From an uncultured Candidatus Saccharibacteria bacterium (GTDB taxonomy: Bacteria; Patescibacteriota; Dojkabacteria; SC72): 64,000 bases of DNA. Shown in pieces: positions 1 to 64,000 of the stretch; positions within the stretch are counted from its first letter, which is position 1, and each line of letters opens with the position of its first letter. The translations under genes and the position numbers were made by a program. The notes below the pieces were generated by a model. It had not been told where the DNA came from and ran no database searches. It saw only the letters and a program-made list of their open reading frames with translations. The stretch is taken from positions 29,812-93,811 of the forward strand of contig CAZEQZ010000002.1 of the NCBI GenBank assembly GCA_964514595.1. Direction: 5' to 3'.

Positions 1-290
1 TTTTCAACTACCTATACAAAAAAATAAACAGAGATATAGGGAATTGTAAAGTCATCTCCCTACCCTGTTGTATACACCTATATGGGAAATATGATTTCCT
101 AGCTATCCTTCCACATAGAGATAGTTTAGAAATTAGATTTGCTTATAAGGGTAAGATCAAGAGCCCAAGAATAGTTCAATCTGTTAATCTAAGCAGCAAA
201 TTAGTTAAAACCTGTATGGATATCTATAAAAAGGAAGACATAGACAATGAATTAATACAATGGTTGAGAGAATCGTACTCCCTTAAATAA
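1..290 (+). CDS. 3' end of an ORF running off the left edge of the window, hypothetical protein, stop TAA at 288–290
   Basis: Frame 3 is open from the window start to TAA at 288–290. The translation is ...KVISLPCCIHLYGKYDFLAILPHRDSLEIRFAYKGKIKSPRIVQSV...WLRESYSLK. No family was recognised. Confidence 0.3.
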   Translation, partial: FNYLYKKINRDIGNCKVISLPCCIHLYGKYDFLAILPHRDSLEIRFAYKGKIKSPRIVQSVNLSSKLVKTCMDIYKKEDIDNELIQWLRESYSLK

Positions 291-331
291 TTGTATTTGA
301 CACTACATAGACTTAGTAGTACTATTCAGAC

Positions 332-637
332 ATGACAAAAAACCCATTATACAACGCACTATCTGCATTCACATACATAGTACTAGTAGTACTACTTATG
401 AACTTTGCAAGCAAGGTTGAGGACCCATCAGGATCTATAATAGCTCCTGTTATGATGATATCCCTATTTACCCTCTCAGCAGCTGTAATGGCGTATATAT
501 TTCTATACCGACCAATTATGTTGTATTTAGATGATGAGAAAAAGGATGGAGTTAAACTATTCATACAAACAGTAGCTATATTTGCTTCCCTAACTCTTAT
601 ACCCTTCCTATTATATCTAACCGGGATCTTCTCCTAA
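332..637 (+). CDS. small hydrophobic membrane protein (hypothetical)
   Basis: 101-aa ORF with 2–3 predicted TM helices. No recognisable motif. Confidence 0.4.
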   Translation: MTKNPLYNALSAFTYIVLVVLLMNFASKVEDPSGSIIAPVMMISLFTLSAAVMAYIFLYRPIMLYLDDEKKDGVKLFIQTVAIFASLTLIPFLLYLTGIFS

Positions 638-865
638 CTACCTCCTCCTTTGATCCAGTTTAAGGAATACTGCTAATGCCACTATAAATGAAACAAGGTT
701 TAATACAGCTAATATGGTCATGTTACCCATAAAAGCATCTATACTCAAAAGTACTGCACCCAACGAATATACAAGTACAAAATTCTTCTGTATATCCCTA
801 CTATCATTTAGCAACTGTATACCCCACCCTACAACTATTAGTACTAGACCTAGATATGTAATCAT
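638..865 (-). CDS. small hydrophobic membrane protein (hypothetical)
   Basis: 75-aa ORF, convergent with and abutting the previous ORF. Two predicted TM helices. Confidence 0.35.
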   Translation of the reverse strand: MITYLGLVLIVVGWGIQLLNDSRDIQKNFVLVYSLGAVLLSIDAFMGNMTILAVLNLVSFIVALAVFLKLDQRRR

Positions 866-1222
866 ATTATTTTAATAATAAGTTAATTACTTAGTATCTA
901 TTATTCCCAATCTCTTTGCAATAAATTATAACTCTGCTATAATCTTTCCCATTATGGAATTTATAAACCATTTATATACAACTTGGACCCTAATCGTTAA
1001 GCCATCTATGTGTGGTCATATTAACTATGCACCACTAAATATTGGAGGTTCCACTATTATCTAATCCATAATAAATTTGTTAGTGAAGAGCCTCCAAATA
1101 TGGAGGTTTTTTTATTCCCCGTTGTAAAGACTAAAGTATTTGGAAGTTCTACACCCTCAAACAATAATTTGGGAGGGTGGCTCATTAATAATCAAATACT
1201 AACAAATAAAAAGGAGAATAAA

Positions 1223-2413
1223 ATGAAAGCAGAAAACAAATTTAGGTGGCCAAAAGAGATATACATCTTTTGGTTAGTCGAGTTCATACTCGGCATAGAG
1301 TTAATTGGTCCTGTATTACTAATCTTTTTTAAAGATTGGGGAGGACTTAATCAAACTCAAACCCAAGTACTTCAAAGTTGGTTCACTCTATGGATCTTCA
1401 TCCTAGAGATTCCAACAGGTGTATTTGGAGATGTTAAGGGAAAGAAATACTCTGTGATACTAGGATACATACTAATGAGTATAGGGACTATGGTCTACTC
1501 TATAATCCCTAACCTATACCTCTTCTTTCTAGCAGAATTTCTTTTTGCCTTAGGCATAGCATTCATATCAGGAGCTAAAGAAGCCTGGATGTATGATATT
1601 GCTAAAGAGTTGAAGGTGGAGGAGAGATTTAGAGATATCTGCGTTACTGGCTCAAATCTACACATGCTAGGGATGATAGTTGCCTCCGTTATATTCATTC
1701 CCGTAAGCAACATACTCCCTGTACATCACATCTTTAGAGTTGGGATCATAAGCAGAGTGATATCACTACTCCTTCTTGGTCTATTTGTGAGAAATACAGA
1801 TGGGAAGAAGGAAAGATCTCTGAAGCCTGAATATATAGAAACTGCTAAAAAGGGGTTATCTTTAATAAAGAATAATCTCAATTTAAGAAAAATAACCATA
1901 TACCTAAGCATATTAACATCCACCAGCTACTTCGTAATATGGCTCTATCAAGAAGCACTCAAAGTACTAGATGTTGGCAACGAACTCTTCGGAATATATA
2001 GAGTTGTACTTCTAGTAGCAGAGATAGTAGCTATTCGCGTAGTGGCTATGTTTATAAAGAAATATGGTCTTCGAAGAATGTCCCCTATAATGGCAGTAGT
2101 TGTAGCAGTGGGTTTCCTAATTGCAGGTTTCCTACAAAGCATATTAGGAATACTTATTCTCTTAATCTTTGCAGGAGGATTAGGTTTGCAAATATACAAC
2201 CTACTCTCCAAAGAGATTAATGAGGAAATAGATAGTGAGCAAAGAGCAACAGCTTTATCGTTTGTGAGTATGGTTAAGCGTCTAATGTTGACACTTTTCA
2301 ATCCAGCTATTGGTTATCTAGTAGATAGTAAAGGTGTCTTTATAGCGTTTACAATACTCGGGGTTATGTCTTTGCTAGCAGGCTTTTTTAAGCCAAAATA
2401 TAAATTAAAATAG
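1223..2413 (+). CDS. MFS-type transporter
   Basis: About 12 hydrophobic segments. The loop sequence GVFGDVKGKKYSV after TM2 resembles the MFS G-x3-D-R/K-x-G-R/K motif. The start was moved to the internal ATG at 1223, which sits behind AAAAGGAGAATAAA, rather than the upstream ATG at 1100. Confidence 0.7.
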   Translation: MKAENKFRWPKEIYIFWLVEFILGIELIGPVLLIFFKDWGGLNQTQTQVLQSWFTLWIFILEIPTGVFGDVKGKKYSVILGYILMSIGTMVYSIIPNLYLFFLAEFLFALGIAFISGAKEAWMYDIAKELKVEERFRDICVTGSNLHMLGMIVASVIFIPVSNILPVHHIFRVGIISRVISLLLLGLFVRNTDGKKERSLKPEYIETAKKGLSLIKNNLNLRKITIYLSILTSTSYFVIWLYQEALKVLDVGNELFGIYRVVLLVAEIVAIRVVAMFIKKYGLRRMSPIMAVVVAVGFLIAGFLQSILGILILLIFAGGLGLQIYNLLSKEINEEIDSEQRATALSFVSMVKRLMLTLFNPAIGYLVDSKGVFIAFTILGVMSLLAGFFKPKYKLK

Positions 2414-2430
2414 TATTTGATTAATGAGCA

Positions 2431-2484
2431 AAAGGGTGTCCGAACATATATCTTTTAAGATATACTATTAAGACACCCTTTAAT
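2431..2484 (+). terminator. intrinsic terminator after the MFS gene
   Basis: Compound hairpin AAAGGGTGTC ... GACACCCTTT with an internal ATATCTT/AAGATAT stem, followed by an A/T-rich tract. Confidence 0.5.
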
Positions 2485-2558
2485 TAATTTCTCTACATCC
2501 TTGCGGAACCTATTTCTAAGGTGTACTATTTCTCTATATTCACTTTATCTTTCAAAAA

Positions 2559-3008
2559 ATGGTAACTCAAGAATTATTAGAGTATATATCTGGGCAAATA
2601 AAACAAGAAAAAGATCCCAACGAAATAAGGAGTGTACTAAGGGGGCAGGGTTGGACAGAAGATGATTTGGATAGTGCATTCAACCAAGTTACTCAAAAAA
2701 ATGATGTATTTGAGAAGGTAATAGAAACGGAGGAAAAGAAAAACAAATTTAATCAATTCAATTTTAAAGAGTATAAATGGTATGAGTGGCTAGCTCTTTT
2801 ACCTGCACTAATACTACTTTACAGTGGCGGAGGATTGGGTGCATTAATTGGCTTCCTGAGTTGGAATAGAACATTATCAACTATCCGACATCCTCTTTAC
2901 TCAGTTGCAAAGAAAATATTTCTCACTATATTGATAAATATTTTACTTATTATCCTATACATAGCTCTTGCAATATTGATAAGCTACTTAATAGAGAAGT
3001 ATTTATAA
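2559..3008 (+). CDS. hypothetical protein with a C-terminal transmembrane region
   Basis: 149-aa ORF with a hydrophilic N-terminal domain and 2–3 C-terminal TM helices. Confidence 0.4.
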   Translation: MVTQELLEYISGQIKQEKDPNEIRSVLRGQGWTEDDLDSAFNQVTQKNDVFEKVIETEEKKNKFNQFNFKEYKWYEWLALLPALILLYSGGGLGALIGFLSWNRTLSTIRHPLYSVAKKIFLTILINILLIILYIALAILISYLIEKYL

Positions 3009-3073
3009 TCATCCATTTCTGATAGATTGATTGTAATATACTTAAATAAGCATATTTGCTATCATAATTATTA

Positions 3074-5158
3074 ATGAAAAGAAATCTTAAGGAAAGCAAA
3101 TTAAGATACATGCAACTCTTTGCATCATCCCTACTACTTTCAATATTGACAATAGGAATATATGTATACAACATATCTTTAACTAAGATTCTAAATGAAG
3201 CTCCGTACGATATTGTTGTTGCTAACATATCCACTCTGGATGCACAAATATACTGGAAAGCTGATCCAGACATAATACATACTATTTACTACAAAGAAGC
3301 CTCCGATACCGGACTTTTTAAAGAGATAGAGGGAATGAAATCATATGTTGATGTAATAAAAAATGAAAGAATTAATGTCGTCTCTTTACAAGAGCTAAGA
3401 CCAGATACAAAATATCTCTTCAGAATTGAGTCCGAAAACAATCTCTGGAATAATAATTCCTCATTTAAAACAAAGGATATTGCGCAGGAGGTATATATAC
3501 CTGAAGTAGTTTCAGGATCCACAACCGATATGACTTTTGTTTTAATCGATATCGAAGGAGAAAAATACATGGTTAATACCCAGTATCATGGTACTTGGGC
3601 AATTGATTCTCAATATAAAGAGTATACTGTAACTGAATACGCAAACTATATTCCGAAGGAAGAGCTTCAAACTAGACTTTGGGATCTATTTGGTTCCCCA
3701 GTATATGCTCAATCAGGAGCAAATTGTAAAATGAATATCAAAATTAACAATTATCCCCATCCTCCTTCTAAAGCCAAAACTGTGGACATACTTAATAGGT
3801 GGGTAGCTAGTTGTAAATTAGGAGGATATCCAGATGAATGCTACGGGGATGTATACTGCAGAGCGTTAAAAGCAGGTGTAGATCCTGCCTTTGCAATGAC
3901 AATATGGTCCAATGAGTCCGGAGGGAGTAACTATGCATACTCTTCTAAGGTAGAAGATTTCGGTATTCATGGACTCTCATCCGTACCTGTCGCGAACTTT
4001 GACAAACAGATTAATCACTTCTTAAACAATATTGCTGCCAGAGGATCCGGATATATATCAGGATGTAGTGGAGGAAGTAATATAGATATGTGGGGCGCAA
4101 AATTTTTAACCGGGAATTGTAATAATATTGATAGTGGGAAGAAATATATGACTGGGATATCGGAAGTATATAGTTGGTATACTAACACCTCTCTTTCTTG
4201 GCCATTCACCGTACCCTCTGTTAGCTCTGCATGTGATTACTCCTCTGCGTATACAAATACAACATACAACACATGCGGTGCTAAAGGAACCCCTACAACT
4301 CCACCCCCTACAACTCCAACAAATGTCCCTCCTGGGGGCGATGGTATTAAAGATTTAATGGTGGTAACTGGATCTGGAATAACTCCAAAGGATAGAGATT
4401 GCAAAGATCCTGATGGTTGTATCTGTCTATACGGATACACCAATAGTAATCCAACAGACACTTTAACAATCAAATATGGATACACATGCACAGTAGATAA
4501 GAAAGTTATACTCACTCCTTCCTCCGCTACAAAGGTATGCTGTTTAAGTGACAATTCGGTTTCCTTTGTGGATGAGGATAAATGCTCCGGGAGGAAAATA
4601 GCAAATGTTAAGGAAACAGATTGTAAGGAGCAGGTTGATAGAATTAATATTGTTAAGGGAGTTAACTTTGTACAAATCCCAGCAATAATAAATATAGAGG
4701 AAATTCCAATAGATACTGCCAGATCCTTGGTTTCATACGCTAATAACTCAATACTAGCAGTTGGATTATTTAGAAATGATAGATGGGAGAAGATAGTCAA
4801 GAGTGAGAATGGAGTTCTTAACGGTCAAGACTTTAATTTAGAACCAGGAGATGTGTATATGGTCATATCTACAGAGGATATAGAAATACCATTAAGAATT
4901 GTAAAGATGGAGAAAAGTTTAGATACATCAAAACTTCTAGGATGGAACTTAGTTCCCACCTCTCTTTTTGCAAGCGTGGCTAGTAATTCAAAATCTTTGC
5001 TTCAAAATACCCAGTACTCATATATCAGACAGGTCGCATTATGGAATAATAGTAGCAGTATATTTGAATATACACTACGAGATACCTCCGGAGAAATATA
5101 TGGAGAATCCTTACAAATACAAGATCAGAAGGGCTTCTTCATAAAAATACCACAATAA
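3074..5158 (+). CDS. secreted multidomain protein: signal anchor, FN3-like domain, lysozyme-like/GH73-like domain, Pro/Thr linker, Cys-rich region and C-terminal beta domain
   Basis: N-terminal TM/signal segment. FN3-like segment (DIVVANISTLDAQIYWKA...YLFRIESEN). MTIWSNESGGSNYAY resembles the E-S-G-G catalytic region of GH73/lysozyme-like peptidoglycan hydrolases and also matches ORF 8221. The linker is TPTTPPPTTPTNVPPGG. Many Cys residues follow. Confidence 0.55.
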   Translation: MKRNLKESKLRYMQLFASSLLLSILTIGIYVYNISLTKILNEAPYDIVVANISTLDAQIYWKADPDIIHTIYYKEASDTGLFKEIEGMKSYVDVIKNERINVVSLQELRPDTKYLFRIESENNLWNNNSSFKTKDIAQEVYIPEVVSGSTTDMTFVLIDIEGEKYMVNTQYHGTWAIDSQYKEYTVTEYANYIPKEELQTRLWDLFGSPVYAQSGANCKMNIKINNYPHPPSKAKTVDILNRWVASCKLGGYPDECYGDVYCRALKAGVDPAFAMTIWSNESGGSNYAYSSKVEDFGIHGLSSVPVANFDKQINHFLNNIAARGSGYISGCSGGSNIDMWGAKFLTGNCNNIDSGKKYMTGISEVYSWYTNTSLSWPFTVPSVSSACDYSSAYTNTTYNTCGAKGTPTTPPPTTPTNVPPGGDGIKDLMVVTGSGITPKDRDCKDPDGCICLYGYTNSNPTDTLTIKYGYTCTVDKKVILTPSSATKVCCLSDNSVSFVDEDKCSGRKIANVKETDCKEQVDRINIVKGVNFVQIPAIINIEEIPIDTARSLVSYANNSILAVGLFRNDRWEKIVKSENGVLNGQDFNLEPGDVYMVISTEDIEIPLRIVKMEKSLDTSKLLGWNLVPTSLFASVASNSKSLLQNTQYSYIRQVALWNNSSSIFEYTLRDTSGEIYGESLQIQDQKGFFIKIPQ

Positions 5159-5235
5159 TCTTCTCTATATACCCTTGACAAACATTAGCACTCGGTGCTA
5201 CCATTTGCTATATTTAAATTATTAAAAGGATATAT

Positions 5236-5685
5236 ATGAAAATTATAAAAAGAGAAGATAATAAAAGGTCATATCCATCTACATATGTACCTTTTAGATC
5301 AATTTTTGATGATTTCTTCACCCCTACAGTATGGGATGACTTCTTTACAACCCCCTCAGTATCCAACCTATCCGCAGATATATGGGAGGAGAAAGAGGAT
5401 ATATTCGTTAAGATGGCTTTGCCCGGAATAAAAAAGGAGGATATTAAGATAACCATTAACGAGGATAATATATCCATATCAGGACAGAGTAAGAAAGAGG
5501 AAGAAGAGAAAGAGAAGGATAGAAAATACTACTTTAGAAGTATGGAAAGTTCTTTTGAACAATCCTTCAATCTTCCTACAAAGGTAAATCCAGATTCTAC
5601 TGAAGCAGAATTTAAAGACGGAGTATTAACCGTAAGACTACCTAAAGCTGATGAAGTTAAACCTAGGGAGGTAGAAATAAAGTAG
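5236..5685 (+). CDS. Hsp20/alpha-crystallin family small heat-shock protein
   Basis: Alpha-crystallin domain signature: DIWEEKEDIFVKMALPGIKKEDIKITINEDNISISGQ ... EFKDGVLTVRLPK. A Shine-Dalgarno-like AAAAGGA precedes the ATG. Confidence 0.85.
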   Translation: MKIIKREDNKRSYPSTYVPFRSIFDDFFTPTVWDDFFTTPSVSNLSADIWEEKEDIFVKMALPGIKKEDIKITINEDNISISGQSKKEEEEKEKDRKYYFRSMESSFEQSFNLPTKVNPDSTEAEFKDGVLTVRLPKADEVKPREVEIK

Positions 5686-5707
5686 TTAGATCAACCCATA
5701 GCTGTAT

Positions 5708-5745
5708 GAAAGGGGCTTGAGATAATAGCCCCTTTCTGTATAATA
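5708..5745 (+). terminator. intrinsic terminator after hsp20
   Basis: GAAAGGGGCT-tgagataat-AGCCCCTTTC hairpin followed by a T-rich tract. Confidence 0.6.
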
Positions 5746-5752
5746 GGGTATT

Positions 5753-6442
5753 TTGGAGACAGATCTAAGAGAACAACCAATAGAAGTACCAATAGCTAAT
5801 GTAGCTATTGATATAAACAATTACCGTATCAAAAGCTCCACAAATCAGGAATATAGGGAACAAAAGATGTGGGAGAATGCCAGATTACTACTCCTCGCAA
5901 ATAACAAAGAATTTGATTTTAGAGGATTTACAGGACCATTAGGTGAATCGCTTTTTAAAATCGCCTTGAAAGCCAATGATTACCCAGAAAATGAAATAGA
6001 GATCTCCACAGGAGATCAAGACCTATATGAACACATCGACTTTTTCATATCCTCCTACCCTATTGAAGTAACTAGTAATTTAGATTTCCATACTGCTAAG
6101 AAGAATACAGGAGAAGAAATATCCTTATTCCTACCAAAAATTGCTGGTCAACACAGTATAATAAATCGAAGTCCAGAAAATTATCACTACATAGGAAAAA
6201 CTATTAGAAATAACATATTCGAACCATCAAAGTTCTTGGAAGATATAATTAAAATTAATAGAGAGGTTCTAGAACTTTATAAACTATCTCAATATACAGG
6301 AGAAAGAGTATTTAAAAGAGATTCCATATTTAAGAAACACTTTAAAGTAGGAGATATTTCTGAAGAAAAAATCGAAGAGATAGAAGAATTCCTTAATATG
6401 CTGGAAGAAAAAACATTATTAGTCCCTAGCGCCCTTCAATAA
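5753..6442 (+). CDS. hypothetical protein
   Basis: 229-aa ORF. The ORF-track start at 5753 is a TTG. An internal ATG at 5867 (MWENARL...) is an alternative start. No family recognised. Confidence 0.35.
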   Translation: METDLREQPIEVPIANVAIDINNYRIKSSTNQEYREQKMWENARLLLLANNKEFDFRGFTGPLGESLFKIALKANDYPENEIEISTGDQDLYEHIDFFISSYPIEVTSNLDFHTAKKNTGEEISLFLPKIAGQHSIINRSPENYHYIGKTIRNNIFEPSKFLEDIIKINREVLELYKLSQYTGERVFKRDSIFKKHFKVGDISEEKIEEIEEFLNMLEEKTLLVPSALQ

Positions 6443-8110
6443 TTCCATTAATAACTCTCCCTGCTGCTGAGTAGCTAATCTGGGTATTAAATCCCTATCG
6501 GTATATATTGGCACAACTCTACTCTGAATATGTTTTCCATTATAGAAATAGTGTGAAAGTACAAGTCCTTGCCTTGTACCTATCCACATACTCTGATCAA
6601 AAAACAGATTACCCAATCCATAAAAAATAACACCATCACCGTATACCTCATATGTTTGAGGTTGATGTGCCTGAGTACCAACAACTATATCCGCCCCCAA
6701 ATCAACAGCCTTTCTAAACACTTCTTTCTGATCTGGATTACTAAGAGGTTTATAACAAATTGGATATATTACATCAGAAGCAGGATAACTGTAGCACTCT
6801 TGGAACTGAAATGTCACTATTACAACATCTGCCTCCTTCTTTGCCTTCTCAATATCACTCTTCATCTTACTCTCGGACCAAAAATTAGCACCAGACCTAC
6901 TCTCTCCTGCTAAAGCTAAACTTCTGTACACAGAATCATAGTAATTATAACCAAGGAAAGCTATGGTATTTCCCTTAACCTCTTCATACAGTATTTTACT
7001 TGCATCTTCATCATTTAAACCTCCACCAAAATATCTCATCCCTAAACTCGTGTACAACTCTATACTCTCTTTACTATACTGTGCTCCAAAATCATTGTTG
7101 TGATTTCCGGTTAATTCCACAATATCTACACCTGATTCTTTCAAAGCTTCAATATACTCTGGTCTAGAACAGAAACTCATTCCAGAGTATGACCTACAAC
7201 CAGGAACAAATGAAACTTCATTAGAAATATGTGTTAGATCTGCATTTGCAAGAAATTCCCCTATCTCCCTAGCAGGATATGCATTATCTCCAGAGTTATC
7301 AATCTTAATCGCTAATCCCCTAGACATTGCTACAACTCCTCCCATATTTATCTTAACCAATCTTTCTCTATTCCAATATCCATTATCTACATCTATATTC
7401 TTTGAAAGAACATTTAATATGAACTCATCTACACTCTTTTTTAACGTAGCATACAACCTTATGGAAATAGCTCCTTTTGAATCATCTAAATAGTATTTGT
7501 CATTAACCTCAAGGATCTTAACTTGATAGTCCAAATCCTTAAAATCTACTAACCCTATATTACTATCACTCTCCTTAAGCTTATTTACTAAATCCGGATA
7601 TGAATTCAATACCGAAGCATTAATACCGTATTCATCCTTCATGTACTCCCTATATACGGAATTAATAACAAAAACTGAATAACTACCCATTTCATCCTCA
7701 GTAACACTATCTAATAAAGAATACATATGCCCTACAGGAATTAGCTCTTTCCCAGACACCTCCCTTGCATCATCATTCTTTGTTCTAGAGAGCTCAATAT
7801 CAGCTCCCCCATCCTTTATTCTGAACCTCTTCTTCCCATTCAATTCCATTCCTTCCAAACTCTCTTGTATTGATTCCCTATACTCTTGAGAAATTGTATC
7901 ATCCAAAGAAACAGTATATGTATCATACCTAACGATGTTTTTTCTACTAAAAAGATACCCTATTGCTGATGTGAAATAGGTTCCTTCTGTTATCCATAGT
8001 ACGACAGGAAGAAGTATTAAAAAGAGTATAAAGGATAGTGGGAAAAGTGATTTCTTTTTAATATTTCTCTGCCTCCTAGTTGGTTGCGATATGTATATAT
8101 TCTGCCTCAT
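6419..8110 (-). CDS. capA: CapA/PgsA-family metallophosphatase-like protein (poly-gamma-glutamate capsule biosynthesis family), membrane-anchored
   Basis: N-terminal TM. PGA_cap-type motifs: LANADLTHISNEVSF, VDIVELTGNHNNDFG, VGTQAHQPQTYE and GLGNLFFDQ. Confidence 0.8.
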   Translation of the reverse strand: MRQNIYISQPTRRQRNIKKKSLFPLSFILFLILLPVVLWITEGTYFTSAIGYLFSRKNIVRYDTYTVSLDDTISQEYRESIQESLEGMELNGKKRFRIKDGGADIELSRTKNDDAREVSGKELIPVGHMYSLLDSVTEDEMGSYSVFVINSVYREYMKDEYGINASVLNSYPDLVNKLKESDSNIGLVDFKDLDYQVKILEVNDKYYLDDSKGAISIRLYATLKKSVDEFILNVLSKNIDVDNGYWNRERLVKINMGGVVAMSRGLAIKIDNSGDNAYPAREIGEFLANADLTHISNEVSFVPGCRSYSGMSFCSRPEYIEALKESGVDIVELTGNHNNDFGAQYSKESIELYTSLGMRYFGGGLNDEDASKILYEEVKGNTIAFLGYNYYDSVYRSLALAGESRSGANFWSESKMKSDIEKAKKEADVVIVTFQFQECYSYPASDVIYPICYKPLSNPDQKEVFRKAVDLGADIVVGTQAHQPQTYEVYGDGVIFYGLGNLFFDQSMWIGTRQGLVLSHYFYNGKHIQSRVVPIYTDRDLIPRLATQQQGELLMELLKGARD

Positions 8111-8220
8111 TTCTTAACCATATTAACATAATTTACGACCTTTACAAACTAGATACTATGGGCTATCCGTGGTATAATATAACTTGCTTTAAATAATAGC
8201 TAATATATAATAATAGAAAG

Positions 8221-8811
8221 ATGAAAAACCTGCTCGTGAAAGGAAATAAAGCACTTGCAATAATTACGGGAACCATTTTCTTTGGTATGTTGTTAAACAA
8301 CATCTCCATTAGTACACCTGTTAATTATGTAGAGGCAAATCAAATAGAGGAAATAGGTATGCTCTCTAGTGCTACTAGTATTGAAATGGAAGAAAAATTA
8401 TCCGCCCAGGAGATAGCTGTGTATCATGTCCCAACATATGTACCTGATCCTGTTCAGGTCGAACAGATTAGGAGATATCTTTCCAACAGAAATGCTCCTT
8501 TAGCTGATTATGCACAAGAATTTGTTATGGCAGCCGATCATTATGGAATTGACTACAGAATTGTTGCAGCTATATCTGTTATGGAGTCTAATGGTGGAAG
8601 AAAAACCTTTAGACCATACAATGCATGGGGTTGGGGTAAAATGACCTTTGAGAGCTGGGAACAGGGTATATGGACAGTATCAAAGGGTATTGCAGGATAC
8701 TACTCAAGAGGACTTACCACACCTAAGTTAATGGCACCATACTACTGTCCTCCTAATGCTGAAAGTTGGGGTAACAAAGTTTCATTCGTTATGTATGAAA
8801 TGACTTTGTAG
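8221..8811 (+). CDS. secreted lysozyme-like (GH73/FlgJ-like glucosaminidase-type) peptidoglycan hydrolase domain protein
   Basis: Signal/TM segment. AAISVMESNGGRKTFRPYNAWGWGK matches the GH73 pattern A-x-ESGWG ... N-x-FGIK and the domain in ORF 3074. Confidence 0.45.
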   Translation: MKNLLVKGNKALAIITGTIFFGMLLNNISISTPVNYVEANQIEEIGMLSSATSIEMEEKLSAQEIAVYHVPTYVPDPVQVEQIRRYLSNRNAPLADYAQEFVMAADHYGIDYRIVAAISVMESNGGRKTFRPYNAWGWGKMTFESWEQGIWTVSKGIAGYYSRGLTTPKLMAPYYCPPNAESWGNKVSFVMYEMTL

Positions 8812-8823
8812 TAGTCCATTTAT

Positions 8824-9531
8824 ATGTATCCCAAAACAGCAAAAATCTCAAATTACTCACTTACTTATTTCAACAAGAAAGAACTATCTATCCTTAAGGA
8901 AGAGATCTTTTCAAAGGAGATATATTCCATTGACCTAGACTCTCCCACACCTGTTATTTTTGACATAGGAGCATACATAGGACTATCTACAGTATATTTT
9001 AAACATAAATATCCCCATTCCAAGATATTTTGTTTTGAACCAAACCCAAATGTATTCCCGTTATTAGAAGAAAATATCTACGGGAATCAACTAACAGATA
9101 TTACGCTACACAATATCGCCTTGGGAAAATCAGAAGGTATAAGAGATTTCTATATAGACAGCTCAGGAGAAGGAGCATTTTCAACATCCAGTTTTATAAA
9201 AAATGCTTGGAATGGAAAGCAAAAAACCTCACGTATAGCTGTACCTGTTAAAAAATTAAGCTCTTTTATTTCAGAAAATATCGATTTGGTTAAGATAGAT
9301 GTCGAAGGGTGTGAGTTAGAGATACTGAATGATTTAGAAGAAAGCAACAAGATTGATAGTATAAAAAACATCATTTTAGAATATCACCCAATTTCCAAAA
9401 GAAATATAGAAAATGTTATTAAAATTCTAGAAAGGAATAATTTTGAGCTTTCATATTATCTAGAAGGTGAGAAAGTACAATCTCCTACGGAAGAGCTACT
9501 CCTTATAGTAGCCAAGAAAAGAGGTAAGTAA
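8824..9531 (+). CDS. FkbM-family methyltransferase
   Basis: FDIGAYIGLSTVYF, FCFEPNPNVFPLLEEN and ALGKSEGIRDFY, typical of Methyltransf_21/FkbM. Confidence 0.7.
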   Translation: MYPKTAKISNYSLTYFNKKELSILKEEIFSKEIYSIDLDSPTPVIFDIGAYIGLSTVYFKHKYPHSKIFCFEPNPNVFPLLEENIYGNQLTDITLHNIALGKSEGIRDFYIDSSGEGAFSTSSFIKNAWNGKQKTSRIAVPVKKLSSFISENIDLVKIDVEGCELEILNDLEESNKIDSIKNIILEYHPISKRNIENVIKILERNNFELSYYLEGEKVQSPTEELLLIVAKKRGK

Positions 9532-10527
9532 TCTTAATACTCCACTTCTGTTACTATTAAAGAGAATATATAGCTCCCTAGCCAATTTACTACTATCATG
9601 CCTTACAAGACTTCTTTTAAGTTCGTCCCCTTTCTGTTTCTTAATTGGATCATAAGCTACTAGGTCCCTCCTAATCACAATCCTTCCATCCCCATCGTGC
9701 AGATTATCTTCCAATATGTGCTCACCATCATCAAGATATCTTTGATATGCCTCTTTTGGAAATCTTCCATTATTAATTAATACATAGTTAACCTTTCTTC
9801 CAATATATTTCTCAACTATTTCCACTACTTCCTTCTGCGTCTTATTCCTAGTTTGTCCTATCTTACTCATTAAATTCGTAATGTATACTACCTTAGCCCT
9901 ACTCTTAGATATTTCCTCACACACACCATCTGCCAAAAGATTTGGGATTAACGTAGTGTAGACATCCCCAGGACCAAGAAGTATGTATTGAGCCCTTCTA
10001 ATCGCCTCCAAAGAGGCTTCCGTAGCCTTAGCTGGTGAATCTAAATTAAACTCCACTATATCTTTATGTTTCTCAGGTTCATCAATATAGTGCTCCCCTA
10101 CTACCTTACTCCCATCATCATATTTAGCCACTAATCTTACCTTATCCAAAGTAACTGGTATAACATCTCCTCTCACACTAAACATATTCTTATACATCTC
10201 AATAGCCTCTATTTCAGAGCCCAAGATATCTGTCATAGCTATCATAAGGAGATTTCCCAAAGTATGCCCTTTCATACTATTAGAATTTGAAAATCTGTAT
10301 GTAAAAAGCTTTCTTAGAACTTCATTATTATTCGAATCAGCTAGAGCTAGTATGGATTTTCTCACATCACTTAGAGGAAGAAGTCCAAATTCATCTCTAA
10401 CCACAGCATTACTCCCCCCATCATCCATCATACCGACAATCACACTTAGATTTAACTCTCTATATCTTTTCAAGCCTTCAAGGACCACCGTAGATCCTGT
10501 ACCTCCTCCAATTACCGTTATATTCAT
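9496..10527 (-). CDS. yvcK: YvcK/CofD-family (UPF0052) gluconeogenesis-factor-like protein
   Basis: ITVIGGGTGSTVVLEGLK ... VIVGMMDDGGSNAVVRDEFGLLPLSDVRKS matches the YvcK N-terminal signature. Confidence 0.8.
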   Translation of the reverse strand: MNITVIGGGTGSTVVLEGLKRYRELNLSVIVGMMDDGGSNAVVRDEFGLLPLSDVRKSILALADSNNNEVLRKLFTYRFSNSNSMKGHTLGNLLMIAMTDILGSEIEAIEMYKNMFSVRGDVIPVTLDKVRLVAKYDDGSKVVGEHYIDEPEKHKDIVEFNLDSPAKATEASLEAIRRAQYILLGPGDVYTTLIPNLLADGVCEEISKSRAKVVYITNLMSKIGQTRNKTQKEVVEIVEKYIGRKVNYVLINNGRFPKEAYQRYLDDGEHILEDNLHDGDGRIVIRRDLVAYDPIKKQKGDELKRSLVRHDSSKLARELYILFNSNRSGVLRLLTSFLGYYKE

Positions 10528-10584
10528 GAAAAAAGTATACCATTTTCATGGTATAATGAAAGGTTAATATTAAACACACACAGT

Positions 10585-11106
10585 ATGAAATTCAAAGTAG
10601 GATCAAAAGTTTTTTACCCCTCACACGGTGCAGGATGGATCAAAGAAGAGAAAGAAATAGAGTTTGATGGCCAAAAAAAGAGATACTTTGAATTCGAGCT
10701 AATTACAAACCCCCTTAGTATATCTACTCCTGTAGATAATGTGGAGAATTTAGGAATTAGGGATGTACTTTCTGTACAAAAAATAAAAGATATTATTAAA
10801 GTTCTAAAAAAGAACTCAAGTGTAAATCCAAAGGTAAAAGATTTTAACATGATGTTAAATATGTTTAAGGATCTAGAAGAGAGTTCTGATATAGAGGCTT
10901 CAATAAAAATAATACAGTATTGTAATTATGTAAAGAAAAGCAGAGAAAAAGAGGGACGATTAATACCTATTAGTATTGAGAAACAGTTAGAAAATGCTAT
11001 CAGGAATATAGTTGGGGAATTGGCAGTATCAAGCGGTACAACATTAAAAACAGCTTCAAAAAACTTCTCAAAAATAACCGGAATAGAGGTTGATATAGAG
11101 GAATAA
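10585..11106 (+). CDS. carD: CarD/CdnL-family transcriptional regulator
   Basis: The N-terminus FKVGSKVFYPSHGAGWIKEEKEIEFDGQKKRYFEFELITNPLSISTPV is the CarD_CdnL_TRCF RNAP-interacting domain. Its length of 173 aa is typical for CdnL. Confidence 0.8.
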   Translation: MKFKVGSKVFYPSHGAGWIKEEKEIEFDGQKKRYFEFELITNPLSISTPVDNVENLGIRDVLSVQKIKDIIKVLKKNSSVNPKVKDFNMMLNMFKDLEESSDIEASIKIIQYCNYVKKSREKEGRLIPISIEKQLENAIRNIVGELAVSSGTTLKTASKNFSKITGIEVDIEE

Positions 11107-11127
11107 TATCCATATAGAACGCAAAAA

Positions 11128-11374
11128 GCAGGATGCCGGACCTACACCGGAACTTCAACATCACCAATTTGCAAGCAAAGTAGAGATGCCTCACAACCCG
11201 AAGGAAGTGAAAAGAAGGAAGGTTCTAATAACCAACAACATCCTGCATAAGCAAGGCGCTGGACCTACACCAGAATACCGAAAACATCGCAATCCTGCGA
11301 ACAGAAAAGAGATGCCCTACAACCCGAAGGAAGTAGAAAACGGAAGATGGTTCTAATAACCAACAACACCTTGC
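11128..11374. repeat. two tandem ~120-nt GC-enriched elements (candidate structured sRNA pair), each closed by a terminal helix
   Basis: Unit A is 11128–11246 and unit B is 11251–11374. They share ggacctacacc, agagatgcc-tacaacccgaaggaagt and ggttctaataaccaacaaca. Unit A is closed by GCAGGATG/CATCCTGC and unit B by GCAAGG/CCTTGC, so the closing helix changed compensatorily. They lie between the convergent 3' ends of carD and ileS. Confidence 0.4.
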
Positions 11375-11468
11375 ATATCATGAGTAAAAACTCAAGTTTT
11401 AAAGAGCGTAGCAAGACTTTAGTAAAAATTTGGCAAGATGTCAATAGCCACAACCGAGCTTATAGTAA

Positions 11469-14438
11469 TCACTCGAAAAGCACCATAACTTTAGTCCCAG
11501 CAATACTAAATCCACCTTCCATATTTTCATCATTTTCAACAACATCTACCTCCTTGGCTTGTAAAGCCTTACTATTCTCCACTACATACTCAGAAAGCAC
11601 CTCACTAGCCTCCCCGCCTTGAAAGAAGAACTTAACTTTAACCATATCATCCATCCTCAGGCCTTTCTTCTTTCTCATGTCTCTATACTTTCTTAAGAAG
11701 TCATTCACTATACCCTCATTTTTTAGTTCATCAGTTATATTAGTATCCAAAGATACATATAACTCATTCTCTCCTACTGTTACAATCCCTTCAGCTTCGA
11801 TGGGTTTCTCCGAAAAAGCAACCTCTTTTAGATTTAACTCTTCCTTTACAATCTTCATCACATAATCATCATCCACACCTACATATGCTTTAGTTAATGG
11901 TTGTCTTAAACTTACTTTAGATATCTCCCTTGCCTGAAGACCATTAGAACAGATCTCTCTAACAATCATCATTTTATCAAGCAATTCTTTATCTACCTCC
12001 TTCTCAGAAAATTCTGGATACTCTTCTAAATGAACTGACTCCTTATGATTTTTAATACCTGCCTTTACAACTAGATTCTGGTATATCTCCTCCGAAAGAA
12101 AAGGCATTTGAGGTGCAAATGTCTTTGCAAACAGCACCATAGTCGCATACAATGTCTGAAGTGCATCCGAACTACCTTCCGCAAACCTATTCCTTGATCT
12201 CCTTATCCACCATTGCGATATATTGTCTATACAGGGCTGTATCAACTTAACCGAAGCAGGGATATTGTACTCCTCCAAAGCATTTGCATACTGCATAGAT
12301 ATACTCTTCATATATGATTCCATCCACTTATCCAGGTTATCTTTCGATGTATACTCTGTACTCTCTGGGGACCAAGCATGTATGTTTGCATACAAAGATA
12401 GATATCTATATGTGTTCCAAAGAGGAATTAATATATCCTTTATTTGCTCATCTAGTAATTCATCTGACCAAGAGATGTCTCCTCCTGCCATAATTGGTGT
12501 GGACATAATATACAATCTCAAAGCTTCACCACCCTTTGCTTCCAACGTTTCTTTTGGATCAGAGTAGTTTTGATATGACTTACTCATCTTTCGGCCATCA
12601 TTCCCAAACATAACCCCAGTACAAACAACATTTTTATATGGTATATCATCAAAAAGAAGAACGGACATTCTGAATAACACATTAAACCACGCCCTTATTT
12701 GCCCAGTATACTCAACTATGAAATCAGCAGGAAACGCATCCTCAAAAGCATCTTTATTTTCAAACGGATAGTGATGCTCTGCAAAAGGTACACTACCGGA
12801 GTCCATCCAACAATCTAGCACCTCAGGAACTCTTCTAAATTCTTTTCCATCCTTTTTCAGAATTAACTGATCACAAACATCTCTATGCAAAGTCATTTTC
12901 TTTCCATTAACTCTATACTCTACCCCACCTTCTTCCTTCTCCACTTTCTCTATCTGATCTGTGTACTCCATCATCTCTTCCATACTTCCAACTACTAACT
13001 GCTCCCCATCCTCACTTTCCCACACAGGCATAATTGTTGCCCAATACCTATTTCTTGATATAGCCCAATCTGGAGAGGTTTCTAAAACATACTCAAATCT
13101 CTTTTTAAAAGTGGCTGGAACCCAATTAATCTTTTTCTGAAGTTCAAGCATCTTAGGCTTTATCTTCTGTATATCGATAAAATATGAATCTTGAGTCATA
13201 TATATCAACGGATTAGCGCCTCTATAGAAAGGAAGTCTATGTATATAATTTTCTGACCTTAACAATTTCTCCTGTTTTTTTAGATCCTCCACAATTAAGG
13301 GGGATGCGTCTCTAATATATATACCCTTCCAATCTTCATCTAACATATTTCCTGCTTCATCTATATGAACCACGACACTAAGACCTAGTTCTTTTCCAAG
13401 ATTAAAGTCCACCTCTCCAAATCCAGGCGCTATATGCAATACCCCTGTACCTTCGTCTGAAACCACATCATCTGAGAGGTACACATGCCAATCTTTCTCA
13501 GTTGCATTGTCAGCATAGAAATCGTATACAGGTTCATACTCCAAGCCTTCTAACTCTGTTCCTTCTATACTCTTTATCACTTCGTACTGATCATCCCCAA
13601 AGGTATATCCCAATCGATCAGTAGCAACAACTAAGTATTCATCCTTATACTTAACTATTGAGTACTCGTATTCCTTGTTCACGGCAAGTGCAAAATTGGC
13701 GGGTATGGTCCATGCAGTCGTTGTCCATGCAACCAACTTAACAGGTTCTCCATTAGTATATTGTTTAAACTTATCACTTTTTAACTTAAACTTAACAAAT
13801 ATTGCAATATCCTCAACATCCTCGTAAGTATCATCCATAGCAACTTCAAAATTCGAAACAGGAGTTGATGCATCCGTGGAATATAACGAAACCCTCTTCC
13901 CTTTATATATATATCCCTTATCCCAAATCTGTTTAAAGGCCCAAATTACAGACTCATTAAATTCTGGATCCATGGTACGATATGCATTGTCCAAATCTAC
14001 CCACCTTCCTATTTTTTCAATATACCATCTCCAATCAGTTATCCCTTTCTCTACATATCTCCTACACTCTCCCACATACTCATCTACACCTATTCTCTCC
14101 TCAATATCTCTTCTATCCTTAACATTCAAATTCTTACTCACCCTTTCTTCTATCGGCAATCCATGACAATCCCAACCCCAAATCCTCCTAACCCTATATC
14201 CTTTCATTGTCCAATACCTTGGGATTATATCCTTAGGTATAGATACTAAAAGAGATGCATAGTGGGGAGTTCCCGTTACGAAAGGAGGCCCATCCACAAA
14301 TGAAAATCTTTTATCTTTCGGCCTACTCTCAACACTCTTTCTAAAAGTATCATTCTCTTTCCAAAACTCAATAAGAGTATCTTCTAAACTACTAAAATTT
14401 GGCTTGGGATTTACCTCTTGTATTTTAGATTTCCCCAT
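11469..14438 (-). CDS. ileS: isoleucyl-tRNA synthetase, eukaryote-like type 2
   Basis: PPFVTGTPHYASLL (HIGH-type region), KMSKSYQNY (KMSKS) and the DWAISRNRYW motif in a 989-aa protein. The N-terminus resembles eukaryote-type IleRS (EFWKEN...KDKRFSF.DGPPF). Confidence 0.85.
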   Translation of the reverse strand: MGKSKIQEVNPKPNFSSLEDTLIEFWKENDTFRKSVESRPKDKRFSFVDGPPFVTGTPHYASLLVSIPKDIIPRYWTMKGYRVRRIWGWDCHGLPIEERVSKNLNVKDRRDIEERIGVDEYVGECRRYVEKGITDWRWYIEKIGRWVDLDNAYRTMDPEFNESVIWAFKQIWDKGYIYKGKRVSLYSTDASTPVSNFEVAMDDTYEDVEDIAIFVKFKLKSDKFKQYTNGEPVKLVAWTTTAWTIPANFALAVNKEYEYSIVKYKDEYLVVATDRLGYTFGDDQYEVIKSIEGTELEGLEYEPVYDFYADNATEKDWHVYLSDDVVSDEGTGVLHIAPGFGEVDFNLGKELGLSVVVHIDEAGNMLDEDWKGIYIRDASPLIVEDLKKQEKLLRSENYIHRLPFYRGANPLIYMTQDSYFIDIQKIKPKMLELQKKINWVPATFKKRFEYVLETSPDWAISRNRYWATIMPVWESEDGEQLVVGSMEEMMEYTDQIEKVEKEEGGVEYRVNGKKMTLHRDVCDQLILKKDGKEFRRVPEVLDCWMDSGSVPFAEHHYPFENKDAFEDAFPADFIVEYTGQIRAWFNVLFRMSVLLFDDIPYKNVVCTGVMFGNDGRKMSKSYQNYSDPKETLEAKGGEALRLYIMSTPIMAGGDISWSDELLDEQIKDILIPLWNTYRYLSLYANIHAWSPESTEYTSKDNLDKWMESYMKSISMQYANALEEYNIPASVKLIQPCIDNISQWWIRRSRNRFAEGSSDALQTLYATMVLFAKTFAPQMPFLSEEIYQNLVVKAGIKNHKESVHLEEYPEFSEKEVDKELLDKMMIVREICSNGLQAREISKVSLRQPLTKAYVGVDDDYVMKIVKEELNLKEVAFSEKPIEAEGIVTVGENELYVSLDTNITDELKNEGIVNDFLRKYRDMRKKKGLRMDDMVKVKFFFQGGEASEVLSEYVVENSKALQAKEVDVVENDENMEGGFSIAGTKVMVLFE

Positions 14439-14458
14439 ATATCAAACTGTCATATATT

Positions 14459-14665
14459 AAATAAACAAAAGCCCCCTCATTAAAACTAATATATCTAGTA
14501 TATATTAATATTAACAAAGGGGCGAACTATTTAGTACGCGGTACCACCCTATTTTGTTCTTAACCACATAATATGGTTTAGGTATTATATCGATTACCAA
14601 TCGTTGGGTTCTATTTGTCATATGACTTTCTTCCCACCACTCACCAGTGATATCTGGATCAAAGT
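14459..14665 (-). promoter_or_regulatory. T-box riboswitch leader of ileS (promoter, T-box sequence, terminator/antiterminator)
   Basis: The reverse complement of 14535–14553 reads AATAGGGTGGTACCGCGTA, an exact match to the conserved T-box core AGGGTGGTACCGCG. Downstream on the minus strand is a terminator, CGCCCCT...AGGGGGC followed by TTTTGTTTATTT (14459–14523). An extended -10, TGATATAAT, lies at about 14674–14682 on the minus strand. Confidence 0.65.
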
Positions 14666-14710
14666 GTTACGTTATTATATCACACCAAAAACTCTTCTGA
14701 ATATCTTTTA

Positions 14711-16495
14711 GTGTATAATACTGTGATGAAAACAACCTGGAATCTCAAACTACTATACAACTCCCCAAATGATCCCAATATTGAAAAGGATATAAAAAAA
14801 TCAAAAAGATTAGTTTCTGCATTTTGTAGGAAGTGGGAAGATGATAGTAGATATACTAAGAATTCTAAGGTATTAAAAGAAGCTTTGGATGATTATGAGA
14901 AACTAATACTTTCTAATCCCTTCTGTGACAAACCACTATACTACCTTGCTCTAAAGAATTCCTTAAACCAGACAGATATTGATGTTAAAGCAAAGATGAA
15001 CAAAGTCGGAGATATAGCGACAAAGCTATACAATGAAATACAATTTTTCGAATTAAATATTTCCAAAATTCCCATAGAAAAACAGAAGAAATTATTAACA
15101 AGCCCCGTCTTAAAAGAATACAAACATTTCCTAGAGAGGATATTTCTTCTGTCCAAATATCTCCTAACTGAGAAGGAGGAAAAAATCTTCACATTAACAA
15201 GTAAAACTTCACATTCTAATTGGGTTAGTATGATGGATGAACTACTAGATAAACAATTATTGAAGGTAAACCACGGGGGAAAGAAAAAGATAACTATCCC
15301 ATACAATGAAGTTAACAAGTATTTAGATTCTAAAGAGAAGAAGGTTAGAGATTATGTTGTTAAAAAATACAACGAGGTTAATAACAGGTATCTTGAGATA
15401 GCAGAATTTGAAATTAATTCCGTTTTAGAAAGTAAAAAGATATCCGATGAGTACAGAGGTATTCCAAGACCAGATTTAACAAGACATATATCAGATGATA
15501 TCGATTCTAAAGTAGTAGATACCCTTGTTGAAGCAGTTTCAAACAATTTCAATATACCAAGAGACTTCTATAAACTTAAAGCAAAATTACTCAATCAAAA
15601 AAAGCTAGGATACTACGAAAGAAATGTGCCATTAGGCGACGTGGATATGGAGTATACATTTAACGATGGAATGAAATTAGTCAAAGATACACTCTATGAT
15701 CTTGATTCTGAGTTTGGAGCTATTTTTAATAGGTTTGTGAATGAGGGTCAGGTTGATGTATTTCCTAAAACAAATAAATCGGGGGGAGCATACTGTACAT
15801 CCCCAGAGAAAACATTACCGACATTCATACTTCTAAATCATACCGACAGATTAAATGATGTTTTAACAATAGCCCATGAAAGTGGACACGGTATTCACTC
15901 CGAGATGTCTAAGGTACAAAATTCTCTTAATTGTAACTATCCCATATCATTGGCAGAGGTAGCTAGTATATTCTTTGAGGATTTTGTATTAGAAGAGATA
16001 CTTAAAAATTCTGATGAGGAAACAAAGTTTTCAATATTAACACAGAAATTAAATTCAGATATATCTTCTGTATTCAGGCAGGTAGCTTTCTATAACTTTG
16101 AGACAGAATTACATACTGAATTTAAAAAAAGAGGATATCTAAGTAAGGAGTATATTTCAGATATGTTCTGTAAACACATGCGTTCATATATGGGAGATAC
16201 TGTTTTACAAGATGACAGTATGAAGACGGGCTGGATATATGTAGGTCATTTTAGAAGATTTTTTTATGTCTATTCCTATGCTAGCGGATTACTTATATCC
16301 AAGGCATTACAAAGTATGGTCAGAGAAGATAAAAAGAATATATCTTTAGTAAAGAAACTCCTTAGTTCAGGAAGTACACAATCTCCTAAGGATTTGTTTA
16401 AGGGTATGGGAATTGATATAATGGATAAGGATTTTTGGAATAGAGGGATAATAGAAATAGAAAAATCCCTAAAAGAAATTAAATTGAAAAATTAA
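14711..16495 (+). CDS. pepF: M3B-family oligoendopeptidase F
   Basis: Zinc HExxH motif IAHESGHGIHSE in a protein of the right length with the M3B architecture. The start may instead be the second ATG at 14726. Confidence 0.8.
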   Translation: MYNTVMKTTWNLKLLYNSPNDPNIEKDIKKSKRLVSAFCRKWEDDSRYTKNSKVLKEALDDYEKLILSNPFCDKPLYYLALKNSLNQTDIDVKAKMNKVGDIATKLYNEIQFFELNISKIPIEKQKKLLTSPVLKEYKHFLERIFLLSKYLLTEKEEKIFTLTSKTSHSNWVSMMDELLDKQLLKVNHGGKKKITIPYNEVNKYLDSKEKKVRDYVVKKYNEVNNRYLEIAEFEINSVLESKKISDEYRGIPRPDLTRHISDDIDSKVVDTLVEAVSNNFNIPRDFYKLKAKLLNQKKLGYYERNVPLGDVDMEYTFNDGMKLVKDTLYDLDSEFGAIFNRFVNEGQVDVFPKTNKSGGAYCTSPEKTLPTFILLNHTDRLNDVLTIAHESGHGIHSEMSKVQNSLNCNYPISLAEVASIFFEDFVLEEILKNSDEETKFSILTQKLNSDISSVFRQVAFYNFETELHTEFKKRGYLSKEYISDMFCKHMRSYMGDTVLQDDSMKTGWIYVGHFRRFFYVYSYASGLLISKALQSMVREDKKNISLVKKLLSSGSTQSPKDLFKGMGIDIMDKDFWNRGIIEIEKSLKEIKLKN

Positions 16496-16499
16496 ACAA

Positions 16500-17045
16500 A
16501 TGGATTACACAGAGCCAATATCATCCTCAGAAACAGAGGGAATATCTATGCCTGAAGATATAAAAAAATATTTTGACCAAAAAATAGAAGAGCTTGGAGA
16601 TATTAAAATTAGCTATACAGATACCTTTTATAGAGAAGAAGGAGACATTGCTTTTGCTGCTGTAGAAGTACAAGAGATGAAGGACGTTATAGAAAGTAAG
16701 GAGTATCCTTTGGGAAGAAAGATAGAAAGCTATCCTTTCGCAGTAATGACAGATCTGAATGCCAAAGAAGGAGAAAGAACTTTAGAACCAACTACACTAG
16801 AGGACTTAACAGTAGAAATATTAAGAAAGAACAACTTAAGAGAGGCTTTAGAAAATAAGACAGGTATAATGCTTCAGAACGGAGAGATTATTGTACTTGT
16901 AAACCCAACTAGCTTCATGGACGGTGCCCCATCAACAAAAGGAGAGCTAGATCATGCGATTATGATCCCAAGCGCAACAAAAAACAGCGATAAAGAAGCA
17001 GCCAAGATTTCTTCAGCTCCACGAAGATCTGACCAAATTAAATAG
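16500..17045 (+). CDS. hypothetical protein
   Basis: 181-aa acidic ORF with no recognisable motif. Its 3' end overlaps pcm convergently. Confidence 0.35.
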   Translation: MDYTEPISSSETEGISMPEDIKKYFDQKIEELGDIKISYTDTFYREEGDIAFAAVEVQEMKDVIESKEYPLGRKIESYPFAVMTDLNAKEGERTLEPTTLEDLTVEILRKNNLREALENKTGIMLQNGEIIVLVNPTSFMDGAPSTKGELDHAIMIPSATKNSDKEAAKISSAPRRSDQIK

Positions 17046-17649
17046 TCTTTAACTCAACAAAAGAGAAACCGTAATACTCTTCCCTGATTACTTCTTCCTT
17101 TTTCTTAATTACTTTGTATATAGACTCCTGTATAGGAATAACCATTACTCCATTCTCCTTTAGTTGATCTAACAATTCCTTTGGAAATTTCTTAGCAGAT
17201 GCAGATACCAATATCCTATCAAACACCTCCCCTGGAATACCTAATTTATCAGTTGCTTTTGATATCTCTGCATTCTCTAGATTATATTTTGAAATATTCT
17301 CCCTACCCATATCCACCAATTCTTGTAGTAACTCTACACCGTAAACATATCCCTCCCTCCCTACAATACTAGACAGTAACGCTGTACTCCATCCACTACC
17401 ACTACCTATATCCAAAACCTTATGCCCTTCCTTAAGATTAAGAAGTTCTAACATAAAAGCAACTGTATACGGTTGAGATACTGTTTGATCATATCCTATG
17501 GGTAGTGCAATATCTCTATATGCAATATCTTTGTACTTAGGTAGTACAAAATCAATGCGATCAATATCTAAAAAGGCCTTAATTATATCCTTACTCTTTA
17601 ATACACCACTATCTATTAAACTTTGTACCAATTCCTTATTACTCTCCAT
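17038..17649 (-). CDS. pcm: protein-L-isoaspartate(D-aspartate) O-methyltransferase
   Basis: TVSQPYTVAFMLELLNLKEGHKVLDIGSGSGWSTALL ... GYVYGVELLQELV matches the PCMT signature. Confidence 0.85.
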   Translation of the reverse strand: MESNKELVQSLIDSGVLKSKDIIKAFLDIDRIDFVLPKYKDIAYRDIALPIGYDQTVSQPYTVAFMLELLNLKEGHKVLDIGSGSGWSTALLSSIVGREGYVYGVELLQELVDMGRENISKYNLENAEISKATDKLGIPGEVFDRILVSASAKKFPKELLDQLKENGVMVIPIQESIYKVIKKKEEVIREEYYGFSFVELKTI

Positions 17650-17650
17650 A

Positions 17651-17724
17651 TGGTTGCCGGACCTAGATTCGAACTAGGATTAACGGTTTCAGAGACCGTC
17701 GTCCTACCATTAGACGATCCGGCA
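17651..17724 (-). tRNA. tRNA-Gln (anticodon CUG), CCA encoded
   Basis: Minus-strand sequence TGCCGGA-TC-GTCT-AATGGTA-GGAC-G-ACGGT-CTCTGAA-ACCGT-TAAT-CCTAG-TTCGAAT-CTAGG-TCCGGCA-A-CCA. It folds as a cloverleaf with a 7-nt anticodon loop CTCTGAA. Confidence 0.8.
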
Positions 17725-17733
17725 ATGGATATA

Positions 17734-19353
17734 TTATATCATCATATCAATATATTTCTGTATCCTCCCCTTAACCGTATCCTCTCCTAATACCTGTATA
17801 ACCTGATATAAATCTGGTGTCCTTGTTCTATGTGTTATAGCAACCCTAAGTATCATAGCCACATCCCCCACCTTTTCATAACCCAATTGCGAGGCTAGAT
17901 TCTTAATCTTTTCAAACCACTCTTCTTGAGAATCATCTATATTAAACAATTCCAAATATCTCTCCAATATCTTCTTCTGGTCTTCTTTCTCAACCCTACC
18001 CGAAATATCCTCCACTTCTTCTTTCTCTAATAGCGCATCAAAAAACATACCTAATTGTCCTCTAATATTCTCAAATTTAACAAGATCTTTTCTAATCTTT
18101 TCGCCCGTTCTTTCAATATTAAATATTGATATACAGTAATCTTTGTTTTCTTTGAGTAGTTCATACACTTCACTATCATATACCTTAGCCCACTCCATAC
18201 CCATATCATATACCTGCTCTGAAGTTAGTGTGGATATATACTCCTTGCATGTATCATCTAGTTTTACTATATCAAACAAAGCTCCTGCTTTATTAAATTT
18301 TTCAATCTTTAATTCAAATTCCTCTATATCCTTTTCTGGATTCTGTATACGCCAATCATAGAAATTGGAATTAGCAACATTCAAAAGATACTCAAGTATT
18401 CCCTCCTTTGGATAACCTCTCTCTAAGTAGTATGAGACTGAAGCCTCAGGATCTTTTCTTTTACTCAGTTTCCTCTTTTTCCCATCGTCTAATTTCATTA
18501 AAGGAGATACATGAGCATAAGGTATTTTCTCAAATCCTAACTTCTCAAAAAGCTCTACATGCAAAGGAACTGAAGAAAACCACTCATCTCCCCTAATTAC
18601 ATGAGTTATACCCATTAAAATATCATCTATGGGATGTGCGAAGTGATATGTGGGAAATCCATCAGATTTAAGCAAGACAGCATCCATATCATTCTCTCGC
18701 AATGTAACGCCACCTTTTACTAAATCTTGCATATTAAAACTGTTATCAATACTTCCCGTTGAATACAACCTTATTACAAACTCTTTTCTCTCTTTTAACA
18801 AACTCTCAATTTCTTCCAAAGAGCTATCCCTATACTTAGCCCATCTTCCATAACACCCTGTTCTCTCCTTTAACTCCTCCTGCTTATGTCTAATCTCCTC
18901 CAACTCTTCCTCCGTTAAGAAACATGGGTATGCATTACCCTTAGATACCATGTCCTTTGCAAAGACATGATATATATCAAGCCTTTTACTTTGGATATAA
19001 GGTCCATACTCTCCTTTCCAGTTCTCCTCATCAATCATACCCTCATCGAATTCAATACCAAAACCCTTAAGTCCTTCAACTATCTGTGTTACACCGTTCT
19101 CTATCTCCCTCTCTTTATCCGTATCTTCTATTCTAAGTATAGATATGCCATCACTTTGTTTTGCCAGTTTAGTACATACAAAGCCTGTATATATACTACC
19201 TATATGCAAGAAACCTGTGGGACTGGGTGCAAACCTCAATACCATACCGTCCATTACTCTCTCGGGATACCTTTTGAATACATCCTCTGGTGTCTCTTTT
19301 ACATCAGGAAAAAGCAAATTAGCTAATCGTATATTATCCTCTTTTGTTCTCAT
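17734..19353 (-). CDS. gltX: glutamyl-tRNA synthetase, possibly non-discriminating
   Basis: RFAPSPTGFLHIGS (the HIGH region in GluRS form) and RKLSKRKD (the KLSKR form of KMSKS). It lies directly upstream of tRNA-Gln on the same strand. Confidence 0.85.
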   Translation of the reverse strand: MRTKEDNIRLANLLFPDVKETPEDVFKRYPERVMDGMVLRFAPSPTGFLHIGSIYTGFVCTKLAKQSDGISILRIEDTDKEREIENGVTQIVEGLKGFGIEFDEGMIDEENWKGEYGPYIQSKRLDIYHVFAKDMVSKGNAYPCFLTEEELEEIRHKQEELKERTGCYGRWAKYRDSSLEEIESLLKERKEFVIRLYSTGSIDNSFNMQDLVKGGVTLRENDMDAVLLKSDGFPTYHFAHPIDDILMGITHVIRGDEWFSSVPLHVELFEKLGFEKIPYAHVSPLMKLDDGKKRKLSKRKDPEASVSYYLERGYPKEGILEYLLNVANSNFYDWRIQNPEKDIEEFELKIEKFNKAGALFDIVKLDDTCKEYISTLTSEQVYDMGMEWAKVYDSEVYELLKENKDYCISIFNIERTGEKIRKDLVKFENIRGQLGMFFDALLEKEEVEDISGRVEKEDQKKILERYLELFNIDDSQEEWFEKIKNLASQLGYEKVGDVAMILRVAITHRTRTPDLYQVIQVLGEDTVKGRIQKYIDMMI

Positions 19354-19410
19354 ATTAATACTGGTAATATTAATGTTGATACAATATTTAAGTACTGCTA
19401 AGATTATATC

Positions 19411-20730
19411 ATGACTTTAACAGAGGCAGCATTTTGGACAAAGAGATTTGGGGTTATAGCAGCAGGAGCATTTGCAGTTTTTGTGATAGTAATACTAGCT
19501 GTCACATTAAGAGCTGCTGATGAAATGCCTCCACAATACATGACTGCTAATTTTGCATGTACACAAACCAGAGAAGAGTTTCTAGAGCATAAGTTAGAAA
19601 TTCCCTCATTAAAACTGGCAGATGGTTCTGAAATGGTATTTGAAATAAATACGGATAGTGGAAAGATTGATTCCCTTCCTCAAATTATTAATGTCTATTC
19701 ATTTGACAATCCTGTACAAGCTTTAAGTGCACAAGCAGATGCAAAAATTTTAGCTAAGAAACTAGGGTTTGATCCTGATGCAATAATTAGAAGGGGTACA
19801 CAAAGCTATGTTTGGGTGGATAGGGAGAGAAACCAAACTTTGGAAGTGGAAGCTAAGAATTTAAATTTTTCATTAAAGACAGATCCTGCATTTATTAGAC
19901 AGATGGCCAGGGAAGCCAGCCTACCCTCTGAACAAGAAGCTAAATCGAAGGCGGCCAATGCCCTTAGATCTTTAGGACTATATCCCGAGGACTACTCCAC
20001 AGGAAATCACCAAACTACGTTAATAAAGGTTAATCCAGATGGTTCATATAGCAAGGCCACCGCTCTTGCAGACGCTCAGTTGGTAAGGGTGGATTTTGTT
20101 AGAAACAAATCTATGATAACAATACCCTCCAATATAGTCGGTGCAGAAAGTATGGTACAAACCCTTTCAAGGAAGCTACCTGAAGAACCAATTAGTGAGA
20201 CTAGGATTGTTAATGATGAAAAACTCATTGTATACACATTCAATACCTTAGTTTCTTTTCCTAATACACAAAGAGCTAATATTTCTGTATATATAGGCGT
20301 GGACAATAAGGATAATACAGTAACGACATTAAGTTCTGTATATCAAATAGAGTATACATTCTGGCCAATATATCCTGAATCTTGTGGTACATATGAATTG
20401 ATATCTCCACAAGTAGCAATAGAAAAGGTTCAATCTGGAGAAGGAAGTTTAGTATATCTTTTTGAAAACGGTGGAGATGATGTTATAGAGTATGTACCAA
20501 GAAGGGTGAAGAAATTTTCGGTATTAGACGTATATCTTGTATACTACGAAGATTGGGAAGAGTTAGAATATCTTCAACCAGTATACGCAATATCTGGGGA
20601 AGTTATATTTGATAATGATATTAAGGGATCCTTTGACTACTTCTACCCCGCTATTAACTATGAAATCGTACAGGATAAGATAGAACAACCAAAACCCGAA
20701 GTCATAGAAGAATCTGGAGGATTGTTGTAA
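19411..20730 (+). CDS. membrane-anchored extracytoplasmic hypothetical protein
   Basis: N-terminal TM (FGVIAAGAFAVFVIVILAVTL) followed by a 400-aa soluble domain. No family recognised. Confidence 0.4.
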   Translation: MTLTEAAFWTKRFGVIAAGAFAVFVIVILAVTLRAADEMPPQYMTANFACTQTREEFLEHKLEIPSLKLADGSEMVFEINTDSGKIDSLPQIINVYSFDNPVQALSAQADAKILAKKLGFDPDAIIRRGTQSYVWVDRERNQTLEVEAKNLNFSLKTDPAFIRQMAREASLPSEQEAKSKAANALRSLGLYPEDYSTGNHQTTLIKVNPDGSYSKATALADAQLVRVDFVRNKSMITIPSNIVGAESMVQTLSRKLPEEPISETRIVNDEKLIVYTFNTLVSFPNTQRANISVYIGVDNKDNTVTTLSSVYQIEYTFWPIYPESCGTYELISPQVAIEKVQSGEGSLVYLFENGGDDVIEYVPRRVKKFSVLDVYLVYYEDWEELEYLQPVYAISGEVIFDNDIKGSFDYFYPAINYEIVQDKIEQPKPEVIEESGGLL

Positions 20731-20775
20731 TAAAGATTGTTAATATAGGCCAAGATAATATATAATTGCTATTCA

Positions 20776-22107
20776 ATGGAAAGAACATTAATAGGAGAAT
20801 TGAAAAATCACATAGGAGAATCCGTAAGGATTAGAGGAAGAGTCGATACAATCAGGGATCAAGGGAAAATAATATTTTTAATAATAAGAGACCGAACTGG
20901 ACAAGTTCAAGCCATAGCTTGGAGTGGTAATGGTGAAGAACTTTTTAAGGAAGTAAAATCATTAACTCTAGAATCTATTGTAGATCTAACAGGAAACCTC
21001 AAGGAGGCAAAACAGGTAGAAGCAGGATATGAATTGGAAATAACGGAAATGAGTGTTGATTCTGTATCACAAACTCCCCTTCCAATAGTCATAGAAGAGG
21101 AACATCATGATAATCTAACAGCACTAGATTTAAGACTAGACTACAGATGGATAGATCTTAGATCTAAAAAGAACAACTTGATGATGAAGGTTGCAACAGT
21201 AATGACCAATAGTATGAGACAGTACTGCTTAGATAACAGTTTCTGTGAGATACAAGCTCCAAGAATAATAGGTGCTGCAAGCGAAGGTGGTGCTAATGTA
21301 TTTGAAGTCAAATACTTCGACAAGAAAGCATATCTTGCACAATCTCCACAATTTCATAAACAGATGGCAATGGCAGCAGATTTAGAAAGAGTCTTCAATG
21401 TTGGACCTGTATTCAGAGCTGAGAAATCATTCACAACAAGACATATAACAGAGTACACCAGTTTTGATGTAGAGATGGCATATATAGATTCATACAAAGA
21501 TGTATGCAAATTTGAAGAAGGATTGATTAAATCTATGTTAGAAGCTGTAAAGAAAGAGTACGGAGAGGAAATAGAGAAAGTATTTGGAATCAATATAAAG
21601 ATTCCAGAATCTTTTGAATATTTATCTGTAAAGGAAGCCAAAGAGAAATTAGCTAAAGAAAATATACCAAGTAAAGAGGAAGGAGACTTCTCCCCAGAGG
21701 AAGAAAGAGCTATTTCTGAGATAGTCGAAAGAGAAACAGGGAATGAATTCCTATTCATGATAGATTACCCACATAAAGACAGAGCTTTCTATCATATGAA
21801 AAACGCAGAAAATCCAACACTAGCATTGGGATTTGACCTATTCTGGAAAGGTATAGAAATAACCACAGGAGCACAAAGAGAACATAGAATGGACAATCTA
21901 ATAGAAAATGCAAAAGAAAGAGGTATAGATGTTGAATCTCTAAAAGACTACTTTGAATATTTTAAGTACGGCTGTCCCCCACATGGAGGATTTGCAATTG
22001 GCACAGAAAGATTACTTATGAAGCTACTTGGTTACAACAGTATCTTAGAAACAACATACCTTCCTAATACTCCTAATAGATTAGGAAAGTTATTAAACAA
22101 AAATTAA
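20776..22107 (+). CDS. aspS: aspartyl-tRNA synthetase, archaeal/eukaryotic type (class IIb; AsnRS not excluded)
   Basis: 443-aa class II aaRS with an N-terminal OB fold. Motifs: EGGANVFEVKYFDKKAYLAQSPQFHKQ (motif 1 region), FRAE (motif 2) and GGFAIGTERLLM (motif 3). Confidence 0.8.
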   Translation: MERTLIGELKNHIGESVRIRGRVDTIRDQGKIIFLIIRDRTGQVQAIAWSGNGEELFKEVKSLTLESIVDLTGNLKEAKQVEAGYELEITEMSVDSVSQTPLPIVIEEEHHDNLTALDLRLDYRWIDLRSKKNNLMMKVATVMTNSMRQYCLDNSFCEIQAPRIIGAASEGGANVFEVKYFDKKAYLAQSPQFHKQMAMAADLERVFNVGPVFRAEKSFTTRHITEYTSFDVEMAYIDSYKDVCKFEEGLIKSMLEAVKKEYGEEIEKVFGINIKIPESFEYLSVKEAKEKLAKENIPSKEEGDFSPEEERAISEIVERETGNEFLFMIDYPHKDRAFYHMKNAENPTLALGFDLFWKGIEITTGAQREHRMDNLIENAKERGIDVESLKDYFEYFKYGCPPHGGFAIGTERLLMKLLGYNSILETTYLPNTPNRLGKLLNKN

Positions 22108-23810
22108 GAGGAAAACTTCCACTCCTTTACATTAAACTGTATATCCTCCCTACCATTCCATGCATTTATATCAGGATATCCCACTACATCTATACTATCT
22201 CCTTCTTTAAGTGTATCTACATCCTCATTACAACTAAATAGTAGCAGGGTAAGATAATCTACTCCACTACCCTTAACAAACAGTTTAAGGTGATTACTCT
22301 CTTTGCCTATTACATTCTTTTTCTTTATTTCCAGCCCCTTTAAACAAACATACGGTTTAGGATTACCAAATCCTAAAGGTTCTAATTTCTTTAAATCATT
22401 TACCAAACTCACAGTAATATCCTCTGAATTTAGCAGTATCTCTACCTTTAACTTGGGAAGAAGATCATCGTCCGATATCTTCTCATTAGCATAATCTAAG
22501 ATACTTTCACTAAACTTCTTAAAATTTTCTTCCTTCAGAGTGAAGCCAGCTGCCAATTCATGTCCACCATATCTCTCTAAATACTTTTTAAATTTCTCTA
22601 ATGCCTTTGTAATATTAAAACCTTTAATACTCCTAGCAGAGCCCTTCACTAAGCCCTCATTTAAAGTGGCTACTATTACTGGTTTGTAGTATTCCTCCTG
22701 AAGTTTTCCCGCAACTAAACCAATAATACCCTCATGCCAGTTATCCCCTTTTGCAAAAAGTAATTTCTTTTTACTATCCTTAACCATTTCCCTCGCTTCT
22801 TCTAACACTCCATTTGTCATCCTCTGTCTTTCAAAGTTTGTTACCTCCAATACATTTGCTATTTCCTTACACTGCCTTTCATCTGTACTGACCAAAAGCC
22901 TTACTGCATCCATTGGGGAAGCTATCCTCCCTACAGCATTAATCCTAGGACCTAATATATATCCTAGATGATATGTATCTATATCTTCTATATTAATACC
23001 CGCTCTTAGTGCTAACATACGAAGTCCCAATCTATTTCCTTTCCTTATCTTATTTAATCCGAATTTAACAAATACCCTATTAACATCGATAAGTGGCATA
23101 ACATCGGTGACTGTCGAGAGTGATACTAAATCCAGACCATACATTGGATCCTCCTCCATACCAAGCTTGTCCATTACTGCTTGTATTAACAAATATACTA
23201 CTGCAGTACCTGAAATCTCCGTGTATGGATACTCCTTTTCTGGATACATTTGATGAACTAATGGATATTTCAAATCTTTAAGGATATCTTTAGGTGGCTG
23301 ATGATGATCTGTTACAATAAAATCCAAATTCTTTTCTTTTTTAAATTCATTTATCAATTCCTTATCCCTTACTCCACAATCTACAGTTATTACCAAGTTA
23401 GCTCCTAAATCCAAAACATCGTTTAAGGAATCCCTTGTTAAGCCATACCCCTGTTCTATTCTGTTTGGTAGATAAGGTACCACATCAATTTTCTTCTTTA
23501 GAAATTTTGATACATCTCTATATAGAAACTCCCATAACAAAGAGGTTGCACATATACCATCAGCATCATAGTCACCATGTATTACAATTTTACTGCCTTT
23601 CTCTATATGTTTAAGTATTTCCTTAGTAGCTTTAGAGGTATTGTACAGTTTTTTGTATGAAGGAATATTATTTAAGGAAGGATTTAGATAGTTTTCTTTC
23701 TCAACTATCTTCCTACTCTTTAAGATATACTCCACTACATCCGTTGTTTTCTTTTTTGGAATAATCCACTCCCTCCTACTTTGAAGACTCATCATTAATG
23801 AACTGTTCAA
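22104..23810 (-). CDS. recJ: single-stranded-DNA-specific exonuclease RecJ
   Basis: DHH motifs (HGDYDADGICA, VTDHHQP) and DHHA1 (GGHELAAGF) in a 568-aa protein. Confidence 0.85.
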   Translation of the reverse strand: MNSSLMMSLQSRREWIIPKKKTTDVVEYILKSRKIVEKENYLNPSLNNIPSYKKLYNTSKATKEILKHIEKGSKIVIHGDYDADGICATSLLWEFLYRDVSKFLKKKIDVVPYLPNRIEQGYGLTRDSLNDVLDLGANLVITVDCGVRDKELINEFKKEKNLDFIVTDHHQPPKDILKDLKYPLVHQMYPEKEYPYTEISGTAVVYLLIQAVMDKLGMEEDPMYGLDLVSLSTVTDVMPLIDVNRVFVKFGLNKIRKGNRLGLRMLALRAGINIEDIDTYHLGYILGPRINAVGRIASPMDAVRLLVSTDERQCKEIANVLEVTNFERQRMTNGVLEEAREMVKDSKKKLLFAKGDNWHEGIIGLVAGKLQEEYYKPVIVATLNEGLVKGSARSIKGFNITKALEKFKKYLERYGGHELAAGFTLKEENFKKFSESILDYANEKISDDDLLPKLKVEILLNSEDITVSLVNDLKKLEPLGFGNPKPYVCLKGLEIKKKNVIGKESNHLKLFVKGSGVDYLTLLLFSCNEDVDTLKEGDSIDVVGYPDINAWNGREDIQFNVKEWKFSS

Positions 23811-24429
23811 TTAAATCCCAACTAAAACCCTTCCGCATTAAATAATCTATTTTCTTCCTATCATCATACGTAATTTTTTGTTTCTTAAACTTCTTCTCAT
23901 ATATTCTCTTTAAAACATCATACTCATCCTCTACTAACTCATCAACTTTCTGTTGGGCTAAATCCCTATTCATACCTTTAGACATTAATTCAGCAACTAG
24001 AATCATTTTTCCTCTGGGTTTGTTCTTAACTCTAGAGAGTACAAATTCTTCTGCAAATCTCTCATCATCTAGATATTTATACTCCTTAAGTCTATCTATT
24101 ATTTCATTAAACATTTTTTCTAAATCCTCTTTAGATATATCACTATACCAATCCCCTTTTTTCTTAAATGACAAGTCTTTTAGATACCTTCTTAATTGAA
24201 ATTCTGTTTTAACAGATTTAGATATGTATGACATAGCTCTTGCCATAAATCTGTTTGTTAATTCTGTTATTAATATACTATCTAGTTCTTTAGCTTTAAT
24301 ACTCTTCCCCACATACATATTAAACTTAGCTACAGTATCTAGTGATACACCACAGAAAAATTTTCCATCAATATGCATATTGACCCTAGAAGGATCCTTC
24401 TTTTGAGATGAGAGTTTTGTTATCTTCAT
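23776..24429 (-). CDS. recX: RecX-like regulatory protein
   Basis: The start overlaps the recA stop (ATGA). Helical repeats with YLDDERFAEEFVLSRVKNKPRGKMILVAELMSKG resemble RecX (YLDDSRFA..F..SR...G...I..EL..KG). Confidence 0.7.
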   Translation of the reverse strand: MKITKLSSQKKDPSRVNMHIDGKFFCGVSLDTVAKFNMYVGKSIKAKELDSILITELTNRFMARAMSYISKSVKTEFQLRRYLKDLSFKKKGDWYSDISKEDLEKMFNEIIDRLKEYKYLDDERFAEEFVLSRVKNKPRGKMILVAELMSKGMNRDLAQQKVDELVEDEYDVLKRIYEKKFKKQKITYDDRKKIDYLMRKGFSWDLIEQFINDESSK

Positions 24430-25454
24430 TATTTAATTTTTGTTTTAACCTCTTTTTCGATCTTCTCTCTGAGCTTCTTGTCTTCTCTTAGAAGATCTGA
24501 TGTCGATTCTCTCCCCTGTGCTAGTTGAATATCTCCATATTTAAACCAAGCGCCTGCTTTCTGCACAACACCTAACTCCAATGCTGCATCCAATATACTA
24601 CTCTCTTTATCTATGCCCATAGGATATATCATATTAAAGGTGGCCTCTTTAAAAGGTGGCGCCATTTTATTTTTCACAACCTTCACCTTTCTAGAGTGTC
24701 CTATCAATTTCCCATCCTTAAGTATTTTGTCTTTTTGTCTAATATCCATCCTAATGGATGAGTAGAATTTGAGAGCATTACCTCCTGTGGTTGTTTCAGG
24801 ATTACCAAACATAATTCCAATCTTCATTCTTAATTGGTTTAGAAATATTATAGTAGTGCCCGTTTTACTAGATATAGCAGTTATTTTTCTCAGTGCCTGA
24901 GACATAAGTCTGGCTTGAAGACCCATATGACTGTCACCCATATCTCCCTCTATTTCTGCTCTCGGAGTTAATGCAGCTACTGAGTCTACAACTATAACAC
25001 CAAATGCTGCCGACCTAACCAATGTTTCCAATATCTCCAATGCTTGCTCCCCAAAGTCTGGTTGAGAGATATATAATTCATCCATATTAAGACCAATATT
25101 TTTTGCATAAGTAGGATCAAATGCATGTTCTGCATCTATGAACGCAACTGCTTCTCCCTTCCTTTGAGCTTCCGTTAGTATGTGAATAGCTAATGTAGTT
25201 TTCCCTGATGCCTCTGGCCCATATATTTCTACTATTCTACCTTTTGGTATACCCCCTATACCTAGTGCTATATCCAGAGAAAGTGCACCTGTGGGGATTA
25301 CCTCCACATCCACCTTACTCTGTTGCCCTAGCTTCATAATGGATCCTTTCCCAAATTGTTTTTCTATTTGAGATACCGCCATTTCTATGGCTTTCATCTT
25401 AGGGGAATCAACCTTAGGGGTTGATTCTGTTTTCTTTTTTGTAGCTGTTGTCAT
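24429..25454 (-). CDS. recA: recombinase RecA
   Basis: [20 protein letters not shown] (Walker A) and [11 protein letters not shown], with conserved L1/L2 regions throughout. Confidence 0.95.
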
Positions 25455-25550
25455 TTTAATTTTGCATAAAGTTAGTATATATTCAGAATATCAGAGTATA
25501 CCAATTAGGTCAAAGAGGGAGAGAAAAGATTTAATTAACCGATAATAATA

Positions 25551-26141
25551 TTATATTAGTTCTTTAGATATTACTTCTGATAGGTTTTTTACAAACTCAT
25601 TTCTTAATTTTGTACTCTCTCTAATATATCGGGCTACCTCTATTTGCACAGATGGTACCCTTAAGGTTGACGCCCCAAATTCTCCCAAAGTTTCTCCTAA
25701 TCTATTAGGGAATCTAAATATAGCTATATTAAGTCCTCTAAGTTCTCCTCTCTCCAAATTTCTTTGTAATAGTTTTGAAAGTATAATTGATTTCCTAAAC
25801 TGAGTGGGATAGTACACAGCTATATCATACATATGTCCATCTTTAAGTCCGTGTATATCTATAAAGTATTTGATTTTATTCTCCTTAATAATTTTCCTTA
25901 TCTCCTGCTTGTATGGATTACGTTGCTCCTTGTGATAGTTTGGATCAAAATCAGACTCAGTAGTGAGTACTATCCCAAACGAATTACTATTCTTGCATAC
26001 TTCCTCCAATATTGTATCCGTTAATGGCTCTCCAGTTTTGTATGCCATGCTAAGCCTAGGTCTTCTGTGGGCATATACGTGTGGTGCAGAGAGCAGTACT
26101 TCTTTTTTCCCTTCTATTGTCTTAAATGGCAGTGAGTTCAT
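25551..26141 (-). CDS. hypothetical protein, possibly N-formylglutamate-amidohydrolase-like
   Basis: LLSAPHVYAH and FIDIHGLKDGH resemble FGase-family metal-binding motifs. The assignment is weak. Confidence 0.35.
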   Translation of the reverse strand: MNSLPFKTIEGKKEVLLSAPHVYAHRRPRLSMAYKTGEPLTDTILEEVCKNSNSFGIVLTTESDFDPNYHKEQRNPYKQEIRKIIKENKIKYFIDIHGLKDGHMYDIAVYYPTQFRKSIILSKLLQRNLERGELRGLNIAIFRFPNRLGETLGEFGASTLRVPSVQIEVARYIRESTKLRNEFVKNLSEVISKELI

Positions 26142-26221
26142 TATATATAAATTAGCATATATTGAGGTTTATTTCCAAATATGGAAGAATATTAGTATAG
26201 ATAACTTTTTAAAAACACTCT

Positions 26222-26791
26222 ATGAAGAGAATAATTAATTTAGGTATATGTTTAATGTTAGGAGTTTTTGCCCTTTCATTCACTACTCTGCCATCATATG
26301 CACAAATGGATGAGGACTTTACGACAACAACATATGATGATTTAGAGTGGGAATATGATTGGGATACTAATTTTGACTCTACAACTGAATTTGAAGGGTT
26401 AGAGGAGTTAGTAGGTGCTGGTCTGATATTTGGTAGTGTGATGTTAATATTTGCATTAGCACTCTCACTAGGATTATATGTGTACTCCTCATTAGCTATG
26501 ATGACCATAGCAAAAAGGTTAGATCAACCAAATGGTTGGTTTGCATGGATACCTATTCTTAATGTAATACTTCTTTTTAAGATGGGTGATATGAATCCAT
26601 GGTTATTACTCATTGCATTAATACCTGGATTAGGAGCATTCGTAGTGGGAATTATTTCAATAATTGCCCTTATGAATATTTGTGAAAAGAGGGGGTATGA
26701 GAAGTTACTTGGATTACTTGCATTAGTACCTTTGGCAAATTTGATACTACTTGGTATTCTTGCATGGGGGAATGGGAATAAGAAGGAGTAG
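26222..26791 (+). CDS. membrane protein: signal peptide, acidic segment, then 4 TM helices
   Basis: 189 aa. The N-terminal signal is followed by a D/E/T-rich stretch and then hydrophobic helices. Confidence 0.45.
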   Translation: MKRIINLGICLMLGVFALSFTTLPSYAQMDEDFTTTTYDDLEWEYDWDTNFDSTTEFEGLEELVGAGLIFGSVMLIFALALSLGLYVYSSLAMMTIAKRLDQPNGWFAWIPILNVILLFKMGDMNPWLLLIALIPGLGAFVVGIISIIALMNICEKRGYEKLLGLLALVPLANLILLGILAWGNGNKKE

Positions 26792-26812
26792 GATTGATTA
26801 AATAGAGATTAA

Positions 26813-26840
26813 GGGGAGTACTTTGTACTCCCTTTTTCTA
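26813..26840. terminator. bidirectional intrinsic terminator between the membrane-protein gene and rmuC
   Basis: GGGAGTAC-ttt-GTACTCCC hairpin flanked by T-runs on both strands. Confidence 0.55.
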
Positions 26841-27983
26841 TTCTCTCTCAGGTATTACATCTACCAGTAACTTCTGTTCACTATCACCTGCTTCTAATCC
26901 CTCCTGCTTAACTCTGTCTATCCTCCTTACCAATTGATTAAATCTAGTAGTACTCACAGTATCATACTGTTTCTGCAATGACCCTATCCTATCCCCTATC
27001 TTATAAAACTCTCCAGAAAAATTCTCAAACTCTTTCTCAAAAGACTTAACATGAGTAATGATGTTATAAATATTCTTCTGTACCCTAAAATTCTCATACG
27101 ATTGCTTAATCATCCTTAGCATAGCCGTAAAACTAAATGGACCTGCTAACACCACCTTGCTCGCCATAGCCTCCTGAGAAAGCTCAGGCATCTTGTCGTA
27201 TATATATGAAAATATCATCTCATTAGGAATAAACAGTATTACAAAATCTACAGTCCTATCCTCTGGATTAATATAATCACGAGATGTAACTTGCTTTATC
27301 TTCTCTTTAACATCCTTTTCAAATAATTTCATATACTTCTCCTTTGTTTCCTTGTCCTCAGTTTCAGACATCCTCTGAAGATTTGCATACGGGAATTTAG
27401 AATCTACATTTATCCTTGTCCTATCAGGAAGAAATATTGCGAAATCAGGTCTAGTCTCAGAACCACTCTGTTCTTTATTAAATTCATAATCCTCCCCCCT
27501 TACAAATCCAGCCATCTTCAGAAGATCGTCCGCAACCTGCTCTCCGAATTGACCTCTTAATTGATTATTAGAAAGTACTTTCTTTAAACTCTCAGTACTA
27601 ACAGAAAGCTGTTCTGTAATCTTTCTACTTTCCTCTACAGATGTTTTTAAACTAGAGAAGGAATCTATCCTCTCTTTCTCAGCCGTCTTAACATACTCCT
27701 CTAAACCCTTCACCATTCTAGATATCTCCTCTCTTTTATTATCAAAATCTATCCTGTTCTGCTTACTCTCCGAAGCCAAAGATTCCCTAGCAGTCCTAAC
27801 CAAATACTCATTTGCCTCCATTAAAGCCTTCGGAACTAATTCCTCTAATTTTTCCTCAATACTTTCGCTAATATCCTCTGTATTAGCCCCTCCTCCCTTT
27901 TTTAATATATAGAAAAGTCCTATTCCTAACAGTATACCCCCTATTAAAGCTACAATTACCTCAATCATAATGGTAGAATACAT
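26838..27983 (-). CDS. rmuC: DNA recombination protein RmuC
   Basis: N-terminal TM, coiled-coil, and the RmuC core RPDFAIFLPDRTRINVDSKFPYANLQRM. Confidence 0.8.
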   Translation of the reverse strand: MYSTIMIEVIVALIGGILLGIGLFYILKKGGGANTEDISESIEEKLEELVPKALMEANEYLVRTARESLASESKQNRIDFDNKREEISRMVKGLEEYVKTAEKERIDSFSSLKTSVEESRKITEQLSVSTESLKKVLSNNQLRGQFGEQVADDLLKMAGFVRGEDYEFNKEQSGSETRPDFAIFLPDRTRINVDSKFPYANLQRMSETEDKETKEKYMKLFEKDVKEKIKQVTSRDYINPEDRTVDFVILFIPNEMIFSYIYDKMPELSQEAMASKVVLAGPFSFTAMLRMIKQSYENFRVQKNIYNIITHVKSFEKEFENFSGEFYKIGDRIGSLQKQYDTVSTTRFNQLVRRIDRVKQEGLEAGDSEQKLLVDVIPERE

Positions 27984-28013
27984 AAAGTTATCGTATGCTA
28001 TTATAGACTAAAT

Positions 28014-29234
28014 ATGATTAAGAAACTATCAAGTAAAGAGCTACTTTTTGTAAAAAATCTTTTCCTAACTACTATACTTGGAGGAATCATAGGGATTATT
28101 AACTACTTCTTTAATATATTCATTGCAAGGTATACAGATTCCCAAGTATTTAGTATATTTAGCTCTGCTTTAGGGGTGATATATCTTCTTCAGATTCCTG
28201 CAATAGCTATTCAAGCCGTAATTACCAAAGGAATTGCCCAGAATAAAAACAAAGATCTTAATCATTACAAGTGGAACTCTTTTCTGATTTTTTCTGGTAT
28301 GGGTATTATTTTCTCAATACTTTTCTTTCTATTTAAAAATACCGTTGCCGATATTGCCTCAATACCTACAGAAACAATCCTATTTTTAGCTATAACCTTT
28401 CTCTTTGCATTTATGAGTCCAGTAGCAAAGGGATTGCTTTTAGGATTAGAGAAGATCGTTACTGTTAATATCGTCTTGCTTTTAGAGACTATACTTAAAT
28501 TTGCAATCGGTATAGTAGCGATAAGAATGGGAGGTGCTCTTCCTCTGTTAATTTTGGCCAATTCTGTTCCTGCTATTCTCACTACCGTTGTAATACTTCC
28601 TTTGATTAAATTTGAGAAGAGAGATTTTGAAAGAGTTAAAATCAATTATATCGAGCTTGTACTCATAACTCTATCCATTCTTCTTCTAACTGCACCCTTT
28701 ACAGTTGATTTGATACTTGTAAATCCAGCGTTTAGACCAGAGTATGCAGCTATATCTCTTCTTGGGAAGCTTGTATATTTTGCATCTATAACTACAGGAG
28801 CAGTTATGTTTGCAAGACTTACAAATGAAAGCGAAGCAAAAAATCAAAGAAGGAGTTTAATGATTTCATTAATACTTTCTCTCTCTATTGGGTTGTTCAT
28901 CTCTACCCTATTTTTCATATTTAATGGCTATGTTGTTGATCTAACTGTTGGAAGCCAGTACGGTATGATTAGTAAATATATCGGGGTGTTTGGTCTTTGT
29001 ATGACGGGCTTTGCATTTGTATATATGGCTGCTAATTTTTTCATATCAAAAGGTTTTTTTAAATATCTATATATTCTCTTTATTACAACAGTACTTCAAA
29101 TACTTCTTTTTATTATTAGGAATGATTCTTTAGATATGGTTATACAAAATCAGATATTTGTATATATATTTCTTTCATTTGCAACGTTAATATATTTAAT
29201 AATTAAATTAAGAGATATTAAGAATGGTAGATAA
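28014..29234 (+). CDS. polytopic membrane protein, oligosaccharide/lipid-linked-glycan flippase-like (Wzx/MurJ-like superfamily)
   Basis: About 12 TM helices across 406 aa. The family assignment is by topology only. Confidence 0.45.
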   Translation: MIKKLSSKELLFVKNLFLTTILGGIIGIINYFFNIFIARYTDSQVFSIFSSALGVIYLLQIPAIAIQAVITKGIAQNKNKDLNHYKWNSFLIFSGMGIIFSILFFLFKNTVADIASIPTETILFLAITFLFAFMSPVAKGLLLGLEKIVTVNIVLLLETILKFAIGIVAIRMGGALPLLILANSVPAILTTVVILPLIKFEKRDFERVKINYIELVLITLSILLLTAPFTVDLILVNPAFRPEYAAISLLGKLVYFASITTGAVMFARLTNESEAKNQRRSLMISLILSLSIGLFISTLFFIFNGYVVDLTVGSQYGMISKYIGVFGLCMTGFAFVYMAANFFISKGFFKYLYILFITTVLQILLFIIRNDSLDMVIQNQIFVYIFLSFATLIYLIIKLRDIKNGR

Positions 29235-29718
29235 TAAGGTGATTAAGAAAAAAACTAAAAAGCTCACTAATGATTTTAAACAGTTTGCTTTTAAAGAGGC
29301 CACACTAGGTGCTGCAGTGGGTATTATGTTAGGTGCTGCATTTAGGGATGTAATAAATTCTTTGGTTAATGATGTCCTTACACCTCCTATTGCATATATT
29401 ACATCTGGTATAGATTTCACTTCTCTATATTTCACATTTGGTTCTACTAAGTATGAGAGTATTGAATTAGCAAGGGAAGCAGGTGCAGTGATTATTCATT
29501 ACGGAAATTTTATTAGTGAGTTCATTACATTTCTAATTACCGCTTTTATTCTATTTCTTTTAGCATATCAAGGTGGAAAGATAGTTAATAGATTAAACAA
29601 AAAAGAAGCGGAAAGGAAGAAAAGTAAAGAGAAGAAGTGTCCGTTTTGTAAATCGAAGATACATGAGGAGGCTACTAGATGTCCGTTTTGTACGAGTAGG
29701 TTAGAAAATGGACGATGA
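29224..29718 (+). CDS. mscL: large-conductance mechanosensitive channel MscL with a C-terminal Cys4 zinc-ribbon extension
   Basis: FKQFAFKEATLGAAVGIMLGAAFRDVINSLVNDVLTPP plus a second TM match MscL. The C-terminus carries CPFCKSKIHEEATRCPFC. Confidence 0.85.
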   Translation: MVDNKVIKKKTKKLTNDFKQFAFKEATLGAAVGIMLGAAFRDVINSLVNDVLTPPIAYITSGIDFTSLYFTFGSTKYESIELAREAGAVIIHYGNFISEFITFLITAFILFLLAYQGGKIVNRLNKKEAERKKSKEKKCPFCKSKIHEEATRCPFCTSRLENGR

Positions 29719-29782
29719 TGGATTTGAACCAACGACCCCTACAATGTGAATGTAGTGCTCTAACCAGCTGAGCTAATCGTCC
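29709..29782 (-). tRNA. tRNA-Val (anticodon CAC), no encoded CCA
   Basis: GGACGAT-TA-GCTC-AGCTGGTTA-GAGC-A-CTACA-TTCACAT-TGTAG-GGGTC-GTTGG-TTCAAAT-CCATC-ATCGTCC-A. There is one U·U mismatch in the T-stem. Its 3' end overlaps the last 10 nt of mscL. Confidence 0.75.
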
Positions 29783-29803
29783 ATAGAAACAATTATATCA
29801 CGA

Positions 29804-30088
29804 TTATTCGGGCCTCCTTGGATAGTTCGTAGATACTGGCGGATACTCTGTACTCTCTTGTACAGGTTGTTCTGCTACATTCTGGTCTGCAATACCTTCC
29901 TGAGCTATATCTTCCCCCTTATCCTCTTCCTCTGGGATTCTTTCTTTTATATTCCTCCACATTAAAAGAAATACTACCAAAAGGAAAGGGAATGCTACAG
30001 CTACAAGTATGTTTCTTGTAACAATGCCTGTTATAACAGCAAGTATTAAACAACCTATTAATGTGAATATGATCCTCCCCATTGTCAT
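29804..30088 (-). CDS. small membrane protein with an acidic C-terminal tail
   Basis: 94 aa with 2 TM helices followed by an E/D/Q-rich tail. Confidence 0.4.
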   Translation of the reverse strand: MTMGRIIFTLIGCLILAVITGIVTRNILVAVAFPFLLVVFLLMWRNIKERIPEEEDKGEDIAQEGIADQNVAEQPVQESTEYPPVSTNYPRRPE

Positions 30089-30107
30089 AATCTAATATAT
30101 ACCAAAT

Positions 30108-33100
30108 TTAAGATTTTTTCACCTTTATCCTCTCTGCAAGAATGTAGTTATCTTTTCTCACATCAATGAAAGTCCCCCTCTTGATATCAACTAACTCCCA
30201 ACCTTTCTCCGCAATATCAAGCTCATATTTACCTTTGTCTAATATAAATCTATATTTACCTTTACTGTTTGTTACTCTTTTAGCTATTACCTTATTGAAT
30301 TCCTTTTCTCGTATAGTTATAGATATGTTAGATAGTGGCTTACCCTTCTCATCTACAACTTTTCCATATTTACCTTTCTTATTAAAGAAAGAGTTTATTA
30401 AAATATATAACGGGATTATATACAGAAGAAGAAATATTAGATTATTACTATTCCTGTGTGTGTAGTATGTGTACGAGGATATGGTCACTCCCACAATAAA
30501 TATGAAGACATTGAGTATTGATAGTGCTTTAACTAATATATTCTTGATTCTGTGAAATACCATTTGACCACCTAGAATCTCTTTAGGATCTATAGGAACA
30601 GCAATTTGTATATCCGTATCTTCTGACGATATATCTAGGCTACCAGTATATACATTCTGTAATGGATAATCATGTGGACCCTTTACATATATACTTGGGT
30701 ATTCATATCCAGACTTAGATACTTTTAACAAATACTTTCCCTTTCCTAAGCTAGCAGAGAATCTCCCATTGATATCTGTAACAGCTGTATCCACCAACCT
30801 ATCCTTAGTATTAAATACTCTAACTAATGCCATATGGACAGGTTCTTTAGTATTAGAATCATATACAAACCCGTAATTAACCCTCTTCTTTCTAAAGCCT
30901 AAGGAACTCAAAATTAACATCATAAATTGCGATACCATATATCCCAACTGTGTTAACCCACCAAAGAGAGCTGTAGCTCCTACCGTTACAGTTACTACAT
31001 TTGCTGTTGTGGAAATAGTCCGAAGCTCCCTCTCTTCAAGATTGGTCACAACATCTGTATTTATCAATATGCCTAAAGTATTATCCTTTATAAAGTTTGT
31101 AATTTTCTGAATAGTTGATTGCTTTGGAACAGCCTTCTCTGATTTCGACTCCTCTTTTTTCTCCTCCACGACAGGTTTATCTACTTTAGTATCTTTCGGT
31201 TCTTCATAGTAGAATCCTAGTCCTCCTGTACCTCTTAACCCATCAGCAACCCAATAATTTATTCCACCTATTACTACCTTAGACACCGTAACTGATGACT
31301 CCCCTACATTCTTTTTACTCGGAAACTCCCCTGTAAATTGTACTGCTCCCGAACACTTCTCCTTTACTTCCTCTAACTGAGAGGCACCTGGGCAAAGCAG
31401 AAACGCATTCGTATCATCTGCATTAACATACATTGTGAACGGATTAGAGACACCATGATTCTCTTGAAGCTTTATTACTGTCTTCCTCTCTTCTGGAGCA
31501 CTTAGTATTATAGCGTCCTGCCAATCCCTATCCTGATTAAATAAAACAGGAATATCCGCTACTAGGAGATCCCCTTTCTTTATCCTAACATTCCTTTCCC
31601 CGAATTGAGCATTATTACGTACTGTTAAATCTATATTCTCTTGAGTAGCCAGGGTAGCACGAAGTGTACTGTCAATATTTCTCAATATAGCCCCTGTACC
31701 GATGAAGATTGGATCACTCCAACCAGTTTGTACTAGAGATTTATTTCTAGCCTTAACTGAAAACCCATACTGAACTCCTGTCTCCAATCCATTTACTATT
31801 ACTCCATTAGCAGATCCAAAATTAGAGAAAGTTCCCCATTTTTCCTGAACAGTTAATGTCCCTAATTCAAAATCTAAATACCTACCACTATTGTTTTCTC
31901 TAATTAATAACTCTGTATCTGCTGGATTATCTAAAGTATTAATATATACCCTAGCACTATCACTTGACACAGCATTCACCCTAACCATGGATGGGCTCTG
32001 AGCGAAGGTATATATTGATTGATTCGTTGACCAGGTTGTAGCAACATTCTTTTTATTTAAACTTCTTACTTTAAATTCGTACTCAGTATTAGGAAGCAAT
32101 CCATCAATATCGATACTGGAAGAAAATGGAGTAATGGAGGAGGAAGTCATTAATATTTTCAGATCATTATTGTAATATCTATTACTCTTATTCTCCACTA
32201 TCTGTAGGCTATCCCTACTACTTCCAGATATTGCTAATCTAACAGAGGATGCTCCTGTTGCAGTTACTGAGGATATCCTAGAAGGTTCTGAGTGCGTAGA
32301 GAAAAGAAATGTATTTGAATAATCACTTTCAGATATATTACTGTACACTTTCACCTTCCTAGCATATTCTGTATTAGAGGAGAGATTTCCCTCTATACAC
32401 TGGTTCATACTATTAACAGAGCAGGTGATCAACAGATTGTTATTGGAATCATAGATCTTATATCCTACCTTAGAAGCATTGCTATCCGTTACTCTCCAAG
32501 TAAATGAACTGGCTGTTGTTGTGAGAGCTGAGAGTAGTGTCGGAGGATATAGTTTAGTTGCAACTGTAACTGATTGAGAAAATTCACTTTCTATATCCGC
32601 TTCATTTCTAGATTTAACTTTGAATCTGTATTCCGTACCTACTTCCAACCCAACAACTTCCTTTCCATTCTCCGACCCGAACTGAGTATATGTTCCCCAT
32701 ACCTCCTCATCTACCAAAGCTCCTGTAGAGATATCTACATACTTGTTCGTACTTTCTTCCATAATTGCATATTGTGTACCTACAGGGTTATTATCCTGAC
32801 TTAAAGCAACAGTTATACTGTTTATAGTTCGTGCAATTAATACTGGTACATTTGGTATATCTGATTTAGTATATGTCCCTATATACTCACTAAAGGTAGT
32901 TTCTATACCATTATAGTTTCTAGATTTCACCCTGAAGAAATAAAGGGTATTAGGTTCTAAATTAGTTACTGCTGTACTTTCTGATTGAGTCCATACGGAA
33001 ATTCCCTCATTACAATCTAATTCCTCACATTCAAAAAATACGCCTGAATTACCGTCATTTATATTATTTACCCCCTCTGCTGTTAAAGAGACTGAAGAAG

Positions 33101-35534
33101 ATGAAAGAGGAGACAAAGATATGGATGGAACTTCTGCCAAAGTATATATTGTTATACTCTCAGAATATTCGGTTTCAACACCATCTCCATTTCTGCCCTT
33201 CACTCTGAAAGTATATGCGGTATTAAAATCCAAATTAGTTACCTCATCACTACTGGTAGATATCCATTCATTAATACCTGTGTCACATCCTGTATTCTCA
33301 CAATCAAAATATATTTCCGACCCATTTATCTGACCGAGGGCAGACAGATTTATCGTTGAAACAGTTTTCTCTCCTCCTTCTAGTATTGTTGGTGGCGAGA
33401 GTAGTGTATACACATATGCAAGTTCAGAAGGGGCACTTTCTCCTGAGGAATTGTATGCAGTAATTTTTCTAGAATATTGAGTATTCTCATCAAGACCAGT
33501 CTCATCACAATATGTTAAGTCCTCTCCAAGGCAGTATTTAATTAAATTGTCTTCTTCATCATACAGAGCAAATCCTTCTTCATTGTTAGCATTATCTGAG
33601 AAGTGCCATCTGATGACAGAGGTTGACAAAGCTTCAGGTGTCCCCATTGTTGGGACTTCAGGAGCCGTAGAATAAGTTAGAGATACACCTTCTAATACAG
33701 GAGTGTCTTGTCCACTATTAGTATCAAAAGATATTTTGTAATAAAACTCAGAAGTTTGTAGATCTAATTCTTCCAGAATGATCTCTACATTTTCACCAAG
33801 GATTAGCTCATCATCACCATCTTCTATTCCAGAGGAATCAAACCACATTAAAGAATCCGTACTAAATTGAATAGAAGCTGAAGTCCCCACAGGTTTAGAA
33901 GATAGAGTATAAGAGAAGGACTGTATAAAAACATTATTTTCTTCCGAAATCAAATCAGACGATTGCAAAGTCATTGAGTTGGCGTATGCAGGGCTCACTT
34001 GTGAACTTGCGACAGGGGTGGAATTACCATTAAAAGAAGTCGTGTATTCTATACGAACCCTACCATCACCTCCGGCAACTCCTCGTGTAGATGGAACACC
34101 AGCAGATGCAGTAGTAGAAGACTCACTTAAACTTATTTGCCCTCCTACTATCTTAATAGCACCACCTGCGCCGGTTCCTCCCCCAGAACCCTTGGATTCA
34201 GGTTCCGCAGTAATGTTTCCTCCATTACTTTTTATTGAGCCCAACACATTTATATCAGTCCCCAAAATAAATATTATTCCTCCTCCACGACTCCCACTCG
34301 TACCATCATAATAAGATCCCGATAACCCTTGACCTGCACCACCTCCACCTCCACCTCCTCCGAAATTAAGCCTAGACAAATCAGCTTCTCCCGCGCTTTT
34401 ACCACCACCCCCTCCTCCAGCCGAGTATCTCTTATCTCCGTAATGCAAAGCCCCCGCTCCCCCGGCTCCACTGGCCGAAGATGTTCCCCCATCCCCAGAG
34501 GTCACCCTACTATATCCCCCCACTCCTGGGGTTCCATAACCACCGCCCCCTCCTCCTCCACCTAAACCATCACAGTCATTTGTTGTACATTTTGTATTTG
34601 TAGAACCACCACCCCCTCCTCCAACTGATCCGTAATCATTACTTCCAGCTCCTCCTGCCCTGTTAGATCCTCCGCCACCACCACCACTCCAACTTCCTGC
34701 ATACCCTACTGCACCAGTAGCTCCTCCCTTCCCATCGTTTCCAGATACTGGGAAATATCCTTCTCCAGGAGTAGTATTACATGCTCCTACAGCACACTTA
34801 TTTCCTCCTCTATATCCCAAAGCAGAAACATCTATATTTCCGTTTACATTAACTACCCCAGAAGCTTCAAACGAGAAAACTCCTCCTTTTGTACCATCCC
34901 ATGCATCAGGATACCAATTTACCCCAGCATTAACTGTTACATCACTATACTGGGGAATTCTCTGAACCATTATTTTTTGTGTAGTACCATTGTATCCATT
35001 TGTCAGATTCCTATCTAAAGAGAGAATTTCGCCTACTACATTCTCTACGTATGCAGTTTCATACTGTCCGACATTTGAATGATCTGCTTGTGTACCTTGT
35101 AAGTTTATTATCAATATTTCATCCCCTATCGACAACCCCGTAGCTACAGAAGATAGGGTTATGCTATCACTCCCAGCCACCACATTTTCTGTTACAGAGA
35201 AATTAACTGCATCTCCATCCACTCTCCCAACACAGCTCCCAGTATTAATGTTTGTATTTACAGAAACAGTACAAATTCCATCATTCCCTGTTCCAAAACT
35301 AACTTTACTAACTTTAACAGTTCCCTCCCCAATATCATAATTAGATGAATTGACCTGATCTATTAAATCTAATGTGCTGAAATCCTCTACTACGGTATGT
35401 GCAACACTTTGTATGGTTCTTGCAAGATATAAATAAACAGCTATAGGTAAAAATGTGATTACTGTAAATACTGAAAGAATAACTATAAACCTCCTCCAAT
35501 TAAAATTCCCTAAGAGTGTTTTCTTTTTCTTCAT
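30108..35534 (-). CDS. giant (1808 aa) cell-surface protein: signal anchor, Gly-rich beta region, about 8 FN3-like repeats, then TM helices interleaved with two CarboxypepD_reg-like domains
   Basis: N-terminal TM. Poly-Gly runs at aa ~230–560 (GGGGGGS, GLGGGGGGGGYGTPG). Repeated ~90-aa FN3-like units (e.g. ...YFDCENTGCDTGINEWISTSSDEVTNLDFNTAYTFRVKGRNGDGVETEYSESITIYTLAEVP). Hydrophobic helices at aa ~1480–1520 and ~1660–1720. Two transthyretin-like segments (GFVYDSNTKEPVHMALVRVF...; GKVVDEKGKPLSNISITIRE...). Confidence 0.7.
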   Translation of the reverse strand: MKKKKTLLGNFNWRRFIVILSVFTVITFLPIAVYLYLARTIQSVAHTVVEDFSTLDLIDQVNSSNYDIGEGTVKVSKVSFGTGNDGICTVSVNTNINTGSCVGRVDGDAVNFSVTENVVAGSDSITLSSVATGLSIGDEILIINLQGTQADHSNVGQYETAYVENVVGEILSLDRNLTNGYNGTTQKIMVQRIPQYSDVTVNAGVNWYPDAWDGTKGGVFSFEASGVVNVNGNIDVSALGYRGGNKCAVGACNTTPGEGYFPVSGNDGKGGATGAVGYAGSWSGGGGGGSNRAGGAGSNDYGSVGGGGGGSTNTKCTTNDCDGLGGGGGGGGYGTPGVGGYSRVTSGDGGTSSASGAGGAGALHYGDKRYSAGGGGGGKSAGEADLSRLNFGGGGGGGGAGQGLSGSYYDGTSGSRGGGIIFILGTDINVLGSIKSNGGNITAEPESKGSGGGTGAGGAIKIVGGQISLSESSTTASAGVPSTRGVAGGDGRVRIEYTTSFNGNSTPVASSQVSPAYANSMTLQSSDLISEENNVFIQSFSYTLSSKPVGTSASIQFSTDSLMWFDSSGIEDGDDELILGENVEIILEELDLQTSEFYYKISFDTNSGQDTPVLEGVSLTYSTAPEVPTMGTPEALSTSVIRWHFSDNANNEEGFALYDEEDNLIKYCLGEDLTYCDETGLDENTQYSRKITAYNSSGESAPSELAYVYTLLSPPTILEGGEKTVSTINLSALGQINGSEIYFDCENTGCDTGINEWISTSSDEVTNLDFNTAYTFRVKGRNGDGVETEYSESITIYTLAEVPSISLSPLSSSSVSLTAEGVNNINDGNSGVFFECEELDCNEGISVWTQSESTAVTNLEPNTLYFFRVKSRNYNGIETTFSEYIGTYTKSDIPNVPVLIARTINSITVALSQDNNPVGTQYAIMEESTNKYVDISTGALVDEEVWGTYTQFGSENGKEVVGLEVGTEYRFKVKSRNEADIESEFSQSVTVATKLYPPTLLSALTTTASSFTWRVTDSNASKVGYKIYDSNNNLLITCSVNSMNQCIEGNLSSNTEYARKVKVYSNISESDYSNTFLFSTHSEPSRISSVTATGASSVRLAISGSSRDSLQIVENKSNRYYNNDLKILMTSSSITPFSSSIDIDGLLPNTEYEFKVRSLNKKNVATTWSTNQSIYTFAQSPSMVRVNAVSSDSARVYINTLDNPADTELLIRENNSGRYLDFELGTLTVQEKWGTFSNFGSANGVIVNGLETGVQYGFSVKARNKSLVQTGWSDPIFIGTGAILRNIDSTLRATLATQENIDLTVRNNAQFGERNVRIKKGDLLVADIPVLFNQDRDWQDAIILSAPEERKTVIKLQENHGVSNPFTMYVNADDTNAFLLCPGASQLEEVKEKCSGAVQFTGEFPSKKNVGESSVTVSKVVIGGINYWVADGLRGTGGLGFYYEEPKDTKVDKPVVEEKKEESKSEKAVPKQSTIQKITNFIKDNTLGILINTDVVTNLEERELRTISTTANVVTVTVGATALFGGLTQLGYMVSQFMMLILSSLGFRKKRVNYGFVYDSNTKEPVHMALVRVFNTKDRLVDTAVTDINGRFSASLGKGKYLLKVSKSGYEYPSIYVKGPHDYPLQNVYTGSLDISSEDTDIQIAVPIDPKEILGGQMVFHRIKNILVKALSILNVFIFIVGVTISSYTYYTHRNSNNLIFLLLYIIPLYILINSFFNKKGKYGKVVDEKGKPLSNISITIREKEFNKVIAKRVTNSKGKYRFILDKGKYELDIAEKGWELVDIKRGTFIDVRKDNYILAERIKVKKS

Positions 35535-35671
35535 TAATATGGCAGTTATATTACTTCTTACATTTTACATAGATGAGTGTGTCATGACAAGCGTTTTGGG
35601 AATTTTGATGGATGGTGGGATGTGTTGGAGAGCCTGAAACTTAAAACCTGCATTGTTTTAACAAGCTATCT

Positions 35672-36289
35672 CTAAAAAAGCCCCCATTTATTCATATCCT
35701 CAGACACTCCCATTATTACAGAAATCTTCTCAGGAAGAATATCCTTATTCAATGCTAACACCGTTAATCTTAGATGACCTTCCAACACAACAAATTCGTT
35801 TCCATCAGAAACAAGAATCATTTCGTCAAAAGACTTATTTTTCTTAAAATACTCTGATGCTTCTAAGAGATTATCATACGGCACATCATAGACCATCTCA
35901 TTATTTCTAATTTTGCGCACAGCATCTTTAGACAATCTAGAACCATTTGTTAACTCTACCCAATAATCATAATTAATAAACAAAACTTCGTTTATGAGAA
36001 AATCCTTAGAGACCTCTACACGAAACCATTTGATATTTTGTGGGAATCCACCAAAGAGACCTTTTCTAGAAACATATTTTCTTGTTTCTTCAAGAATTTC
36101 TAGTCTTATATCATTCTCTTGGGAGTTGTTGAGATCAGGATTTTGAATTATAGAATTAGTTACTCCCAATTTTTCAATTGCCATCTTAATCTTTTCAGAA
36201 AATCTTTCAGACTTAAGTTCTCCTTTTAAGAATACGCTTATTACTTCAGCTTCAGAGATTGGTTTAAGATCTAATCCAGATATATTCAT
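35672..36289 (-). CDS. hypothetical protein
   Basis: 205-aa ORF directly downstream of tRNA-Val(UAC). No family recognised. Confidence 0.35.
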   Translation of the reverse strand: MNISGLDLKPISEAEVISVFLKGELKSERFSEKIKMAIEKLGVTNSIIQNPDLNNSQENDIRLEILEETRKYVSRKGLFGGFPQNIKWFRVEVSKDFLINEVLFINYDYWVELTNGSRLSKDAVRKIRNNEMVYDVPYDNLLEASEYFKKNKSFDEMILVSDGNEFVVLEGHLRLTVLALNKDILPEKISVIMGVSEDMNKWGLF

Positions 36290-36316
36290 AGGAAATTATA
36301 CAGGAAATTCAAAAAA

Positions 36317-36393
36317 TGGTGGGCGACACAGGATTCGAACCTGTGACCCTCTCGGTGTAAACGAGATGCTCTGACCAGCTGAGCTAGTCGCCC
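36317..36393 (-). tRNA. tRNA-Val (anticodon UAC), CCA encoded
   Basis: GGGCGAC-TA-GCTC-AGCTGGTCA-GAGC-A-TCTCG-TTTACAC-CGAGA-GGGTC-ACAGG-TTCGAAT-CCTGT-GTCGCCC-A-CCA. Perfect cloverleaf. Confidence 0.9.
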
Positions 36394-36400
36394 ATATATA

Positions 36401-36487
36401 TGCCGAGGACAGGAGTTGAACCTGCACGAGAGTATAAGTCTCACTACCACCTCAAGGTAGCGTGTCTGCCAATTCCACCACCTCGGC
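36401..36487 (-). tRNA. tRNA-Leu (anticodon GAG), type II with a long variable arm
   Basis: GCCGAGG ... CTACC-TTGAGGT-GGTAG, a long variable arm, T arm GCAGG-TTCAACT-CCTGT, acceptor 3' strand CCTCGGC, discriminator A. Confidence 0.85.
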
Positions 36488-36539
36488 ACATTATACAGTG
36501 ATTATTCTAACAAATTAAGCCTTTTTATCCAATACTTAA

Positions 36540-37397
36540 CTATTCAAACTTCATTGAATCCAAGACCCTTTGAGCTATCTGTTGAGATTCTACAACAGAA
36601 GAATCAATATAATACAGAATATTAAAAATATATTTATCCATAATCACAATATAACCCTTTGAAGAGCCTCCTATCCCTACAATAGTATACTCTAAGACAT
36701 TTTTTCCCCATTTGATAGAATCTTTATGGGATTCTGTACCATACTCATTATCTGCAGGATAAAACACCGAGAAAATATCTATATACTTTTTTTTCACTTG
36801 CTCGTAATTTTCGTTCCCATCGTTTTCAAATATATAAATGTCAAATACATGTTCTTTGACACAACCCTGCCCACATCCGAAATTGTCTGGTATTCGAGAA
36901 GGAAAAAATTCTATTCGGACATGATGTTCTAAATCAGAATGAACCTTTCCATACCAAGATATATCAAAAGCATCCGGCGCATAATCTGCATGCTTCACAT
37001 CCCAATATGAATATATATTTTGAGCACTATCTATCCCTGGCATGCTCAGCATCTTATATGTTGGAATTTCAACACCAAAACCATACTGAGGCAAAGAGAA
37101 AAGTCCCCATCCACCATTATCTAAACGAGCTTCATTCGTACACACAGTGCACTCCTCTGGATCACTATCCTCAACATTATTATCCCCCGTTACGTTCTCT
37201 TGCTTATTATCTCTATCACCAATTACATCCTCTAAAAGATTAATCCCATTATCTTTCAAAACAAAATATGTTAATCCTAAGAGAGAAAAAGCCAACAAAA
37301 TTATCAACGCATATACCCCTACCTTTTGTGGTTTCTTAGTCTCTGGCATCTCCTCGGAAACAGGAACCACGATATCATTTTGTAGTGATTCTTCCAT
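36540..37397 (-). CDS. membrane-anchored/secreted hypothetical protein with CxxC pairs
   Basis: The ORF track extends to 37595, but the first 66 codons look non-coding. The start was placed at the ATG at 37397 (MEESLQ...), which precedes a TM anchor (VGVYALIILLAFSLLGLTYFVL). ECTVCTNE and CGQGC motifs are present. Confidence 0.4.
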   Translation of the reverse strand: MEESLQNDIVVPVSEEMPETKKPQKVGVYALIILLAFSLLGLTYFVLKDNGINLLEDVIGDRDNKQENVTGDNNVEDSDPEECTVCTNEARLDNGGWGLFSLPQYGFGVEIPTYKMLSMPGIDSAQNIYSYWDVKHADYAPDAFDISWYGKVHSDLEHHVRIEFFPSRIPDNFGCGQGCVKEHVFDIYIFENDGNENYEQVKKKYIDIFSVFYPADNEYGTESHKDSIKWGKNVLEYTIVGIGGSSKGYIVIMDKYIFNILYYIDSSVVESQQIAQRVLDSMKFE

Positions 37398-37454
37398 ATG
37401 TGAAAAAAGATAAAATAGATATACATATATTAATACACTTTCATTATACTTTGT

Positions 37455-37630
37455 AAATAGACCCTTAGGGTCTGACACTCCTCCGTCCCCCAAATATCTT
37501 TGGCCTGTACTATCTTTTTGCAAAATAAGAAGGTTCTTTTGGATGTTGCAACAACAAAAATATGTACAAAAACAAGACGATTTCCTCTTGTACAAAGGTT
37601 TTTACGGGGACAGGCCGGGGTCTGACCCTA
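37455..37630. repeat. GC-rich palindromic repeat copies (GGGTCTGACCC family) in the divergent promoter region upstream of eno
   Basis: GACCCTTAGGGTCTGACAC at about 37459–37478 and GGGGACAGGCCGGGGTCTGACCC at 37605–37627. The perfect palindrome GGGTC-T-GACCC stands out against the AT-rich surroundings. The same 23-mer family occurs inside tsaD. Confidence 0.5.
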
Positions 37631-37697
37631 TGTATAACCCAATTGCAAAAATATCCCTTTTGATGCAAAATGTACATATAACATTAGGCAATACAAC

Positions 37698-38969
37698 ATG
37701 AAGATCAAAAACATACAAGCCAGAGAAATATTAGATTCCAGAGGTATACCAACAATATCTACTGAGATAGAGCTATGGAGCGGGGAAACAGGAGTCGCAG
37801 AAGTACCGTCCGGAGCATCTACAGGAAAAACAGAAGTTTTAGAAATGAGAGATGAAGACAACGAAAGACACAATGGAAAAGGTGTACTTAAAGCAGTAGA
37901 GATAATTAATACCACTATTAGAGATCTTGTAGTGAACAAAGAATTCTCTAGCCAAAGAGAGTTTGATGAACTATTAATAAATGAAGATGCAACTGAATTA
38001 AAAACCAAATTAGGAGGAAACACAATACTCTCCTGCTCTATGGCATTTGCCAGAGCAGTATCTAACGAATTTGGTCTAAATCTGTACGAATATATTGGGA
38101 TGATATATTGGGACAAGGAGTATTCTACAAGTAACTTCAAAATGCCTACCCCCCTTATACTTGTAATGGAAGGTGCAAAACATGGAAACTGGGCTACTGA
38201 CATACAAGAGTATATGTTAGCTCCTAAGATAGAAAGATTTGGATCTTTTAGTGAAGCATTCAGAGTTACAACAGAGGTATTTCATAATATTCATGACATT
38301 CTTGATACCAAGGGATATTCAGTTGGGCTTGGACTGGAGGGTGCATTCGCACCAAAAGAGATAGGAAGTAACAAGGAAGCTTTTGAAATAATAATGGAGG
38401 GGTTGAAGAAATCAGGTTTTAATCCAGGACAGGATTTTGACATTGCCTTAGATCTAGCAAGTTCCGAATTCTATGATGAGCAAAAAGATATATATGTATT
38501 AAAAAGCGAGAACAAAGAATTGAGCAAGGATGAATGGATATCACTACAAAGAGAATGGTATAAAGAATTTCCAGTATCTTCCATAGAGGACCCTCTACAT
38601 CAGGATGATTGGAATGGATGGAGTGAATTTACAAGAGAGTTTGGAGAAAAATATCAGATTGTTGGAGATGACCTACTAACTACGAATGTTAAAAGGATAC
38701 AGAGAGCTATTGAAGAGAAGGCCGTCAATAGTGTACTCATAAAATTAAACCAAATAGGAACAGTATCAGAGACGCTGGACGCTATACGATTGACGGTAGA
38801 CAATGGGATGAGTGCTGTTATTTCACACAGGAGTGGAGAAACAAATGACGACTTTATTGCTGATTTAGTTGTAGCTACACCTGCAAATCAGTGTAAATTT
38901 GGAGGTCCTAGTAGAGGTGAGAGGCTGGCAAAATATAACAGATTATTAGATATTGAACAAAATATATAA
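37698..38969 (+). CDS. eno: enolase (phosphopyruvate hydratase)
   Basis: SRGIPTISTEIELWSGETGVAEVPSGASTGKTEVLEMRD and SHRSGETNDDFIADLVVA. Enolase signature along the full length. Confidence 0.95.
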   Translation: MKIKNIQAREILDSRGIPTISTEIELWSGETGVAEVPSGASTGKTEVLEMRDEDNERHNGKGVLKAVEIINTTIRDLVVNKEFSSQREFDELLINEDATELKTKLGGNTILSCSMAFARAVSNEFGLNLYEYIGMIYWDKEYSTSNFKMPTPLILVMEGAKHGNWATDIQEYMLAPKIERFGSFSEAFRVTTEVFHNIHDILDTKGYSVGLGLEGAFAPKEIGSNKEAFEIIMEGLKKSGFNPGQDFDIALDLASSEFYDEQKDIYVLKSENKELSKDEWISLQREWYKEFPVSSIEDPLHQDDWNGWSEFTREFGEKYQIVGDDLLTTNVKRIQRAIEEKAVNSVLIKLNQIGTVSETLDAIRLTVDNGMSAVISHRSGETNDDFIADLVVATPANQCKFGGPSRGERLAKYNRLLDIEQNI

Positions 38970-39047
38970 CAAAGGGAATAGGCGAGCGTGGAATAGATAA
39001 AAATCTTTTAGACTTCTGAAGTCTAATTATTCCACACTCACCGTTAG

Positions 39048-39121
39048 CGCTCCTGAAAGGATTCGAACCTCTATACAGTCATTCAAAGGCTGACTGGCTT
39101 TTCCATTTAAGCTACAGGAGC
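39048..39121 (-). tRNA. tRNA with an atypical 9-nt anticodon loop (GCCUUUGAA); identity unresolved (Gln-UUG or Lys-UUU), possible pseudo-tRNA
   Basis: GCTCCTG-TA-GCTT-AAATGGAA-AAGC-C-AGTCA-GCCTTTGAA-TGACT-GTAT-AGAGG-TTCGAAT-CCTTT-CAGGAGC-G. All other arms are canonical, including the T-loop TTCGAAT. Discriminator is G73. No CCA. Confidence 0.55.
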
Positions 39122-39167
39122 ATAAAATACCAGAATTATATACTATAAGCTTCTAAAATTACAGTTC

Positions 39168-40271
39168 CTAAAGAGACAATCTTGGCTCCCTATCTATTTC
39201 TTTAATTTCATTTTTGTCTGTAATATATTCTTTCCTCTGTATTTTGTAATATGCAACTATCCCAACCATTCCTGCATTATCTCCTCTGTATTCTTTTTTA
39301 GGATATATATATTCCAAACCGTATGATCTAGCAATATTGCCTATAAATCTGACCATTTCCTCACTGTTAAATACCCCACCTCCCACAAATATAGCTTTTA
39401 TTTCAGGATACTGTTCTATAGCCATATCTAATTTTATTTTAATAGACTCATTCACAGCGTCCAAAAATCCTCTACAGAAATCATATATCCATTCTTTCTC
39501 TGGCTTCCCTTCCTCTCTTAGTTCCTTAACCTTATACAGTGCTGCTGTTTTCAAACCCGAATAGCTAAAGTTAAGATCTTTGGAATTCTTCATTGGTATA
39601 GGGAAGACAATTTCCCCTGATTTTCCTTTCTTTGCAAATTCGGTAATTACAGGACCACCTGGATATCCCAAATTCAACATCCTCGCAACCTTATCAAATG
39701 CCTCGCCCACTGCATCATCCAATGTCTCCCCAAGTTTCTTGTACTCCCCAGTCTGTTGAACATGTACCAGCTCAGTGTGCTTACCAGATACCAAAAGACC
39801 AATGGCCGGAAATAGGGACAGACCCTGGTACGACCCCTGTGGTTTCAAAATATTATCGCTATGCAATTTCTTCTGGTCCAGGGACAGACCAGGGTCAGAC
39901 CCCAGAAAACCTGAGAGTAAGTGCCCTTCCATATGGTTTATAGGTACAAATGGAAGACCATTTTCAATTGCCAAATCCTTAGCAAAGTTCAAACCTATCT
40001 CCAGATCAATCGCTAACCCTGGACCATACGTACATGCTATATAATCAACATCCTCGATTTTAACCTTTGCTCTCTTAAGTGCCTTCTCATATACGATTGG
40101 TATGTTTTTTTCATGCTCTCTCCTGGCTATATCTGGCACTACTCCACCCCACTGAGCATGTATTTCCACCTGAGAGGATACCTCAGAAGAAAGGATCTTA
40201 TTCCCTCTTAAGACTGCTACAGATGTATCATCACAACTTGTATCTATTGCTAATATTAGTAGGTTATTCAT
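39168..40271 (-). CDS. tsaD: tRNA N6-adenosine threonylcarbamoyltransferase TsaD (Kae1/Gcp family), carrying a ~25-aa in-frame insertion
   Basis: ILAIDTSCDDTSVAVL, HMEGHLLSGF and LLVSGKHTELVHV. Between the HMEGH region and LLVSG lies an extra segment GSDPGLSLDQKKLHSDNILKPQGSYQGLSLFP. It is encoded by GC-rich repeat DNA. Confidence 0.9.
   Translation of the reverse strand: MNNLLILAIDTSCDDTSVAVLRGNKILSSEVSSQVEIHAQWGGVVPDIARREHEKNIPIVYEKALKRAKVKIEDVDYIACTYGPGLAIDLEIGLNFAKDLAIENGLPFVPINHMEGHLLSGFLGSDPGLSLDQKKLHSDNILKPQGSYQGLSLFPAIGLLVSGKHTELVHVQQTGEYKKLGETLDDAVGEAFDKVARMLNLGYPGGPVITEFAKKGKSGEIVFPIPMKNSKDLNFSYSGLKTAALYKVKELREEGKPEKEWIYDFCRGFLDAVNESIKIKLDMAIEQYPEIKAIFVGGGVFNSEEMVRFIGNIARSYGLEYIYPKKEYRGDNAGMVGIVAYYKIQRKEYITDKNEIKEIDREPRLSL
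39815..39903. repeat. three copies of the GGGACAGACC/GGGTCAGACCC palindromic repeat inside the tsaD coding region
   Basis: GGGACAGACCCTGG (39815), GGGACAGACCAGGG (39881) and GGGTCAGACCCCAG (39893). The 23-mer GGGACAGACCAGGGTCAGACCCC matches the copy upstream of eno. It is translated as PGLSL/QGLSL in tsaD. Confidence 0.5.
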
Positions 40272-41343
40272 ATATCTCTATGCTCCTCTCATTAAGTGAT
40301 ACATACTTAATATTTACCTTGTATATGGGAATATTCATATTGTCACACAGTGCAGATATCTCTTGGTAGAATTTATCTGCCCACTCTATCAATACAATGT
40401 TTCCACTCTCTAAATGTTGGATTAATCCTGAGGTCTCTAATTCATGATCCTCTAATTTCCATGTATCCATATGTGCGAGGATCTGTCCCTTGTTATATGT
40501 ATATTCATTAATTATGGTATATGTCGGTGAATTTACGATTTCTTTAACTCCAAGTTGTTCAGCTACTCCTTTTGCAAATTGTGTTTTTCCTGCTCCTAGT
40601 TCTCCACTTAGTGCTACTACAACCGGGATATCTTCTGACAGATATTTTTTAGCAAATTCTTTTGCTAAATCAATAGTTTCTTGGGTTGTTTTTGTATTCC
40701 TTTCTTCCACCTTTTTATTTTTAATTAAGGCATTTTCAAATTGAAGCTTACCCTGCCTTAGGATACTTAATTGGTTCATTGTGGTGTCTAATACTGTAGA
40801 GGGTTGATTTTTAGGTAGTTGGCCCGCATCTAGGAAAAGATCTATCAGTTTAAAACTTTTCTTAGGAAGATCTTTCATTAACTGATCTATGTTGTATGGA
40901 GGTGATTTGTATGACACATTAGCTGATGTTGCTGTTATCGGTTTCCCGAATTGTTTAATTAATTCTAATGTAAATTCATAATCTGGATATCTTACTCCCA
41001 CAGCTCCCTGTATGGATACTACTGGAGGAACTAGATTACCCTTACTCATTGATATTACAGTTATTGGTCCAGGGAGATAGTTTTTGTATATGTTGTCTGC
41101 CATTTCATTAATCTCTACATACTCCTCTGCCATCTTCCTGTCTGCTACAGCTATGGATATGGGTTTGGATCCTCTGAGTGTTTTATATTCCATTATCTTT
41201 TCCAATGCTTTTGGATTAGTTGCATCTCCTCCTAGTCCATAGCAAGTTTCTGTCGGGTATACAATTAATCCACCGTTTTTTAATGTTTCAACGGCTTTTT
41301 TTATAGCAAGATCTTTATCTTTTTTAATATCAATTCTGTTCAT
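40264..41343 (-). CDS. tsaC-tsaE: fused L-threonylcarbamoyladenylate synthase (TsaC/Sua5/YrdC domain) and TsaE (YjeE P-loop ATPase)
   Basis: N-terminal YrdC-type fold (VYPTETCYGLGGDATNPKALEKI...). The C-terminal ~140 aa carry the TsaE Walker A ALSGELGAGKTQFAKGVAEQLGV, then SPTYTIINEY and IEWADKF. Confidence 0.8.
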   Translation of the reverse strand: MNRIDIKKDKDLAIKKAVETLKNGGLIVYPTETCYGLGGDATNPKALEKIMEYKTLRGSKPISIAVADRKMAEEYVEINEMADNIYKNYLPGPITVISMSKGNLVPPVVSIQGAVGVRYPDYEFTLELIKQFGKPITATSANVSYKSPPYNIDQLMKDLPKKSFKLIDLFLDAGQLPKNQPSTVLDTTMNQLSILRQGKLQFENALIKNKKVEERNTKTTQETIDLAKEFAKKYLSEDIPVVVALSGELGAGKTQFAKGVAEQLGVKEIVNSPTYTIINEYTYNKGQILAHMDTWKLEDHELETSGLIQHLESGNIVLIEWADKFYQEISALCDNMNIPIYKVNIKYVSLNERSIEIYE

Positions 41344-41419
41344 GGTATAATGTATATTATACTAGGAATATATGTAAATGCCCATATTCCAATACTTTTA
41401 AATTGTTAACATATATATT

Positions 41420-41740
41420 ATGCCATTACTACATTTAACTGACGAGAATTTTCAAGAAGAAATTAAGAATTATGAAGGAGTTGCTTTAGTAGATTTTTGG
41501 GCACCATGGTGTGGTCCTTGTCAGATGGTTGGACCATCTATTGAGGAATTAGCTACAGAGATGGAGGGGAAGGCTAAGGTTGGGAAAATTAATGTTGACG
41601 AAGAAGCTACTACGGCACAAGAGTACTACATAATGAGCATACCTGCGGTGTATGTATTCAAGAATGGAGAAGTTGTTGAGAAGCTGATTGGAGCTATGGA
41701 CAAGAATAGCTACAAAGAAGCTATTGAGAAGAATTTATAG
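41420..41740 (+). CDS. trxA: thioredoxin
   Basis: WAPWCGPCQM active site. 106 aa. Confidence 0.9.
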   Translation: MPLLHLTDENFQEEIKNYEGVALVDFWAPWCGPCQMVGPSIEELATEMEGKAKVGKINVDEEATTAQEYYIMSIPAVYVFKNGEVVEKLIGAMDKNSYKEAIEKNL

Positions 41741-42611
41741 TTTCTCTCTGTATAATGGTTGGATTAATTCCTTCCTTTTGTTGATTCTTTGAAGCTTCTT
41801 TTGCCTCATACATTAATTGATCAGCTTCATTGAATTTTCTTCTTAATATGTCTCGAACTAATTTTGTTCTTTCCTTAATATCTATACCTGTTCGACTCCC
41901 CAATTCTTGAAGTATGGAGTTCACGCTAAAACCTAATATGCCTGCACTATAGTTAAGATTAGATGTTTGTGTTTCATTTAAACGATCTACTATGGTATCC
42001 GTTATGTCTTCGTTTGATACTGTGAATACAGAGAATTCATCTCCGCCCCACCTAGCTATTTCATCATACGATCTGAATACATTTTTAAGATATTGGGCCA
42101 TTTGGAGTATGTATTCATCACCAATACTATGACCTTGTTCATCATTTATCTTCTTAAGATTATTTAAATCAAATACCCCAAAAGTTATGTATCTATCATT
42201 CATTTCTTCCCTTTGTATCATATCTGCTAATTTCTCAATAGCTATATTCCATCCCAATCTATTATCTACCTCTGTCAATGGATCTACTGTCATACTATTT
42301 TGAAGATCAATCACCCTATCTATCTCCCTACTAAAGTATAGGTTCAGAGGGGTGCCCTGTTTGTTGAAGGATACTCTTGCTCCCTTGAAGTCTTCTTGCT
42401 CTAATGGAATATATGTAATTAATTCTTCTGGATTTTCTGTTTCCTTGATCTGATTAGATTTTCTTTGAATATTTTCTAGCTGTTCTTCAGGTATGTATCT
42501 TGGATCATACTCAACATAGTAGATTTTTTCTCCAGAGGGATCTGTAGCGGAGTACATCATATTAGTTGGTATTTTTTCTGTAGTGGTGTCGTTGGATAGT
42601 TCTATGTTCAT
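41721..42611 (-). CDS. GGDEF-domain protein (diguanylate cyclase)
   Basis: RYITFGVFDLNNLKKINDEQGHSIGDEYI ... RWGGDEFSVFT with an intact GGDEF motif. Confidence 0.8.
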   Translation of the reverse strand: MNIELSNDTTTEKIPTNMMYSATDPSGEKIYYVEYDPRYIPEEQLENIQRKSNQIKETENPEELITYIPLEQEDFKGARVSFNKQGTPLNLYFSREIDRVIDLQNSMTVDPLTEVDNRLGWNIAIEKLADMIQREEMNDRYITFGVFDLNNLKKINDEQGHSIGDEYILQMAQYLKNVFRSYDEIARWGGDEFSVFTVSNEDITDTIVDRLNETQTSNLNYSAGILGFSVNSILQELGSRTGIDIKERTKLVRDILRRKFNEADQLMYEAKEASKNQQKEGINPTIIQRETINSSQ

Positions 42612-42695
42612 TTGTAGTATGGATAAGAATAATATGTATTATACATCATATTATTGTTATTCTGTATTACGTTTGATATACTTTTCACGTTATAT

Positions 42696-42772
42696 GGAGT
42701 GGTAGCTCAATTGGTTAGAGCATCTGCCTGTCACGCAGAAGGCTGCGGGTTCGAGTCCCGTCCATTCCGCCA
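42696..42772 (+). tRNA. tRNA-Asp (anticodon GUC), CCA encoded
   Basis: GGAGTGG-TA-GCTC-AATTGGTTA-GAGC-A-TCTGC-CTGTCAC-GCAGA-AGGCT-GCGGG-TTCGAGT-CCCGT-CCATTCC-G-CCA. Confidence 0.9.
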
Positions 42773-42920
42773 TCTATTTCTATAATTTCCGCGAACCAAT
42801 ATTTTATTGCATTAACAAGGCATATTATCAATCTGTTCCGCCCACTCTACTTAATCACCCTCCGAAATAATCCTATTTCTGTTGTATAATTACTCATAAT
42901 CCAATATCTTCATACAAATT

Positions 42921-43361
42921 ATGAGAGAGTTCAGAAAAAATATTTTTATTAGTGGCAATGACGTACTGAAATCTTTCAGTTTGAGAGCAAGTACACTTGT
43001 ACAAGTAGAAGATAGATATCTCATGGTTTTAAATGAGGGAGCTAATAAATATAAACACCCTGGAGGACATATAAACCTCAGCGAATCACTTCTGGAAGGT
43101 CTTAAGAGAGAACTAAAGGAAGAGATTGGTTTAGAGATACAAGATGCTGATCCAGAGAATATCTTCTTTGATGTGGTATTCAAAGATGGTAATGCTATGA
43201 TTAATTCCCTTTTTCAAATAGAGATAGATTTAAAGACTGCTAAAGAAGTAATGCTTACTTCTCCTTTATCAACGAAATTATTCAAGCTAGAAGAATTAAA
43301 TGAAGATAATACATGGGAATCAGAGATTAATGCTATTAGGCATTACGAGAAAACATTCTGA
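42921..43361 (+). CDS. NUDIX hydrolase
   Basis: Nudix box GGHINLSESLLEGLKRELKEEIGLEI (G-x5-E-x7-REUxEExGU). Confidence 0.8.
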   Translation: MREFRKNIFISGNDVLKSFSLRASTLVQVEDRYLMVLNEGANKYKHPGGHINLSESLLEGLKRELKEEIGLEIQDADPENIFFDVVFKDGNAMINSLFQIEIDLKTAKEVMLTSPLSTKLFKLEELNEDNTWESEINAIRHYEKTF

Positions 43362-43495
43362 CTTTTTCAAAAGTACAATCATCAACTCTTAACCAATCAC
43401 TATTTCGGGAATCATTCCATATCCTCCGCCATTCTTTCAAGGTTGCGACAAGACCTATCCACTATCTCTGAAACTTCTCTGATATAATTTTATGT

Positions 43496-44104
43496 ATGAT
43501 AAAAAAGAAGGAACTAATACTTCAGGATTTCGAAAAATATCCCAAACAATATACCTGGGAACTTAGTACAAATACAAAAGAAGAATTACTTCTCCGTCCA
43601 TTACTTCATTCTGATATTGGGAAACTAACATCTTTTTTAGAGAATCTTTCAATTGAAACAAGAAGACTAAGCACTTTCGATAGTTATGACAAAGTAACTG
43701 CAAAAGAATTATGCAATGCTATAAGTAAGTATGATAAATTACGCTTTGTTTTAGAGAATCAAAACAAAGAAATAGTTGGTTTGATAGAATTTACACTGGA
43801 TATACCTCAGAATATAATAGATAAATACACAACCTATGGCATTACCCTAGATACCAAATACACATGTAGATTTGGCCCTACTTTGGCAGATGAATATCAA
43901 AGCAAAGGATTAGGAAATCTAATATTCCCTTATGTATTAAAAATAGCAGAATTGTTGGGAAGGAAACACATCATACTCTATGGAGGAGTTCTTGCAGACA
44001 ATACTAGGGCAATAAATTACTATCAAAAACATGGATTTAAGATTGCGGGGAAGTTTTATAATGATAATGGAGTTGAAAATCTTGATATGATATTCTCTAT
44101 TTAA
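43496..44104 (+). CDS. GNAT-family N-acetyltransferase
   Basis: The C-terminal half, ...YQSKGLGNLIFPYVLKIAELLGRKHIILYGGVLADNTRAINYYQKHGFKIAG, matches the GNAT motif A/B region. Confidence 0.6.
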   Translation: MIKKKELILQDFEKYPKQYTWELSTNTKEELLLRPLLHSDIGKLTSFLENLSIETRRLSTFDSYDKVTAKELCNAISKYDKLRFVLENQNKEIVGLIEFTLDIPQNIIDKYTTYGITLDTKYTCRFGPTLADEYQSKGLGNLIFPYVLKIAELLGRKHIILYGGVLADNTRAINYYQKHGFKIAGKFYNDNGVENLDMIFSI

Positions 44105-44132
44105 TTCAGAAATAATTTAGACCCAATCAGAA

Positions 44133-44561
44133 ATGAAAGATCACATTGTTTATTTAGATACAAAAGCTAAGGAATTTGAAAAGCTTAAAAATAAAGAGAA
44201 GAGTATTATAATTAGAGGTGCTGCAGGAAGAAAATTGCCATATGGAATAGTATATGAAGGTGATACTCTCTACTTTATTAATAACAACGGAGAAGGATTA
44301 ATAAAAGGAAAAGCTACTGTAAAGTCTGTATTCAATTCAGAAAAAATGACACCCGAGCAATCTACTAAGTTAGTAGATGATAACAAAGAGAAGCTAAATC
44401 TCTCTGATAAACAGTATAGTAAATGGGCAGGGAAGAGATATTTAGTTCTAATTGAAGTAGGGAACTTTGAAGAAATTACTCCTTTTGAGATTGATAAAAG
44501 TAAATATAGTAATATGGATGACTGGTTGCCTGTTGAAGATATTGATTCTGTTAAAATATGA
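44133..44561 (+). CDS. hypothetical protein, possibly ASCH/PUA-like
   Basis: 142 aa. The fold assignment is weak and rests on length and beta-rich composition only. Confidence 0.3.
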   Translation: MKDHIVYLDTKAKEFEKLKNKEKSIIIRGAAGRKLPYGIVYEGDTLYFINNNGEGLIKGKATVKSVFNSEKMTPEQSTKLVDDNKEKLNLSDKQYSKWAGKRYLVLIEVGNFEEITPFEIDKSKYSNMDDWLPVEDIDSVKI

Positions 44562-44611
44562 TAGGTATAGAAATTTTTTCTGTCACAAACCATTTGTGCT
44601 ACAATTAAATT

Positions 44612-45349
44612 ATGAAAATAATAACATGGAATGTAGCAGGATTCAGAAGAGCAAATAGCTTAGATACCTGGGATTACTCTGAGGTAGATATTAAATACTT
44701 TGTAGACATAATCTCAGATTTAAATCCTGATATTGTTCATTTTCAAGAGGTAGAGTTTGTAGAGGGGGTAGATAGAGTAAAAGAGATATCAGAAATACTT
44801 AGATTTGAAAACTATCAAGGTATTCCAATGCATCCAAATCATATCGGGGAAGGAGAATTGGGGTATGCCATCCTATCAAAAGATACCATTTCCAATCTAA
44901 ATATAATTGATCAACCCTATCCGACTTTCGAATTAACATTTTCAGATGGAAAGGAAGCAGTTAGGTATGACAAGAAATTTGTCTCATATACATCTTTCGG
45001 ATTAAATCTCACTACTCTTCAATTACAACCTCTTCATTATTGGGGTTATAGCTATTATGAAGAACCTGGTTATTCATATGGTAAAGAAATTTCGAATAAT
45101 CTACTCTCCTTAAAGAGTGATATTATTACTGGAGATTTTCAAATTTCCCATTTAATTGTTCCTCTCGAAAATCTCTTTACTTCATACAATGATATTCTTC
45201 CTAATAAATTCACAAGGATGAGGAAGAATGGAAAACATACAAAGTCAGATCATATATTAGCAAAAGAAATTATAAAAGTGGAATCTTCAGAGGTTATCAA
45301 AACAAAAACAGATCATTATCTATGTTATGCGGACTTAACAACCCTATGA
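44612..45349 (+). CDS. endonuclease/exonuclease/phosphatase (EEP) family protein
   Basis: N-terminal MKIITWNVAGFRRAN and DIVHFQEVEF, the EEP motifs I/II. Confidence 0.7.
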   Translation: MKIITWNVAGFRRANSLDTWDYSEVDIKYFVDIISDLNPDIVHFQEVEFVEGVDRVKEISEILRFENYQGIPMHPNHIGEGELGYAILSKDTISNLNIIDQPYPTFELTFSDGKEAVRYDKKFVSYTSFGLNLTTLQLQPLHYWGYSYYEEPGYSYGKEISNNLLSLKSDIITGDFQISHLIVPLENLFTSYNDILPNKFTRMRKNGKHTKSDHILAKEIIKVESSEVIKTKTDHYLCYADLTTL

Positions 45350-45870
45350 GCATATACATTGTATTTATCATCTCATTCTTAATCCTTACCATCTTCGGAA
45401 CCCTACTACACTTCACTCATGGATGGTTTAAGAAGGGTATCCTATTACATATATTCTCAGCTTTAAATGAAAGTACATGGGAACATATGAAGCTATTAAT
45501 AGCTCCAACTATATTAGTAATAATATTTCAGTATATATTCCTTAGAAATGAATATTTAAATATATTTAATTCTCTTTTGATATTGTTAATTGTAGAACTA
45601 ATCTCTATACCCCTTCTCTACAAACCTCTTAGGATATTAATTAAAGAGGTACCTTTTCCAATTACAATATCCATTTTTATTCTTTCCATAATATTTGGAT
45701 TAATAGCAGAATATACTATGTTAAAGAATGAGGTATTCATATTTCCTGAACATATATCCTTAATAGTTATTTTGGGGATAGTAATAATATTTGGAATATT
45801 TACATACTATCCTCCTAAGTTCTTCATATTTAGAGACCCTGTTACAAAGAGGTATGGAGATATAAGATAA
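45322..45870 (+). CDS. polytopic membrane protein (hypothetical)
   Basis: 182 aa with 5–6 TM helices. Confidence 0.4.
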   Translation: MLCGLNNPMSIYIVFIISFLILTIFGTLLHFTHGWFKKGILLHIFSALNESTWEHMKLLIAPTILVIIFQYIFLRNEYLNIFNSLLILLIVELISIPLLYKPLRILIKEVPFPITISIFILSIIFGLIAEYTMLKNEVFIFPEHISLIVILGIVIIFGIFTYYPPKFFIFRDPVTKRYGDIR

Positions 45871-45963
45871 CAATCGTATGGTAATACAAGACTAATACAA
45901 TATTCTATTTATTCCACCTTATAGTATAATCTTAAGTACTCATAACTTACAAATACTTTGAAC

Positions 45964-46767
45964 ATGGCCATAGAAGATAGAAGGGAACCAACAAATCAAG
46001 AATCCTTTCAAGAAACAGTAAAATTGGCCAATGTTTAAGGAACTGCAACATACGAAGGATATATATCAATAACAAGAGGAAACAGATCGGTAGAACAAGG
46101 TCTTGGAAAGTATGTTGAGGAATCTAATTTTGGAGATAGTATTAAGTGGGATTGTTTAAATGAGGCAAAGACTTTACTCAGATCAGGTTCTCACTATTAC
46201 AATGATAGACTCTTTCATAGAGGTATCTGTATAGAAGATACAGTTATTACTTTCTGTTCTCCAGATACATATCTATCTCTTAACAAAGCACTCTCTACAG
46301 TTTTGTATTGGAGCTTAGAGAATAAAGTTAAGCTTGAGCACATAGCAATAAGATCAAACTGGAAGAAAGAAGGTCTAATTGAGAGTTTGAATAGTTGTAG
46401 AGGTATTACACCTGGTTTTTCTGATTATGATAATGGAACAAGGGAACTTGCTTTCTATCCAGCAGATACGGATTTACCTGAAGAGGATAACTATTGGGAA
46501 GTAGACTACAAAGGTAATCTAATTCCATCTCTAAACTTATTCACATCACCAGAGATTTGGCATTTTGTAACAGAGAGACCTGTTGAAATGATTGAGTTAA
46601 TTGCAAAACAAATAGGAAGACAATCATGTATAATCGAGGAGGAGACATTTTTCAATATAGAATCTGCAATAGTAATTCCGGATGTAACAAATGAGAATCA
46701 TTTGTTTACTATAACAGCATCTTCTAAGGAAACGGATTTTAGAAATATCATTAAACAAAATAACTGA
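45964..46767 (+). pseudogene. ORF interrupted by an in-frame TAA at 46036–46038; either a pseudogene or a 24-codon uORF plus a downstream gene with no ATG start
   Basis: The ATG at 45964 opens the same frame as the 46303–46767 ORF. The frame is coding-like throughout. The only stop is TAA at codon 25. After the stop there is no in-frame ATG or GTG until the TTG at 46303. Confidence 0.4.
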
Positions 46768-46785
46768 GATATTTAAAAGGGTTTG

Positions 46786-47556
46786 TTATTTTTCATATAT
46801 ATCAAGAATATATCTCACTCCATTAACAGACCTTTCTAAACCATCCATATCCCCACACTTATACCTACTATTATGCAAAAAATAATTTACTACACTACGA
46901 TATTTTGTAATATTATTAATATCTTCGATTAATCTACTATTCTTAGCTTCCATACTCTCTTCTCTTTCTTCTAAGAGTGTCCCATATATCTGTTCCCAAC
47001 TATCAGGTAGTACTGCAACAGATATTGGTTGGAACCCATATTTAGGTAATTCTTTGTGTAATGTAATAGTTCCATTTATATCTGGTCTTATAACTGGAAT
47101 ACCTTTACCTTCTACTAACAATGATTTTCTAGGTAAACCGTAAACATACTTATAGTGGCCATCACACTCAACTAGGTCATGCTCCTTCTTAATACTTTCT
47201 TCATACTCCTCTTTACTCTCTCCTTCCCTTCTTTCTCTTACCTTAATCCAATGATACTTGTCTTCTGGTTCCCCTTCCTCTACTCTTCTTGGTCTAGAAG
47301 TAGCTGTAACTACATGATATACCAATCCTAAGGATTCTAACTCGTCCATTACAGTATCTTTACCTGCACATGTAAAACCAGTAAGTATGATAGCTAACTT
47401 CTTTGTAGGATCTTTTTCAACATACCTATTACAATATACTCCTAGTTCAGGTTGGGAACCTATACTGTCTTTCAAATGAAGATACATATCTTCCATAGGT
47501 GGGAATTCAGAAAAATCTTTTATTTCACTACTTACTTCAACAGGATCTTTTAACAA
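46786..47556 (-). CDS. gmk: guanylate-kinase-like P-loop kinase with an N-terminal extension
   Basis: Walker A GFTCAGKDT. VTATSRPRRVEEGEPEDKYHWIKV matches the Gmk TTRPPRPGE..G.DYHFV motif. ECDGHYKYVYGLP matches EWAEVHGNYYGT. Confidence 0.55.
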   Translation of the reverse strand: MLKDPVEVSSEIKDFSEFPPMEDMYLHLKDSIGSQPELGVYCNRYVEKDPTKKLAIILTGFTCAGKDTVMDELESLGLVYHVVTATSRPRRVEEGEPEDKYHWIKVRERREGESKEEYEESIKKEHDLVECDGHYKYVYGLPRKSLLVEGKGIPVIRPDINGTITLHKELPKYGFQPISVAVLPDSWEQIYGTLLEEREESMEAKNSRLIEDINNITKYRSVVNYFLHNSRYKCGDMDGLERSVNGVRYILDIYEK

Positions 47557-47663
47557 GTATCATTTATACTAAAGTTATAGGATATTATAGAGCAATTTGA
47601 TCGAATATGTATAGTTCATCTTGATATACTCAACTTATCTATTTATAATAAAGGGATAATATT

Positions 47664-47969
47664 TTGAAAGAAAAAATGCTTGAATATCTCCGTGTATTAG
47701 AAATTAATCCTGCCTCTGATGGTCGTCAATATGAGAAAATTGATCTTGAAGACTTGGGTGACATAGGCTTCGCAGATGGATATGCAGATTTAATGAACGA
47801 TCAAGAAAATATCCAAGAAGAACTCCATAAAAGAAATCTTAAAGACGAACAACTGGAATATTATCTCTTCTTATACAAAGAAGGGTATGATAAGGGGGAA
47901 TTTATGAGCCAAAATGCAGATATACTTTATGATGAACATGGAAATCTGAAAGACGAATACACTCTTTAA
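47664..47969 (+). CDS. acidic hypothetical protein
   Basis: 101 aa, D/E-rich. Confidence 0.3.
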   Translation: MKEKMLEYLRVLEINPASDGRQYEKIDLEDLGDIGFADGYADLMNDQENIQEELHKRNLKDEQLEYYLFLYKEGYDKGEFMSQNADILYDEHGNLKDEYTL

Positions 47970-47979
47970 AAAATCTTCC

Positions 47980-48546
47980 CTATTTAATAAATACAGAAAA
48001 AGGCTCTACTAATTCAGAAATATACTGTATACTAACCTCTTTTCTATCTACATCTTCATTAGGTATATACACTCCACAAGCCTTATCCACCCTATACCTA
48101 AAATAATTATCAAACCTTTGATTTTCATTAGGAAATACACCCTTAAGGGTACAATATTCCGAAAGATTAAGTACAAAATTTGTCTTCTTTAACTTCGTAC
48201 CTGTAATGGCAAAATGTGGCTTATTATTATTCCCAACCAGTAACACATCATCAGGAAGTTTCCTCCATACACTCCTATCTTCAGAAAAATACTTAAACTT
48301 TTCAAAAGACTTAGGTACAAAATCAGACTTAGTCTCTACAAACAAAATTTTAATCTTGTTACCTTGTGCATTAGAAACTAAGTTTCTAATAACTAAGGGT
48401 CTGCAAAATACTCCACTGTATCCCCAAAAATATTTTCCTACTTTCTTTTGTTCTTTCTGTTTGATATCTATTATTTCATCTAACGAATATCCACAGTATG
48501 GACCTACTTTCATTAGAATTATATGGGAATATTTCTTTAATTGCAT
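47980..48546 (-). CDS. hypothetical protein
   Basis: 188 aa. No recognisable family. Confidence 0.35.
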   Translation of the reverse strand: MQLKKYSHIILMKVGPYCGYSLDEIIDIKQKEQKKVGKYFWGYSGVFCRPLVIRNLVSNAQGNKIKILFVETKSDFVPKSFEKFKYFSEDRSVWRKLPDDVLLVGNNNKPHFAITGTKLKKTNFVLNLSEYCTLKGVFPNENQRFDNYFRYRVDKACGVYIPNEDVDRKEVSIQYISELVEPFSVFIK

Positions 48547-48627
48547 ATGGGTTAATTATATCACCATCCTTTATTTATTCTCCTCTTATATCTCTACTAC
48601 CCAAGTTATTAGAATTCTTAAAAATTA

Positions 48628-48972
48628 CTACTCCATCTCTCCTCGAAACCATTCCCAATATGAATCTGCTACTGATATAACTGGTATAGCAAATATACAA
48701 GGTACCTCATATGTATGTAGTTTAGTTACTTCTTTTTCAATATCATCATATTTAGACTTAATACTCTTTACTATTAATACAACTTCCTTACTCTTATCTA
48801 TCTTTCCTGTCTTAGGTGGCCAAAAGAACATAGGTTGCATATTCTCAAATATATTTACACATGCACATAGTTTCTTTTTCATAAGTTCTTCCCCTATACC
48901 TTCTGCTTGTTTAAGACTATCACAAGTAATATATACTAATATCATATAATCATCGTTTTGAGTAAATTTCAT
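48628..48972 (-). CDS. cutA: divalent-cation tolerance protein CutA
   Basis: ILVYITCDSLKQAEGIGEELMKKKLCACVNIF ... LHTYEVPCIFAIPV ... YWEWF matches the CutA1 signature. Confidence 0.85.
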   Translation of the reverse strand: MKFTQNDDYMILVYITCDSLKQAEGIGEELMKKKLCACVNIFENMQPMFFWPPKTGKIDKSKEVVLIVKSIKSKYDDIEKEVTKLHTYEVPCIFAIPVISVADSYWEWFRGEME

Positions 48973-49176
48973 ATTTAGTATAACTATTTTAATGATGTAT
49001 TATATTACAATATAGGATATATTAGCTATATGAAAGACTATAAAATATTAGAGATAGGTAATATTAGAGTATCATTTGCTTGGTATGATATATGGATAGG
49101 GATATATATAGATAAAGAAAAAAGGAAATTATATATATGTCCTATACCTATGATATTGGTTAGGATTGGATATTAG

Positions 49177-49815
49177 TCAAAGGGGAGAAATCATTTTCAC
49201 CTCTCCTACCTTCTCCATACCTTTCTTAGTAACATACAATCCCTCATCCTCTCTTAAACATATAATATCTGTTTTTAATATATCCCTATACTCTTGTACC
49301 AACTCTTCCATACTATCTTCATAATGTACCCATATATTACTACCATTAATCATATTTAAACCATTTAACTCTTTTAAATTAACAACATTCTCATCATAAA
49401 ATTCTGCTGTCTTAATACTCTTAGCAAATATTAAAGCACCTGCACTACTACCCATTACAGGAATATCTGTATTAGTTAATAAATCGATTAATTTACTATC
49501 AAACTTACTATCTCTTAACTCTTTTAAAAGGTAGTAGGTATTACCACCACCTATGAATATACCACCATATTTAATTAGATCTTCATAGGTAATGGTCCTT
49601 AGATCTTCTTCTGTACAAAGTGTAATATTGAAATTCCCATACTTTCCTAATTCATCTCTCTTTATCCATTCCATACAGGAATCATATGGGTGTTTAACCT
49701 TATCTATGGCTATTGGTATATATAATATATCGTTGTTTTTAAGTAATGATGTAAACAAGGTATTAACTCTTACTGTTTGTTTACCACTACCTCCTCCTGC
49801 TAGTATTAGGTTCAT
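49177..49815 (-). CDS. S51 peptidase family (dipeptidase E/cyanophycinase-like) protein
   Basis: LILAGGGSGKQ, GGNTYYLL and PVMGSSAGALIF (the Ser nucleophile motif). Confidence 0.7.
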   Translation of the reverse strand: MNLILAGGGSGKQTVRVNTLFTSLLKNNDILYIPIAIDKVKHPYDSCMEWIKRDELGKYGNFNITLCTEEDLRTITYEDLIKYGGIFIGGGNTYYLLKELRDSKFDSKLIDLLTNTDIPVMGSSAGALIFAKSIKTAEFYDENVVNLKELNGLNMINGSNIWVHYEDSMEELVQEYRDILKTDIICLREDEGLYVTKKGMEKVGEVKMISPL

Positions 49816-49832
49816 ATGAGATTATATACAAT

Positions 49833-50762
49833 TTATAAATCCACATACCCCCTTAAAAACCCCTCATGCATCTCTATCCTTCCCCTATTAAATTCATTCA
49901 ATTCTTCAGAATAATAAGCTAAATACTCTATTATTCTAGATACCCAATACAATTCATCTAACTCCTTCTCTTCCTTTGTATAACTCATAAGAGAGTAATA
50001 CTCATCTACTACCTTATCCCCCAAATCAAAATGCCATATTAACATCCTAATTCTTGAAAAATCATATATAGGATCACCGAACATAGACTCTCCCCAATCT
50101 ATAATACCTGCAATATTATTTGTTTTTGGATTTACAAATAAATTTCTTTGATTATAGTCGGTATGTAATAGACAATAATTATCTTCCCTTATACCTACCT
50201 TTAAAAACTTAGAAATATACATATCTACACTCTTAAGTATCAGATCTTTATCTAAACCCTTCCTTTTACTAATCTCATCCCATTTAAGATATTCATCAGT
50301 ACTATCAAACTTAGAAAGATGAAATTCTTTCCAATTTCTTCTTTCATCATTATTTGTAATATACCCCACCCTATCCGAACCTATACTATGAATAACCCTT
50401 AATGATTCTATCATCGATGGTATGTATAGAGGAATCTCTTCTTTGGCTACAGACTCTAATAACGGGAATTGTATCTTCTCCATTACGAGCACAGGGATAT
50501 CATCTATTGATGCTTTTAAATATACTTTAGGAATTGGAATATTAAGATTATTTTTCTTAATTAGATCATATGCTCTTATATCCATTTCTACTCCTTCCCC
50601 TATCTTTACGACATATTCCTTATTATTTTCATCAAGAAAGGATACTATTTCACTATCCATACCCTTGGGAGATTCTGTAATCTTGGTAATTGAAATATTT
50701 AATTCTTTGGTAATTTTGTTAAGAATATTGTCAAAATTATTCCTAGTTTTGTCCATATTCAA
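49833..50762 (-). CDS. aminoglycoside-phosphotransferase-fold (APH/choline-kinase-like) kinase
   Basis: Catalytic LLHTDYNQRNLFV (HxDxxxxN) and IDWGESMFGDPIYD (DxG...D). Confidence 0.75.
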   Translation of the reverse strand: MNMDKTRNNFDNILNKITKELNISITKITESPKGMDSEIVSFLDENNKEYVVKIGEGVEMDIRAYDLIKKNNLNIPIPKVYLKASIDDIPVLVMEKIQFPLLESVAKEEIPLYIPSMIESLRVIHSIGSDRVGYITNNDERRNWKEFHLSKFDSTDEYLKWDEISKRKGLDKDLILKSVDMYISKFLKVGIREDNYCLLHTDYNQRNLFVNPKTNNIAGIIDWGESMFGDPIYDFSRIRMLIWHFDLGDKVVDEYYSLMSYTKEEKELDELYWVSRIIEYLAYYSEELNEFNRGRIEMHEGFLRGYVDL

Positions 50763-50792
50763 TAACTATATCACATTGTATAATACTACTAT

Positions 50793-50897
50793 ACAGGAGG
50801 GTTGAGAGTTGGTAGAACCTCTCCATGCAAGCCAATACTACCCTGTTGATCAGGATGTGGCGTTTAGTGTGATTTCGGTGCAAGTCCGACCTCCTGT
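50793..50897 (+). ncRNA. candidate structured RNA, 105 nt, with tRNA-like modules (possibly Y-RNA-like or tRNA-like)
   Basis: Terminal 8-bp helix ACAGGAGG/CCTCCTGT. Canonical D-arm-like GAGAG-TTGGTAGAAC-CTCTC containing the consensus D-loop AGTTGGTAGA. T-arm-like TCGG-TGCAAGT-CCGA next to the 3' strand of the terminal helix. About 50 nt lie between them with no standard anticodon arm. Confidence 0.35.
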
Positions 50898-50909
50898 ATA
50901 TTAAAGATT

Positions 50910-51302
50910 ATGAACTACAATCAAATTAACAAACAAAACCTACCTAAATGGGAAAATACTCTTAAATATATTACTGAGGTATTAAATAAGAATGATATTA
51001 AATACTATCTATCCTCCTCTGGATTACACTACATACTAGGTCAAGAAGTATACCCATATGATATAGATCTATTTATGTCTAAGGAGGATGTAAGAAGGGT
51101 ATACAAATTACTAACTAAGTACAAAGTATCTAACCTACACTATTGGGAAGAAGATTGTACTAAGTTATTAGAATTTCAAGGTACATACAATGACATACCC
51201 TTTGAAATATGTGAGTGGGAGAAAGAACCAGAGGAATTAAAGGAGGTGGAGTATAAGGATATCGAAGTTTATGCCTCCCCTATTAAATCTTCTATAGCAT
51301 AA
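50910..51302 (+). CDS. minimal nucleotidyltransferase-fold protein
   Basis: SSSGLHYILGQEVYPYDIDLF fits the Pol-beta NTase G[SG]-x9-13-D-x-D motif. 130 aa. Confidence 0.5.
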   Translation: MNYNQINKQNLPKWENTLKYITEVLNKNDIKYYLSSSGLHYILGQEVYPYDIDLFMSKEDVRRVYKLLTKYKVSNLHYWEEDCTKLLEFQGTYNDIPFEICEWEKEPEELKEVEYKDIEVYASPIKSSIA

Positions 51303-52267
51303 ATGATTTCGTTTACATCACTTCCATAGATTCTGTAAACCCCTTTATCATAAAGATTATAAATTAGATTCCTACGATTATTTCTTGTTATAGAATCATC
51401 CAAAGATGGTGTATGCGAAAGAAGATACCCAGAATCAGACATCACATGTGTAGCGACTCCTGAAATATGACGTGCTAACTTCTCTCCCAAGAATAAATTT
51501 GTCTTAATATCTTTTGGAGTAATTCTCTCTAAATGAATTTTCTCTCTACCTGTTGGATCTATATGTATTATGAAGGTGGAGTTAAGCTCAGAAATACCTT
51601 CTGATTTTCTTATACCCAGCTCCAAAGGATCTATCTTTATTTTATTCTCCCAACTACTACTTCCATTGTCAGGGAAATTCTCTCTCGATAAGGGGAGATG
51701 CCCAGAGAGAACAGCCGATTCTCTAACCATTAAATATTTCGTACCTCCAAATAAGAACACCTTATCTTCTTCAAGTAAAGGCCTCTCTAAAATAACCTGG
51801 TCATTCCCTATTAAAGAGTATCCCCTTAACCCAAGATTGACTGCTATAGTTGTCTTCCCAGCTCCTTGATTCCCCAAGAACAAAATTCCTTTCCCGCTTG
51901 GAGTCTCAACGGCAGATCCATGTGTTAAGGCTCCCCCCGCAAGTTGCCTCTCTCGTTCTGTTAGACATAGTGCTAAATGCAAAAGTGCTCTTCCTTGACT
52001 TATCTCCTCCTTTGGACAAGCTAGAATAAAACATGTCTTCTCTGGATTAACCTCCAAAGCTACTTCCTCTTGCTCTAAATGAATAACTGAATATTTAGAC
52101 TCATTGTCCTCCTCTTCATAAAAACTACAACTGGGGATACCACAATCATCATTAAATTCCTTGTCGAAATCTGCATATATATTAACTTTTCTCCCAGCAA
52201 CTTCTAGACCTTTCCAAAAAGGAACTCCTATCAATTCTTTTTCATTTATTTCTGAAGCCTCTATCAT
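51269..52267 (-). CDS. HPr-kinase C-terminal-domain-like P-loop kinase (HprK-related)
   Basis: HGSAVETPSGKGILFLGNQGAGKTTIAVNLGLRGYSLIGNDQVIL matches the HprK/P C-domain motif H-x-S/G-x-V-x(5)-G-x-L-x-x-G-x-S-G-x-GKS ... L-x-x-DD/ND-x-V. It is the last gene of the minus-strand operon. Confidence 0.65.
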   Translation of the reverse strand: MIEASEINEKELIGVPFWKGLEVAGRKVNIYADFDKEFNDDCGIPSCSFYEEEDNESKYSVIHLEQEEVALEVNPEKTCFILACPKEEISQGRALLHLALCLTERERQLAGGALTHGSAVETPSGKGILFLGNQGAGKTTIAVNLGLRGYSLIGNDQVILERPLLEEDKVFLFGGTKYLMVRESAVLSGHLPLSRENFPDNGSSSWENKIKIDPLELGIRKSEGISELNSTFIIHIDPTGREKIHLERITPKDIKTNLFLGEKLARHISGVATHVMSDSGYLLSHTPSLDDSITRNNRRNLIYNLYDKGVYRIYGSDVNEIIYAIEDLIGEA

Positions 52268-53502
52268 TACTCTTCTGCCTTGATATTATATACGGAAGGA
52301 AGAAGAACCTCTTCCTTTAGAATCTTCTGCGTCCAATCTCTTTTGGCCAGTATTCCTTTAATTAAACTTTCTAATTCCTTAGAGTTTATCTCTTTAGAAG
52401 AAAATACTGTTATCTCATGGGGAGAGAAAAATGGGTCTCCATTTCTGGTCATTACAAGAACTTCAACTTTACAATCAAAGTGCTCCGCTATTTCTCTTGC
52501 CATTTCATCAACTATTACTCCATAAACCTTACCAACATGATATACAGGATTCTTTCCCCAGGCAGCTTCCATTGAATATTTCCTCATCATAGGAATTATT
52601 CCTCTCCTATTGTTTCCCCTACCTACACATCCTTCTTCTCCAAAATCTGTGGCTGACCCTCCAGCTACAAGATAAGCTTTCTTGGCTGTGGTAATACCTT
52701 TCGCAAGTTGATCCTGGGTATTAATATGCAGTTCATATTCTAATTTCATATCTTTAAACCTTTTTTGGATATGGTCCTTTATTACCTGAACGATGTATTT
52801 TTTCTTCTCTTTATACTCTAAAGAATCCTTAATATCCTGCGCGAAGAAAGGAATACACATCGTTATACTATACTTATTATCTCTCCTAATAGTCATAACC
52901 TTTATGTCCTGCCCAATAAAAGAATATTTAGGATTCTTTTCTTCATCATAAAACAATCCTTCCAACTCTAGTGTCAGGCTCTCTGCAAAGGTTAAAGGCC
53001 AACAACCAACTACAGCAGATGTGTCATTAGCAAATATGTTTTTGTACTCTGGAAGATCCTCTACTGACTTAGGATTAAACCATCTGGGATTGCGAGAATA
53101 TTGCTTTGTTTCATTCATTATTATTAACCAATTTTCAGTATCAAATCTAGGCATAACTTTGTTAAGATAGGTTTTAACTGCGTCCTCAATGATTGACTGT
53201 ATGGGAATTTTTTTCCCATCAAAGGATCCACTCATCCTCCCGTTAACAAGAACCCTTACGGGCTCTGTGAATTTACCTTTTCCCCAATCAAATTCAGATA
53301 ACCCTCCCATAATACAAACTTTATCTACGTTATGATGTAGTACATACCCGAAATTATCCAAACAGTATTTTGAATAATCTATAGATATTCTTTCCGCTAA
53401 ACCGTCCGCTAACGTATCTGGATGTCCCCAACCCTTCCTCTCAACAATTTCTATATCATTGTCATCTGGGAATATATGCTTTGTTGTTTGATGTATATTC
53501 AT
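52267..53502 (-). CDS. S-adenosylmethionine synthetase, archaeal type (MAT; PF01941 family)
   Basis: IEIVERKGWGHPDTLADGLAE, ILHHN-like VLHHNVDKV, ANDTSAVVG, GQDIKVM, LHINTQD and GGSATDFGEEGCVGRGNNRRGIIPMMRKYSMEAAWGKNPVYHVGKVY are collinear with archaeal MAT (e.g. [20 protein letters not shown] ... MGDDGSVGRGNRVNGLITP...SGKNPVNHVGKIY). Confidence 0.85.
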   Translation of the reverse strand: MNIHQTTKHIFPDDNDIEIVERKGWGHPDTLADGLAERISIDYSKYCLDNFGYVLHHNVDKVCIMGGLSEFDWGKGKFTEPVRVLVNGRMSGSFDGKKIPIQSIIEDAVKTYLNKVMPRFDTENWLIIMNETKQYSRNPRWFNPKSVEDLPEYKNIFANDTSAVVGCWPLTFAESLTLELEGLFYDEEKNPKYSFIGQDIKVMTIRRDNKYSITMCIPFFAQDIKDSLEYKEKKKYIVQVIKDHIQKRFKDMKLEYELHINTQDQLAKGITTAKKAYLVAGGSATDFGEEGCVGRGNNRRGIIPMMRKYSMEAAWGKNPVYHVGKVYGVIVDEMAREIAEHFDCKVEVLVMTRNGDPFFSPHEITVFSSKEINSKELESLIKGILAKRDWTQKILKEEVLLPSVYNIKAEE

Positions 53503-53519
53503 TGTCTATACAAATAAAA

Positions 53520-54209
53520 TTATTTTAGATTCAAGAGATCTATTAACTCTGACAAACTCTCGATCATAGGATATTTTTTAGATGTTTCCTTATTCCTGTA
53601 CAAAACCAAATTATCTATCCCTGCAGTCGCTGCACCTTTTAGATATTCAATTTTGTCATCAACGAACATGATTTTATCTCCACCAACACCTATCTCGCTC
53701 AAAACATATTCATATGCCTTAGGATCAGGCTTCTCTAATCCTATCTCTTTAGATATAAATATATGATCGAAATATTTATATAGATTACCTATCTTTAATT
53801 CGTGGACTCTTCTAGAAGGTAGCGCATTTGAAAATATTCCTAAACGATATTTCTTGCCAAGAATCTTCAAAGCACTTATTGTATCTTCCTTCAACGCAAA
53901 ATCACCCTTCATTCTGCAGTTAGTCATTTTATTGATGAATTCTGTATCAAAATCTATTCCTAGGTAATCACAGATCTTTTTATGAAATTTGTCTAAGTAG
54001 GCTTTCTCTTTCTTAACTGTATTCATATTTTTAAAGGCCAGTTTCTCCGACTTAGTTTGCTCGTCTATAATTTTATCGAGCATCTTACGATATTCCTCTC
54101 TGGTGAGGTTCAGGAGCTTGGCTACATTTTCATCTTCATGGGAGACTTTATATACAAGCACATTCCCGACATCAAATAGTATATATTCTGGATTTTTTAC
54201 TTTCTTCAT
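53520..54209 (-). CDS. HAD-superfamily hydrolase (phosphatase)
   Basis: Motif I ILFDVGNVL (DxG/DxD type), motif III K...GIFSN and motif IV MFVDDKIEYLKGA. Confidence 0.75.
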   Translation of the reverse strand: MKKVKNPEYILFDVGNVLVYKVSHEDENVAKLLNLTREEYRKMLDKIIDEQTKSEKLAFKNMNTVKKEKAYLDKFHKKICDYLGIDFDTEFINKMTNCRMKGDFALKEDTISALKILGKKYRLGIFSNALPSRRVHELKIGNLYKYFDHIFISKEIGLEKPDPKAYEYVLSEIGVGGDKIMFVDDKIEYLKGAATAGIDNLVLYRNKETSKKYPMIESLSELIDLLNLK

Positions 54210-54222
54210 ATTTTATAATTTA

Positions 54223-55362
54223 TTAATTTATTTCTTTTTTTAACAAAAAAGCTTGCTCATTTAAAAGATCCTCGACCTCGGCAGATTTTTTCCCATCTAT
54301 CTCTTCAAAATATGATAAAACTCTAACAAGGTAGTGAACCAAGAGTTCTTTTGATAGATATTGAATAGAATCCTGGGATAACTCCGTTGAACAAATAATA
54401 TCTACCAATTCTCTCAATGTACAGATCCAATCATTTTTCGTATAAAGAATTTTTGAGGAGAGAAATTTCTCTATTTTATCTAAAGAACCTCGAAGGTAAT
54501 TAAACTCTGTCTCATGATATAACTTTTCAACTTCATCCTTCCTGTTTTGTATTGAAAGGTCACTTGGACGATTATATTGCTCTTGAATCGCCTCACAGTT
54601 AGTATCCTTATCAATCATTACACTCTTTCTATTTGAATTTAAACATAAATCTCTATTTAAGACTGAAATTAATGATTGAGCTACTTCCTCGAACATAGGA
54701 ATCATTTTACTAAAACTCGAATTGTGGATTTTCTCACCTAAGTAAACCTCTTTTAATTTCAATCCATTTAGCATTGCTGTTAGAGTCATAGTTATATCAA
54801 TACCATATTTATAGGAAGAATCATTCTCAAGGTTATTGAGGAGATATTTGGAAAAGTTTAATGTAAAGGCGAAATCTCCGGCTATGGGTTGACGAACGGA
54901 ATCTCCAAAAAGAGAAAATAATAGCGGATAACACAGATGATTAGTGGTGTTTCCTTCGTAACGGTTTCTTTTATAAACAGGCGTCACATAATCTACTTGC
55001 TCGTCCATTAAAGGTTTTAGTAATTTATATATCCATATTGGCTCAATAGACCTAAGATCACTATCTATTGTCCCCATGAAAGGAATTTCTGCTCCAACAG
55101 CATAATTCAAGAAATTTTTTATATTCTCCCCTTTCCCGATGTTATTTGTAGCTATATATAATTTTTGTACTCCCCCCGTATCAGCAATAAAAAACTCCTC
55201 CTTAGTTCGATCAGTACTGTTATTGTCAGCATTAATAATTACTGCCTTCTTCTCTGGGAAATACTCATTAATACCAAGTGCTACAATCTCCACCACATTC
55301 CTGATTGTTTTCTCTTCGTTTTTCGAAGGGATACATATGGCTATATCTATTTTATTATTCAT
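54223..55362 (-). CDS. GT-A fold glycosyltransferase (GT2/GT81-like, e.g. glycosyl-3-phosphoglycerate-synthase-like)
   Basis: IAICIPSKNEEKTIRNVVEIV ... IINADNNSTDRT and DSD (DxD) followed by a long helical C-terminal extension. Confidence 0.6.
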   Translation of the reverse strand: MNNKIDIAICIPSKNEEKTIRNVVEIVALGINEYFPEKKAVIINADNNSTDRTKEEFFIADTGGVQKLYIATNNIGKGENIKNFLNYAVGAEIPFMGTIDSDLRSIEPIWIYKLLKPLMDEQVDYVTPVYKRNRYEGNTTNHLCYPLLFSLFGDSVRQPIAGDFAFTLNFSKYLLNNLENDSSYKYGIDITMTLTAMLNGLKLKEVYLGEKIHNSSFSKMIPMFEEVAQSLISVLNRDLCLNSNRKSVMIDKDTNCEAIQEQYNRPSDLSIQNRKDEVEKLYHETEFNYLRGSLDKIEKFLSSKILYTKNDWICTLRELVDIICSTELSQDSIQYLSKELLVHYLVRVLSYFEEIDGKKSAEVEDLLNEQAFLLKKEIN

Positions 55363-55364
55363 AG

Positions 55365-56219
55365 TTACTGATACTGTAGATTAAGATTATGTAAAAGCTT
55401 CTTTAGATTATTCAAGGACTCTAAAGATCCATCTTTACAATGGGTTTCTATGGTTAAGAAAATTTTCTTTTTGTTATGATTATCCATAAATGTTTTTAAA
55501 ATCTCACTATAAGGAATATCGCCTTGTCCTAAAATACAAAATTCTTCCTTTTTAATAGAAAAATCTTTTAGATGAATATTCCCGCTAATATTGGGTAGTG
55601 AAGAAATTAAATCTTCCTTGCTGAACTCTCCTTCACAAGAGTATAAGTTTCCTATATCTAGTAATATATTTATATAATCTTCCTTCACATACTCTCTGAA
55701 ATTAATCAAATCCCTCATTGAGTGAATATTGCAGACTGGTTCGTTCTCTATTAATAATTCTATTTCACTTTCTCGACACAAGTTTACAAGTCGATTGTAA
55801 AGGGTTATTTCTTTTTGAAAAAACAATGGATCACATTCCTCTTGCATCCTTAAACCAGAAAAAATTCTAAGATATTGAGCTTTTAATTCTATTGCACATT
55901 GTAATGATTTATCTATCATTCGTATCTTTTCTTCATCTGAGACGGTACCTGAAACTCCAAATTCTGTGAAATTATTGTTACTCTCTGCGTGTTGAAACCA
56001 CTTAAATAACGGACTTGAGATACCACTAACCAATATCCCAGCCTGCTGAAGATTAAGTTTAAGTTCCGAAATCTCTCTTTCCGAAAGATTAACAATGTTT
56101 TTACCATTTATAGTTCGAATATCAATAAATTTCAATTTGTTTTCGATACAAAAATTTATCGCTTTCTTTATGTCATTACTAACCTCATCGTTAATTATCG
56201 AAAGATTTATTTTATCCAT
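55365..56219 (-). CDS. xylose-isomerase-like TIM-barrel protein (sugar phosphate isomerase/epimerase; IolE/IolI-like)
   Basis: Pattern ...FIDIRTINGKNIVNLSEREISELKLNLQQAGILVSGISSPLFKW... It is paralogous to ORF 59688 (...VELRSINNKNLLDFTNKEIFNLSKKLSTANLKPVALASPVFKW...). Confidence 0.6.
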   Translation of the reverse strand: MDKINLSIINDEVSNDIKKAINFCIENKLKFIDIRTINGKNIVNLSEREISELKLNLQQAGILVSGISSPLFKWFQHAESNNNFTEFGVSGTVSDEEKIRMIDKSLQCAIELKAQYLRIFSGLRMQEECDPLFFQKEITLYNRLVNLCRESEIELLIENEPVCNIHSMRDLINFREYVKEDYINILLDIGNLYSCEGEFSKEDLISSLPNISGNIHLKDFSIKKEEFCILGQGDIPYSEILKTFMDNHNKKKIFLTIETHCKDGSLESLNNLKKLLHNLNLQYQ

Positions 56220-57096
56220 TTATAGCTCTTTCCAATTTAATTTCCATTTTATGAATATTAAAATCAGGGACCTTCTTTCCTGTCCATAACTCAAAAGCCT
56301 TAATCCCCTGATATATCATCATTTGTAATCCCCCTACAGCTTTAGCTCCTGATATCTTCCTAGATTGTTTTAGAAATTCTGTATCTACTGGATTAAAGAC
56401 AACATCAAAAAACTTCTTTCCTTTGGAATTATTAGCCAACATGATTTTTGATAATATATGAGAGGGAATTATGCTCCCACCATCGTCAGGATGCATCCCA
56501 ACTGAAGTAGTATTAATAATCAAATCTGCATCAAGCAACCTATCCAGATGCTGCTCCAACTCTGAGAGAGAAAAACAATCTAAAATTAGTTCACTTGAGG
56601 AGAAATCTTTCTGTAAAATTTCTAATCTCCTTTTACTCCTATTAAAAACCGTTATATTTTTTGTAGATTTTTGCAAACCTGACAGTACAGCACGAGAAGC
56701 TCCACCTGCCCCGAAAATAACTACATTGTCAGAAGTACGAATCTTCCCAAAATTTTGTTCTATCGTACTGATAGCCCCATATTCATCTGTGTTGTAACCT
56801 ATCAATCTTCCATCCTTATTTACGACGGTATTAACTGCCCCTACAGATCTCGCACTTTGGTCAATTTCATCTAAATATTTCATAATTTCGATCTTATACG
56901 GAAGTGTTACGTTGAAACCTACAAAATTTAAACCCCTCATAGCTGATATTGCTCTATTAAGGGCCCTTCCATTTTCCTTAGGAATTCTTATCTTAACGTG
57001 AGAATATTCTATATGACAAAGTTCAGACAATTCTTTAAAAAGTATTGGAGAAACACTATGTTCTACAGGATCTCCGATTAAACCAGATATCTTCAT
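56212..57096 (-). CDS. aroE: shikimate/quinate 5-dehydrogenase family protein
   Basis: GLIGDPVEHSVSPILF (substrate-binding motif), VVIFGAGGASRAVLSGL (Rossmann) and NTTSVGM. Confidence 0.75.
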   Translation of the reverse strand: MKISGLIGDPVEHSVSPILFKELSELCHIEYSHVKIRIPKENGRALNRAISAMRGLNFVGFNVTLPYKIEIMKYLDEIDQSARSVGAVNTVVNKDGRLIGYNTDEYGAISTIEQNFGKIRTSDNVVIFGAGGASRAVLSGLQKSTKNITVFNRSKRRLEILQKDFSSSELILDCFSLSELEQHLDRLLDADLIINTTSVGMHPDDGGSIIPSHILSKIMLANNSKGKKFFDVVFNPVDTEFLKQSRKISGAKAVGGLQMMIYQGIKAFELWTGKKVPDFNIHKMEIKLERAING

Positions 57097-58076
57097 CTTA
57101 CTACGTTTGCCAATTTAAATAGGTTTTCCATTTGCCAATTTGAAAAATCCCCACGATTTGGAACAAAATCAGAATTAATTTCTTTAGAGGTAAAGGTCTT
57201 TATTATGTTTTTCAGGCTATTATCATAAACTCGCCTCCCTCTATCACTATTGAATATCTCTATTCTGGAGAAACATCTCTTATCATTTGGTATGGGTTCA
57301 AACTGAGCAAATATTTTTTCTTTCTTTTTTGTTTCAATAGAAAGGACTCTGTAATTCTGGATATCTCCGGTACCAGGCAGAAGGAATCTTTTGTTTTTAA
57401 TCTTATAATCACCAACTAGAGATTGATACATCCTAATATCGACATCCTCACAAGTAAGTTTAAAACAAAGATCATCTTCTAAAAAACTATCTCCACACTT
57501 CTTTTTCACATCTACAACCTCAATGTTGTACAAACCCAATGAATACAAGATTGATAGCATATGGGGGATCTCTATCCCTAGACCTCCCAGTTTTTCATCT
57601 ACAAAACGTCCCCTAAGGGTATCCTCCCTCCTATCCTTTGAAAATTCTATTTCGATTGAAGTAATTTTCTGATCTTTTTCCAAGAGATACTCTTTTATTT
57701 CTCTGATTGTATCTGAATATAGATAGTTCTCCGACACATTTACTTTACATTGCGGATTTTGATTTATAAGTTTTTTATATTTTCTATAATCTTCAGGATT
57801 ATTACATAAGGGCTTCTCTACAAGGATATTAGCATCTGGTTTCAAAGAAATTATCTTTTCCAAATCCTTGACATGCCTGCTTGTCGGAGTACAGATATCA
57901 AACATGAAATTTTCTAAATCCAGATCAGCATTCAATTTTTTCAATGTTTTGTATGGGATTTCTTTTTTATAAGGGTCAAAAACATAAACGTCAAAACCAA
58001 GGGATTTATAAATTCTACTCTTAAGGGAACCAATTTTTCCGTATCCTATTATTAAAATGCTTTCCATAATATACAC
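57093..58076 (-). CDS. Gfo/Idh/MocA-family NAD(P)-dependent oxidoreductase
   Basis: N-terminal Rossmann fold ILIIGYGKIGS. EKPLCNNPED, the conserved EKP motif. It is the first gene of the minus-strand operon. Confidence 0.8.
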   Translation of the reverse strand: MYIMESILIIGYGKIGSLKSRIYKSLGFDVYVFDPYKKEIPYKTLKKLNADLDLENFMFDICTPTSRHVKDLEKIISLKPDANILVEKPLCNNPEDYRKYKKLINQNPQCKVNVSENYLYSDTIREIKEYLLEKDQKITSIEIEFSKDRREDTLRGRFVDEKLGGLGIEIPHMLSILYSLGLYNIEVVDVKKKCGDSFLEDDLCFKLTCEDVDIRMYQSLVGDYKIKNKRFLLPGTGDIQNYRVLSIETKKKEKIFAQFEPIPNDKRCFSRIEIFNSDRGRRVYDNSLKNIIKTFTSKEINSDFVPNRGDFSNWQMENLFKLANVVR

Positions 58077-58198
58077 ACCCAGTGTATATATTATACACGA
58101 AAGAAATTAAAGTCAAGTCCCCTTCTAGAGTTGCAATTAAACCCTATAGGATGTTATGATTCTTCATATAGGATAAATAAAATTGACCATATCTCTAT

Positions 58199-58771
58199 AT
58201 GAAGATCGTATTACTTGGATCAAAAAATGGAAGAGAAAAAATACCTAAAGTTTTTGATTCTATAATAAAAACCTTAGAGGATCTCTCAATAGAAATTCTT
58301 GGACCATACACACAATCTTATGAAGAAGTTTTGAGTCATGAAGAAATGAAGATTTCAAATCCTAATGTAAGGCATGCTCTCTTTATGAGAAAGGTAATAA
58401 GACAAGCGGATGCATTAATAGTTGAGACAACTTTCGATGGTTTCGCCCTAGGACATGAATCAACAGTAGCTCTAGAAGAATACAAACCAGTACTTGCAAT
58501 CTCTCAAAGTTCTAAAGATTTTTCTTTTATACACGATACAAAATTTCGTTATAACTCATATAAAAAACATACCGATATTCCACCCATTATCAAAGATTTT
58601 ATCGAATATTACAATCAGAATTTTAAAGTATTTAGACTCAACATCCTTTTACATCAAAGACAAGTTAATTATCTAAGGTGGATATATCAGAAAAGAAACA
58701 TTAACCGTTCGTTATTTATCCGAAGTTTAATAGATAAAGCTATTGATAAAGATTCTGATTATCCTAATTAA
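58199..58771 (+). CDS. nucleoside 2-deoxyribosyltransferase-like domain protein with a C-terminal helical extension
   Basis: MKIVLLGS...ADALIVETTFDGFALGHESTVALEEYKPVLAI matches the Nuc_deoxyrib_tr pattern (aD.vvA.ldg...D.GT.fE.G.A.a.gKPv). The C-terminal 70 aa are basic and helical. Confidence 0.4.
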   Translation: MKIVLLGSKNGREKIPKVFDSIIKTLEDLSIEILGPYTQSYEEVLSHEEMKISNPNVRHALFMRKVIRQADALIVETTFDGFALGHESTVALEEYKPVLAISQSSKDFSFIHDTKFRYNSYKKHTDIPPIIKDFIEYYNQNFKVFRLNILLHQRQVNYLRWIYQKRNINRSLFIRSLIDKAIDKDSDYPN

Positions 58772-58783
58772 GAATATTTATTC

Positions 58784-59677
58784 ATGAAGATAGAAGACTA
58801 TAATGTGATATTTATAACGCTAGATTCTTTACCATATCAAACGGCCGTATTGTCACCTAACCTCTTTCTGAATAAGATTTCGACACTAAAAAAAGCTGAA
58901 ACACATGGTACCTACACCTACCCAGCACACCACTCTTTTTTCATTGGATTAATTCCTAGATTAATAGGTAACAGTAGCAACAAATATTTGGGAAAGTATT
59001 CCCAGATCTGGAGAAATAATTCTGCAAATCAATCAGAGAAGAAGGTCGCAATTTTTTTCAAAGAAAAAAGCATTATTGACTTTTACAAAAATAAAAATCA
59101 TCAAACTATTGGTTTTGGGGGAGTAGAATTTTTTAATACTTATAAAAAAAGTAATACATTGCCAAATCTTTTCGAAGAATTTGTTTTCTTCGGTCCTAAA
59201 GAGAAATTAGACAAATTAGAAAGAATCCCTAGAAGCCCGAATTGGTTTCCTTTAAATAACCTTGATTACATTACTCATAAGATAAAAGACAACCCTTTCT
59301 TCCTTTTCATCAATTCTATAGCGACTCATATTCCTTATGATAATCCTAATACCCATTTATCGGACAATGATAAAAAAATAATTGCAAAGATCTACAGAGA
59401 GCATGATCTAAAAATCCCAAGAACGAAGAGGAATATTCCTATATCCTCCGAGGAAATACTTCGGATTCGAAAAATTCAACAAGATTCATTTTCTTGGGCA
59501 GATACGCAAATTAAAAAGCTAATAGACCTTATTCCAAGGAAAAGACCAACTATTCTAATAGTTTGTAGCGATCATGGGGAAGAATTTGGGGAGTTTGGGA
59601 GGTTCGGTCATGCCCACTTTGCACGCACAATTATGTATGTTCCATATTGGGATTGTATTTTAGATAAAAATAGCTAA
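58784..59677 (+). CDS. alkaline-phosphatase-superfamily metalloenzyme (sulfatase/phosphopentomutase-like)
   Basis: N-terminal IFITLDSLPY and C-terminal CSDHGEEFGEFGRFGHAH (the SDHGE motif). Confidence 0.55.
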   Translation: MKIEDYNVIFITLDSLPYQTAVLSPNLFLNKISTLKKAETHGTYTYPAHHSFFIGLIPRLIGNSSNKYLGKYSQIWRNNSANQSEKKVAIFFKEKSIIDFYKNKNHQTIGFGGVEFFNTYKKSNTLPNLFEEFVFFGPKEKLDKLERIPRSPNWFPLNNLDYITHKIKDNPFFLFINSIATHIPYDNPNTHLSDNDKKIIAKIYREHDLKIPRTKRNIPISSEEILRIRKIQQDSFSWADTQIKKLIDLIPRKRPTILIVCSDHGEEFGEFGRFGHAHFARTIMYVPYWDCILDKNS

Positions 59678-59687
59678 CTATTAACTC

Positions 59688-60569
59688 ATGAATATTGCTT
59701 ATACTATAAATTTGGATGAATTTGGACAAGATCTTGATATTTCGATACGCAAGTGCCAAGAATTAGGAATTCAGAATGTTGAACTCAGATCTATCAATAA
59801 TAAAAACCTTCTAGACTTCACAAACAAAGAAATCTTTAACTTATCGAAAAAATTAAGTACTGCAAATCTTAAACCTGTTGCCCTTGCATCTCCTGTTTTT
59901 AAATGGTTTTATTTCGAGGAAACCTCGTCGTTCATATCGTTTGATAGCTATTATTTCGAGAAGTTTTTATCAATTCAAAAAAAGAAAAAATATATATTCC
60001 GCACTTTTGAAATAGCCTCTATGCTGAAAATACCAATTATACGAGTCTTCTCATACATAAAGGATGACTCCATCCCTATCTCTACTGTTCCTGAATTATT
60101 TAAAGATTCTCTTTTTAAACTAGCTATTTCTCTAGCAAAGAAGAACTCTCTTTCCTTATACATAGAAAATGAACCTATCTGTTTAGTAAGAGATGCCGAT
60201 ACGGTGAACAATCTAATCCCCTATATAAAGGATTCCCCTATAAAGGTTTGGTTTGATATATCAAACTTTTTCATGGTTGGAGACGATTTGAGTAAGACTT
60301 TTCTAAATAAGATTTTACCTTTTACTGATTATATCCAATTTAAAGATTTTTCACGAAAGGAAAATTTTGTATACGTTCCTTTAATGACAGGAGATGTTCC
60401 TTATGAAAATATACTAAACAATATTAACAGCTTTTATAAAGAAAATGATACTGTCTTTTTTAATGTAGAAACTCATATAGAAGAAGACAAAGATGACGCT
60501 ATAAAAGAATCTTTTAAGAATTTACGAAATACTGTGAGAAAAATCTCGTCCAATACTAGTACCTTCTAA
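59688..60569 (+). CDS. xylose-isomerase-like TIM-barrel protein, paralog of ORF 55365
   Basis: Collinear similarity to the 55365–56219 product along the whole length. Confidence 0.6.
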   Translation: MNIAYTINLDEFGQDLDISIRKCQELGIQNVELRSINNKNLLDFTNKEIFNLSKKLSTANLKPVALASPVFKWFYFEETSSFISFDSYYFEKFLSIQKKKKYIFRTFEIASMLKIPIIRVFSYIKDDSIPISTVPELFKDSLFKLAISLAKKNSLSLYIENEPICLVRDADTVNNLIPYIKDSPIKVWFDISNFFMVGDDLSKTFLNKILPFTDYIQFKDFSRKENFVYVPLMTGDVPYENILNNINSFYKENDTVFFNVETHIEEDKDDAIKESFKNLRNTVRKISSNTSTF

Positions 60570-60640
60570 ATATTATAACTTCATATTACTGAGTTGATTA
60601 CATAATGTATAAAAATATTTAATATTGATATAATCTTTCT

Positions 60641-61501
60641 ATGGGAATATTATTCGCTTTATTATCATCACTCTTTTTCGCATTAAGCTATACAAGCTTA
60701 AAAAGAAGCTACCAGGAATTCCCTCCCTCCGTAGCATTCTTCTTCGATATGATCTTTGGATTACTAATATGGATACCCTTCTCCTTACTCTTAGGCTTCA
60801 ACTTCTCAGATATTCTAACAGTACTACCGTATGCACTACTCAGCGCAATTCTTTCAGAAGCACTTGTTTTCTATATATTCTCCAAAGGAGAAATCAGCAT
60901 CACAGGCACAATAATCGCTTCTTACCCTGTATACACAATCCTTTTTGCAACGATACTTCTAGGGGAGACACTACAACCTCTTCATTGGTTCTTTGTATTT
61001 TTAACAATCATAGGAACTATCTTAACTTCGCTTCCAGACAGAATATCTAAGGAAGAATTTAAAAAGAAGGAATACATTCTTTGGGCAATAGCAGGAGCTA
61101 CTGGTATTGGTTTATCCGATACTATATCCAAGGGAGTGATAGATAGAACATCAGCATCAGCCTTTCTTTTCTCTCTAGCCTTCATGCAAATACCTGTGAG
61201 TCTTCTCTATTTAAAACTAGAAAAGGAGGATCCAAAACATATTTTTAAATTTATAAAAGATATTAAAAGATACAAATATTCGATTATAGGATCACTTTTG
61301 AATGTGTTAGGATTAATAGGATTATGGTTGGCCTTTGAGTATACATATGTCTCAATAGCTTCTCCATTAACAGCAGCATACCCTGGATTAATGATTGTAC
61401 TTGCTGTTTTATGGTTGAAGGAAAAGCCTAGGATTATAGAATTAGTAGGACTTGCTATAATAATGATAGGAATAATTGGTATAAGCTATTTCTATATTTA
61501 A
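60641..61501 (+). CDS. EamA/DMT-family transporter
   Basis: 10 TM helices arranged as two EamA repeats (GILFALLSSLFFALSYTSLKRS...). Confidence 0.75.
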   Translation: MGILFALLSSLFFALSYTSLKRSYQEFPPSVAFFFDMIFGLLIWIPFSLLLGFNFSDILTVLPYALLSAILSEALVFYIFSKGEISITGTIIASYPVYTILFATILLGETLQPLHWFFVFLTIIGTILTSLPDRISKEEFKKKEYILWAIAGATGIGLSDTISKGVIDRTSASAFLFSLAFMQIPVSLLYLKLEKEDPKHIFKFIKDIKRYKYSIIGSLLNVLGLIGLWLAFEYTYVSIASPLTAAYPGLMIVLAVLWLKEKPRIIELVGLAIIMIGIIGISYFYI

Positions 61502-61525
61502 TACATTACTTCACACTCATCCCCC

Positions 61526-62407
61526 CTACTCCGATATAGTCAATTTAAATGACTTAACTATATCTCCATCTATCTCTGCTCTCTCATGATTAATAGATGA
61601 TGATGTAAATCCATCTCCCTCATCTGTAACCTCTATAAAAGGTAATCCATCCACTATATCAAAATATACCTCTTTAAAAATTTTCTCATACCTATCCTTA
61701 CTAAAATCGGTATCTATTAAATATGTCCAATAAAAATTACTAGATCCTCCATCATAATACGTTCCTGACTCCATATAATAATCTGATATTGATATAGAAT
61801 CAGAAAAAGCATCAGGAAGAGACATACCATTCCTTCTAACTACACTTAACACTCCACCACCTGAATATTTTCTTTCTGCATTTGATGACCCTCTTAACAA
61901 AACTATATAGTTATATGGATAGCCTCCAGCTATTCTTTCTTCAGGATTTTCTGGTAGATCAGCTGTAAATGTAATTATATACCTACCAATTAATCTGCAC
62001 TCCTCTGGATCTATACTAATACCAATACTCCCTATTAAATTCTCTCCAGATATATTAAGAACCTTTCCATCATATTGCTCTGCATACGGTTTACATTCCT
62101 CAGGCGTTAATTTAGGAACATTATTTGTACTATTTTTTGAGTTGGTATTAACAAAGAAGAATGAAATGGAGAGTATAAGTAGAATAGAAAAAAGTATTAA
62201 CCATATAAAAGAGGAAAGTATGGTATATAGTTTTGTGAAATTAACTACAGTAAATGTAATCCAAAGAAAAATTAAAATGCCTATCCATGGGCTAAAACCT
62301 TTAAGAAGTAGTAGAAGGGTTATAAATAATATTGATATTATTAATACTATCTTTGTAAAGAGTTTTCTATTTGAAAAAATCTCATTAAATCTTTTAACTA
62401 TATCCAT
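61526..62407 (-). CDS. membrane-anchored extracytoplasmic hypothetical protein
   Basis: 2–3 N-terminal TM helices followed by a 200-aa soluble domain. Confidence 0.4.
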   Translation of the reverse strand: MDIVKRFNEIFSNRKLFTKIVLIISILFITLLLLLKGFSPWIGILIFLWITFTVVNFTKLYTILSSFIWLILFSILLILSISFFFVNTNSKNSTNNVPKLTPEECKPYAEQYDGKVLNISGENLIGSIGISIDPEECRLIGRYIITFTADLPENPEERIAGGYPYNYIVLLRGSSNAERKYSGGGVLSVVRRNGMSLPDAFSDSISISDYYMESGTYYDGGSSNFYWTYLIDTDFSKDRYEKIFKEVYFDIVDGLPFIEVTDEGDGFTSSSINHERAEIDGDIVKSFKLTISE

Positions 62408-62461
62408 ATTGTATAAAAATTATATTAAATGAAAAGAACTACTAGGAAACAAAAAACTACT

Positions 62462-64000
62462 TTAAGCATACTGGCTCTCTGATTTATTAATACCTTTATA
62501 TAGAAAGGATAAAACTATAACTGAGCTCAGAACTATTACTACCCACCAAGGAAACTTTTTACTATTCTCTACAATTATTTCATGTACCTCATCTTCCTTC
62601 CCTAAAACTAAACTCTGTTCATACTCCTTTCCATCATATATAACCCTTATTATATACTCACCCTTTTCAAAATCCTGAATTACAACTTCTCCATTCTCAT
62701 CAGTTAAATACTCTCTACCCTCAATAATTACCTTCGCACCAGCTAATACATTTCCCTTATTATCAACTATCCTTATCCTATACTCTACACTTTTCTCATC
62801 ATCCTTTTCTTCTACTACAATCTCCTCTACCTCATCCTCTTCCACTTCCTCTTCTAATGGAGGAATATATGTATATGTAACATTCCTCCTCGTTATTACT
62901 GTTGTTAAAGATGGTGTTGTATCTATAACAGGAGATGTAGGAGTTTCTGTTTGAGGTTGAGAAATTACATATGTAAATTCAGAGACAGAAGAAGCAATAC
63001 CATCTATACAACCCACAGCTCTAATTACAGATGTAACGGATATAGGTATGGAAGTTGTATACACTGTACCTGTACTACATGTAGGTACTGATCCATTAAC
63101 TGTATACCTTATACTACTACTTCCCGTTGAAGAAAGAGATACATTAAAACCAGTAGAATATGTACCTGAAGCTACATTAGAGACCGGTGCAGACGGCATA
63201 ACTAAATTTTGTATACCTAATACAGGATATCCTTTTCCATCGTATACATTACTCCATATTGTATCAAAATCCCAATCAGGATCTGTATTATATACCTTAT
63301 GTGAATATGTCTTAAATATATCCATACTACCAGCTCTTTCATAGTGATCTGCAGATTCATCATTATCAAAAGGAGAAGGTCCATTGGGGCTCATCACTAA
63401 ACCAATTGCTCTAACAATACTACTAGACCACCAGCTATTATTTAATACAGCCAAATCTAAATCACAATCTTCACCTTCACAGAAAGTGATATTTAATCTC
63501 CCAATTAAACCACCAACATATACTTTCTCATAACTACTGCTGTAGTTTTCTAACACTAAATTAGCAAAATTATTTACAATCTTAAGAAAAAAAACAGTTA
63601 TTCTTTCAACAAAAGGTTTTCCAAGGATATTGACCATATCAGAAAGAAGACCCTCTTCCATAAATTCAGCCCCTATTAAACCACCAATAGCCGTTTCTAT
63701 ACCACTAGAACCGATATCATTTATATCTACACTGGTATTACTATATGAATTCTCAATATCTGAAACTATCGTAACACCTGCTAAGCCACCTAAATAAGGG
63801 GCATATTGATCAACCTCAAAGGCCTCACTGGTAGATTCCCATTTGGACATATCAAAAGATCCTGTGTTATACGAGTTCTTAATAATTCCATTAACCCCTA
63901 TCCCAAGTAAACCACCAACCCCATCTAATAGTATCATATTAGAAAGTACTAACTGTGTGGTAATATCACCTACATTGTATGATTCTTGGATATCAATTAA
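62462..64000 (-). CDS. 5'-partial cell-surface protein: CHB_HEX_C-like beta domain, CarboxypepD_reg-like domain and a C-terminal TM anchor
   Basis: The frame stays open to the window edge upstream of the ATG at 63937, so the gene is probably longer. GTYSTGFNVSLSSTGSSSIRYTVNGSVPTCSTG resembles the chitobiase/hexosaminidase C-terminal domain. YRIRIVDNKGNVLAGAKVIIEGREYLTDENGEVVI is transthyretin-like. An acidic EEEVEEDEVEE spacer follows. The C-terminus is WWVVIVLSSVIVLSFLY. Confidence 0.6.
   Translation of the reverse strand, partial: LIDIQESYNVGDITTQLVLSNMILLDGVGGLLGIGVNGIIKNSYNTGSFDMSKWESTSEAFEVDQYAPYLGGLAGVTIVSDIENSYSNTSVDINDIGSSGIETAIGGLIGAEFMEEGLLSDMVNILGKPFVERITVFFLKIVNNFANLVLENYSSSYEKVYVGGLIGRLNITFCEGEDCDLDLAVLNNSWWSSSIVRAIGLVMSPNGPSPFDNDESADHYERAGSMDIFKTYSHKVYNTDPDWDFDTIWSNVYDGKGYPVLGIQNLVMPSAPVSNVASGTYSTGFNVSLSSTGSSSIRYTVNGSVPTCSTGTVYTTSIPISVTSVIRAVGCIDGIASSVSEFTYVISQPQTETPTSPVIDTTPSLTTVITRRNVTYTYIPPLEEEVEEDEVEEIVVEEKDDEKSVEYRIRIVDNKGNVLAGAKVIIEGREYLTDENGEVVIQDFEKGEYIIRVIYDGKEYEQSLVLGKEDEVHEIIVENSKKFPWWVVIVLSSVIVLSFLYKGINKSESQYA

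Follow-up and report, generated by a model that had tools for sequence, protein, structure and literature searches.

A predicted gene for tandem, cloverleaf-shaped RNA units between carD and ileS in Dojkabacteria

Repeat pair at the carD-ileS locus

Two protein-coding genes converge on the segment considered here; the segment is part of the window, by which we mean the whole stretch of DNA that was analysed, 64 kb in length.

10585-11106, plus strand: carD, gene for a CarD_TRCF_RID protein
11469-14438, minus strand: ileS, gene for IleS

The closest named relatives of the CarD protein are all from Candidatus Dojkabacteria (formerly WS6; a CPR lineage), and an identical locus is present on a 162-kb ENA metagenome contig. 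A first-pass annotation had placed two diverged direct repeats between the convergent 3' ends of these genes; alignment and gene coordinates confirm both, at 11128-11246 (unit A) and 11251-11374 (unit B). Repeat copies delimited as 11126-11249 and 11249-11377 align from end to end with a mean column identity of 86%, and a repeat search of the segment returned three shared blocks at a spacing of 123-128 nt. The sequence blocks said to be kept in both copies are real: the window contains exactly two occurrences of the 16-mer ACAACCCGAAGGAAGT and two of the 20-mer GGTTCTAATAACCAACAACA, even with three mismatches allowed (chance expectation 0.34 and 0.00, respectively). They had been listed as plus-strand sequence, strand unstated, whereas the functional strand is the minus strand (see below). 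An origin by tandem duplication is likewise supported. The GC content of the units, 0.46-0.475, is above the 0.25-0.38 of carD and the spacer, as had been noted, though parts of ileS reach 0.43.

As its closing helix, unit A has GCAGGATG/CATCCTGC and unit B has GCAAGG(TG)/(CG)CCTTGC. The co-variation claimed for the two ends of this helix holds: between the units there are two double compensatory changes, G-C to A-U and A-U to G-C. RNAalifold, a check that the annotation had proposed, added four compensatory pairs in three inner helices, for a total of 6 pairs changed on both sides over four helices. The folding energy of both units is better than that of shuffled sequence (z from -2.7 to -3.9).

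Fold of the unit and functional strand

Homologues with preserved pairing exist, a covariance model (CM) was built from the units, and Rfam has no matching family; these comparisons, too, were among the proposed checks. We collected 46 units, 41 of them distinct, from related genomes and metagenomes, where they form arrays of 1, 2 or 3 copies. Each unit is a four-way 'cloverleaf' junction. The structure that was tested was curated by hand; it consists of the helices P1, P2, P3 (enclosing P3a and P4) and P5. In the window its parts are as follows.

11251-11374, minus strand: unit B, promoter-proximal, 124 nt, with P1 GCAAGGUG/CGCCUUGC (CM R2, 125.8 bits)
11247-11250, minus strand: linker UUAU, 4 nt, between the units
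11128-11246, minus strand: unit A, promoter-distal, 119 nt (CM R2, 129.9 bits)
11239-11246 (5' strand) and 11128-11135 (3' strand), minus strand: P1 of unit A
11221-11233, minus strand: P2 hairpin of unit A, loop AUUAG
11214-11217 with 11153-11156, minus strand: P3 stem of unit A
11190-11212, minus strand: P3a hairpin of unit A, with UU/UU internal loop and cUUCGg tetraloop
11158-11189, minus strand: P4, variable hairpin of unit A
11136-11150, minus strand: P5 hairpin of unit A, 7-nt loop UGUAGGU, abutting the P1 3' strand

With the 41 distinct units aligned to the model, a procedure that favours the structure somewhat, 97.2% of 1418 cells were paired and 23 of the 35 pairs were compensatory; none of 500 shuffles reached the observed values, and sliding the 3' partners by 1-3 columns left 36-47% of the cells paired. 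For a set of 24 distinct units we saw 97.2% standard pairs among 826 cells, with 19 of 35 pairs changed on both sides. An independent MAFFT alignment (A6) gave the same numbers as the model-fitted one. Compensatory changes are found in every helix except the 2-bp base of P3a. The view that the repeats encode a structured RNA, and are not neutral repeat DNA, is thus borne out by pairing preserved in 41 distinct homologous units.

The helices differ in the freedom that they are allowed. P1 has a constant 8 bp and P5 a constant 4 bp; P5 carries a 7-nt loop, UGURRGU, and its joint to the P1 3' strand has zero bases, so that the two helices adjoin with no spacer and no gaps in all 41 units. P2 has 4 bp and an invariant AUUAG loop; P3, also of 4 bp, closes a three-way branch into P3a, whose hairpin stem is interrupted by a UU/UU internal loop and capped by a cUUCGg tetraloop, and P4, a hairpin free to vary in sequence, length and loop. 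There is little or no variation in the junction bases UUGU(A), UUC and UU, and the first 33 nt at the 5' end of each unit, the P2 stem included, are nearly invariant in sequence. A mutual-information scan for tertiary contacts gave one extra P4 pair and nothing else, since the loops are nearly invariant. A long-range fold in which RNAalifold, run on 7 units, replaced the P2 and P5 hairpins was rejected, because the base-pair switches covary within the local hairpins (C-G to U-A in P5, 33 versus 8 units; G-C to A-U in P2) and the proposed long-range partners are invariant U.

The RNA is read in the ileS direction, on the minus strand, as follows from an asymmetry of the pairs (86 G·U cells versus 4 C·A) and from the extra-stable cUUCGg tetraloop, which is present on this strand only. 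A plus-strand reading was rejected: 87.3% of the cells would be paired versus 97.2%, and the 86 cells would become A·C mismatches. The promoter and U-run motifs described below are both on the minus strand.

The units measure 114-124 nt, and gap runs of 1-2 nt make up 339 of the 385 in the alignment; there is thus no conserved reading frame, and the units are non-coding. A degenerate remnant of coding sequence, which the first-pass annotation had named as a possible refutation, was not borne out, as the indels break the frame.

One putative promoter, two units and a U-run

Scans of the sequence on either side of the units gave the following features.

11439-11444, minus strand: -35 hexamer TTGACA (promoter scan; invariant in 18 of 18 distinct arrays)
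11416-11421, minus strand: -10 hexamer TAAAGT (promoter scan; TANNNT in all relatives)
11375-11409, minus strand: leader of ~35 nt (CGCUCUUUAAAAC...), ending with AUAU just before unit B (conserved sequence)
11381-11394, minus strand: leader hairpin UGAGU-UUUU-ACUCA (compensatory changes in most arrays)
11123-11127, minus strand: U5 run, putative terminator, directly 3' of the last P1 strand (terminator scan)

Read from these motifs, 11123-11444 on the minus strand is a predicted gene for a structured non-coding RNA, with one promoter, a leader, two units and a U-run. A promoter motif TTGACA-17/18-TANNNT (spacer of 17 nt, 18 nt in one array) is present in 18 of 18 distinct arrays, 24-43 nt upstream of the first unit; at the window locus it falls between the ileS stop and that unit. 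A run of U5-9 comes directly after the last unit in every array, and that of the window ends 17 nt from the carD stop codon. At the level of motifs, then, the own promoter and U-run looked for in a sigma-70 small RNA gene were found across all 18 distinct arrays, a result in favour of the independent transcription suggested earlier. Transcription would start near 11409, as judged by promoter spacing; the promoter, the terminator and the processing of the array are likewise predicted from motifs. An intrinsic terminator would not usually enclose as much as the ~100 nt within P1.

The linkers between units are exactly 4 nt long in all arrays and read UUAU or UUGU; the base before a unit is always U, and the first base of the unit is G in 40 of 41 cases. 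Given one promoter, 4-nt linkers and one U-run, the pair appears to be a single transcription unit, neither two sRNA genes nor a cis-acting leader. Thus, of the candidate sRNA pair in the first-pass annotation the structured, independent RNA stands, the two separate genes do not (the units are 4 nt apart, with one promoter and one U-run), and the class of base-pairing sRNAs does not fit well either (see Discussion). That annotation was right to argue against a 5' leader: the array faces the 3' end of carD, and in >20 loci no gene follows on the array strand.

The leader hairpin exists in the variants UGAGU/ACUCA, UGGGU/ACCCA, GAGAU/AUCUC and AAGAU/AUCUU; it is not present in the short leaders of two loci (L007 and L028). 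A stem formed by leader and trailer around the whole array, possibly for processing, was seen in L013, L021, L035, L012 and L011, and with a different sequence in L028. It is absent from the window and was rejected as a general feature, being confined to a single clade and having weak z-scores.

Homologues and genomic contexts

A loop-based pattern identified 11 loci in GTDB species genomes, all of them Dojkabacteria-type MAGs, some labelled Saccharibacteria. A looser pattern gave 16 metagenome loci: 13 bona fide, 2 chance matches and 1 distant relative; the matches L024 and L025 were discarded as chance occurrences within GC-rich coding DNA. As far as the searches reach, the RNA family is restricted to one branch of Dojkabacteria. 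Samples of anaerobic digesters, activated sludge and groundwater are the sources of the contigs, e.g. ERZ27252301.

Related genomes keep synteny around carD/ileS, with spacers of varying content: there are two units in L004, three in L007 and L008, and none in L006, L009, L010 and the P0118 locus. At array-less loci carD and ileS are 5-20 bp apart or overlap by a few bases. Unit B is closer to the proximal unit of L007 than to unit A, and the single unit of L021 resembles a recombinant, with a mismatched P1.

In >20 loci the array occupies the space where ileS and carD converge with their 3' ends; it is downstream of ileS and on the ileS strand. In a second context it has a glmS ribozyme on one side and a pcm-like gene on the other (L016, L030), and in a third it is flanked by two unrelated genes (L031), each with the same promoter. 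The same RNA and promoter being present in three contexts, the gene does not depend on having ileS or carD as neighbours. Among array-bearing genomes, the IleS proteins come in two forms with 35-37% mutual identity, and the array-less genomes carry one of the same forms. A link of the array to the type of ileS was therefore rejected; with both IleS forms accompanying arrays, the association with ileS looks historical rather than functional.

Distant type II relative

Besides the tandem units, the covariance models matched one more place in the window.

50793-50897, plus strand: single-copy relative, termed type II (R1, 32.6 bits; R2, 31.4 bits; E ~1e-5 to 6e-5)
50780-50785, plus strand: TATAAT box upstream of the type II relative

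Apart from a counterpart at 1302-1417 (minus strand) of L027, an activated-sludge contig, this is the sole other match in the window and in the loci searched. The counterpart differs from the window copy by 8 compensatory pairs. The type II layout has a long P1 (11 bp, more than in the tandem units), a UUG junction, a P2 GUU-GGUAG-AAC and a P5 UCGG-UGCAAGU-CCGA that abuts P1; one long central hairpin takes the place of P3a and P4. We consider type II probably related to the tandem units. It is located directly upstream of an ORF; since the genes downstream of the window and L027 copies are unrelated, type II also looks like a free-standing RNA. No further type II copies were found via homologues of the APH-family and HPr-kinase-like genes, and synteny was not conserved.

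Comparison with known RNA families

With Rfam 15 at gathering thresholds, the whole window yielded 6 tRNAs elsewhere and nothing at the array; at E<=10 over 10900-11600, the only match was a chance one to snoR79 inside ileS. Rfam 15 gave no match for the units in the arrays of relatives, and ARAGORN predicted no tRNA gene over 10900-11600. Phage and plasmid collections gave no BLAST match, the unit pattern was absent from IMG/VR, and a phage, plasmid or mobile origin was set aside accordingly. In a full-text literature search we found no such RNA described for Dojkabacteria or CPR, and no regulatory or structural RNAs described for CPR bacteria. We therefore characterize the units as an RNA family without match in Rfam 15 or the other sources searched, with strong covariation support.

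Several identities were considered and rejected. A tRNA is contradicted by negative results of both ARAGORN and the Rfam tRNA model (E<=10), and by the P5 loop UGURRGU, which departs from the host T-loops UUCGAAU/UUCAAAU. In 5S rRNA, helices I, II-III and IV-V meet in a three-way junction, and loops C and E have a consensus; the unit folds as a four-way junction with two short hairpins, gives no Rfam 5S match at E<=10, and the array is absent from close relatives. SRP RNA, riboswitches and ribozymes left no Rfam signal. Nor is there an Rfam Y-RNA match, and no TROVE/Ro protein was seen among the ~30 window ORFs scanned; the neighbours are CarD, IleS, CofD and PepF. The Pfam scan of ~30 window proteins likewise revealed no suggestive RNA-binding partner, the neighbours being uninformative. 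A MITE or REP repeat, which should come in many dispersed copies and show no strand asymmetry at the RNA level, does not agree with only two matching units in 64 kb, nor with the count of 86 G·U versus 4 C·A, a sign of strand-specific selection on RNA.

Repeated RNA modules of other kinds offer partial likenesses. Tandem sRNA paralogues (e.g. PrrF1/2, OmrA/B, LhrC1-5) each have their own promoter and terminator. Like these and like sponge RNAs, the array consists of repeated intergenic RNA modules with an own promoter and a copy number that varies among relatives; unlike the paralogues, it has one promoter and one U-run for all units. Sponges of the CsrB/RsmZ type are made of repeated short GGA hairpins with A(N)GGA exposed in loops, whereas the array unit is a 120-nt four-way junction whose sole GGA sits within the P1 stem, its loops being AUUAG, UUCG and UGURRGU; this identity was rejected. 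ToxI-type antitoxin RNAs (type III TA) have repeats of ~34-45 nt followed by a toxin endoribonuclease gene. The array shares with them head-to-tail repeats in one precursor, a terminator (putative here) and presumed cutting to unit length; however, its units are 120 nt in size (114-124 nt over the family), in the window and in most other loci the RNA strand has no gene 3' of the array, and the ORF 3' of the array in L021 encodes a DUF5700-like zinc peptidase. We rejected this identity as well. Tandem riboswitch aptamers (e.g. the glycine riboswitch) are 5' leaders that control a downstream gene; they resemble the array in having adjacent, similar multi-helix junction domains with invariant junction bases. 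A riboswitch or cis-acting leader, which would lie in the 5' UTR of its target gene and have an expression platform, was nevertheless rejected: the U-run at the end of the array faces the 3' end of carD, >20 loci lack a gene after the array on the array strand, and Rfam has no matching riboswitch.

Likeness to tRNA is in topology: the cloverleaf order of closing stem, small 5' hairpin, central arm and 3' hairpin with a 7-nt loop, and the joint without spacer. Also as in tRNA operons, several units lie a few nucleotides apart under one promoter, with U(-1)/G(+1) boundaries. Unlike a tRNA, the unit has no anticodon arm, its central arm splitting into two hairpins; its P2 loop has 5 nt (AUUAG) and is not a D-loop; its P5 loop, UGURRGU, is not UUCRANY; at 114-124 nt, the units have no CCA in the linkers examined and are negative with ARAGORN and the Rfam tRNA model. 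An 8/4 split of the acceptor/T-arm stack is known among allo-tRNAs (Mukai et al. 2017; PMC5389517), and P1 and P5 of the array units add up in the same way (8+4 = 12 bp).

Bacterial Y RNAs, YrlA and YrlB, are tRNA-imitating non-coding RNAs of roughly 100-120 nt that form protein-bound particles (Chen et al. 2014; PMC4201824). More than one may come from a single precursor, and the YrlA of M. smegmatis is cut by RNase P; they adjoin rsr (the gene for Ro60), have a Ro-binding stem made from the 5' and 3' ends, and their tRNA-like part, which has T and D arms, is circularly permuted relative to tRNA (PMC4201824). Such tRNA-mimicking RNAs made from one precursor are a precedent for our reading of the array. 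In contrast to them, the ends of the array unit form an acceptor-like stem, there is no adjacent rsr, and no Y-RNA model of Rfam matches.

Discussion

The constraint on the unit is that of a shape: UUGU, AUUAG, UUCG and UG..GU are invariant, the lengths of P1 and P5 are fixed, and P4 is free. Invariant junction and loop bases, fixed helix lengths, a free peripheral hairpin and a consensus promoter are features of an RNA that acts through its fold, not of a seed-pairing sRNA. We would tentatively suggest, at somewhat less than an even chance, that transcription yields a polycistronic precursor, from which a stable RNA arises that is bound by protein and acts through shape and not by antisense pairing. 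The gene model together with such a precursor is the best overall explanation that we have, and we rate its prospects of being correct as about even.

One could picture the mechanism as follows. The transcript would work by its three-dimensional shape, as a protein-bound particle, a scaffold or a decoy. P1 and P5 would stack into a 12-bp helix, the length of the acceptor/T-arm stack of tRNA, and the loops of P2 and P5 would meet like the elbow of tRNA. U(-1)/G(+1) is the preferred context of bacterial RNase P; with these bases at the unit boundaries, the units may be released by tRNA-processing enzymes, the cuts being made at the UURU linkers. The number of units, 1-3 per gene, would set dosage or valency.

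A stronger version would make the units true tRNA mimics, produced as an operon, released at the UURU linkers through cuts by RNase P and RNase Z, and serving these minimal-genome episymbionts in a role outside translation. Several marks of a tRNA-like shape can indeed be read from the sequence, i.e. 8+4 bp in P1 and P5 without spacer, U(-1), and G(+1) in 40 of 41 units. Counting against both this version and the reading above, the likeness is limited to topology and helix length; no CCA was found in the linkers of the window, L004 and L007 arrays, and with a P1 of 11 bp in type II the rule of a 12-bp stack is not general. We regard this version as unlikely. Were it true, the job of the mimics could be that of a decoy or regulator of tRNA-handling enzymes, or of a handle for a dedicated protein, and next to tRNA, 6S and Y RNA they would add a class of stable RNA specific to CPR. 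A variant of this version, a new self-cleaving or ligand-binding RNA class, is less likely.

Among rival explanations, a trans-acting base-pairing sRNA, whose CU-rich, partly single-stranded 5' part (UUGUAGGUUAUUAGAACCUUCCUUC) or loops would pair with mRNAs and whose duplication would raise the dose, is in our opinion rather improbable. It would account for the nearly invariant 5' 33 nt of each unit, the P2 stem among them; the gene has a promoter and U-run of its own, and tandem sRNA paralogues are, as is generally known, common in bacteria. However, linkers of 4 nt leave the single units without promoters and terminators, and a covarying four-way junction with fixed helix lengths is atypical for seed-type sRNAs. 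We found no Shine-Dalgarno motif in the genes of this organism, and many of them, with TATAAT 6-8 nt upstream of the ATG, appear leaderless; the anti-Shine-Dalgarno-like CCUUCC seed is thus without obvious target, which weakens the idea of such a seed. Invariant nucleotides round a multi-helix junction are also the hallmark of aptamers and ribozymes, and head-to-tail units with constant 4-nt linkers might be a concatemer that a new ribozyme processes into units; alternatively, the RNA could be a trans-acting, riboswitch-like binder of a ligand. The type II relative, just 5' of an ORF, would suit this explanation, but the two type II copies have different genes downstream, no gene comes after the array on its strand, the U-run faces the 3' end of carD, and no riboswitch or self-cleaving ribozyme of Rfam 15 matches at E<=10. 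We assign it only a small likelihood.

Still smaller is the likelihood of a cis-acting 3' element for the converging ileS and carD mRNAs, that is an insulator, a bidirectional terminator or a stabiliser resembling REP/BIME. The fold is very stable, its U-run end adjoins carD, and >20 loci have it exactly between the converging 3' ends, on the ileS strand; yet a perfect -35/-10 promoter lies upstream of the units in every array, the same RNA and promoter are found away from ileS and carD in L016, L030 and L031, close relatives manage with the two genes 5-20 bp apart or overlapping and no array, and the invariant loops and junctions go beyond the needs of a terminator. We give hardly any credence to a repeat that has decayed or moved about, be it a set of pseudogenes of tRNA or 5S rRNA, a MITE bounded by terminal inverted repeats, or what is left of a coding region. 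Compensatory changes in nearly all helices and the strong strand asymmetry indicate selection on RNA; the 64 kb hold 2 copies and 1 distant relative only, there is no transposase and no similarity to phages or plasmids, no tRNA or 5S signal was seen, and the indels break the frame. A copy number of 0 to 3, the recombinant-like unit of L021 and a P1 that could be read as a terminal inverted repeat are what speaks for such a repeat.

The array also deserves attention for its setting. CPR genomes are smaller than 1 Mb and tightly packed, and here 250-380 bp of non-coding DNA are under strong structural selection; that a packed genome retains such an array behind a consensus promoter suggests an important RNA, probably an abundant one. 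The array would be a case of polycistronic non-tRNA cloverleaf RNAs and a handle on RNA processing and RNA-protein particles in an uncultured phylum. As covariation supports the family and its covariance model works, it is a candidate for submission to Rfam.

In L004 the central ~96 columns are the same in both units, and all differences fall within P1, P5 and the P5 loop. This speaks for co-transcription and would fit a need to stop adjacent units of a transcript from pairing with each other; the rule of P1 divergence is not strict, as in L035 and L037 adjacent units have nearly the same P1.

Sequence divergence and exchange between units

In the related locus L004 the two units (3036-3153 and 3158-3275) have the same sequence throughout the central ~96 columns of the alignment; all their differences fall in the closing helix P1, in P5 and in its loop. 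Such a pattern suggests either gene conversion or a recent duplication, with each unit keeping its own closing helix. Two further loci, L021 (2786-2904) and L036, have one unit each, with P1 made of a 5′ strand of the promoter-proximal type and a 3′ strand of the distal type; the mixed strands leave mismatches in P1, which looks like the outcome of a recombination that fused two units. The distance from array to carD is ~1 kb in the L021 clade (also in L035, L036, L037 and L029), and in L021 an ORF lies in this interval:
L021 1738-2706, 322-aa HExxH ORF between array and carD, weak match to DUF5700

The array leader sequence CUUUAACAGUCUU is complementary to AAGACUGUUAAAG in the trailer, past the U-run, in L013, L021, L035, L012 and L011; in L028 leader UUUAACGUUGU is complementary to trailer ACAACGUUUAG, also past the U-run. 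Because of this complementarity, a long-range stem could enclose the entire array in some clades, in the manner of rRNA processing stalks. Leader/trailer complementarity was absent from the window's clade.

Genomic context

The window IleS (11469-14438) is 82-85% identical to its counterparts inside its own clade (L004, L014, L022, L026) and only 35-37% identical to those of syntenic L007, L012, L015, L021, L006, L009 and L010, in spite of 60-80% identity of CarD and CofD between the same genomes. It looks like a different IleS type was swapped in at the same syntenic position (in-place replacement).

In the L016 genome a glmS ribozyme (63.6 bits) was found directly upstream of the genome's single RNA unit:
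L016 4404-4537 (minus strand) and 4830-4938, glmS ribozyme/RNA unit region
Immediately past this unit the genome collection has masked sequence (Ns); L030, its unmasked counterpart, has an ordinary spacer there.

Probable type II relative

A probable distant relative of the tandem units shares with them the P1/P2/P5 layout:
window 50793-50897 (plus strand), type II RNA, single copy
L027 1302-1417 (minus strand), type II counterpart, 8 compensatory pairs versus the window copy
Neither copy matched Rfam. The window copy is preceded by a TATAAT box, a 130-aa ORF begins 10 nt past it, and its divergent neighbour is an APH-family kinase gene.

tRNA genes and translation starts

Six tRNA genes are present:
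window 17651-17724, 29708-29783, 36317-36488, 39047-39121 and 42696-42772, tRNA genes
CCA is encoded by three of them (Gln, Val-UAC, Asp); since the other three have no encoded CCA, a CCA-adding enzyme is required in this organism, and so is 3′ trimming. This bears on the cloverleaf units, if these are processed like tRNAs.

No Shine-Dalgarno motif was visible upstream of most window ORFs (e.g. 14711, 20776, 43496, 60641). As a TATAAT-like box often precedes their ATG at 6-8 nt, the sequence suggests that leaderless mRNAs are widespread in this organism.

What the first reader, a model, noticed from the sequence alone, without database searches (positions are those of the whole stretch)
30108..35534. 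1808-aa surface protein with a polyglycine region, FN3 repeat array and dual transthyretin-like domains interleaved with TM helices
This is the largest gene in the window. After the signal anchor come about 300 residues dominated by runs of 5–9 glycines. The motifs GGxGGxG, GSxxGGG and YGTPGVGGY resemble glycine-rich beta-roll or beta-helix sequences and could be structural or adhesive. An array of about 8 FN3-like repeats follows. It is rich in Cys pairs (FDCENTGCDTG, FECEELDCNEG), which suggests disulfide-stabilised extracellular modules. The C-terminal 330 residues are unusual. Two clusters of hydrophobic helices alternate with two CarboxypepD_reg-like beta-sandwiches, which implies a multi-pass membrane anchor and not a simple sortase or signal-anchor attachment. 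Giant adhesin-like proteins of this type are candidates for host or partner-cell attachment in small-genome bacteria.
Basis: partly seen in the sequence, partly recalled or inferred. Interest (0 to 1): 0.55.

Follow-up and report, generated by a model that had tools for sequence, protein, structure and literature searches.

The report
Giant surface protein with unusual anchor
This is a real 1808-residue cell-surface protein of a tiny-genome (Dojkabacteria/CPR) bacterium, with a glycine-rich beta-solenoid head on a stalk of seven FN3 domains; it ends in a roughly 310-residue membrane-anchor module that no family library or paper we searched describes, although about two thousand protein clusters seem to share it.

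Summary
The ORF at 30108-35534 (-) encodes 1808 aa. It has an N-terminal signal anchor, a glycine-rich region (91 Gly in aa 240-500, five runs of 6-8 Gly), seven FN3 repeats (not eight) with Cys pairs, and a C-terminus in which hydrophobic segments alternate with two CarboxypepD_reg sandwiches. It is not an artefact: the identical protein lies on 15 independently assembled contigs, and full-length orthologues (34-65% identity) sit in the same gene neighbourhood.

The Gly-rich region is part of a discrete ~455-aa head domain. AF2 models it with pLDDT 85. It is a beta-solenoid with no solved relative by sequence. The domain recurs in more than 100 giant proteins, mostly of CPR bacteria.

The C-terminal ~310 aa are the more interesting part. 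They form a conserved module that nearly always ends the protein. 2510 representative clusters match at E<=1e-30. The module is fused to unrelated ectodomains and also exists as a stand-alone ~320-aa protein.

Charge statistics across the family place both sandwiches in the cytoplasm (about 0.6 confidence). This is a bioinformatic inference and has not been shown experimentally. An adhesin role is plausible but untested.

The parts
30108..35534 (-). Complete CDS, 1808 aa plus stop codon
   Evidence: The identical protein P0001 lies on 15 contigs from NCBI, JGI, ENA and Logan assemblies.
35400..35534 (-). Signal anchor or signal peptide, aa 1-45. It has a basic n-region (KKKK..RR), a 22-aa h-region and a possible SVA|H cleavage site.
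   Evidence: Kyte-Doolittle 2.55 and Hessa dG -1.0. Orthologues keep the ...SVA|Y/H or IGA|A motif, and shorter family members have classical AXA signal peptides. Cleavage is inferred.
33990..35357 (-). Glycine-rich head domain, aa ~60-515. An N-terminal conserved beta sub-domain (aa ~80-235) is followed by the poly-Gly zone (aa ~240-420) and then regular solenoid rungs (aa ~420-515).
33663..33989 (-). Beta-sandwich that follows the head domain, aa 516-624
   Evidence: AF2 strands at model residues 477-563, pLDDT about 80-87. It is conserved in the full-length orthologues.
31689..33662 (-). Array of seven FN3 repeats, aa 625-1282. Repeats 1, 2, 3 and 5 carry a CxxxxC or Cx7C pair.
   Evidence: Pfam fn3 at 96 bits in 7 stretches. 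My segmentation and self-derived HMM give 7 units.
31200..31688 (-). Pre-anchor beta domain, aa 1283-1445, with Cys 1381/1394 and the YW.ADGL.GTGG motif
   Evidence: There is no Pfam hit. It is conserved in the orthologues. Its motif lies upstream of the module in 30 of 100 module-bearing representatives. The AF2 model is only low-confidence beta structure.
31041..31199 (-). Charged Lys/Glu linker plus a predicted helix, aa 1446-1498
   Evidence: Composition. AF2 gives pLDDT below 50.
30111..31040 (-). C-terminal anchor module, aa 1499-1808
   Evidence: A profile of the module matches 2510 representative clusters at E<=1e-30. Most top hits cover profile positions 3-310 in one stretch that ends at the protein's C-terminus. 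Stand-alone forms exist.
30894..31010 (-). Charge-free segment 'a+b', aa 1509-1547. Part 'a' is rich in T/V/A/G. Part 'b' is an amphipathic helix with the family-conserved L-P-Y..Q....L..LG pattern (L-G-Y in this protein). It is followed by RKKR (aa 1548-1551, nt 30882-30893).
   Evidence: Family columns 11-49 have K+R and D+E at or below 0.03 per 10-column block; single columns 31 and 38 carry 24-29% charged residues. The Hessa-scale dG is marginal. A single membrane crossing is inferred.
30570..30881 (-). CarboxypepD_reg-like sandwich 1, aa 1552-1655
   Evidence: Pfam PF13620 at 68.7 bits in 2 stretches. AF2 pLDDT about 70-80.
30381..30548 (-). Transmembrane hairpin: TM2 (aa 1663-1689), an 11-residue loop YTYYTHRNSNN, and TM3 (aa 1695-1718)
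   Evidence: Kyte-Doolittle 2.33 and 2.38, Hessa dG +1.0 and -0.8. AF2 predicts helices at 1655-1692 and 1696-1717 with pLDDT 70-80.
30111..30380 (-). CarboxypepD_reg/SpaA-like sandwich 2, aa 1719-1808, net charge +12
   Evidence: Pfam hits to PF13620, PF13715 and PF17802. Charge.
29804..30088 (-). Small gene (94 aa, two TM helices plus an acidic tail) 19 nt downstream. It is probably co-transcribed, and it is conserved downstream of the orthologous giant genes.
   Evidence: No minus-strand terminator lies in the gap.

Best explanation
The gene encodes a Sec-exported giant surface protein of a Dojkabacteria (CPR) bacterium that stays anchored in the cytoplasmic membrane.

From N- to C-terminus it has:
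- a signal peptide or signal anchor
- a ~455-aa glycine-rich beta-solenoid head, which is the likely ligand-binding or contact end
- a beta-sandwich
- a stalk of seven FN3 domains stiffened by short-range Cys pairs
- a conserved pre-anchor domain
- a charged linker
- a ~310-aa C-terminal anchor module

I propose that the module crosses the membrane three times: once in the charge-free segment aa 1509-1547, then as the TM2/TM3 hairpin. This would put both basic CarboxypepD_reg-like sandwiches on the cytoplasmic face and the acidic ~1450-aa ectodomain outside.

The module is a portable anchor that many unrelated surface proteins share. The head and stalk give this copy its specificity, most plausibly attachment to a partner cell or substrate.

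Shown: the domain anatomy, the fold class of the head, the conservation of the module, its C-terminal position and its modularity.
Inferred: the topology, signal-peptide cleavage and the adhesive function.
For: Anatomy.

Export:
- The n-region is basic and the h-region is strong.
- 76 of 88 complete family members have an N-terminal hydrophobic segment.
- Shorter members have classical AXA signal peptides.

Head domain:
- The AF2 model has pLDDT 85.1.
- Foldseek against the PDB matches tailspikes and depolymerases at E = 2e-6.
- Foldseek against BFVD matches a prasinovirus PA14 protein at E = 1.5e-17 with TM-score 0.50.
- The domain recurs with LamG, DUF2341 and FN3 partners in giant CPR proteins.

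Module conservation and modularity:
- 16232, 6145 and 2510 representative clusters match at E<=1e-3, 1e-10 and 1e-30.
- Of 119 full-length matches, 94 end within 8 residues of the C-terminus, in proteins of 282 to 3662 aa.
- Ectodomains fused to it include Big_1, Big_7, fn3, InlB B-repeats and Cys-rich repeats.
- Stand-alone proteins of 313-359 aa exist.

Topology:
- K+R frequency is 0.06 before the first segment and 0.08 in the TM2-TM3 loop. It is 0.27 after the first segment, 0.18 before TM2 and 0.25 after TM3.
- Ectodomains carry a net negative charge in 105 of 105 proteins (mean -0.080 per residue).
- The post-TM1 module carries a net positive charge in 93% of them (mean +0.040 per residue).
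- In this protein the ectodomain has net charge -72 and the module +18.
- Stand-alone forms start with an uncharged or acidic N-tail, then a strong TM, then R, then helix b.

Lineage: orthologues lie in the same TsaD/enolase...MscL synteny, and P0153 is annotated as candidate division WS6.

Literature: giant surface proteins of CPR bacteria are generally read as host-attachment factors (PMC8080830, PMC11809585).
Against: - No experiment and no dedicated topology predictor was available.
- The segment that must cross the membrane once (aa 1509-1547) is only marginally hydrophobic. The simple Hessa sum is above +3.5 in this protein, and the family median of the best 19-residue window is +3.1.
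- AF2 is unconfident for that segment, with pLDDT below 50.
- CarboxypepD_reg, SdrD_B and SpaA-type sandwiches are extracellular or periplasmic in the characterised proteins I know of. This prior rests on my own knowledge.
- The module is nearly free of Cys (0.16% against 1.11% in the ectodomains). This does not point clearly either way.
- There is no evidence for what the head binds. Its strongly conserved polar motifs (GTGxDG, GDEILIINLQG, QKIMVQR) could equally mark an enzyme or a metal site.
Confidence: 0.6

Rival explanations
1. The protein and its anchor are the same, but the topology is the opposite. Segment aa 1509-1547 either does not cross the membrane or crosses it twice as a hairpin. 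Both CarboxypepD_reg sandwiches would then be extracellular stalk or wall-proximal domains, and the protein would be held only by the TM2/TM3 hairpin.
For: - The a+b segment is only marginally hydrophobic, and AF2 models it at low confidence.
- Its 39 charge-free residues with a central conserved Pro could form a tight hairpin.
- Part 'a' has an alternating V/T pattern that suggests a beta strand.
- Relatives P0011 and P0012 carry a CarboxypepD_reg domain directly before a single C-terminal TM, so that domain is outside the cell.
- Domains of this superfamily are normally extracytoplasmic (my own knowledge). PDB profile hits to the sandwiches are SdrD, the T6 pilin and collagen adhesin.
Against: - It violates the positive-inside rule at every flank across 116 family members.
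- It does not explain why the module is basic while every ectodomain is acidic.
- In the stand-alone forms the N-terminal TM has no positive n-region, so it would make a poor export signal.
Confidence: 0.25
2. The head domain is an enzyme, not an adhesin. It would be a glycan depolymerase or lyase of the tailspike or pectate-lyase type that attacks the envelope or capsule of a host cell.
For: - The best Foldseek PDB hits are phage tailspikes and capsule depolymerases, with E from 2e-6 to 5e-4.
- The N-terminal sub-domain has invariant Asp, Glu, Gln and Arg residues.
Against: - Global superposition is poor (TM-score about 0.14, identity 8-10%).
- There is no sequence match to any glycoside hydrolase, polysaccharide lyase or pectate-lyase family in Pfam or NCBIfam.
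Confidence: 0.2
3. It is a structural envelope component, such as a surface layer or a spacer, with no specific binding partner.
For: - Its neighbours are housekeeping genes and the synteny is conserved, with no accessory or mobile context.
- The orthologues are well conserved, at 34-65% identity over the full length. Variable adhesins are not usually this stable.
Against: - The head domain is shuffled among many different architectures.
- The same genome has a paralogue with the same head on a different body (P0018). This pattern is more typical of binding modules.
Confidence: 0.12
4. The Gly-rich region or the whole ORF is an assembly or annotation artefact.
For: None found.
Against: - The identical protein lies on 15 contigs from independent assemblies.
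- Orthologues conserve the Gly-rich domain residue by residue, with 26 invariant columns.
- Gly codons are mixed and there is no long tandem repeat.
- The AF2 model is confident.
Confidence: 0.01

Closest known systems
Giant membrane or surface proteins of CPR/Patescibacteria (for example Vampirococcus lugosii, PMC8080830; Patescibacterium danicum 'FhaB/DUF2341' exoproteins, PMC11809585)
   Same: They come from the same group of organisms. They are very large exported proteins built from FN3, Ig-like, beta-helix ('FhaB') and DUF2341/LamG modules, and they are presumed to mediate host attachment. The head domain of this protein co-occurs with exactly these partners.
   Different: Those papers do not describe a conserved C-terminal module of TM segments and CarboxypepD_reg sandwiches. 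This protein has stable orthologues in conserved synteny, whereas the P. danicum giants are reported to have no full-length homologues.
Beta-helix adhesins of two-partner secretion and autotransporter systems (FHA/FhaB, HMW1, HxuA, EtpA; IcsA, UpaB)
   Different: Identity is only 12-16% and there is no match at sequence-profile level. I saw no TpsB or beta-barrel partner, and these bacteria are generally held to lack an outer membrane (my own knowledge). The glycine content is far higher, and anchoring is by an inner-membrane module.
Phage tailspikes and capsule depolymerases (phi297 gp61, LKA1 gp49, AP22 gp54, K64-1 S2-4)
   Same: These are the best Foldseek PDB hits, and they are parallel beta-helices.
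   Different: TM-score is about 0.14 and identity 8-10%. No catalytic motif or family was found. This protein gives no sign of being a trimeric virion protein.
AgmC N-terminal domain of Myxococcus (NCBIfam NF047640, 'adventurous gliding motility protein AgmC')
   Same: It is the only named family with sequence similarity to the head: aa 80-326 score 61 bits at E = 8e-17.
   Different: The score is far below the equivalog cutoff of 275 bits. Only the N-terminal part matches. The rest of the architecture could not be compared, and the papers I searched did not give AgmC's role.
Gram-positive MSCRAMM or pilin stalks (SdrD B, Cna-B, SpaA prealbumin-like domains) with LPXTG/sortase anchoring
   Same: The C-terminal sandwiches belong to the same superfamily (Pfam SpaA and SdrD_B hits, and PDB profile hits to SdrD, the T6 pilin and collagen adhesin). 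Both are C-terminally anchored surface proteins of bacteria that lack an outer membrane (my own knowledge for CPR).
   Different: There is no LPXTG motif. The sandwiches are interleaved with TM segments and, by charge bias, lie on the cytoplasmic side. Anchoring is by integral membrane helices, not by covalent attachment to the cell wall.
N-terminal CarboxypepD_reg-like domain of SusC-type TonB-dependent transporters (my own knowledge)
   Same: It is the same domain family (PF13715) placed next to a membrane-embedded part, on the cell-interior side of that membrane.
   Different: That domain is periplasmic and attached to an outer-membrane barrel. Here it is attached to alpha-helical inner-membrane segments and occurs in two copies.

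Membership tests
Fibronectin type III (Pfam PF00041) | The whole-protein score exceeds the gathering cutoff, with repeated ~90-aa beta-sandwich units | tested here: met
   96 bits against a cutoff of 25, in 7 stretches. Seven units lie at aa 625-1282. A PDB FN3 domain matches at E = 0.006.
CarboxypepD_reg (Pfam PF13620 / PF13715) | The score exceeds the gathering cutoff | tested here: met
   PF13620 scores 68.7 bits against 32.3 in 2 stretches, and PF13715 scores 49.7 against 32.2. AF2 models both as beta-sandwiches.
Gly_rich_2 (Pfam PF21722) | A match to the 226-position profile | tested here: not met
   The window protein gives no hit even at E<=1. The hit in orthologue P0003 (aa 489-737) lies in an insert that the window protein lacks.
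AgmC N-terminal domain (NCBIfam NF047640, equivalog_domain) | A score of at least 275 bits over the 412-position profile | tested here: not met
   61.3 bits, covering profile positions 27-279 only. This indicates distant homology of the N-terminal half of the head, not membership.
RTX / parallel beta-roll | Tandem GGxGxDxUx nonapeptides | tested here: not met
   There are zero GGxGxD motifs.
Sortase-anchored (LPXTG) surface proteins | A C-terminal LPXTG motif followed by a hydrophobic stretch and a basic tail | tested here: not met
   There is no LPx[TSA]G anywhere, and the protein ends in a folded sandwich.
Two-partner-secretion exoproteins (FhaB/TpsA) | An N-terminal TPS domain recognised at sequence level, plus a TpsB transporter in an outer membrane | tested here: not met
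   Only fold-class similarity was found. There is no Pfam or NCBIfam TPS hit and no TpsB gene among the neighbours I checked.
Polyglycine-II bundle proteins (phage gp38 adhesin tip, snow-flea antifreeze protein, Obg N-domain; my own knowledge) | Packed left-handed PGII helices formed by Gly-rich motifs | not testable with these tools
C-terminal 'TM / sandwich / TM hairpin / sandwich' anchor module (family defined here) | A full-length match to the 311-position profile that ends at the C-terminus | tested here: met
   The window ORF matches profile positions 2-311 at 457 bits and ends at the last residue. However, the window protein is itself the first sequence of the A1 alignment from which the profile was built. 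The independent support is that 118 other proteins give full-length matches.

The most novel reading that the evidence does not exclude
The C-terminal ~310-aa module may be a distinct way of anchoring surface proteins, and the family libraries and papers searched here do not describe it. It would be a three-pass membrane device that places two basic beta-sandwich domains in the cytoplasm. In that case it would do more than tether the protein. It could link extracellular adhesins to a cytoplasmic partner, either mechanically or for regulation, in the way integrin tails do. Or it could be a substrate or partner of the site-2-protease-like gene that always follows the stand-alone form. As a class it would stand alongside the sortase/LPXTG, PEP-CTERM and T9SS C-terminal-domain anchoring systems.
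Probability: 0.3. Interest if true: 0.7.

Novelty: new variant of a known kind. Interest (0 to 1): 0.5.

Why it matters
CPR/Patescibacteria make up a large share of bacterial diversity and are thought to live attached to other cells. How their surface proteins are held on the cell is largely unknown.

This gene shows a reusable C-terminal anchor that appears in roughly two thousand protein clusters and is fused to many different ectodomains. It is an obvious handle for three things:
- listing the surface proteome of these organisms from sequence alone
- designing topology and localisation experiments
- asking whether surface adhesins are coupled to the cell interior

The head domain is also a Pfam-less, confidently modelled glycine-rich solenoid. 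It is shared with giant algal-virus proteins and has no solved structure.

Tried and rejected
- The afdb50 fold library was not installed, so no comparison with AlphaFold DB was possible.
The narrower alignment found only 5 syntenic loci, so the taxonomic breadth of the module could not be mapped.
- Word-indexed homologue searches with the module returned few hits, all short proteins, and omitted even the known orthologues. The exhaustive profile search was needed.
- Cluster look-ups gave almost no organism names.
- Membership of Gly_rich_2, RTX beta-roll, LPXTG and TPS proteins was tested and rejected.
- The polyglycine-II lead could not be tested because no model coordinates were available.
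- Profile searches against PDB sequences gave nothing for the head. For the module they gave only generic sandwich hits (NOMO2, SdrD, T6 pilin).
- Full-text searches for AgmC, for CarboxypepD_reg in Patescibacteria, and for giant CPR surface proteins found no description of the module. Absence from that library is not proof of absence.
- The small downstream two-TM gene was tested as a general partner of the module and rejected. It accompanies only the orthologous group.
- The upstream 205-aa ORF is not conserved next to orthologue P0003.
- No M50-like gene lies in the window.
Full report
**1. Observation**

The ORF at 30108..35534 (-) is real. It encodes 1808 aa and is the longest ORF in the window. 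The window has about 34% G+C and carries housekeeping genes around the ORF: tRNAs, enolase, TsaD, MscL and RmuC.

The identical protein (P0001) is on record from NCBI, JGI, ENA and Logan assemblies, on 15 contigs of up to 760 kb. Full-length orthologues at 34-65% identity end to end exist (P0002-P0008). One of them (P0003) sits in the same TsaD/enolase...MscL/polysaccharide-synthase neighbourhood. Relatives are annotated as Candidatus Dojkabacteria or candidate division WS6.

- There are five Gly runs of 6-8 residues, and 91 of 261 residues in aa 240-500 are Gly.
- There are eight close Cys pairs.
- There are seven FN3 repeats, not about eight.

The Gly-rich DNA uses mixed Gly codons and contains no long tandem repeat. 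The artefact hypothesis is therefore excluded.

**2. The head domain**

Residues ~60-515 behave as one mobile unit. phmmer against the 120 retrieved homologues finds 170 domain instances. There are one to three per protein, in proteins of 1000-3100 aa that also carry LamG, DUF2341, FN3 or Ig-like repeats. A paralogue in the same genome (P0018) has the same head on a DUF2341/Ig body.

An AF2 model of aa 60-630, built from a 24-sequence alignment, is confident (pLDDT 85.1, pTM 0.79).
- Foldseek against the PDB finds tailspikes and depolymerases, with E down to 2e-6 but TM-score about 0.14.
- The best structural neighbour overall is a prasinovirus PA14-domain protein in BFVD (E = 1.5e-17, TM-score 0.50).
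- A sequence profile of the domain finds nothing in the PDB.

Pfam has no model for this domain. The Gly_rich_2 hit seen in orthologue P0003 lies in an insert that this protein lacks. The only named sequence relative is the N-terminal domain of Myxococcus AgmC, far below its cutoff.

There are no RTX nonapeptides. The poly-Gly zone is modelled at pLDDT 81-95 yet has almost no DSSP helix or strand. That would fit polyglycine-II helices, but I could not test it.

The domain is therefore a glycine-rich beta-solenoid of a kind without a solved structure. Its 'beta-roll' guess is not.

**3. Stalk**

- aa 516-624 form a beta-sandwich.
- aa 625-1282 are seven FN3 units. Four of them carry a short-range Cys pair in equivalent loops.
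- aa 1283-1445 are a conserved, Pfam-less pre-anchor domain with another Cys pair. Its motif also precedes the module in 30 of 100 other module-bearing proteins.

**4. The C-terminal module**

The last ~310 aa are the most informative part. A profile built from 11 sequences was scored against 1.84 billion representative proteins. It matched 16232 at E<=1e-3, 6145 at E<=1e-10 and 2510 at E<=1e-30.

In the top 150, about four-fifths match the whole profile in one stretch. The remainder are giants with 11 to 73 repeated matches to the sandwich part of the profile. Extrapolating to roughly two thousand clusters is my own rough estimate.

Of 119 full matches, 94 end within 8 residues of the C-terminus, in proteins from 282 to 3662 aa. 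The ectodomains attached to the module are unrelated to each other: Big_1, Big_7, FN3, InlB B-repeats, Cys-rich repeats, LamG/DUF2341 and beta-helices. Only 19 of 100 have Gly runs.

A family of stand-alone proteins of 313-359 aa consists of the module alone behind one N-terminal TM helix. Pfam and NCBIfam recognise only the two sandwiches. I found no paper that describes the unit.

**5. Topology**

Across 116 aligned modules, profile columns 11-49 (aa 1509-1547 here) are almost free of charge and are followed by R/K-K-K.

K+R frequencies:

| Region | K+R frequency |
|---|---|
| Before the first segment (D+E 0.19) | 0.06 |
| TM2-TM3 loop | 0.08 |
| After the first segment | 0.27 |
| Before TM2 | 0.18 |
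| After TM3 | 0.25 |

(All.)

- Every one of 105 ectodomains is net acidic (mean -0.080 per residue). 93% of modules are net basic (mean +0.040 per residue).
- In this protein the values are -72 for the ectodomain and +18 for the module, with sandwich 2 at +12.
- Stand-alone forms begin with an uncharged or acidic tail, then a strong TM, then an Arg, then the amphipathic 'b' helix.

By the positive-inside rule (established knowledge), these data put both sandwiches in the cytoplasm and require one crossing within aa 1509-1547.

The weak point is that this segment is only marginally hydrophobic. The simple Hessa sum is above +3.5 in this protein, and the family median is +3.1. TM2 scores +1.0 and TM3 -0.8. 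AF2 is also unconfident for this segment.

Per-column analysis shows that part 'a' is rich in T/V/A/S/G. Part 'b' is an amphipathic helix with a conserved stripe of uncharged polar residues (Y, Q, G/S/N, S, G). This fits either a packing face in a three-helix bundle or an interfacial helix.

I rate the cytoplasmic model at about 0.6 and the extracellular-sandwich rival at about 0.25. The rival gains weight from two points. This sandwich superfamily is normally extracytoplasmic. And relatives P0011 and P0012 place one such domain outside the cell, before a simple C-terminal TM.

**6. Function**

Nothing in the neighbourhood points to a dedicated system. The exception is a 94-aa two-TM gene 19 nt downstream, with no terminator in between. 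It is conserved after the orthologous genes in five other loci. It does not follow more distant module-bearing genes.

The architecture is a distal binding-type solenoid on an FN3 stalk with a membrane anchor. CPR bacteria are thought to live as episymbionts. Papers on other CPR giant proteins (PMC8080830, PMC11809585) read such proteins as host-attachment factors. Attachment to a partner cell or substrate is therefore the most likely role. This is an inference. An enzymatic head (depolymerase-like) and a structural coat remain possible.

**7. Novelty and verdict**

As a giant adhesin-like CPR surface protein, this is one more member of a known kind. What sets it apart is the anchor. It is a widespread, portable module that the family libraries and papers I searched do not describe, and its sandwiches appear to face the cytoplasm. 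The head is also a structurally unsolved glycine-rich solenoid.

I class the finding as a new variant of a known kind and score its interest at 0.5. If the cytoplasmic placement and a coupling or regulatory role were confirmed, the module would deserve about 0.7.

Noticed in passing
window 29804-30088 (-); L001 6951-7235; L002 2117-2377; L003 6952-7140; L004 6952-7143; L009 12168-12467: A small gene of 62-99 aa, with two TM helices (motif ..GGIVT[RK][NS]L.V....P) and an acidic tail, lies 19-40 nt downstream of the giant gene in the window and in five orthologous loci. No terminator lies between the two genes in the window. The gene is absent downstream of more distant module-bearing genes (P0009, P0123).
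   Followed up: partly
L006 6001-7612; L010 4280-5858; L011 5001-6617 (stand-alone module loci): Stand-alone module genes (313-359 aa) are always followed, within 8-32 nt or overlapping, by a 209-214-aa site-2-protease-like Peptidase_M50 gene; the two sequences read (L006, L010) carry the HExxH and LDG motifs. The pair sits between rpmB (L28) and the rpsL-rpsG-fusA-tuf operon. The four loci may all belong to one clade, so the link could reflect shared synteny alone.
   Followed up: partly
P0003 aa 489-737 (L009); also P0146, P0153, P0167: A second, different glycine-rich domain (Pfam Gly_rich_2, with the motif ...SGTFTV..VLVVGGGGGG...GSGIVVVRY) is inserted into some orthologues and relatives but is absent from the window protein. 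Homologue annotations such as 'glycine-rich domain-containing protein' therefore refer to a different domain.
   Followed up: yes
P0018 (same 760-kb contig as the window protein, outside the window): A 1253-aa paralogue carries the same head domain (aa ~293-735) together with DUF2341 and three Ig_Rha78A_N-like repeats. It has no C-terminal module and no C-terminal TM segment, so it may be secreted or held on the cell in another way.
   Followed up: partly
window 35672-36289 (-): The 205-aa ORF directly upstream on the same strand has no Pfam hit. It is not conserved next to orthologue P0003.
   Followed up: partly
window 29224-29718 (+) and 28014-29234 (+): An MscL homologue carries a C-terminal CxxC...CxxC extension (CPFCKSK...CPFCTS) and overlaps the end of a flippase-like Polysacc_synt gene by 11 nt. 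Both genes are syntenic with the giant gene in the orthologous loci.
   Followed up: no

Follow-up and report, generated by a model that had tools for sequence, protein, structure and literature searches.

GC-rich palindromes upstream of eno and inside tsaD in a Dojkabacteria genome: probable REP doublets of a REP–RAYT system

Introduction

What are the short GC-rich palindromes that lie in front of eno in a low-GC bacterial genome, and why do near-copies of them stand inside tsaD? The question is raised by positions 37455–37630 of a 64,000-nucleotide stretch of DNA (the window, to which all coordinates given without a locus number refer), which is assigned by protein matches to candidate division WS6/Dojkabacteria. 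The original prediction, made from the sequence of the window, described a dispersed family of palindromes at this place and offered three readings of it: REP-like elements, binding sites of a palindrome-recognizing regulator or the termini of MITEs. An effect on the expression of eno was also considered.

REPs (repetitive extragenic palindromes) are defined as extragenic, and published REPINs occur in tens to hundreds of copies. In the systems that have been described, the gene of the REP-associated tyrosine transposase (RAYT) is flanked by inverted REPs, and the REPINs are hairpin-forming doublets with conserved ends and a variable spacer that persist for long periods by vertical inheritance (PMC3116915; PMC5581495; bioRxiv 10.1101/2021.07.10.451892).

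Materials and methods

E1 and E2, the two elements described here, were compared across the loci of 47 TsaD relatives taken from metagenomes. Loci and proteins outside the window are cited by L and P numbers, respectively. The motif GGGTCNGACCCNNGNCTGTCCC was scanned against one genome per species, the genome of the window not being among them, and four low-GC loci were returned. The features discussed are collected in Table 1.

Table 1. Positions of the repeat units, the doublets and associated features. Positions refer to the window unless a locus is named.
Feature	Positions	Strand	Evidence or remarks
Intergenic region between the hypothetical gene (36540–37397, minus) and eno (37698–38969)	37398–37697		
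E1, REPIN-like REP doublet, 163 bp: two inverted units and a 115-nt AT-rich spacer	37467–37629	.	Hairpin fold, match to RAYT flanks, orthologues
E1 left REP unit, GGGTCTGACACTCCTCCGTCCCC, partly decayed	37468–37490	+	18/23 versus GGGTCTGACCCCGGTCTGTCCCC
E1 right REP unit, minus strand GGGTCAGACCCCGGCCTGTCCCC; contains GGGTCTGACCC (37618–37628) and GGGACAGGCC (37607–37616)	37606–37628	-	21/23 versus GGGTCTGACCCCGGTCTGTCCCC
GGGTCTGACAC, one-mismatch copy of GGGTCTGACCC	37468–37478		Within 37455–37630
GGGACAGGCC, single copy	37607–37616		Within 37455–37630
GGGTCTGACCC, perfect	37618–37628		Within 37455–37630
eno promoter-like site TTGCAA-N17-CAAAAT, between E1 and the eno start codon	37643–37671	+	Read by eye
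tsaD, host gene of E2	39168–40271	-	TIGR03723, 335 bits, E 4e-100
E2, REP doublet, 90 bp (30 codons), in frame in tsaD	39814–39903	-	Encodes GSDPGLSLDQKKLHSDNILKPQGSYQGLSL
E2 REP unit b, coding strand GGGTCGTACCAGGGTCTGTCCCT, partly decayed	39814–39836	-	Encodes GSYQGLSL; 18/23 versus GGGTCTGACCCCGGTCTGTCCCC
E2 REP unit a, coding strand GGGTCTGACCCTGGTCTGTCCCT	39880–39902	-	Encodes GSDPGLSL; 21/23 versus GGGTCTGACCCCGGTCTGTCCCC
GGGACAGACCC	39815		Inside tsaD
GGGACAGACCA+GGGTCAGACCC	39881–39902		Inside tsaD
REP at tgt 3′ end, L149	6722–6749 (L149)		..KGLTPVCPH-stop
REP at tgt 3′ end, L093	7128–7152 (L093)		..KGLTPVCP-stop
REP at tgt 3′ end, L034	6583–6607 (L034)		..KGLAQVCP-stop
RAYT-flank REP variant of L152			AGGTCTGTCCTAGATCTGACCC
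RAYT-flank REP variant of L153			GGGTCAGACCC-GGGTCAGACC

Results

The repeated unit and its copies in the window

On both strands of the whole window, GGGTCTGACCC is matched six times with at most one mismatch, against 0.39 expected; none of 100 shuffles reached six, and a chance origin of the motif was thereby ruled out. All six matches fall in the interval upstream of eno or in tsaD. The motif is present and non-random, as had been stated, but the two or three perfect copies reported in front of eno reduce to one perfect GGGTCTGACCC, one copy with a single mismatch and one GGGACAGGCC. The GC content of the units (70–78%, against 34.4% for the window) is indeed about twice that of their surroundings. 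Near-identical copies are found in tsaD at the expected places (Table 1), and the genes were correctly named: eno is recognized by TIGR01060 (500 bits), tsaD by TIGR03723, and the divergent hypothetical gene starts at 37397.

The word 'dispersed' suits the family less well. In approximately 72 kb around the finding the skeleton GGGNCNGNCCC (at most one mismatch) occurs only at 37468–40489, apart from a likely chance match at 52649; a third locus does exist elsewhere, namely the flanks of the RAYT gene described below.

Two other candidates for membership were set aside. Of the remaining GC-rich islands of the window, one, at 34 kb, is a coding stretch rich in Gly, and the other is a tRNA. The coding stretch (34000–34700), with 48% GC against 34% for the genome, does not belong to the REP family and lies in the ORF 30108–35534 (minus strand), which encodes a surface-type protein of 1808 residues with Gly/Pro-rich repeats and matches to CarboxypepD_reg and, faintly, fn3. 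The other candidate, GGATCTGTCCC in tsaC-tsaE (40479–40489), contributes codons to a short variable loop and probably arose by chance. The same position is occupied by GGATCTGTCCC in the window (KGQI) and by GGGACAGACCC in L097 (9783–9793; KGQT); both are probably chance occurrences or a very old REP half-site.

The full repeated unit is longer than first described. It is a 23-nucleotide quasi-palindrome, GGGTCWGACCC-N-GGYCTGTCCC, consisting of two adjacent 11-mers, and the units of the window are arranged as two doublets, E1 and E2. The reference REP used here, GGGTCTGACCCCGGTCTGTCCCC, is the 23-mer that flanks RAYT; the window units match it at 21, 21, 18 and 18 of 23 positions, and a search with up to three mismatches recovers two of them (the right unit of E1 and unit a of E2) where 0.00 are expected. 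The bases 5′ of the units are mostly ..TA (TTA, ATA or CTA before GGGTC); a single GTA gives GTAGGG (L121), and a strict GTAG was found nowhere. For a single unit a stem of 7 bp with two mismatches is predicted, with −2.6 to −3.2 kcal/mol as DNA and a z-score of about 0 against shuffles. When folded as RNA, both doublets form stable hairpins (z-scores of −3.3 for E1 and −3.2 for E2); single units, folded as DNA, are not stable as hairpins by themselves.

The RAYT gene and its flanking REPs

The GGGTCNGACCCNNGNCTGTCCC scan led to L093, in which two inverted units surround an ORF of 143 residues, and to L034, in which units surround an ORF of 145 residues. Both ORFs match Pfam Y1_Tnp at 40–46 bits (cut-off 23) and NCBIfam REP_Tyr_transpos (REP-associated tyrosine transposase) at 78 bits, just below the curated cut-off of 80. 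A homologue search yielded P0129, a protein of 143 residues that is 80% identical to the RAYT of L093, is named RayT by JGI and carries a precomputed Pfam match to Y1_Tnp (PF01797). P0129 and the TsaD of the window have identical contig statistics (6 contigs, longest 760,270 bp) and the same four sources, and P0129 was found in the same samples as the window (ERZ27252300 and SRR108726xx runs). Because of these shared samples and contig statistics, rather than a contig read from end to end, this RAYT was attributed to the genome of the window. No transposase appears in the Pfam listings for the approximately 72 kb around the finding, and tblastn with RAYT returned nothing in the window or in the loci of the TsaD relatives.

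The RAYT gene is positioned between rny and tgt. In L149 it occupies 6284–6715 and lies between perfect inverted copies of GGGTCTGACCCCGGTCTGTCCCC at 6222–6244 and 6727–6749. The gene order HU-rny-RAYT-tgt-queA is shared by L149/150/151, L152 and L153, and L034, as far as it was read, has the core rny-RAYT-tgt; the fixed locus speaks for vertical inheritance of RAYT. The right-hand REP overlaps the 3′ end of tgt and codes for the last residues of Tgt (Table 1). On translation by hand, the 23-mer of the RAYT flanks contains a stop codon in just one of the six reading frames.

A profile built from 24 RAYT homologues had 4ER8 (E. coli TnpArep) as its sole match in the PDB (E = 4.6e-11); phmmer with a single RAYT gave no match in the PDB. 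The HUH motif N59-H60-F61-H62 (NHFH) and Y121 are invariant in the 24 homologues. The RAYT of 143 residues is thus an HUH/Tyr single-strand DNA transposase.

A search for a REP-associated tyrosine transposase had been proposed together with the prediction, and it is decisive among the three original readings. With a RAYT gene attributed to the same genome and set between perfect inverted copies of this 23-mer, it is the REP-like elements that are supported. With the RAYT flanks found, serine/tyrosine recombinase crossover sites, integron attC sites and DNA uptake sequences were dropped as candidates, as was the view of E1 and E2 as ends of an invertible segment.

The regulator reading has to be judged against the same evidence. 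It would make the GGGTC-N-GACCC palindromes of 11 bp the operators of a dimeric regulator controlling the tsaCE-tsaD-eno neighbourhood, and the perfect symmetry of the 11-mer, the clustering of the copies within 3 kb (37.4–40.5 kb) and the spacing (adjacent 11-mers start 11 nt apart, and the E2 units 66 nt, or 6 × 11, apart) would all suit operators. Yet the identical sequence borders a transposase gene elsewhere, at a locus unrelated to this one, and RAYT genes in other phyla as well, and operators do not require an insertion of 30 codons in tsaD. In front of eno, the distance from the unit to the −35-like site is anything from 2 to 13 nt between species, so that the helical phase is not kept, and the promoter-like site exists without units. 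No candidate regulator gene was identified, no specific search having been made. Binding sites for a regulator are superfluous for explaining the data, and we give this reading very little credence.

The doublet upstream of eno

The two units of E1 face inwards, as do those at the RAYT flanks of L149, and the same hairpin arrangement of inverted units is present in L097, L121 and, as a separate doublet, L081. The predicted hairpin has −53.9 kcal/mol as RNA and −27.3 kcal/mol as DNA (z-score of −3.8 for DNA; none of 200 shuffles was as stable). An E1-type element lies upstream of eno at five loci, namely the window, L005 (where it is cut by the contig end), L097, L100 and L121. It is absent despite the same gene order from L098/099, L102/138, L119 and L145 and from the loci L104, L105, L108, L113, L134 and L125, in which tRNA-Leu and eno are neighbours. 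In the TsaD tree the carriers belong to two non-sister clades.

The site TTGCAA-N17-CAAAAT scores 8/12, under the threshold of the consensus scan; we infer that it is the promoter of eno. It is kept in relatives with E1 (L097, L100 and L121) and in relatives without it (L098/L099). E1 is always upstream of the −35-like hexamer, its end being 2–13 nt away, with the distance varying between species. An effect of the repeats on eno expression, as had been suggested, is not borne out by this arrangement, in which the promoter-like site sits between E1 and eno and is present too where E1 is missing.

In the region 36320–37397 of the window, on the far side of E1, a hypothetical gene of 285 residues (no family match) lies between E1 and a tRNA-Leu/tRNA pair; in L097 (12498–12719) and L100 (3426–3634) tRNA-Leu directly adjoins E1. 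This difference indicates that the far flank of E1 was rearranged while E1 stayed with eno.

E1 is more similar between loci than the four-fold degenerate sites of eno. The identity between the window and L097 is 77% for E1 (78% for the spacer alone) against 60% for the four-fold sites; between the window and L100 it is 65% (63% for the spacer alone) against 41%. By these figures the spacer is more conserved than synonymous sites, a feature not reported for REPIN spacers in the literature, and it may have an added function. A small protein gene was considered and rejected, the ORF of 52 residues at 37543–37701 being interrupted by a stop codon in L097.

One could therefore regard E1 as a conserved functional non-coding element tied to eno, for instance a small RNA with a defined fold or, at the DNA level, a cruciform or an insulator separating divergent promoters, with REP-like ends because it was built from a REP. 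The conservation above four-fold sites, the stable hairpin (z-scores from −3.3 to −3.8) and the constant position in five loci and two non-sister clades, next to eno on one side while the other neighbour changes, would fit such an element. Against a functional RNA, Rfam 15 at gathering thresholds gives only tRNAs in the window, and at E ≤ 10 the interval 37380–37720 gives only two matches at chance level. Covariation, evaluated for four sequences in both orientations, is weak: the term is about 0 with most pairs invariant, and with n = 4 it is uninformative. E1 is located upstream of the eno promoter-like site and outside the promoters of its neighbours, so that no transcript is evident, and the element is lacking in many relatives that share both gene order and promoter-like site. 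Since the ends of E1 are near-identical to those at the RAYT flanks, this reading, too, has to start from a REP. We therefore consider it improbable that E1 is primarily an element of this kind, although less so than the operators discussed above.

In its outline E1 is also MITE-like, with terminal inverted repeats of 23–24 nt (17/24 match), an AT-rich core, a length of 163 bp and presence or absence among relatives. As classical MITEs, E1 and E2 would have arisen by deletion from a DDE-type insertion sequence and would carry terminal inverted repeats as well as target-site duplications. No direct repeats flanking either element could be read from the sequence, no DDE transposase is found in the Pfam listings of the window and its surroundings, and the sole gene found to carry such termini encodes a RAYT-type Y1 HUH transposase. 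The units of E2, in addition, are directly oriented. The designation 'MITE termini' holds loosely, in that REP doublets (REPINs) are non-autonomous; with neither a target-site duplication nor a DDE-type partner seen, descent from a DDE-type element is as improbable as control by a regulator.

The doublet inside tsaD

The 30 residues encoded by E2 are located between the HMEGH helix and the LLVSGKHT strand of TsaD. Site, frame and spacing of E2 (unit starts 66 nt apart) agree in the window, L004, L144 and L145; the spacers and the encoded peptides differ among these four. Both units best match GGGTCTGACCCCGGTCTGTCCCC on the same strand, i.e. they are direct and not inverted, yet they pair with each other in a hairpin predicted at −42.8 kcal/mol as RNA.

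The nearest TsaD relatives (P0002–5 and P0007; 83–88% identical) are without E2 and keep just GGGACAGACCCC (GTDP) at this place, and the remaining TsaD proteins of WS6 have an ordinary loop encoded by AT-rich sequence (LNSKGNGLVEG...). In a neighbour-joining tree of TsaD calculated with the loop columns removed, all carriers of E2 and two loci bearing remnants fall in one clade, which indicates a single old insertion with vertical inheritance and, in the L005/L097 branch, partial deletion. In these closest relatives the 12-mer GGGACAGACCCC is present twice in tsaD (L005, 4050–4061 and 4362–4373; L097, 10370 and 10682). One copy is at the site of E2 and the other is near residue 228, where eight residues of all other WS6 TsaD proteins are missing; judged by sequence, the copies look like REP remnants at two deletion sites.

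In the AlphaFold2 model of TsaD the pLDDT is 80–97 overall and below 50 for residues 124–151, and the insert is predicted to be a flexible loop. The reading frame is kept in four lineages with indels in multiples of three, which argues for plain translation of E2; translational bypass ('byps') was dropped on these grounds and after the RAYT flanks had been found.

The gene preceding tsaD is a fusion of tsaC (Sua5/YrdC) and tsaE (40264–41343, minus strand; TIGR00057 and TIGR00150); it shares 8 nt with the beginning of tsaD. WS6 relatives keep both the fused gene and the neighbourhood, which consists of GGDEF, thioredoxin, tsaCE, tsaD and eno.

REPs and RAYTs in related and unrelated genomes

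The REPs at the RAYT flanks vary between lineages (Table 1). The E1 units of L121 (GGGTCAGATCTAGATCTGACCCC) carry the GATCTAGATC-type variant, as do the RAYT flanks of L152; the E1 REPs thus track the RAYT-flank REP of their lineage. Beyond WS6, the 22-nt REP core adjoins RAYT genes in three genomes of unrelated lineages (L033, 4042–4887; L046, 4447–4934; L079, 915–1672).

Several observations were made in these and other genomes. The Pseudomonadota MAG JAZKIN01 (L033) contains the motif in at least 45 stretches, which often form inverted pairs abutting each other directly; its RAYT is approximately 25–29% identical to that of WS6. The MAG CAYVNA01, labelled Saccharibacteria, has a RAYT in the WS6-type context rny-RAYT-tgt (L034, 6080–6607) and a separate REP doublet of approximately 170 bp downstream of a DnaB-like gene (L081, 6669–6841), the spacer of which is unrelated to that of E1. 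Candidatus Zapsychrus exili (Omnitrophota, 37% GC; L010, 3384–4901) has four perfect GGGTCWGACCC 11-mers in a stretch of 1.5 kb that is rich in repeats and apparently non-coding. Their sequence suggests the same type of REP in another low-GC uncultivated lineage.

For the genome of the window, three doublets (six units) were seen in the approximately 93 kb read of a genome of roughly 760 kb. In the scan of one genome per species there were one or two motif stretches per low-GC genome (L093; L034 and L081), which suggests that the REP populations are very small.

Discussion

The GC-rich units are best explained as the REP sequences of a REP–RAYT system in this Dojkabacteria (WS6) genome, with E1 and E2 as REPIN-type doublets, i.e. 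old copies moved by RAYT and not operators. We put the probability of this explanation at about 85%. By analogy with the biochemistry of E. coli TnpA-REP and with the REPIN literature, RAYT would bind the folded REP or doublet in single-stranded DNA, cut beside the doublet and move or copy it to a new single-stranded target. In the ancestor of one WS6 clade, one such event may have put a doublet into a loop on the surface of TsaD. As the insertion is 90 nt long and open, it would have been translated ever since as a disordered loop of 30 residues. Another doublet, E1, sits just upstream of the eno promoter-like −35 site. Both doublets would now be old, vertically inherited and partly decayed, rather than operators of a regulator.

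Some features do not sit easily with a REP family. The copy number is very low, with three doublets in what was read and none elsewhere in the approximately 72 kb around E1 and E2. The extragenic definition is satisfied by E1; E2 lies inside tsaD and one of the RAYT-flank REPs inside tgt. This coding location is a departure from the definition of REPs in place, not in sequence or partner. The REPIN architecture of conserved ends and a spacer that is variable between lineages is seen in E2, whereas the spacer of E1 is not variable. Further weak points are the weak hairpins of single units, the direct orientation of the E2 units and the NCBIfam score of 78 against 80 bits.

The closest known systems are the REP/REPIN–RAYT systems, i.e. 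the REP/BIME sequences of E. coli with TnpA-REP/YafM and the REPINs of P. fluorescens SBW25 (Nunvar 2010; Bertels & Rainey 2011, PMC3116915; Bertels et al. 2017, PMC5581495). Shared with them are a RAYT with HUH and Tyr motifs between inverted REPs, doublets elsewhere with conserved ends and a long hairpin, a conserved chromosomal locus for RAYT and REP variants that track the lineage; with 66 nt, the units of E2 are spaced much as those of the GI REPIN of SBW25 (71 bp). The present system differs in its host, a candidate-phyla-radiation genome of approximately 0.76 Mb with 34% GC, and in that a handful of copies were seen instead of tens to hundreds. It differs also in that an essential gene contains one doublet in frame, presumably translated, that the 3′ end of tgt is made up by one of the RAYT-flank REPs, that the spacer of E1 is long (115 nt) and conserved, and that single units form weak hairpins. 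The bases before the units are mostly ..TA, and not GTAG, the tetranucleotide that serves as cleavage site 5′ of the REPs of E. coli.

In its behaviour E2 resembles the Rickettsia palindromic elements (RPEs; Ogata et al. 2000; PMC10969869). RPEs are palindromic repeats of approximately 100–150 bp in a reduced genome that are inserted in frame in unrelated housekeeping genes, yield additional translated segments at the protein surface that the fold tolerates and are inherited vertically at orthologous sites (PMC10969869). E2 is likewise palindromic, in frame in a housekeeping gene and vertically inherited, and it would be the source of an extra surface segment. RPEs have no known cognate transposase, whereas here a RAYT partner was identified, and RPE families, with dozens of copies, are similar over their whole length; the similarity of E1 and E2 is confined to their 23-nt ends. 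A third comparison is with the PATEs derived from IS200/IS605, which are also non-autonomous, depend on a Y1 HUH transposase recognizing hairpins in single-stranded DNA and lack a target-site duplication. The ends of IS200/IS605 elements, however, are two different subterminal hairpins, and their transposase gene itself moves and is present in several copies. In the present system, identical inverted repeats flank a gene that keeps to one conserved locus, and the profile of the protein matches TnpA-REP alone among solved structures.

A stronger form of the REP–RAYT explanation would be that the doublets are not passive relics but are retained under selection at the nucleotide level, with a domesticated RAYT maintaining a tiny REPIN population from which copies were co-opted as the translated loop of TsaD, an essential t6A enzyme, the C-terminus of Tgt and the conserved hairpin by the eno promoter. 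In that case the REP skeleton would have been kept GC-rich against strong AT pressure throughout the history of a WS6 clade while peptide and spacer drifted. We regard this extension as unlikely, though clearly less so than the rival explanations weighed above.

RAYT genes of this group are already named as such by automatic annotation; a literature search found no paper on REPs or RAYTs in WS6 or candidate-phyla-radiation bacteria. Most work on REP–RAYT systems concerns large proteobacterial genomes, with REPINs by the hundred between their genes. Here, the system belongs to a candidate-phyla-radiation bacterium with a very small, gene-dense genome, with RAYT at a fixed locus and few copies of the REP. 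The unusual aspect is the overlap with coding sequence, above all one REP pair of 30 codons in frame within the essential gene tsaD, which has been inherited by a whole clade. The finding bears on how REP elements persist where almost no non-coding DNA exists. It is also a warning that the odd GC-rich loop of 30 residues in these TsaD proteins is repeat-derived and not a functional motif. If the reading of selection at the nucleotide level were true, Dojkabacteria would be a minimal natural model of the REPIN–RAYT association and of the exaptation of REPs into proteins.

Follow-up and report, generated by a model that had tools for sequence, protein, structure and literature searches.

A tRNA gene with an anticodon loop of nine nucleotides was identified in the window, i.e. 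the whole stretch of 64,000 nucleotides analysed in this study, where it lies between tsaD and eno, two convergent genes. The gene is real in the DNA and probably transcribed, and every part of its cloverleaf is regular except the anticodon arm. Taking together its structure, its distribution among related genomes and the identity elements of its body, we give a probability of about 50% to the reading that it is a redundant, accessory and fast-evolving tRNA with a remodelled anticodon loop, which performs little or no normal decoding. The gene and its parts are located as follows.

39048..39121, minus strand: tRNA gene with an expanded anticodon loop (ARAGORN; RF00005, 49.4 bits; minimum free energy cloverleaf; identical in six assemblies)
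39082..39090, minus strand: nine-nucleotide anticodon loop GCCUUUGAA, read directly; the Rfam and ARAGORN registers differ
39082..39088, minus strand: loop register CUUUGAA with anticodon UUG; the other registers are CCUUUGA, with anticodon UUU and a G-A closing pair, and the five-base CUUUG (Rfam and ARAGORN)
39089..39090, minus strand: extra nucleotides GC, adjoining the 5' strand of the anticodon stem, equal to 31.5/31.6 in the Rfam register (insert columns of cmscan)
39091..39096, minus strand: 5' strand of the anticodon stem, C26 plus AGUCA (sequence and fold)
39076..39081, minus strand: 3' strand of the anticodon stem, UGACU plus G44 (sequence and fold)
39097..39112, minus strand: D arm GCUU-AAAUGGAA-AAGC, carrying A20 (pattern scans)
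39056..39072, minus strand: T arm AGAGG-UUCGAAU-CCUUU (sequence, Rfam and fold)

The gene comprises 74 nt and encodes no CCA, a feature that does not discriminate in this region, as three of the six neighbouring tRNA genes encode CCA and three do not. Read from 5' to 3', the RNA is GCUCCUG UA GCUU AAAUGGAA AAGC C AGUCA GCCUUUGAA UGACU GUAU AGAGG UUCGAAU CCUUU CAGGAGC G. The Rfam model RF00005 matched it with 49.4 bits (E = 1.5e-7), above the gathering score of 29, and fitted CUUUGAA to the seven-nucleotide loop, leaving 'gc' as a 2-nt insertion right 3' of the 5' stem strand; ARAGORN called a tRNA at 39047-39121 and took the central triplet as the anticodon, which gave the name Lys(UUU). The minimum free energy structure from RNAfold (-24.1 kcal/mol, z = -2.7) is a cloverleaf with the nine-nucleotide loop and a six-pair hairpin. 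The acceptor stem has seven Watson-Crick pairs and is followed by the discriminator G, the D stem has four pairs and a loop with A14, G18G19 and A21, the T arm has five pairs, one of them G-U, and a loop of the UUCRANY type (UUCGAAU), and the anticodon stem AGUCA/UGACU forms five pairs, extended by C26-G44, around the nine nucleotides. The positions that hold the L-shape (U8, A14, A15-U48, G18G19, A21, U54-A58 and C56) are all intact, and the broken stems and lost invariant nucleotides of tRNA pseudogenes are absent, in contrast to the relic described below for locus L011. A preliminary description of this locus, in which all arms were held to be canonical apart from an anticodon arm with a 6-bp stem enclosing 9 nt, was thus confirmed by Rfam and RNAfold.

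The loop is not the regular one of seven nucleotides, in which U33 is followed by a purine at 37; U33 and A37 are obtained only if the two 5' bases are counted as an insertion. Among the 153 distinct ARAGORN tRNAs collected in the analysis, this is the only one with an anticodon arm that is truly 2 nt longer, and the other apparent nine-nucleotide loops were found to be seven-nucleotide loops with a mismatched A31-C39 closing pair. Group I introns have been found in anticodon loops of Patescibacteria tRNAs (PMC13011429). An intron or intron relic was considered for this loop and rejected, because only two nucleotides are extra and they show no intron-like sequence.

Six contigs, each from a different sample, carry the exact 74-mer; they were built by at least three pipelines and belong to two ENA MEGAHIT assemblies, a single JGI assembly and three Logan assemblies of SRA runs. 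TsaD was found at 100% identity on 19 contigs, of which these six were examined for the 74-mer. In two of them the rest of the locus shows 3-4 substitutions relative to the window, so that the contigs are not copies of a single assembly. Assemblies of the species are 99.9-100% identical, and because the population is so nearly clonal it allows no within-species test of selection.

The G+C content of the window is about 35%, and its genes follow the standard code. Identity of its TsaD to other sequences reaches 80% at most, and the named relatives belong to candidate division WS6 / Candidatus Dojkabacteria (Patescibacteria). The tRNA gene starts 46 nt downstream of tsaD, on the same strand, and faces the 3' end of eno, in the following arrangement.

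39168..40271, minus strand: tsaD (t6A synthase subunit), upstream neighbour (PF00814)
37698..38969, plus strand: eno (enolase), convergent downstream neighbour (PF03952, PF00113)
38970..39167, minus strand: insert of about 198 bp relative to the closest relatives, made up of the promoter-like motif, the tRNA and the hairpin (alignment with L007; downstream sequences of 41 loci)
39135..39147, minus strand: putative promoter-like motif TATAGTATATAAT, with a -10 TATAAT that ends 13 nt before the tRNA 5' end
38985..39038, minus strand: compound hairpin separating the tRNA from the 3' end of eno (fold of 38985-39125, z = -3.9; alignments)

A motif similar to the promoter-like element, (T)ATAGTATAAT, precedes the homologous elements of L012 and L076. 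The upstream motif TATAGTATAWAAT is not enriched within the window, and thus does not count as evidence for a shared tRNA promoter. The hairpin consists of an outer 10-pair stem around two smaller hairpins, and neither strand carries a U tract; in L011 and L016 its G-rich/C-rich base (..GTGGA..TCCAC..) has been conserved with compensatory changes. It is likely to be a shared terminator or processing structure, and may be a bidirectional terminator or processing site. Scans with consensus promoter and terminator models called neither TATAGTATATAAT nor the hairpin at 38985-39038, and the terminator scan found none between tsaD and the tRNA. Neither the window nor any of the loci was found to contain a further copy of the 198-bp insert or an att-like repeat of the 3' half of the tRNA. 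Two further neighbours were recorded. A 359-aa ORF on the minus strand (40264-41343), upstream of and overlapping tsaD, is a fusion of Sua5/TsaC (PF01300) and TsaE (PF02367) that is conserved in all Dojkabacteria-like loci fetched. A giant surface protein is probably encoded by an 1808-aa ORF on the minus strand (30108-35534), which has long Gly-rich tracts, FN3-like repeats and a membrane/CarboxypepD_reg-like part at its C-terminus; a homologue is present in the same neighbourhood of L011 (PF21722 Gly_rich_2, fn3).

The closest relatives (L007-L010, L074 and L075; TsaD 80%, 77% and 74% identical) carry no tRNA between the two genes, the stops of which overlap or abut. Overlapping or abutting genes with no tRNA were likewise seen in L015, L018, L020, L022, L035, L042-L044, L079 and L080, so that the junction without tRNA was recorded in thirteen related lineages in all. 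At 4000-4011 of L007 the 3' ends of tsaD and eno overlap by about 12 nt, without an intergenic terminator, and an overlap of about 12 nt was also seen in L015, L020, L022, L035, L074, L075 and L080, i.e. in most relatives. Homologous inserts, recognised by the upstream motif, a GGTTCGAATCC-type T arm and the downstream hairpin base (..GGTGGA...TCCAC..), are carried by three or four lineages, which are scattered on a TsaD neighbour-joining tree, a single-gene distance tree that serves as a rough guide to relationships. L016 has a regular tRNA-Thr(UGU) with a seven-nucleotide loop in this slot, and L011 has a decayed relic that has lost the tRNA fold. L012-14 and L076 have RNAs with a seven-pair acceptor stem, a T arm and the tail CGCUCUU, in which unrelated hairpins replace the D and anticodon arms, at these positions.

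L012, 6150-6245: tRNA-like RNA gene downstream of tsaD, with identical copies in L013 and L014
L076, 1443-1545: tRNA-like RNA gene downstream of tsaD

These two genes are preceded by promoter-like TAGTATAAT..TTTAAATAT and have the T arm CUGGG-UUCGAUC-CCCAG, discriminator U and the tail CUU; their seven acceptor pairs are kept with changes on both strands, and one replacement hairpin bears a GAGA tetraloop (fold of L012, z = -3.6). Neither ARAGORN nor Rfam called a tRNA in the elements of L012-14 and L076, which may represent a small family of acceptor/T-arm minihelix RNAs.

The tRNAs of the window and L016 share only 68% identity, whereas across the same relatives the housekeeping tRNAs for Asp, Leu and Val match the window copies at 84-100%. 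Together with the contents of the slot, this difference indicates that the slot holds a dispensable, quickly changing gene, the anticodon included. In its absence from close relatives, its position in a fast-evolving slot and its defective anticodon loop, the window gene shows the dispensability expected of a tRNA pseudogene.

Codon use is 15.4 per 1000 for CAA and 45.4 per 1000 for AAA, and decoders of codons as frequent as these are essential. Since relatives lack a tRNA at this position, the CAA and AAA decoders of the clade must be encoded elsewhere, and by parsimony the same would hold for this genome. The heavily used UUG/UUU decoder that the preliminary description expected here is therefore unlikely, given thirteen lineages without the tRNA and a slot that elsewhere contains tRNA-Thr(UGU), a relic or tRNA-like RNAs. 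Genes for Gln(UUG), Lys(UUU) or Arg(UCU) were not found in the roughly 81 kb scanned (the window plus about 17 kb of flanks) of a genome of about 760 kb. The regular tRNAs in this region are Gln-CUG, Val-CAC, Val-UAC, Leu-GAG, Asp-GUC and Asn-GUU, the last being the only one added by the flanks.

The body of the tRNA was compared with those of several isoacceptors. The 3' seven nucleotides of the loop, CUUUGAA, form the loop expected of tRNA-Gln(UUG), and the resident tRNA-Gln(CUG), at 17651-17724, does have the similar loop CUCUGAA that had been reported for it. This part of the earlier Gln(UUG) reading stands, but the body does not agree with it: the tRNA-Gln(CUG) of the window (UGCCGGA...UCCGGCA-A) has U1-A72, A73 and the D arm GUCUAAUGGUAGGAC, and the nine-nucleotide-loop tRNA has G1-C72, G73 and the D arm GCUUAAAUGGAAAAGC, which is of the Arg(UCU) type. 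Under the identity rules from E. coli systems, U1-A72 is expected of tRNA-Gln, and A73 is usual for bacterial tRNA-Lys. The UUG register needs two bulged 5' bases and lacks the acceptor features of Gln. In the UUU register the loop positions are C33 and G37, a G-A pair has to close the loop and A73 is lacking, so that U33, an A37 with t6A and A73, as expected of tRNA-Lys(UUU), are all missing; CUUUG would be a five-base anticodon. As judged from these positions, no register of the loop joins canonical geometry with matching identity elements.

Positions 7-25, GUAGCUUAAAUGGAAAAGC, comprising G7-U8-A9 and the D arm, are identical at 19 of 19 positions to tRNA-Arg(UCU) genes of phage arrays (L058, L060-L073), which share A20 and the T loop and are also the best blastn matches to the entire tRNA (about 76%); this likeness was found using the D arm itself as query and is partly by construction. 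Public collections were scanned with the D arm and T loop pattern GTAGCTTAAATGGAAAAGC...GGTTCGAATCC, and one viral and 14 metagenome matches were obtained. All 14 matches that could be called by ARAGORN are tRNA-Arg(UCU) in long phage-type arrays, and the remaining one (L064) is tRNA-like but aberrant, its anticodon arm being truncated. In L058, 24 of the first 25 nucleotides match the window tRNA. The phage-array genes differ from it in their seven-nucleotide loop CUUCUAA, in their acceptor stems, in a discriminator that is mostly A73 and in their location in long arrays on phage-like contigs; the window loop GCCUUUGAA contains no UCU and hence no C35. A20 is the main determinant for ArgRS in E. 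coli, and the window tRNA has A20 and G73. The phage tRNA-Arg(UCU)-type D arm is suggestive of the origin of the gene, as a matter of sequence likeness, and does not prove it. Among viral contigs, no match was obtained with the exact anticodon arm, with a pattern of the acceptor stem plus D arm or with one of the T arm plus acceptor stem. The sole match to a degenerate whole-body pattern was a phage tRNA-Gln(UUG) that is unrelated. In a BLAST search of the phage collection, only weak (75%) matches to Klebsiella phage tRNA-Lys were returned, and no second copy with a nine-nucleotide loop was found in the D-arm scan of metagenomes. Other aberrant tRNAs were seen in the phage-type arrays (L059, 993-1065; L062, 5466-5539; L064, 1120-1195): one has an eight-nucleotide loop to which ARAGORN assigns the four-base anticodon 'caaa', one has a six-nucleotide loop with the two-base 'gc', and one, with an Arg-type body and the D arm of the window type, has 19 nt from D arm to T stem and no proper anticodon arm. 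In addition, a tRNA-Lys(UUU) in a phage array (L065, 11475-11550) has the loop CCUUUAA, with C at the near-universal U33; the string CCUUU also occurs in the window loop.

These observations can be accommodated by the following reading. A small module of promoter-like motif, tRNA and large hairpin is distributed patchily and evolves rapidly between the convergent tsaD and eno genes of some Dojkabacteria-like genomes. The window copy would be a xenologue or paralogue with a phage tRNA-Arg(UCU)-type D arm, which has kept the L-shape scaffold while its anticodon hairpin was remodelled to five (plus one) pairs around nine nucleotides. It would then not be the main Gln(UUG) or Lys(UUU) decoder of the cell, and would be neutral or heading to decay, decoding poorly or not at all. 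Poor or absent decoding is the most likely outcome for a loop with 2 nt in excess and no canonical register that comes with matching identity. What speaks most strongly against simple decay is the intact scaffold, as the stems are perfectly paired, the tertiary positions are unchanged and a long-dead pseudogene would resemble the L011 relic. The promoter-like -10 motif and the strong downstream hairpin have also been kept. Streamlined genomes of the CPR (Candidate Phyla Radiation) usually drop useless DNA, which likewise counts against a redundant gene. Both alternatives offered at the outset, a functional expanded-loop tRNA and a pseudogene, stay in play.

Instead of decoding, the module might give rise to a tRNA-like RNA that serves as a punctuation, 3'-end-processing or terminator unit for the tsaD and eno transcripts, or as a decoy or regulator. 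As a substrate for RNase P, RNase Z and the CCA-adding enzyme it would depend only on the acceptor/T-arm minihelix, leaving the anticodon domain free to drift. The elements of L012-14 and L076 are in agreement with this, since their acceptor stem, changed on both strands, their T arm and their CGCUCUU tail persist where the D and anticodon domains are replaced. So are the large conserved hairpin between two convergent genes, with which the module always ends, and the absence of a terminator between tsaD and the tRNA. However, most relatives have overlapping tsaD and eno genes without the module, the window and L016 copies retain full D and anticodon arms that a minihelix would not need, and the promoter-like motif upstream suggests an independent gene. 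We know of no experimental precedent for such a unit in Patescibacteria. On balance we regard a non-decoding role of this kind as unlikely, although worth serious consideration.

A functional decoder with an expanded loop is a still less probable reading. The tRNA would be charged and would act as a SufJ-like +1 frameshift suppressor, or as a reader of four- or five-base codons (CAAA, AAAG, CAAAG) at a programmed recoding site. The intact cloverleaf and tertiary positions, the gene's own promoter-like motif and the layout 2+5+2 (GC-CUUUG-AA), which ends in the usual A37 A38, speak for it, as does the position of the two extra bases right 3' of the 5' stem strand, where SufJ has C31.5 (PMC4238358). 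Engineered tRNAs with loops of eight or nine bases read extended codons, according to PMC11231383, which cites Magliery 2001. Against it, a search of the 64-kb window for genes that are split or frameshifted and would call for a suppressor found none, and the sole pair of overlapping ORFs in this check belongs to two different Pfam families. An efficient frameshifter at CAA and AAA would be toxic, as both codons are common. Moreover, the gene is missing in near relatives, and the homologous slot has other anticodons or no anticodon arm at all. To our knowledge there is no natural bacterial chromosomal example of such a decoder. That the gene is a naturally maintained chromosomal tRNA with a nine-nucleotide loop, charged and used by the ribosome to shift the frame by +1 in the manner of SufJ or to read CAAA, AAAG or CAAAG, is a proposition we would put forward only with strong reservation.

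An ordinary triplet decoder appears about as improbable as that last proposition. A sheared G-A pair would extend the stem to six pairs and leave the seven-nucleotide loop CCUUUGA, which would read AAA (and AAG) as Lys. This corresponds to the ARAGORN call of Lys(UUU), and the phage-array tRNA-Lys(UUU) of L065 demonstrates that C33 beside UUU occurs elsewhere. The discriminator, however, is G instead of A73, G37 cannot carry t6A, U33 is missing and the anticodon would lie one pair further from the elbow; the body is of the Arg rather than the Lys type, and relatives lack the gene. Finally, the caveat that a spurious 2-nt insertion had been assembled or sequenced into a normal tRNA gene is refuted and keeps a negligible chance, because the 74-mer is identical across six independent assemblies, and the inserted GC does not lie within a homopolymer.

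If the tRNA is charged and active, it would provide a rare natural case of extended-codon decoding or tRNA-driven frameshifting in bacteria, of interest for recoding and for expansion of the genetic code. If instead it is redundant, as we prefer, the slot illustrates how redundant tRNA genes in reduced CPR genomes may be gained, remodelled by anticodon switch and loop expansion, and lost quickly at one hotspot. For annotation, the ARAGORN label 'tRNA-Lys(UUU)' would wrongly count the gene as a canonical Lys decoder.

The gene shares with frameshift suppressors of the sufD, sufJ and sufA6 class an anticodon loop enlarged by insertion, here of 2 nt beside the 5' stem strand, where the known suppressors have 1 nt. 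SufJ is a Salmonella tRNA-Thr with a single C31.5 insertion that causes +1 frameshifting (PMC4238358). In both tRNAs the extra sequence is on the 5' side of the loop right after the stem, the 3' seven nucleotides form a canonical loop and the remainder is normal. SufJ has one extra base (an eight-nucleotide loop) and is a laboratory mutant of a housekeeping tRNA with demonstrated +1 suppression, while the window tRNA has two, is natural and lineage-specific, and is known from its sequence. Engineered tRNAs with loops of eight and nine bases read four- and five-base codons (Magliery 2001, Anderson 2002, as cited in PMC11231383). Those with nine bases share with the window tRNA a nine-nucleotide loop in an otherwise normal class I tRNA and a possible 2+5+2 layout; they differ in that they come from in vitro or in vivo selection for suppression and normally carry U33, whereas the 5' bases of the window loop are G and C. 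Natural loops of eight nucleotides are known from the yeast mitochondrial tRNA-Thr1 (PMC3113583) and the mitochondrial tRNA-X of Vischeria (PMC4824035). These are likewise natural, duplicated and remodelled tRNAs with shifts of anticodon and identity and an expanded loop, but they are organellar and longer by one nucleotide rather than two, and the yeast tRNA has a demonstrated decoding role. In a survey of cyanobacteria, 2.2% of the tRNA gene predictions had 'nine nucleotides in the anticodon loop' (PMC6933170). Like the gene described here, these are chromosomal bacterial predictions with a nominal nine-nucleotide loop and a function that is predicted only. Their anticodon stems have three or four pairs, as if the closing pair of a normal arm were unpaired, and the pseudo-nine cases among our 153 tRNAs are of this kind, whereas the arm of the window tRNA is truly 2 nt longer.
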